Source: an uncultured bacterium
GTDB taxonomy: Bacteria; Hydrothermota; UBA3073; NMUJ01
Assembly (NCBI GenBank): GCA_965612795.1
Contig: CBFDTI010000034.1
Span: 1-13,503 of the forward strand
Length of the DNA: 13,503 bases
Direction: 5' to 3'
Shown piece after piece: positions 1 to 13,503 of the stretch (the stretch's first letter is position 1; each line of letters starts with the position of its first letter). The notes below the pieces were generated by a model that saw only the letters and a list, made by a program, of their open reading frames with translations, searched no databases and had not been told where the DNA came from. The position numbers and the translations under genes were made by a program.

Positions 1-606
1 CTCAACATACCCGATAAGGATGGTTGGGTAACCAGCTCACTCACAATAGGGGATTCACTCATTATCGACGATATCAACATCTACGTACGTATAACCCATA
101 CGTACATTCAAGACCTACAGGTGAAGCTACGTTCACCCACCGGTACCGAGGTCATGCTACACAACCGAACAGGTGGCTCACACGACAGCATCGTAGGCTG
201 GTACGGTATCGACCTCGTCCCCGATGGCCCAGGCTCGCTATCAGATTTCATCGGCGAGTACTCGGCTGGCGAATGGCAGCTCATGGTTAGAGACTGTGCC
301 GGTAGCGATACCGGTACCCTACACAGCTGGGGTGTAAGAATATTCTCCAGCATACCATATGTTGAGGCATCACCCACTGATGTAAGGTTCAGCGTCATCG
401 TACCCCATACCATAAGCTGGAAGGTACCATCCACCCTACTGCCTGTCAAATGTGCGATTTACGATATCATGGGTAGAAGATTAACCTCATGGCAGATAAC
501 CACCACGACCGGTAGCTTACCATTTGATGCACCCGCTGGCGTATATTTCGTACAAGCTCGGGCTACCCAGTTCAACAAAACCCTAAAGCTAACCCTTTTA
601 TATTAG
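1..606 (+). CDS. Secreted protein, 5'-partial: proprotein-convertase P-domain followed by a T9SS type-A-like (secretion tail) C-terminal domain
   Basis: Frame is open from base 1 (LNIPDKDGWVTSSLTIGDSLIIDDINIYVRITHTYIQDLQVKLRSPTGTEVMLH...), so the GTG at 121 is internal. P-domain motifs: ITHTY..DL.V.L.SP.GT.V.L, F.GE...GEW.L.V.D....D.GTL.SW. Tail motifs: IYDIMGR, PAGVYFV, terminal KLTLLY. Stop TAG at 604-606. Confidence 0.85.
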   Translation, partial: LNIPDKDGWVTSSLTIGDSLIIDDINIYVRITHTYIQDLQVKLRSPTGTEVMLHNRTGGSHDSIVGWYGIDLVPDGPGSLSDFIGEYSAGEWQLMVRDCAGSDTGTLHSWGVRIFSSIPYVEASPTDVRFSVIVPHTISWKVPSTLLPVKCAIYDIMGRRLTSWQITTTTGSLPFDAPAGVYFVQARATQFNKTLKLTLLY

Positions 607-611
607 GAGGT
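605..611 (+). promoter_or_regulatory. Shine-Dalgarno site for the ferredoxin gene
   Basis: AGGAGGT overlaps the upstream TAG stop and lies just before ATG 615. Confidence 0.75.
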
Positions 612-614
612 ATC

Positions 615-854
615 ATGGCCAAAGAAACGACCACCAAGAAACAATGGAATATAGTGATCATCGAGCCACGCTGTAAAGGATGCGGCAACTGTATCGAGTT
701 TTGTCCACGCGATGTGCTGGAGTTCGCTGACCACTTCAACAAGCTCGGTTACCATCCCCCACGTGTGAAATCACCCGATAACTGTATCGGATGTCACCTA
801 TGTGAATACTTATGCCCTGAATTCGCAATTTTCGTCAAACCCAAATCCACATGA
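615..854 (+). CDS. 2x[4Fe-4S] dicluster ferredoxin, resembling the delta subunit of 2-oxoacid:ferredoxin oxidoreductases
   Basis: Two CxxCxxCxxxCP motifs (CKGCGNCIEFCP, CIGCHLCEYLCP). Linker FNKLGYHPP and ending CPEFAI.V are typical of KorD/VorD-like subunits. Confidence 0.9.
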   Translation: MAKETTTKKQWNIVIIEPRCKGCGNCIEFCPRDVLEFADHFNKLGYHPPRVKSPDNCIGCHLCEYLCPEFAIFVKPKST

Positions 855-2314
855 AATATGCACTACTCTCGGTTACCGATAAGACTGGGCTGTACGAATT
901 CGCACATAAGCTACGTGAGTTAGGCTACTCACTGCTGGCAACCTCTGGCACCACACACTACCTACGTGATAGAGGCATAGAGGTGGACGAGTTGAGTAAA
1001 TTCACCGGCTACGGTGAACTATTACATGGTAAGGTAAAATCCCTACACCCAAAGGTATTCGCAGCCATACTCGCATCGGCTGATGAACTGACACAACTTG
1101 ATACACCGCCAATCGATCTGGTTGTGGTCAATCTCTACAAGTTTGAAGATAACCCCTCACCTGATAACATAGATATCGGTGGCGTTGCACTAATTCGTGC
1201 AGCTGCCAAAAATTACCACCGTGTAACAGTTATAGTCGACCCACAGGATTACAACTGGATAGCTGATAAGCTAGCTACTAACTCATTAACCATAGACGAT
1301 AGGCGTATGCTTGCACACAAAGCGTTCCGTTACACAACCTGGTACGATGGAATGATCGCAAGTTATTTCGAGCCCGACTTCAAAGCCTTGTTACTCCACA
1401 AGCATCAAACCCTTCGCTACGGCGAAAATCCCCACCAACCCGCCAGCTGGTACAGTATAGTTGATACAAAAGGGTTCGCACTCCATAAGATACATAAACT
1501 ACAGGGTAAAGACCTATCTTTTAACAACCTTCTCGACATAGACACCGCTGCACGTGTGATAAAGCGGTTCGATAAACCCACTGCAGTAACAATAAAACAT
1601 ACAACTGTAGCGGCACTCGCATCTGGTAACAGTATCGAGGAGGCATTCGACCTCACCTATAAAGGTGATCCGATGTCCATCTTTGGTGGTATACTGGGGT
1701 TCAACCGTCCCGTCACCAAGGAGCTGGCCGAACGCTTGACCTCGATATTTATCGAAGTGGTTGTAGCCCCTGAATTCACCGATACAGCGCTCACCGTATT
1801 AGGTAAGAAGAAGAAACTCATACTTATCAAGCTACCAGCTGACGAGCTACCAGATTTCGAATACCGTACAGTTACTGGTGGTATATTGGTACAAAGCATG
1901 GATCGCTTCGATACAGAAGGTTGGCAAGTTGCTGGCAAATACGAACCTACCGAACCCGAATTGGCAGCTGCCAAGTTTGCATTCCAAGTTGTACAGTTTG
2001 TCAAATCCAACGCTATAGTGTTGGCCACCCCCAACATGACAGTAGGTATAGGTGGTGGCCAACCCTCACGCGTATGGGCGGCCGAAATTGCAATCAAAAA
2101 CCGTGATAGGTTCAACCTCACCCACCTACACCCAGTAGCATTAGCATCGGACGGCTTCTTACCCTTCCCTGATACTGTAGAGCTCGCCGCACAAGCTGGT
2201 ATAGATGTCATAGTGGAACCCGGTGGCTCAATCCGCGACCCTGAAGTCATTGCAGCCGCTGACCGCTACAAGATACCCATAATTTTCACGTATAAGCGTC
2301 ACTTTCGACACTGA
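851..2314 (+). CDS. purH: Bifunctional AICAR transformylase / IMP cyclohydrolase
   Basis: ALLSVTDKTGL, VKSLHP, IDIGG..LIRAAAKN, LRYGENPHQ, GKDLSFNN, VKSNAI, GGQPSR, ASDGF.PFPD, PGGSIRD, C-terminal RHFRH. ATGA overlap with the ferredoxin stop. Confidence 0.97.
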   Translation: MKYALLSVTDKTGLYEFAHKLRELGYSLLATSGTTHYLRDRGIEVDELSKFTGYGELLHGKVKSLHPKVFAAILASADELTQLDTPPIDLVVVNLYKFEDNPSPDNIDIGGVALIRAAAKNYHRVTVIVDPQDYNWIADKLATNSLTIDDRRMLAHKAFRYTTWYDGMIASYFEPDFKALLLHKHQTLRYGENPHQPASWYSIVDTKGFALHKIHKLQGKDLSFNNLLDIDTAARVIKRFDKPTAVTIKHTTVAALASGNSIEEAFDLTYKGDPMSIFGGILGFNRPVTKELAERLTSIFIEVVVAPEFTDTALTVLGKKKKLILIKLPADELPDFEYRTVTGGILVQSMDRFDTEGWQVAGKYEPTEPELAAAKFAFQVVQFVKSNAIVLATPNMTVGIGGGQPSRVWAAEIAIKNRDRFNLTHLHPVALASDGFLPFPDTVELAAQAGIDVIVEPGGSIRDPEVIAAADRYKIPIIFTYKRHFRH

Positions 2315-2350
2315 TCAACCCACCTGCGTATTATTACTAGTAGACAAAAT

Positions 2351-2401
2351 TATTTGATTGACTTTACTCGATTCCATGTAGTTATTTAAATTAGCAGGAG
2401 G
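2351..2401 (+). promoter_or_regulatory. AT-rich intergenic region with a possible -35 element (TTGACT, 2358-2363) and a strong SD (AGGAGG, 2396-2401) for frr
   Basis: This is the only sizeable non-coding gap (2315-2406). The SD is clear. The -10 element is not well defined at canonical spacing, so the promoter call is weak. Confidence 0.45.
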
Positions 2402-2406
2402 CAAAT

Positions 2407-2961
2407 ATGGAAAGCATAATAAATGATGCCGAAGTTAGAATGAAGAAAACTCTGGACTTTCTCAAACGCGAACTCACCAACATCCACACCGGGCGTGCCA
2501 CTCCACGTATGGTGGAAGATATCAAAGTATCTGCATACGATAGCGAGCTACCTATAAAACAGGTAGCCACTATATCGATACCCGAGCCACGCCTCATAAT
2601 AATAAGTCCATGGGATAAGTCATTACTCACAGAAATCGAACGTGCCATCCAGCGTGCAAATATCGGTATAAACCCACAGAATGATGGCCAAGTCATAAGG
2701 CTTGTTGTACCTCCATTGAGTGAGGAACGTCGTCGCGGTATGGTAGACCTAGTCAAACGCATAACCGAACAGCATCGTGTAGCATTACGTAACATACGCC
2801 GTGATGTTATCGACAAATTACGCAAAATGAAAAAAGAAGGCGCGCTATCCGAAGACGATGCCAAGCGGCTCGAAAAGCAGGTCGACGACCTCACTAAAGA
2901 TTACATCGGTAAAGCTGACGAGTTGATGGAGGCCAAAATCAACGAACTAATGGAGGAATGA
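2407..2961 (+). CDS. frr: Ribosome recycling factor
   Basis: 184 aa. I.TGRA.P, PI.QVATIS.PEPR...I.PWDK, INPQNDG..IR...PPLSEERR, RVALRNIRRD, LSEDD, K..ELME. Confidence 0.98.
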   Translation: MESIINDAEVRMKKTLDFLKRELTNIHTGRATPRMVEDIKVSAYDSELPIKQVATISIPEPRLIIISPWDKSLLTEIERAIQRANIGINPQNDGQVIRLVVPPLSEERRRGMVDLVKRITEQHRVALRNIRRDVIDKLRKMKKEGALSEDDAKRLEKQVDDLTKDYIGKADELMEAKINELMEE

Positions 2962-3650
2962 ACCCTCTCACTCATATCGGTATAATAATGGACGGTAACG
3001 GCCGCTGGGCACAACGACGTGGCCTACCGCGGGTTGAAGGTCACAAGGCAGGTGTAGCAGCCCTTGAGAAAATAGTCGAACACTGTGGTAAACTTGGCAT
3101 CCCATATCTTACAGTATTTGCATTTTCCACCGAAAACTGGCGTCGCCCCGCTCATGAAGTACATGCAATACTTAATCTGCTCAGCAAAACTGCGGAGGAG
3201 AAGCTACCCAAGTTGATGGAAAATAACATACAAACACGTTTCATGGGTAGGCTTAACCAATTCCCCATCTGGATACGCCGTCGCCTGTATAAGGTGCAGG
3301 AAGTTACTAAAAACAACACCGGGCTTATATTCACCATAGCGCTTAACTATGGTGGTAGAAGTGAGATCGTCGATGCTGTCAACAAAATCTTACATAACGG
3401 TATACGTAAGGTGGACGAAGAGAGCTTCCGACGTTTTCTTTACTATCCGGATTTACCAGATATTGATCTACTCATACGTACATCGGGCGAGTTCCGTATA
3501 TCGAATTTTATGTTATGGCAACTTGCTTACACTGAGCTATGGATAACCCCTACACTATGGCCAGACTTCACTCCAGAAGAACTCGATCGCGCTATCGCTG
3601 ATTATACAAAAAGGGAACGTAGGTATGGGGGGCTCATCCAATCGCAATAA
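2958..3650 (+). CDS. uppS: Undecaprenyl/polyprenyl diphosphate synthase (cis-isoprenyltransferase)
   Basis: HIGIIMDGNGRWA, GHKAG, FAFSTENWRRP, ALNYGGRSEI, DLLIRTSGE.RISNFMLWQ, LWPDF, RERRYGG. Canonical position after frr. Confidence 0.98.
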   Translation: MNPLTHIGIIMDGNGRWAQRRGLPRVEGHKAGVAALEKIVEHCGKLGIPYLTVFAFSTENWRRPAHEVHAILNLLSKTAEEKLPKLMENNIQTRFMGRLNQFPIWIRRRLYKVQEVTKNNTGLIFTIALNYGGRSEIVDAVNKILHNGIRKVDEESFRRFLYYPDLPDIDLLIRTSGEFRISNFMLWQLAYTELWITPTLWPDFTPEELDRAIADYTKRERRYGGLIQSQ

Positions 3651-4479
3651 TCTGCTCTGGCGTACACTAAGCGGTGTACTGTTTGTACCGGCGCTCGTCG
3701 TCATTGCACGTGAGGGTGGTTTTTTCTTCCTGCTACTCGTAGAGCTTGGCATAGCTATAGGTACTTTCGAATTCTACGAAATATTGACAGCTAAAGGGTT
3801 ACACCCATATCGGTTCCTTGGTATATTAGCAGCCTTGGTGTTAGGCTGGACCGCATACTACGCAAGTTACCTTTATACGTTTTTAACACTAACTGTACTG
3901 ATTTTCATATTAGCGGTTAGTGAGCTGATACGTCGTCACCCCAAAGACAGCATATACCATATTGCGAGCACAGTATTTGGTACGTTCTACATCGGATGGC
4001 TGATGAGCCACCTCATACTTTTACGTGAGCTACCCAAGTATTTAGGTTTAGATTATAGTGTAGGGGTTACGTTTGCGTTACTGCCATTCATAATCGCATG
4101 GGGTAACGATACTATGGCGTTCTTCATCGGCCGTAAATTCGGCCGTCACCCACTATTACATCGTGTAAGTCCGGGTAAAACCTGGGAAGGCACCATAGGT
4201 GGTATACTGTTTGCAACCCTCTTCACAGTAATCTATCGCTACCTTTATGCCACATACCTAAGGCCAATAGATGCTGTGCTTATGGGTTTAATAGGTGCAA
4301 GTATGGCGCTAATAGGTGATCTAGTCGAATCTCTCATCAAACGTGACGCATACCTGAAAGAAAGTTATGGCACCATACCTGGTCATGGTGGTGTGTTAGA
4401 CCGCTTCGATAGCATCTTCTTCTGTGCACCCTTTGTTTATTACTATCTTAGGTTACTTTTTGAAGTACTACTTAGATGA
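3625..4479 (+). CDS. cdsA: Phosphatidate cytidylyltransferase
   Basis: Polytopic membrane protein. W.NDT.AFFIGR.FGRH, VSPGKTWEG, GDLVES.IKR, IPGHGGVLDRFDS. Confidence 0.96.
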   Translation: MGGSSNRNNLLWRTLSGVLFVPALVVIAREGGFFFLLLVELGIAIGTFEFYEILTAKGLHPYRFLGILAALVLGWTAYYASYLYTFLTLTVLIFILAVSELIRRHPKDSIYHIASTVFGTFYIGWLMSHLILLRELPKYLGLDYSVGVTFALLPFIIAWGNDTMAFFIGRKFGRHPLLHRVSPGKTWEGTIGGILFATLFTVIYRYLYATYLRPIDAVLMGLIGASMALIGDLVESLIKRDAYLKESYGTIPGHGGVLDRFDSIFFCAPFVYYYLRLLFEVLLR

Positions 4480-5633
4480 CCAAAAAGAATGTCGTAATAT
4501 TAGGCTCTTCTGGTTATATAGGTAACGCTACACTTGATGTAATTTCACACTTGTCTGATAGGTTCACAGTATTTGGTCTATCCGTACACCAGAACATTAC
4601 CCTGCTGAGCCACCAGATACGCAAGTTCCGTCCCAAGGTTGTAGCTATCACCGATCCGGATCAGACTTCCAAATTTACTCCCATACATGGGGTCAAGGTA
4701 TTGAAAGGTATGGAAGGGCTTGTTGAACTCGCCACCCTACCCGAAGTCGATATAGTTGTGGTAGCAGTCTCCGGTACGAATGGCTTGTATCCCACACTTC
4801 ACGCAATAAAAGCAGGTAAATCCATAAGAATAGCTAACAAGGAGACGCTCGTCGGTTACGGTGAACTCATAATGCCACTCGTCCACCAGCATAATGTATC
4901 GTTTTTACCTATCGACAGCGAACACACAGGGTTATATCAATTACTTAACTACAAGGATAACTTCAAACGCTTAATACTTACCGCATCTGGTGGCGTCTTC
5001 CACAACCGCCCCATAGAGGCTGATATTTCACCCGACGAGGTGCTCAAGCATCCACGCTGGCAGATGGGTAAACTCATCACCATATATTCAAGCCTTATGG
5101 TTAACAAAGGCATGGAAGTAATAGAGGCTCACTATCTGTTTGGTGTAGGGTTCGACCGAATAGATGTTGTAATACATCCAGAGGCTATCATCCACGCTAT
5201 GGTGGAATTCATCGATAACTCCATTATTGCGCAACTAAGTATACCTGATATGCGATTAGCAATCCAATATGCATTAACGTATCCCGAACGCTGTACAGCA
5301 ATCGTGAAGCAGTTAGATCTCACCAAGCTTACCGAATTGCATTTTTATCCACCTGATGAGACGAAATTCCCCGCGTTACGTATCGCATATGAGGTAGGTA
5401 CACTCAAACGTGGCTATCCCCTAGTATATGTAGTAGCTGCAGAGGAAGCTACAAAGGCATTTCTCGCCAATAAGTTACGATTTAAGGATATACCACGTGT
5501 GATCGCAACCATGGTGGAATCGTACCACCCACCTCCTACGATAAACCTTGACACCTTACGAGAGGTTGAACACCAAACCAGGCACCGTACCACAAATGTT
5601 ATTGAAGATATTATCGCCAGTTATCGTAATTAG
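4476..5633 (+). CDS. dxr: 1-deoxy-D-xylulose 5-phosphate reductoisomerase (divergent)
   Basis: ILGSSGYIG, ANKETLV, LPIDSEH, LILTASGG, HP.W.MG, NKG.EVIEA, PDMR. Canonical position between cdsA and rseP. Confidence 0.95.
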   Translation: MTKKNVVILGSSGYIGNATLDVISHLSDRFTVFGLSVHQNITLLSHQIRKFRPKVVAITDPDQTSKFTPIHGVKVLKGMEGLVELATLPEVDIVVVAVSGTNGLYPTLHAIKAGKSIRIANKETLVGYGELIMPLVHQHNVSFLPIDSEHTGLYQLLNYKDNFKRLILTASGGVFHNRPIEADISPDEVLKHPRWQMGKLITIYSSLMVNKGMEVIEAHYLFGVGFDRIDVVIHPEAIIHAMVEFIDNSIIAQLSIPDMRLAIQYALTYPERCTAIVKQLDLTKLTELHFYPPDETKFPALRIAYEVGTLKRGYPLVYVVAAEEATKAFLANKLRFKDIPRVIATMVESYHPPPTINLDTLREVEHQTRHRTTNVIEDIIASYRN

Positions 5634-6852
5634 CTTTCTCGTGTTGATACACGAGTTGGGCCATTTCTACTTTGCCCGTAGGTTTGGCATGCATATACAG
5701 CAGTTCTCCATAGGGTTTGGACCGCCAATCCTTCAGTTCACACGTAACAATACCCTCTATCGGATAGGTGCAATACTGTTTGGTGGTTACGTAGCAATCA
5801 AAGGTGTAGAACCCTCAGACGAACCGCCTACACCGGATGCATTTCGTGCTAAACCATCCTCACACCGCATAATGGTGCTATTAAGTGGTTCACTCTTTAA
5901 CTTATTCTCCGCTTACCTGGTCTGTATGGCCAGCTTCCTCATAACTGGCATAAGCGTCATCCCCTACACTACTTTGGAACAGCCTGCAGGTGCCTTCCGT
6001 GCAGGTGATGTAATCCTAAAGGTAGCCGATAAGCCTGTTAAATATTGGGACGATTTCGTAAAGTACACAGGTATAACCCCAGATAGTGTTATCGTCACAG
6101 TACTACGTGGCCACGATACGGTCAGGGTGTGGTATCACAAACACGAATCCCTACAACCATTGATACCACCAGTAATCGGTGAAGTAAAGCGTGACGGTCC
6201 TGCCTGGCGTGCTGGTTTACGTAGCGGTGACCGCATAATTGCCATCGACACTATCCCTATAATATCATGGAATACGCTTGTCACCACCATACGTGCATAT
6301 CAACCTGGTGATACCGTGAGTGTGAGATTCAACCGTAACGACACCATCCGTACCGTATTAGTGGTACTTGGTAGCCAGCGTGTACTTGAAAACGGCACCC
6401 TACGTAACGTTGCCGCTATGGAGATACTAATCCCACACCAACGCATAAGGTTAGGCCTACGCGCCCCTATACGTGCAGCAACCGAAATCTGGCACATTAT
6501 CCTATTATTCTTCCGGATACTGAAACAGATGTTAACCCACCAGCTATCACCAAGCTTGTTGGGCGGTCCCCTCAGTTTGATACAAGTAACTGCTACCACA
6601 GTAGGTTGGGGGCTATCTGCTATCTTACGCCTGTTTTACATATTATCAACACAGCTGGCAATTTTCAACCTATGTCCGTTACCGCCGTTAGATGGTGGGC
6701 TCATATTTCTCACATTTATCGAACGTATGCGACACAAGCCATTCACAAGAAAAGGCTATGAATTAGCGCAAACCATAGGGTGGTCGCTATTGATTCTGTT
6801 GCTCATTTACGTATCTTATAATGATATACAGCGAATCTTTAAACTAAAATGA
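5596..6852 (+). CDS. rseP: RIP metalloprotease RseP (M50 family) with PDZ domains
   Basis: HELGH zinc motif in TM1, FSIGFGP, GGYV.I.G, GPA.RAGL.SGDRI PDZ, FNL.PLPPLDGG. ATG 5596 preferred over TTG 5548 because it gives the usual short N-terminus before HExxH. Confidence 0.95.
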   Translation: MLLKILSPVIVISFLVLIHELGHFYFARRFGMHIQQFSIGFGPPILQFTRNNTLYRIGAILFGGYVAIKGVEPSDEPPTPDAFRAKPSSHRIMVLLSGSLFNLFSAYLVCMASFLITGISVIPYTTLEQPAGAFRAGDVILKVADKPVKYWDDFVKYTGITPDSVIVTVLRGHDTVRVWYHKHESLQPLIPPVIGEVKRDGPAWRAGLRSGDRIIAIDTIPIISWNTLVTTIRAYQPGDTVSVRFNRNDTIRTVLVVLGSQRVLENGTLRNVAAMEILIPHQRIRLGLRAPIRAATEIWHIILLFFRILKQMLTHQLSPSLLGGPLSLIQVTATTVGWGLSAILRLFYILSTQLAIFNLCPLPPLDGGLIFLTFIERMRHKPFTRKGYELAQTIGWSLLILLLIYVSYNDIQRIFKLK

Positions 6853-7343
6853 AAGTCGGCATAATGTCAGACTCACACGATAGGTTACCTTATATAAAGC
6901 GAGCTGTGGATATATTTAACCGCGAATCGGTGGATCTCGTCCTACACGCGGGTGATTATGTTGCACCCTTCGTCGTATTGGAGTTATCCAAGCTCAACTG
7001 TAATCTCATCGGTATTTTTGGTAACAACGATGGTGATAAAGATTACCTACGCAAGAAGTTTGGTGAACACGGTTTCTCACTATACATAGCACCATACGTG
7101 ATCCAGCTGGGGGGTAGACGCTTCCTACTGGTACACTATCCGGATTTGGTTGATTCGCTAGCCAAAAGTTACGATTTCGATATCATAGTATATGGGCATA
7201 CGCATAAACTCGACATCAGGTACAAAGATAAGACCCTAATCATTAACCCCGGCGAGACTGCGGGCTGGCTGAACCGTCCTTCTATTGTAGTCCTAGATAC
7301 CGATACCTTGAAACCCAGAACCTTTTACCTCGATGCGACTTAA
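6849..7343 (+). CDS. YfcE/MJ0936-family metallophosphoesterase
   Basis: SDSHD, HAGD, GNND, H.P, GHTH and NPGE motifs of the calcineurin-like family. 164 aa. Confidence 0.92.
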   Translation: MKVGIMSDSHDRLPYIKRAVDIFNRESVDLVLHAGDYVAPFVVLELSKLNCNLIGIFGNNDGDKDYLRKKFGEHGFSLYIAPYVIQLGGRRFLLVHYPDLVDSLAKSYDFDIIVYGHTHKLDIRYKDKTLIINPGETAGWLNRPSIVVLDTDTLKPRTFYLDAT

Positions 7344-7428
7344 AAAATACGAGTTACTGCAACTCATTATCGTGGTGTACATTCTAGGGTTGCTGATCGC
7401 AATATTGGTCAAACACCTAATTCAATGA
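7333..7428 (+). CDS. Putative 31-aa single-pass membrane peptide (absent from the ORF track)
   Basis: MRLKKYELLQLIIVVYILGLLIAILVKHLIQ*. Starts 11 nt inside the end of the phosphoesterase gene, and its TGA overlaps the pyrG ATG (ATGA, 7425-7428). Basic N-terminus plus a hydrophobic stretch of about 19 residues. Confidence 0.7.
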   Translation: MRLKKYELLQLIIVVYILGLLIAILVKHLIQ

Positions 7429-9125
7429 AAAAATATATCGTAATAGTAGGTGGCGTAATGAGCGGCGTAGGTAAAGGTGTAGCCACTGCATCCATCGCAC
7501 GTATAATCCAAGAATACGGCTATAAAACCACAGCAATAAAGATCGACCCATACTTGAATTATGATGCCGGTACATTAAGGCCGACCGAACACGGTGAGGT
7601 ATGGGTCACATTTGACGGTGGTGAGATCGACCAGGATCTCGGTCACTACGAACGGTTTCTCGGTATCAACATACCCAAACGTAACAACATAACATCTGGC
7701 CAAATCTACAAGACCGTAATCGACCGTGAACGGCGTGGCGAATATTTAGGTCAAACTGTACAGTTCATACCTCACATACCGGAAGAGATCAAACGTCGCA
7801 TAGAAGAAGCAAGTGAAGGCTACGAAGTAATCCTCATAGAAGTTGGTGGTACCGTCGGTGATTACGAAAATATACCTTTTCTCTTCGCCCTAAAAGGCAT
7901 AGAGCGTGAAATAGGCAAGGAGAACGTACTTTATATATTGATAACGTACTTACCGGTACCCCGTCATATCGGTGAGATGAAAACCAAACCCACCCAACAA
8001 GCTATCAAAATGTTACAGGAGATGGGCATAATACCCGATATCATCCTATGTCGTGGCCCTACACCACTTGATGACGTAAGACGTCACAAGATCGAACTTT
8101 ATGCCAACATAAAGCGTGAATATGTCATCTCCGCACCTGATGTTGACACCCTTTATGAAATACCACTTAACTTTGAAAGAGAACAGTTGGGGCATAAAAT
8201 TCTCGATAAGTTACAGATAGCACCAAGAAAGCTACCCGACTGGAACGAATGGGAACATCTCGTCGACAACTTAAAGCACCCAGAAGCCGAAATCCACATA
8301 GCTATGGTCGGTAAATACATAGAGATAGGTACGTTCAAGCTCAAAGATGCGTATATATCGATAAATGAGGCGCTCGAACATAGTGGTGCACACCAAAAGG
8401 TTAAGGTCAACATAGATTGGCTTGACGCCGATAAGCTAAACGTTGAGGAGTTACAGAACTACGATGGTGTCATCATCCCTGGTGGGTTCGGTATCCGTGG
8501 GTTCGAGGGCAAACTACGTGCAATTAAATACGTACGTGAAAATGGTATCCCATTCCTTGGCTTATGTTGGGGTATGCAGATAGCTGTGGTTGAATATGCA
8601 CGCCATGTATTGGGTTGGGAAGAAGCAAACTCCACCGAGGTGGACCAGAGCACTCGCTATCCCGTAGTCGACTTCATACCCAAGCAGCGTGAACTCCTAC
8701 ACGAAAAGGGCTACGGTGGTACGATGCGGTTGGGTGCTTATGCAGCATATCTGAAACCAGGCACCTTGATCTATTCACTCTACAAGGAATTGGGTAGGAT
8801 TGACCACGATATGCGATTACCATTGCCTATGGAACGGCTCGGTAAACCCCTAAACCTACCTTATGTGGTTGAACGTCATCGCCACCGGTATGAAATTAAC
8901 CCCATGTTTATTAAAGATCTTGAACGTGCCGGTATCGTATTTTCTGGTGTACATGAAACCATGGACGGTATATCACTTATGGAATTTATGGAGTTACCTG
9001 ATCACCCATTTTTTGTTGCCACACAAGCACATCCTGAATTCCATTCACGTTTTATGGAACCCTCACCCGTATTTATGGGGTTCGTACGTAAAGCATTGGA
9101 AAGAAGGTTACATCGTACATCATGA
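7425..9125 (+). CDS. pyrG: CTP synthase (glutamine-hydrolysing)
   Basis: GGVMSGVGKG, KIDPYLN, DLGHYERF, EVGGTVGD.E, KTKPTQ, PGGFG.RG, GLCWGMQ (catalytic Cys), GGTMRLG, ERHRHRYE, QAHPEF (His/Glu). Confidence 0.98.
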   Translation: MKKYIVIVGGVMSGVGKGVATASIARIIQEYGYKTTAIKIDPYLNYDAGTLRPTEHGEVWVTFDGGEIDQDLGHYERFLGINIPKRNNITSGQIYKTVIDRERRGEYLGQTVQFIPHIPEEIKRRIEEASEGYEVILIEVGGTVGDYENIPFLFALKGIEREIGKENVLYILITYLPVPRHIGEMKTKPTQQAIKMLQEMGIIPDIILCRGPTPLDDVRRHKIELYANIKREYVISAPDVDTLYEIPLNFEREQLGHKILDKLQIAPRKLPDWNEWEHLVDNLKHPEAEIHIAMVGKYIEIGTFKLKDAYISINEALEHSGAHQKVKVNIDWLDADKLNVEELQNYDGVIIPGGFGIRGFEGKLRAIKYVRENGIPFLGLCWGMQIAVVEYARHVLGWEEANSTEVDQSTRYPVVDFIPKQRELLHEKGYGGTMRLGAYAAYLKPGTLIYSLYKELGRIDHDMRLPLPMERLGKPLNLPYVVERHRHRYEINPMFIKDLERAGIVFSGVHETMDGISLMEFMELPDHPFFVATQAHPEFHSRFMEPSPVFMGFVRKALERRLHRTS

Positions 9126-9889
9126 TCATTGTAAAGACTGAATACGAACTACAGATAATGCGTGAATGTGGTCGTATCATGGCGGAGTTGTTGAACCTAT
9201 TCGCTGATATGGTAAAACCTGGTGTCACAACATACGAGCTCGACCGTTTCGCCGAGGAGTTTATCCTCAGTAGAGGTGGCAAACCCGCCTTTAAGGGGTA
9301 CAAAGGGTATCCCGCCACCTTATGTGTATCCGTTGAGAACGAGGTTATCCATGGCATACCAAGTAATCGCAAATTATACGAAGGTGAGATTGTCAGCATC
9401 GACGTGGGCATATTCTATAAAGGCTACTATACGGATGCAGCTCGTACATATAGAGTAGGTAAGGTGGACGCTAAGCGTAACAAGCTTATACAAGTAACTT
9501 ATGAAGCACTCCAACGTGCCATAAAGGTAGCTGTACCTGGCAAAAGATTAGGCGACATATCACGCGAAATATATAATTATGTGCGTTCACAGGGGTTTGA
9601 TGTTGTACGTGAATTCACCGGCCATGGTGTGGGTAAATTTCTGCATGAGGATCCAATGATACCCAATTATGTACCATATAAGTGGCAAAACCTAAAGTTA
9701 CAACGCTACATGACGCTCGCTATCGAACCCATGGTGGTAGCGGGTAAGCCCGACGTTTATGTTAAGGATGATAATTGGACCGTTGTCACAAAAGATAACG
9801 AACCCGCTGCCCATTTTGAGGATACCGTGGTGGTAAACAACCATCCCGAAGTCATAACAGCAAATTCACTTATTGACAGCCCCCCATAA
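9122..9889 (+). CDS. map: Type I methionine aminopeptidase
   Basis: KPGVTT.ELD, F.GY.GYPA..C.SV, HGIP, SIDVG, TD.ART, GHGVG..LHEDP, AIEPM, WTV.T.D, AAHFE.T. Confidence 0.97.
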   Translation: MIIVKTEYELQIMRECGRIMAELLNLFADMVKPGVTTYELDRFAEEFILSRGGKPAFKGYKGYPATLCVSVENEVIHGIPSNRKLYEGEIVSIDVGIFYKGYYTDAARTYRVGKVDAKRNKLIQVTYEALQRAIKVAVPGKRLGDISREIYNYVRSQGFDVVREFTGHGVGKFLHEDPMIPNYVPYKWQNLKLQRYMTLAIEPMVVAGKPDVYVKDDNWTVVTKDNEPAAHFEDTVVVNNHPEVITANSLIDSPP

Positions 9890-9900
9890 CGAGGTATGGT
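9873..9900 (+). promoter_or_regulatory. Candidate sigma70-type promoter for the FtsZ-like gene
   Basis: Perfect TTGACA (9873-9878), 16-nt spacer, TATGGT (9895-9900). GAGGT (9891-9895) could also act as an SD for GTG 9904 on a read-through transcript. Confidence 0.55.
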
Positions 9901-9903
9901 TAA

Positions 9904-11022
9904 GTGATGAAAGATCTTCCGGTGAAGCCACCTGATAAATCTTCTATAACTGATGGTGGTTTAGTAGTACACAAAAAGTTACGCGATCGTCTCAACATAG
10001 GTATATTGACGTTGGGTAACTTTGGCAACAACATGATGCGTTTCTTACTTAGGAATAGGTTGCCAAACGTCCGCTACATAGCAATGGATACGGATCGCCA
10101 ACATCTTGCTCAGATAAAAGCCGAAAGTTTCAGCGAATTCTTCAGCGAGGTCATAGGGGAAAATATCACCCACGGTAGGGGTACAGGTGGTAATATTGAC
10201 AGAGCGAACGAAATTTTCGAATCTGACAAACCCAACATCGCCCAGTATATCGAGGACTTACACTTTCTATTCATAATTGCTGGATTAGGTGGTGGCACAG
10301 GCGCTATCGCACCACTGATTGCGGAGCTGGCCAAAACCAAGAATATACTGACAATAATGGTGCTGGTATACCCTTTCTCTATGGAAGGTGAACGCAAAAA
10401 AGAGATAGCCACTAAGGTGCTGGAAGCCAGCTCCCGTGTAGCAGACGGTACCATTGTTTTTCACAACCAGACACTTATCCGTCACCACGGGGATATGCCT
10501 ATCGAGCGTGCGTTTGATCAACTCAATGCCCAAATTTTTGATACAATCCAAGCTCTGATAAATCTGATTGCCGATTCCGGTACTATAAACGTAAGTCTTG
10601 GCGATATCGAAAATATACTTTGCAAAAAAGAAAGTGACCACGAGATCGCAATATTAATTGGCGAAGGTACCGGTATAAATCGTAACGAGATTGCCACCCA
10701 ACGTATTATCGAGCAGTTCGAACAACACTGTAAACTTAACACTATCCATAAGCTGTTGTTGTACGTGCAAAGAGGAGAAGACTTCAAGCTAATCGACTTA
10801 CAAAGGATTGTCGATAAATTAAAACACCAAATGTCGGCACAGGATATTTCAATCCGCATAAGTACACCCTATAGGGATATGGAGGATACAGTCCGTATAA
10901 TTGCTTTACTTAAAGGTAGTAAGGCTGATAAGCTAACCGAAGAACCTGACATATTATCACTTCCACCTGAGGAACTTGAATCCAAAATTATCACCGGCAG
11001 CATTAACAGGAAACGTAGGTAA
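9904..11022 (+). CDS. Divergent FtsZ/tubulin-family GTPase-like protein
   Basis: FtsZ-like motifs occur in the right order: IAMDTD.QHL, IGENITHGRGTGGN, FIIAGLGGGTG.IAP.IAE.AK...ILT, YPFSMEG, G.INV...DI, G.GTG.NR. Several signature residues are altered. The start may be GTG 9904 or ATG 9907. Confidence 0.88.
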   Translation: MMKDLPVKPPDKSSITDGGLVVHKKLRDRLNIGILTLGNFGNNMMRFLLRNRLPNVRYIAMDTDRQHLAQIKAESFSEFFSEVIGENITHGRGTGGNIDRANEIFESDKPNIAQYIEDLHFLFIIAGLGGGTGAIAPLIAELAKTKNILTIMVLVYPFSMEGERKKEIATKVLEASSRVADGTIVFHNQTLIRHHGDMPIERAFDQLNAQIFDTIQALINLIADSGTINVSLGDIENILCKKESDHEIAILIGEGTGINRNEIATQRIIEQFEQHCKLNTIHKLLLYVQRGEDFKLIDLQRIVDKLKHQMSAQDISIRISTPYRDMEDTVRIIALLKGSKADKLTEEPDILSLPPEELESKIITGSINRKRR

Positions 11023-12288
11023 TTACTCACCTTTGTCGGTATCTAATACCTCCACATAAGCACCACCCTTGGCAAGTTTTATGTAAAGGTGGTCACCTTT
11101 CAGGATTTCGTCTACACTTGTTATTACTTTTTTCTTGTCTGGTCGAAACACTATACTGTAGCCACGTTCTAGAGTGGCAAACGGGTTCAGATTTGCCAAC
11201 TGTGTGTAAAGGTAGGCAAGTTTTTCCGATCTCGATTTCAAAACTGTGACAACATTATGCTCCAATCTATCGGATAAATGTGACACCTCCCAGCTTATTT
11301 TATCTATGTGATGTAGGAACTGCTCCTCCATCCTACGTTCGACGACGCCTAACTGTTGTACCTTTTCATGTATGTAATCACATAACCTGGTGAGCCCGTA
11401 ACTCTTTTCCCAAGTTTTGATCCGCTCCCTGTAGTTTTCCAGCATCCTGCTAACAACGGTGTCCATCCTCTGGTTGAGGTTTGTTATGTATTTCAATAAC
11501 TCTTTTCTATCAGGGGTGGCACGTTCAGCTGCTACCGATGGTGTCGGTGCACTATAATCTGCCACCATATCAGCAATCGTATTGTCGAGTTCATGCCCTA
11601 TACCGGTGATTATGGGGATAGATGATTTAAATATCGCCTGAGCAACACGTTCCTCATTAAACGCCCACAGCTCCTCCATCGAACCGCCACCTCTACCAAC
11701 TATTATAAGATCAACCTCACCATAATCGTTCATGTCATAAATACCATCGGCTATACTCTCGGCTGCCGCTTCGCCTTGTACTTTGACACCCCTGACGATT
11801 ACCTCAACCCATGGTGCACGCCTACGTATTACACGTAATATATCGTGAAACGCAGCCCCATACATTGCAGTTACCACCCCAACCCTCTCCGGGAATCGGG
11901 GTATCGCCTTCTTATGCTCTATGGCGAAATAACCCATTGAGTGTAGCTTCTTTTTTGTGGCTTCAAACTTTGCCCAGAGGTCGCCCAAGCCTGACGGATA
12001 AACGCGTTGCACATCTATAGTTAATCCCCCTCGCTTAGCATACAGTGTAAGGGTGCCGAAGACTTTCACCTTCATACCATTTTTCAGTAGTGCAGTGTTT
12101 AAATCGCGTCGCTCTTTGTACACAATAGCGGATACCATGGCACGTTCATCCTTAAGCGAAAAATATAGGTGCCCCGAACTTGCCGCATAAAGATCCATGA
12201 CTTCACCCTCAACCCAAACCATGGGATATGTATCTTCAACCAGCTTACGTACTTCAAGCAATAGTTCACTCACTGTATATACTTTCAT
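11023..12288 (-). CDS. xseA: Exodeoxyribonuclease VII large subunit
   Basis: VYTVSEL, VWVEGEV, SSGHLYFSLKD, GVVTA..GAA.HDI, VQGE.A, IIVGRGGGS.EELWAFNEE, GIGHE.D.TIAD.VAD..APTPS.AAE, LNP..TL.RGYSIV. Confidence 0.97.
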   Translation of the reverse strand: MKVYTVSELLLEVRKLVEDTYPMVWVEGEVMDLYAASSGHLYFSLKDERAMVSAIVYKERRDLNTALLKNGMKVKVFGTLTLYAKRGGLTIDVQRVYPSGLGDLWAKFEATKKKLHSMGYFAIEHKKAIPRFPERVGVVTAMYGAAFHDILRVIRRRAPWVEVIVRGVKVQGEAAAESIADGIYDMNDYGEVDLIIVGRGGGSMEELWAFNEERVAQAIFKSSIPIITGIGHELDNTIADMVADYSAPTPSVAAERATPDRKELLKYITNLNQRMDTVVSRMLENYRERIKTWEKSYGLTRLCDYIHEKVQQLGVVERRMEEQFLHHIDKISWEVSHLSDRLEHNVVTVLKSRSEKLAYLYTQLANLNPFATLERGYSIVFRPDKKKVITSVDEILKGDHLYIKLAKGGAYVEVLDTDKGE

Positions 12289-12719
12289 TTAAACCACACT
12301 TCTTCGTGTGGTTCGTATCCCTCCAACTTCTTCACTATGTGGGGTGTGAAACTCTTCTTATTGCTGAACCATCGATTTATGTACTTCATACAGATAACAT
12401 ACAATGCAAACAGCGTACCACCACCAGCATATGCGAAAGCTACCCCCTTCCAAAAGTATAGCGATACAAACCCTATGATAAAAGCCACCACTGGTAACAC
12501 AAACAGGAGCAACGAAGCCAACCACGTACCTTTGGGATCCACCTCCACCAGAACAGTATCACCCTTATTAACCCCCACTGTATCCTTAACCTCTATGACC
12601 ATTTTGTTAGCGTTAGGCTGACACAACCCATGTAATGGACAGCGTTCACATGAGGTCAGTCTCAGCTCCACACGCGCTGTGGTACCTTCGACACTTATGA
12701 CCTTACCCCGATTTAACAT
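12285..12719 (-). CDS. RseC/MucC-family (SoxR-reducing system-like) membrane protein
   Basis: From ATG 12719: G.V..VEG..A.V, CxxCxxxxxC (CERCPLHGLC), GD.V.VE, two TM helices (ASLLLFVLP...). 144 aa. ATGA overlap with the xseA start. The longer start at 12821 lies deep inside the rpoN-like gene. Confidence 0.88.
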   Translation of the reverse strand: MLNRGKVISVEGTTARVELRLTSCERCPLHGLCQPNANKMVIEVKDTVGVNKGDTVLVEVDPKGTWLASLLLFVLPVVAFIIGFVSLYFWKGVAFAYAGGGTLFALYVICMKYINRWFSNKKSFTPHIVKKLEGYEPHEEVWFK

Positions 12720-13503
12720 GTTTTTTACGTCGGGTGAAAAACCTAGAGAGTGGAAATATCCCACGTGGTGTCTGCACATACTTACCACGTAGTGCATATA
12801 AAATGGTGGATATCGGTACACCTAATGTGGGAGCGGCCTCTTCTATCATTACAGGGGTAAGATCTGCCTCACCACATAAAAATTGATGTACCCTTTCTAC
12901 AAGAAAGTTGCCAATCTCTATTAGCAAATTACGCCTTCTATCAAGGTTGCGCAGAAATTCGAACGCCTCCTGTTTCATAGTTTCGAGCAACTTCTGCTCT
13001 TCCTTTGTAAGCTCATTTTTATATATGAGTGTTTCGTATTCTTTGAAATATCGGATCTTGGGTATCATTGCCTCGTTTAAATAGACTTCGAACCTATCGT
13101 CCAACTTGTCGATGATCAGGTCAGGCAACACCGATAGAGGTTCACTCTCCTGCCATGCCTTAGCAGGAAACGCTGTAAGTTTATGCAATAAGGCGCATGC
13201 GGTTTTGACCTCTTCCTCGGGACGGCTCAGAAGCCTTGCAAGGAATGCGGTATCACTTCCTATCATGGGGAGGTAGCGTTCCACCAACAGATACGGTAGA
13301 TCGTCTTTCACTCCTAACCTACGCAACTGTATGAGTAAAGATTCCATAGCGTTACGAGCCGCAATCCCTGGTGGATCGAGCTCTTCCTGTATGGCGATCA
13401 GGACTTTACCGACTTTCTCCGTATCAACGTTAAACCTTTTCGCTATATTTTCCAACGGTATCGTAAGGAACCCCCTATCATCAAGGTTGTATATGATATA
13501 TTC
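12703..13503 (-). CDS. rpoN: RNA polymerase sigma-54 (RpoN)-like protein, 5'-partial, lacking the C-terminal RpoN-box domain
   Basis: Frame is open to the window end (EYIIYNLDDRGFLTIPLENIA...). Core-binding motifs NLDDRGFL, LDPPGIAARN..ESLLIQL, PDLII, DRRRNLL..I...LVE...FL, L.P..IEE.A..LGV..STI, KYVQTPRGIFPL..FF. Stop comes 10 residues after FF. Confidence 0.9.
   Translation of the reverse strand, partial: EYIIYNLDDRGFLTIPLENIAKRFNVDTEKVGKVLIAIQEELDPPGIAARNAMESLLIQLRRLGVKDDLPYLLVERYLPMIGSDTAFLARLLSRPEEEVKTACALLHKLTAFPAKAWQESEPLSVLPDLIIDKLDDRFEVYLNEAMIPKIRYFKEYETLIYKNELTKEEQKLLETMKQEAFEFLRNLDRRRNLLIEIGNFLVERVHQFLCGEADLTPVMIEEAAPTLGVPISTILYALRGKYVQTPRGIFPLSRFFTRRKKHVKSG

What the first reader, a model, noticed from the sequence alone, without database searches (positions are those of the whole stretch)
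12703..13503. Sigma-54 homologue with no RpoN box and a degenerate HTH: possibly a decoy or non-canonical sigma factor
Seen in sequence: the ORF keeps the core-binding region and the KYxxTPRGIFxLxxFF segment, then ends TRRKKHVKSG*. The next gene begins 17 nt inside its end, so there is no room for a missing domain, and I see no ARRTVxKYR motif downstream in the coding frames. The HTH reads GVPISTILY (PISTILY at 12796-12816) where HESTISR/HESTVSR is expected. Established: canonical RpoN continues roughly 70-75 aa past FF, including the RpoN box (ARRTVAKYRE) that binds the -24 GG element, and the HTH contacts the -12 region. Inference: both DNA-recognition modules are lost or changed while the RNAP-binding part is an uninterrupted frame. 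This fits a repurposed protein, such as a core-RNAP or bEBP titrator, a sigma whose promoter recognition is supplied in trans (split sigma), or one with new specificity.
Basis: partly seen in the sequence, partly recalled or inferred. Interest (0 to 1): 0.8.

Follow-up and report, generated by a model that had tools for sequence, protein, structure and literature searches.

The report
Headless sigma-54 kept without activators
An uncultured vent bacterium keeps, under strong selection, a shortened sigma-54 protein that has lost both parts that read promoter DNA and has no activator proteins to work with, and the same shortened form has arisen separately in gut Clostridia, which suggests an unrecognised job for this protein.

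Summary
The minus-strand ORF ending at 12703 is the 3' part of a 378-aa sigma-54 (RpoN) homologue. It starts on the neighbouring contig, directly after lptB. It keeps the core-binding domain and the ELH-HTH scaffold and stops 10 residues after the FF motif, so the whole RpoN (-24) domain is missing. The invariant HTH arginine is Y/H, and the N-terminal half of region I is gone.

It is not an artefact. Contigs from four other studies bridge the junction without indels, and a congener has the same 378-aa gene.

It is not decaying. dN/dS is 0.08-0.14, like lptB and xseA.

The genome, and both congeners searched, have no second rpoN and no bEBP. No stand-alone RpoN domain was found in this genome. 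By contrast, 37 of 38 other WOR-3 relatives have bEBPs.

The same architecture occurs in at least two further independent lineages of Clostridiales. It is cut at the same profile position and has the same HTH decay. In the one lineage examined it is bEBP-less and has dN/dS 0.05-0.07.

Most likely this is a core-RNA-polymerase-binding sigma-54 derivative that no longer reads -24/-12 promoters. That function is inferred, not shown. I could not find the class described, apart from the inactive Neisseria rpoN-like sequence.

The parts
12703..13503 (-). 3' 801 nt (266 codons plus stop) of the 378-aa truncated sigma-54 homologue. The first 112 codons lie on contig C22 of the same assembly.
   Evidence: Same 378-aa gene in congener G001.
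13036..13503 (-). Sigma-54 core-binding domain, C-terminal three quarters (Pfam profile 34-185 of 185)
   Evidence: 3e-34. Full domain in G001: 3.5e-42. dN/dS 0.047. 28 of 42 family-conserved positions kept.
12892..13005 (-). Extra-long helix (ELH), including the conserved DRRR motif
   Evidence: AF2 model helix 279-316, pLDDT about 90. Top fold matches are sigma-N/sigma-54 chains. dN/dS 0.061.
12790..12846 (-). Helix-turn-helix scaffold with a degenerate recognition helix (PISTILY at 12796-12816). The family-invariant Arg is Tyr here and His in G001.
   Evidence: S and R of the STVSR motif are 99-100% conserved in 73 full-length homologues and changed in all 5 genus members in the alignment.
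12736..12789 (-). Conserved post-HTH segment RGKYVQTPRGIFPLSRFF
   Evidence: 10 of 11 family-conserved positions kept.
12703..12735 (-). Novel 10-residue tail TRRKKHVKSG plus stop. It replaces the whole RpoN (-24) domain and overlaps the next gene's start.
   Evidence: Tail identical, apart from the last residue G/W, in 15 of 16 other genus sequences. Modelled as disordered.
12285..12719 (-). RseC/MucC-family membrane protein gene, overlapping the sigma-54 gene by 17 nt. It belongs to the same apparent operon, and no partnership is shown.
   Evidence: In relatives G003 and G025 its homologue lies elsewhere, next to neither rpoN nor xseA.
11023..12288 (-). xseA (exonuclease VII large subunit), the last gene of the co-directional run
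   Evidence: No promoter-like site, and no terminator excess, in 10900-13503.

Best explanation
This is the positional orthologue of rpoN (directly after lptB) in one genus of the candidate phylum WOR-3. A deletion or rearrangement removed the C-terminal RpoN domain, which reads the -24 element. The HTH recognition helix, which reads -12, and the N-terminal part of region I, which bEBPs grip, have since decayed. All bEBPs have been lost from the genome. What remains is the end of region I, an acidic region II, the core-binding domain, the extra-long helix, the HTH scaffold and the conserved post-HTH segment. This remainder is kept by strong purifying selection. I infer that the protein still binds core RNA polymerase as sigma-54 does but can no longer pick -24/-12 promoters or be switched on by an ATPase. 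If so, it acts as a promoter-blind polymerase partner that parks core enzyme or competes with the sigma-70-type factors. Shown: the anatomy, its reality, the selection, the absence of bEBPs and of a second rpoN, and recurrence in other lineages. Inferred: core binding and the parking or competition role.
For: Anatomy.

Not an artefact: contigs from 4 other runs (4 studies) bridge 12700-12730 with no indels or joints. Congener G001 has the same 378-aa gene and the same synteny. 14 of 15 listed members of a 23-member cluster are 378 aa, on contigs up to 60 kb.

Selection, G000 versus G001 (NG86/YN00): rpoN 0.076/0.139, lptB 0.100/0.131, xseA 0.087/0.130. There are 103.7 synonymous and 40.3 nonsynonymous differences, binomial p 6e-38. 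Random placement of the 144 substitutions leaves the frame open in 653 of 20000 trials.

Partners absent: no second Sigma54_DBD hit. The best PF00158 hits are ClpB/ClpC-type. bEBPs at E<=1e-10 occur in 0 of 3 genus genomes against 37 of 38 other WOR-3 relatives. The one other relative without them (G005) is also the only one with no rpoN match. No stand-alone RpoN domain was found (best E 5.1).

Pattern of change, as family-conserved positions kept: CBD 28/42, post-HTH 10/11, ELH 7/16, region I 5/11, HTH 3/11. The invariant Arg is changed.

Stem acceleration: the rpoN terminal branch is 1.43, the longest of 21 (median 0.39). The lptB branch is 0.38 (median 0.23).

Fold: AF2 pLDDT 82.9, and the top matches are sigma-N holoenzyme chains, E 5e-20.

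Mutagenesis in print (PMC2715252, passages and table): substitutions at 383/384 and in the RpoN box give 0% in vivo activity with wild-type-like core binding.

Recurrence: Clostridiales proteins of 379-383 aa end at the same TIGR02395 position (363-365 of 434) and have lost STVSR (8 of 8 truncated against 4 of 4 full-length). In 3 of 3 genomes examined there is no bEBP and no full-length rpoN. NG86 dN/dS is 0.051-0.072. A single origin of all truncated forms is rejected (AU p 6e-45), as is a single origin of the six Clostridial ones (p 0.004).
Against: Nothing here shows that the protein is made. No RNA run was available.

Core binding is inferred only from conservation and fold.

A relative (G005) lost rpoN altogether, so the remnant is not universally needed.

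The parking/competitor role has no direct precedent for sigma-54. The only described truncated form (Neisseria) gave no detectable protein and no phenotype (PMC6755734, passages).

Completeness of the three Clostridiales genomes is not given.

The AU groups were named after the tree had been seen.

The promoter-motif test is weak: relatives with full-length sigma-54 also have few exact matches.
Confidence: 0.55

Rival explanations
1. It is still a working sigma factor that has become activator-independent. Loss of the region I N-terminus and of -12 reading would mimic known 'bypass' mutants. Promoter choice would come from a new element read by the altered ELH-HTH, or from an unrecognised partner protein.
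For: Bypass transcription by sigma-N mutants that read -12 poorly is known (PMC6755734, passage). ELH and the HTH scaffold are under constraint (dN/dS 0.06-0.13). The genome has only two Sigma70_r2 hits, so an extra sigma could be useful.
Against: The recognition helix is the least conserved part, and it differs between the independent lineages and within them. That looks like relaxation, not a new specificity. The polar DNA-facing residues became hydrophobic. Removing the RpoN box abolishes activity in the model system. No conserved neighbour gene is shared by the WOR-3 and Clostridiales loci.
Confidence: 0.2
2. It has a role unrelated to transcription initiation, or binds a target other than core polymerase. 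For example, it might work with the overlapping RseC-like membrane protein.
For: The 17-nt overlap with the RseC-family gene is conserved in the genus. The hydrophobic HTH surface could be a protein interface (inference).
Against: The RseC-like gene is not next to rpoN in relatives. The Clostridiales versions stand alone between unrelated genes on the opposite strand. The best-kept part is the core-binding domain.
Confidence: 0.12
3. It is a non-functional relic of rpoN, left after the sigma-54 regulon was lost, as proposed for the Neisseria rpoN-like sequence. It would persist only by chance or to keep downstream genes translated.
For: bEBPs are gone. A relative lost the gene entirely. In Neisseria no protein or phenotype was found.
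Against: dN/dS is 0.08-0.14, equal to the neighbouring essential genes, p 6e-38 against neutrality. Translational coupling would select against stops but not against amino-acid changes. The length is constant in 14 of 15 listed members. Independent lineages keep the same form down to 44-52% identity.
Confidence: 0.05
4. It is a split sigma: the RpoN domain is encoded elsewhere and joins in trans.
For: Two-piece sigma factors exist in phages (scan notes; not checked here).
Against: No second PF04552 match in the genome. A 73-position profile of the missing domain, built from 8 WOR-3 relatives and run with all filters off against 29765 six-frame segments, gave a best E of 5.1. In the Clostridiales genomes, the hits outside the gene itself are weak and fall on profile positions 30-73, not on the RpoN box.
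Confidence: 0.04
5. It is an assembly artefact at the rpoN/rseC junction or at the contig end.
For: The gene spans two contigs joined only by a 77-nt overlap.
Against: Four other runs bridge the junction, and their loose ends beyond 13500 continue as contig C22 does. G001 and the cluster members have the gene in one piece.
Confidence: 0.01

Closest known systems
Canonical sigma-54 / sigma-N (RpoN; TIGR02395; Pfam AID + CBD + DBD)
   Same: Homologous over region I (C-terminal half), region II, CBD, ELH, HTH scaffold and the post-HTH segment. Same position after lptB. Predicted fold matches sigma-N chains of holoenzyme structures.
   Different: No RpoN domain or box. The invariant HTH Arg and neighbouring Ser are replaced. 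The region I N-terminus is missing. It scores below the equivalog cut-off. There is no bEBP in the genome.
Neisseria rpoN-like sequence (RLS) and atypical meningococcal sigma-N (PMC6755734, passages read)
   Same: A shortened RpoN without the RpoN box, in organisms without GAFTGA bEBPs.
   Different: The Neisseria forms arise by frameshift or deletion, come as 34 peptide variants of 120-289 aa, lack the HTH region or all DNA-binding parts, and gave no detectable protein. The WOR-3 form has one fixed length, keeps the ELH-HTH scaffold and is under strong purifying selection.
Laboratory sigma-54 truncations and 'bypass' mutants (PMC2715252 table and passages; PMC6755734 passage)
   Same: Loss of the RpoN box or of residues 383/384 abolishes promoter-dependent activity but leaves core binding. 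Region I or -12 defects allow activator-independent initiation in vitro.
   Different: Those are engineered. Here the combination is natural, fixed and conserved.
Truncated sigma-54 homologues of gut Clostridiales (found here: P0143, P0285-P0288, P0317; loci L045-L047)
   Same: Cut at the same profile position, no AID match, STVSR lost. For the P0287-type gene (loci L045-L047) there is also no bEBP and no full-length rpoN in 3 of 3 genomes, and dN/dS is 0.05-0.07.
   Different: Independent origin inside the Clostridial RpoN clade. Stand-alone gene rather than in an lptB operon. Genomes of 2.4-3.4 Mb rather than 1.4 Mb.

Membership tests
Sigma-54 (RpoN) family | Core-binding domain (PF04963) | tested here: met
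   3e-34 on the window part; 3.5e-42 on the whole G001 protein
Sigma-54 (RpoN) family | ELH-HTH half of the DNA-binding domain (PF04552 positions about 1-93) | tested here: met
   2.2e-14, profile 4-93 of 160. Long helix and HTH in the AF2 model.
Sigma-54 (RpoN) family | C-terminal RpoN domain with the RpoN box (reads -24) | tested here: not met
   The protein ends 10 residues after FF. 0 of 22 conserved C-terminal columns are present. None found elsewhere in the genome.
Sigma-54 (RpoN) family | HTH recognition helix with conserved S-T-V-S-R (reads -12) | tested here: not met
   S-T kept. Ser is replaced by Leu and the 100%-conserved Arg by Tyr/His.
Sigma-54 (RpoN) family | Activator-interacting region I (PF00309 above cut-off) | tested here: not met
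   12.1-14.6 bits against a cut-off of 23.8, profile 19/20-46 only
Sigma-54 (RpoN) family | Equivalog score (TIGR02395 at least 277.35 bits) | tested here: not met
   227.9 bits; the relative G003 scores 371.5
Sigma-54 (RpoN) family | Cognate bEBP (PF00158 AAA+ activator) in the genome | tested here: not met
   0 of 3 genus genomes at E<=1e-10, against 37 of 38 other relatives. The best own hits are Clp ATPases.
Sigma-54 (RpoN) family | -24/-12 promoters in the genome | tested here: inconclusive
   2 exact matches, neither intergenic. With one mismatch or fewer, 6 of 62 are intergenic (9.7%) against 12.2% non-coding DNA. Counts in relatives do not discriminate.
Sigma-54 (RpoN) family | Binds core RNA polymerase | not testable with these tools
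   Inferred from CBD conservation only
Neisseria-type inactive rpoN remnant | Signs of decay: frameshifts, many length variants, relaxed selection | tested here: not met
   14 of 15 listed members are 378 aa; dN/dS 0.08-0.14
Split (two-piece) sigma | Separate gene for the missing DNA-reading domain | tested here: not met
   Best E 5.1 in six frames

The most novel reading that the evidence does not exclude
'Headless' sigma-54 is a recurrent, so far unnamed class of bacterial protein. When a lineage gives up its enhancer-binding activators, the two DNA-reading heads and the activator handle of sigma-54 are shed. The polymerase-binding body is kept for hundreds of millions of substitutions' worth of time because it has a promoter-independent job, such as holding core RNA polymerase in reserve or tuning competition among sigma factors. 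That would mean full-length sigma-54 also has this second function.
Probability: 0.35. Interest if true: 0.85.

Novelty: new variant of a known kind. Interest (0 to 1): 0.72.

Why it matters
Sigma-54 is treated as a unit: promoter reader plus activator-dependent switch. The same outcome arose at least three times.

This points to a function of the polymerase-binding body alone, which can be tested directly with purified protein and with a Clostridiales carrier that appears to be cultured.

There is also a practical consequence. Pfam's DNA-binding model spans both halves, so these proteins still score as 'CBD + DBD'. Surveys based on domain architecture will therefore count them as normal sigma-54, while NCBI's stricter model drops the WOR-3 ones to 'hypothetical protein'.

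Tried and rejected
Expression: no RNA holder was listed for this stretch, so nothing can be said about transcription.

Promoter pattern across 41 genomes: the ratio of pattern to control does not separate genomes with and without sigma-54. G005, which has neither rpoN nor bEBP, has a ratio near 4, and the genus has 1.6-2.1. I dropped this as a test.

My first regex filter for relatives' ORFs kept only 15 and then 9 of the 28 loci. The later comparison used phmmer and took 28 rpoN and 21 lptB ORFs.

P0058 and P0075 (378 and 348 aa) looked short but carry the RpoN box and lack the N-terminus, so they are partial genes, not this class.

P0274 (408 aa) is cut after the same region but keeps STVSR. 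It looks like a recent break and is not counted.

YN00 failed on the saturated Clostridial pair, so only NG86 is given. The two distant pairs have dS above 1 and their ratios are rough.

G002 (66% complete) shows deletions and runs of X in this locus. I treated it as poor assembly and used it only for presence/absence counts.

The Atlas look-up lists Bacillota sigma-54 clusters with representatives of 354-377 aa. I did not check whether they lack the RpoN domain.

No complex prediction was run. Polymerase subunits exceed the size limit, and a pass would rest on likeness to solved holoenzymes.

Literature: I searched 'WOR-3' + 'sigma-54' (0 papers) and truncated/RpoN-box/bEBP terms. These found only the Neisseria case. 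bioRxiv supplements, and papers outside the held library, were not seen.

Full report
**Observation.** The window is one whole contig (C34) of a 1.42-Mb, 128-contig, 99.5%-complete assembly.
- On the minus strand a frame is open from the contig end at 13503 to a stop at 12703-12705. It ends ...KYVQTPRGIFPLSRFFTRRKKHVKSG.
- The next gene, an RseC/MucC-family membrane protein (PF04246, 1.4e-20), starts at ATG 12719, 17 nt inside the end.
- Pfam finds Sigma54_CBD (3e-34) and Sigma54_DBD (2.2e-14). The DBD match stops at profile position 93 of 160.

**The whole gene.** Contig C22 begins with the last 77 bases of the window and carries the 5' end.
- The ATG sits directly after the stop of lptB (TIGR04406, 359.5 bits against a cut-off of 240).
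- Joined in a script, the ORF is 378 codons with no internal stop.
- Sigma54_AID reaches only 14.6 bits (cut-off 23.8) and covers profile 20-46 of 46.
- TIGR02395 covers 15-365 of 434 at 227.9 bits (cut-off 277.35). The same-order relative G003 covers 3-434 at 371.5 bits.
- Aligned with 8 full-length WOR-3 proteins, ours lacks about 10-17 N-terminal residues of region I and all 65-75 C-terminal residues with the RpoN box.

**Not an artefact.**
- Logan contigs from four other runs, in four studies (hydrothermal-vent and marine metagenomes), cover 12700-12730 with no insertion, deletion or joint. Their loose ends beyond 13500 read as C22 does.
- Congener G001 (90% identical over the whole protein) has the same 378-aa gene, ending FFTRRKKHVKSW. 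Its gene order is the same: unnamed 145-aa ORF, lptB, rpoN, rseC-like, xseA.
- The 90%-identity cluster has 23 members. 14 of the 15 listed are 378 aa, on contigs up to 60 kb. The one exception (351 aa) diverges by a frameshift near residue 341.
- Sources name these proteins 'hypothetical protein [candidate division WOR-3 bacterium]'.

**Selection.** The table compares G000 with G001.

| Gene | dN/dS (NG86) | dN/dS (YN00) |
|---|---|---|
| rpoN | 0.076 | 0.139 |
| lptB | 0.100 | 0.131 |
| xseA | 0.087 | 0.130 |
| rseC-like | 0.234 | 0.428 |

- By region (NG86), rpoN gives 0.125 for the N-terminus, 0.047 for the CBD, 0.061 for the ELH and 0.128 for HTH to end.
- Of 144 nucleotide differences, 103.7 are synonymous and 40.3 nonsynonymous. 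Neutrality predicts 78% nonsynonymous; 28% are observed (binomial p 6e-38).
- Random placement of the substitutions leaves the frame open in 653 of 20000 trials.
- The truncation is shared by all genus members, so this constraint acted on the truncated form.
- Translational coupling to the downstream gene could explain the absence of stops, but not the low amino-acid change.

**Partners.**
- The genome has no second Sigma54_DBD match.
- A 73-position profile of the missing domain, built from the 8 relatives and run with all filters off against 29765 six-frame segments, gives a best E of 5.1.
- The best PF00158 hits (27.9 bits) lie in ClpB/ClpC-type proteins.
- Across 41 genomes at E<=1e-10, bEBPs are found in 0 of 3 genomes of the genus (99.5, 87 and 66% complete) and in 37 of 38 other WOR-3 relatives, at 1-15 each. 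The single exception, G005 (97% complete), is also the only genome with no rpoN match.
- All other relatives have open frames of 427-492 aa, apart from one 171-aa fragment in an 81%-complete genome (G019).
- The motif test is weak. There are 2 exact TGGCAC-N5-TTGC matches, none intergenic. With one mismatch or fewer, 6 of 62 are intergenic (9.7%) against 12.2% non-coding DNA.
- Two Sigma70_r2 hits show a small sigma repertoire.

**What changed and what was kept.** I compared the genus with 73 full-length homologues. I chose these from the 120 listed, leaving out fragments and some near-duplicates. The table counts columns conserved at 80% or more that are kept in the genus.

| Region | Conserved columns kept |
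|---|---|
| Post-HTH segment | 10 of 11 |
| CBD | 28 of 42 (many changes are I/L) |
| ELH | 7 of 16 |
| Region I | 5 of 11 |
| HTH | 3 of 11 |
| C-terminal domain | 0 of 22 (absent) |

- Four 100%-invariant residues are replaced, including the HTH Arg (Tyr or His here).
- The branch leading to the genus is accelerated for rpoN but not for lptB. Mean identity to the others is 0.298 against 0.371 among the others for rpoN, and 0.609 against 0.609 for lptB. The terminal branch is 1.43 (longest of 21; median 0.39) for rpoN, and 0.38 (median 0.23) for lptB.
- So a burst of change was followed by tight constraint.
- The AF2 model (pLDDT 82.9) has region I helices, a disordered acidic region II, a folded CBD, a long helix at 279-316, an HTH and a disordered tail. 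Its best fold matches are sigma-N chains of holoenzyme structures, E 5e-20.

**Recurrence.** In the representative search, by my reading of the table, 3 of the 148 listed non-genus hits end within 16 residues of the match end: P0143, P0168 and P0274.
- P0143 belongs to a Clostridiales group (P0285-P0288 and P0317, 379-383 aa). Its members are 44-52% identical to it, have up to 52 member sequences and lie on contigs up to 78 kb. None has an AID match on record.
- All end 2-5 residues after (Y)FF. All have lost S-T-V-S-R: 8 of 8 truncated against 4 of 4 full-length rows.
- TIGR02395 ends at 364 (L045), 364 (P0317) and 363 (P0168), against 365 here.
- Three genomes carry the P0287-type gene: a Clostridiales MAG, Clostridiales bacterium CHKCI001 and Candidatus Fimimorpha faecalis. 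In each, the only DBD hit above cut-off is this gene, and 0 of 3 have a bEBP at E<=1e-10. Their completeness is not given.
- There the gene stands alone between a P-type ATPase gene and a spermine-synthase-like gene, both on the other strand.
- NG86 dN/dS is 0.051 for the close pair (dS 0.44) and 0.066-0.072 for the distant pairs.
- In a 42-row tree the Clostridial truncated forms nest inside Clostridial full-length RpoN (support 99), and P0317 is sister to a full-length protein. I chose the rows, which include 15 of the 27 WOR-3 relatives' loci.
- AU tests reject one clade for all ten truncated rows (p 6e-45), for the genus plus the main Clostridial group (p 0.0011), and for the six Clostridial ones (p 0.004). 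They do not reject the genus grouping with WOR-3 full-length proteins (p 0.60). The groups were named after the tree was seen.
- This gives at least three independent origins.

**Mechanism (inferred).**
- In print, the -12 and -24 elements are read by the ELH-HTH and the RpoN domain. Region I with the ELH blocks melting until a bEBP grips and translocates about 30 residues of region I (PMC11839083, abstract and introduction).
- Alanine-cysteine pairs at 383/384 and in the RpoN box give 0% in vivo activity with wild-type-like core binding, and the primary core-binding determinant is residues 120-215 (PMC2715252, table and passages).
- The natural protein combines these losses while keeping the core-binding body. 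The simplest prediction is a promoter-blind partner of core polymerase.
- Whether it parks polymerase, competes with other sigmas or does something else is open.

**Comparison.** The only described natural parallel I found is the Neisseria rpoN-like sequence. It is frameshifted or deleted and occurs as 34 peptide variants of 120-289 aa. No GAFTGA bEBP is known in N. meningitidis, and no protein or phenotype was detected (PMC6755734, passages). It is also mentioned in PMC12316311 (passage). The WOR-3 and Clostridiales forms differ by fixed length, a retained ELH-HTH scaffold and strong constraint.

Noticed in passing
window 9904-11022 (+): A 372-aa tubulin/FtsZ-family protein (PF00091, 1.2e-27) with no other Pfam match at E<=1e-4. 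It has an N-terminal extension and lies tail to tail with xseA.
   Followed up: no
relatives' genomes, e.g. G015:C169:34448-34948, G025:C6:81652-82152, G012:C2:280172-280672: Many WOR-3 relatives carry a sigma-54 activator AAA+ domain inside very long open frames of about 1,190-1,800 aa. These are far longer than the other bEBP frames listed there (mostly 330-730 aa).
   Followed up: no
G005 (same class, 97% complete, 1.5 Mb): The only relative with neither an rpoN match nor a bEBP. This is complete loss, the alternative outcome to the truncated form.
   Followed up: partly
P0274 / P0283 (408 aa; contigs up to 393 kb): Another sigma-54 homologue that stops shortly after the same region but still has the canonical HTH motif. 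It may be a recent break, useful as a contrast to the old, remodelled truncations.
   Followed up: no
L014 (G002:C12) and G002:C37: The third genome of the genus shows in-frame deletions, an lptB-rpoN fusion, a duplicated 10-aa stretch in the RseC-like gene and runs of X in this locus. This is most likely poor assembly of a 66%-complete MAG.
   Followed up: no
L002:1133-1570 (-), upstream of lptB: A 145-aa ORF in the position where relatives have an LptA/OstA-like gene has no Pfam match at E<=1e-4. It is conserved in G001 (88% identity, dN/dS 0.15-0.23).
   Followed up: no
G043:C45:5014-5148, G043:C195:28426-28521, G042:C36:26330-26425: Weak (about 18 bits) matches to the HTH part of the Sigma54_DBD profile (positions 30-73) inside 367-382-aa frames of the Clostridiales genomes. 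Their identity was not examined.
   Followed up: no
window 12285-12719 (-): The RseC/MucC-like gene is next to rpoN and xseA only in this genus. In G003 and G025 it lies in unrelated neighbourhoods, and in G025 it is extended by a C-terminal Cys-rich segment.
   Followed up: partly
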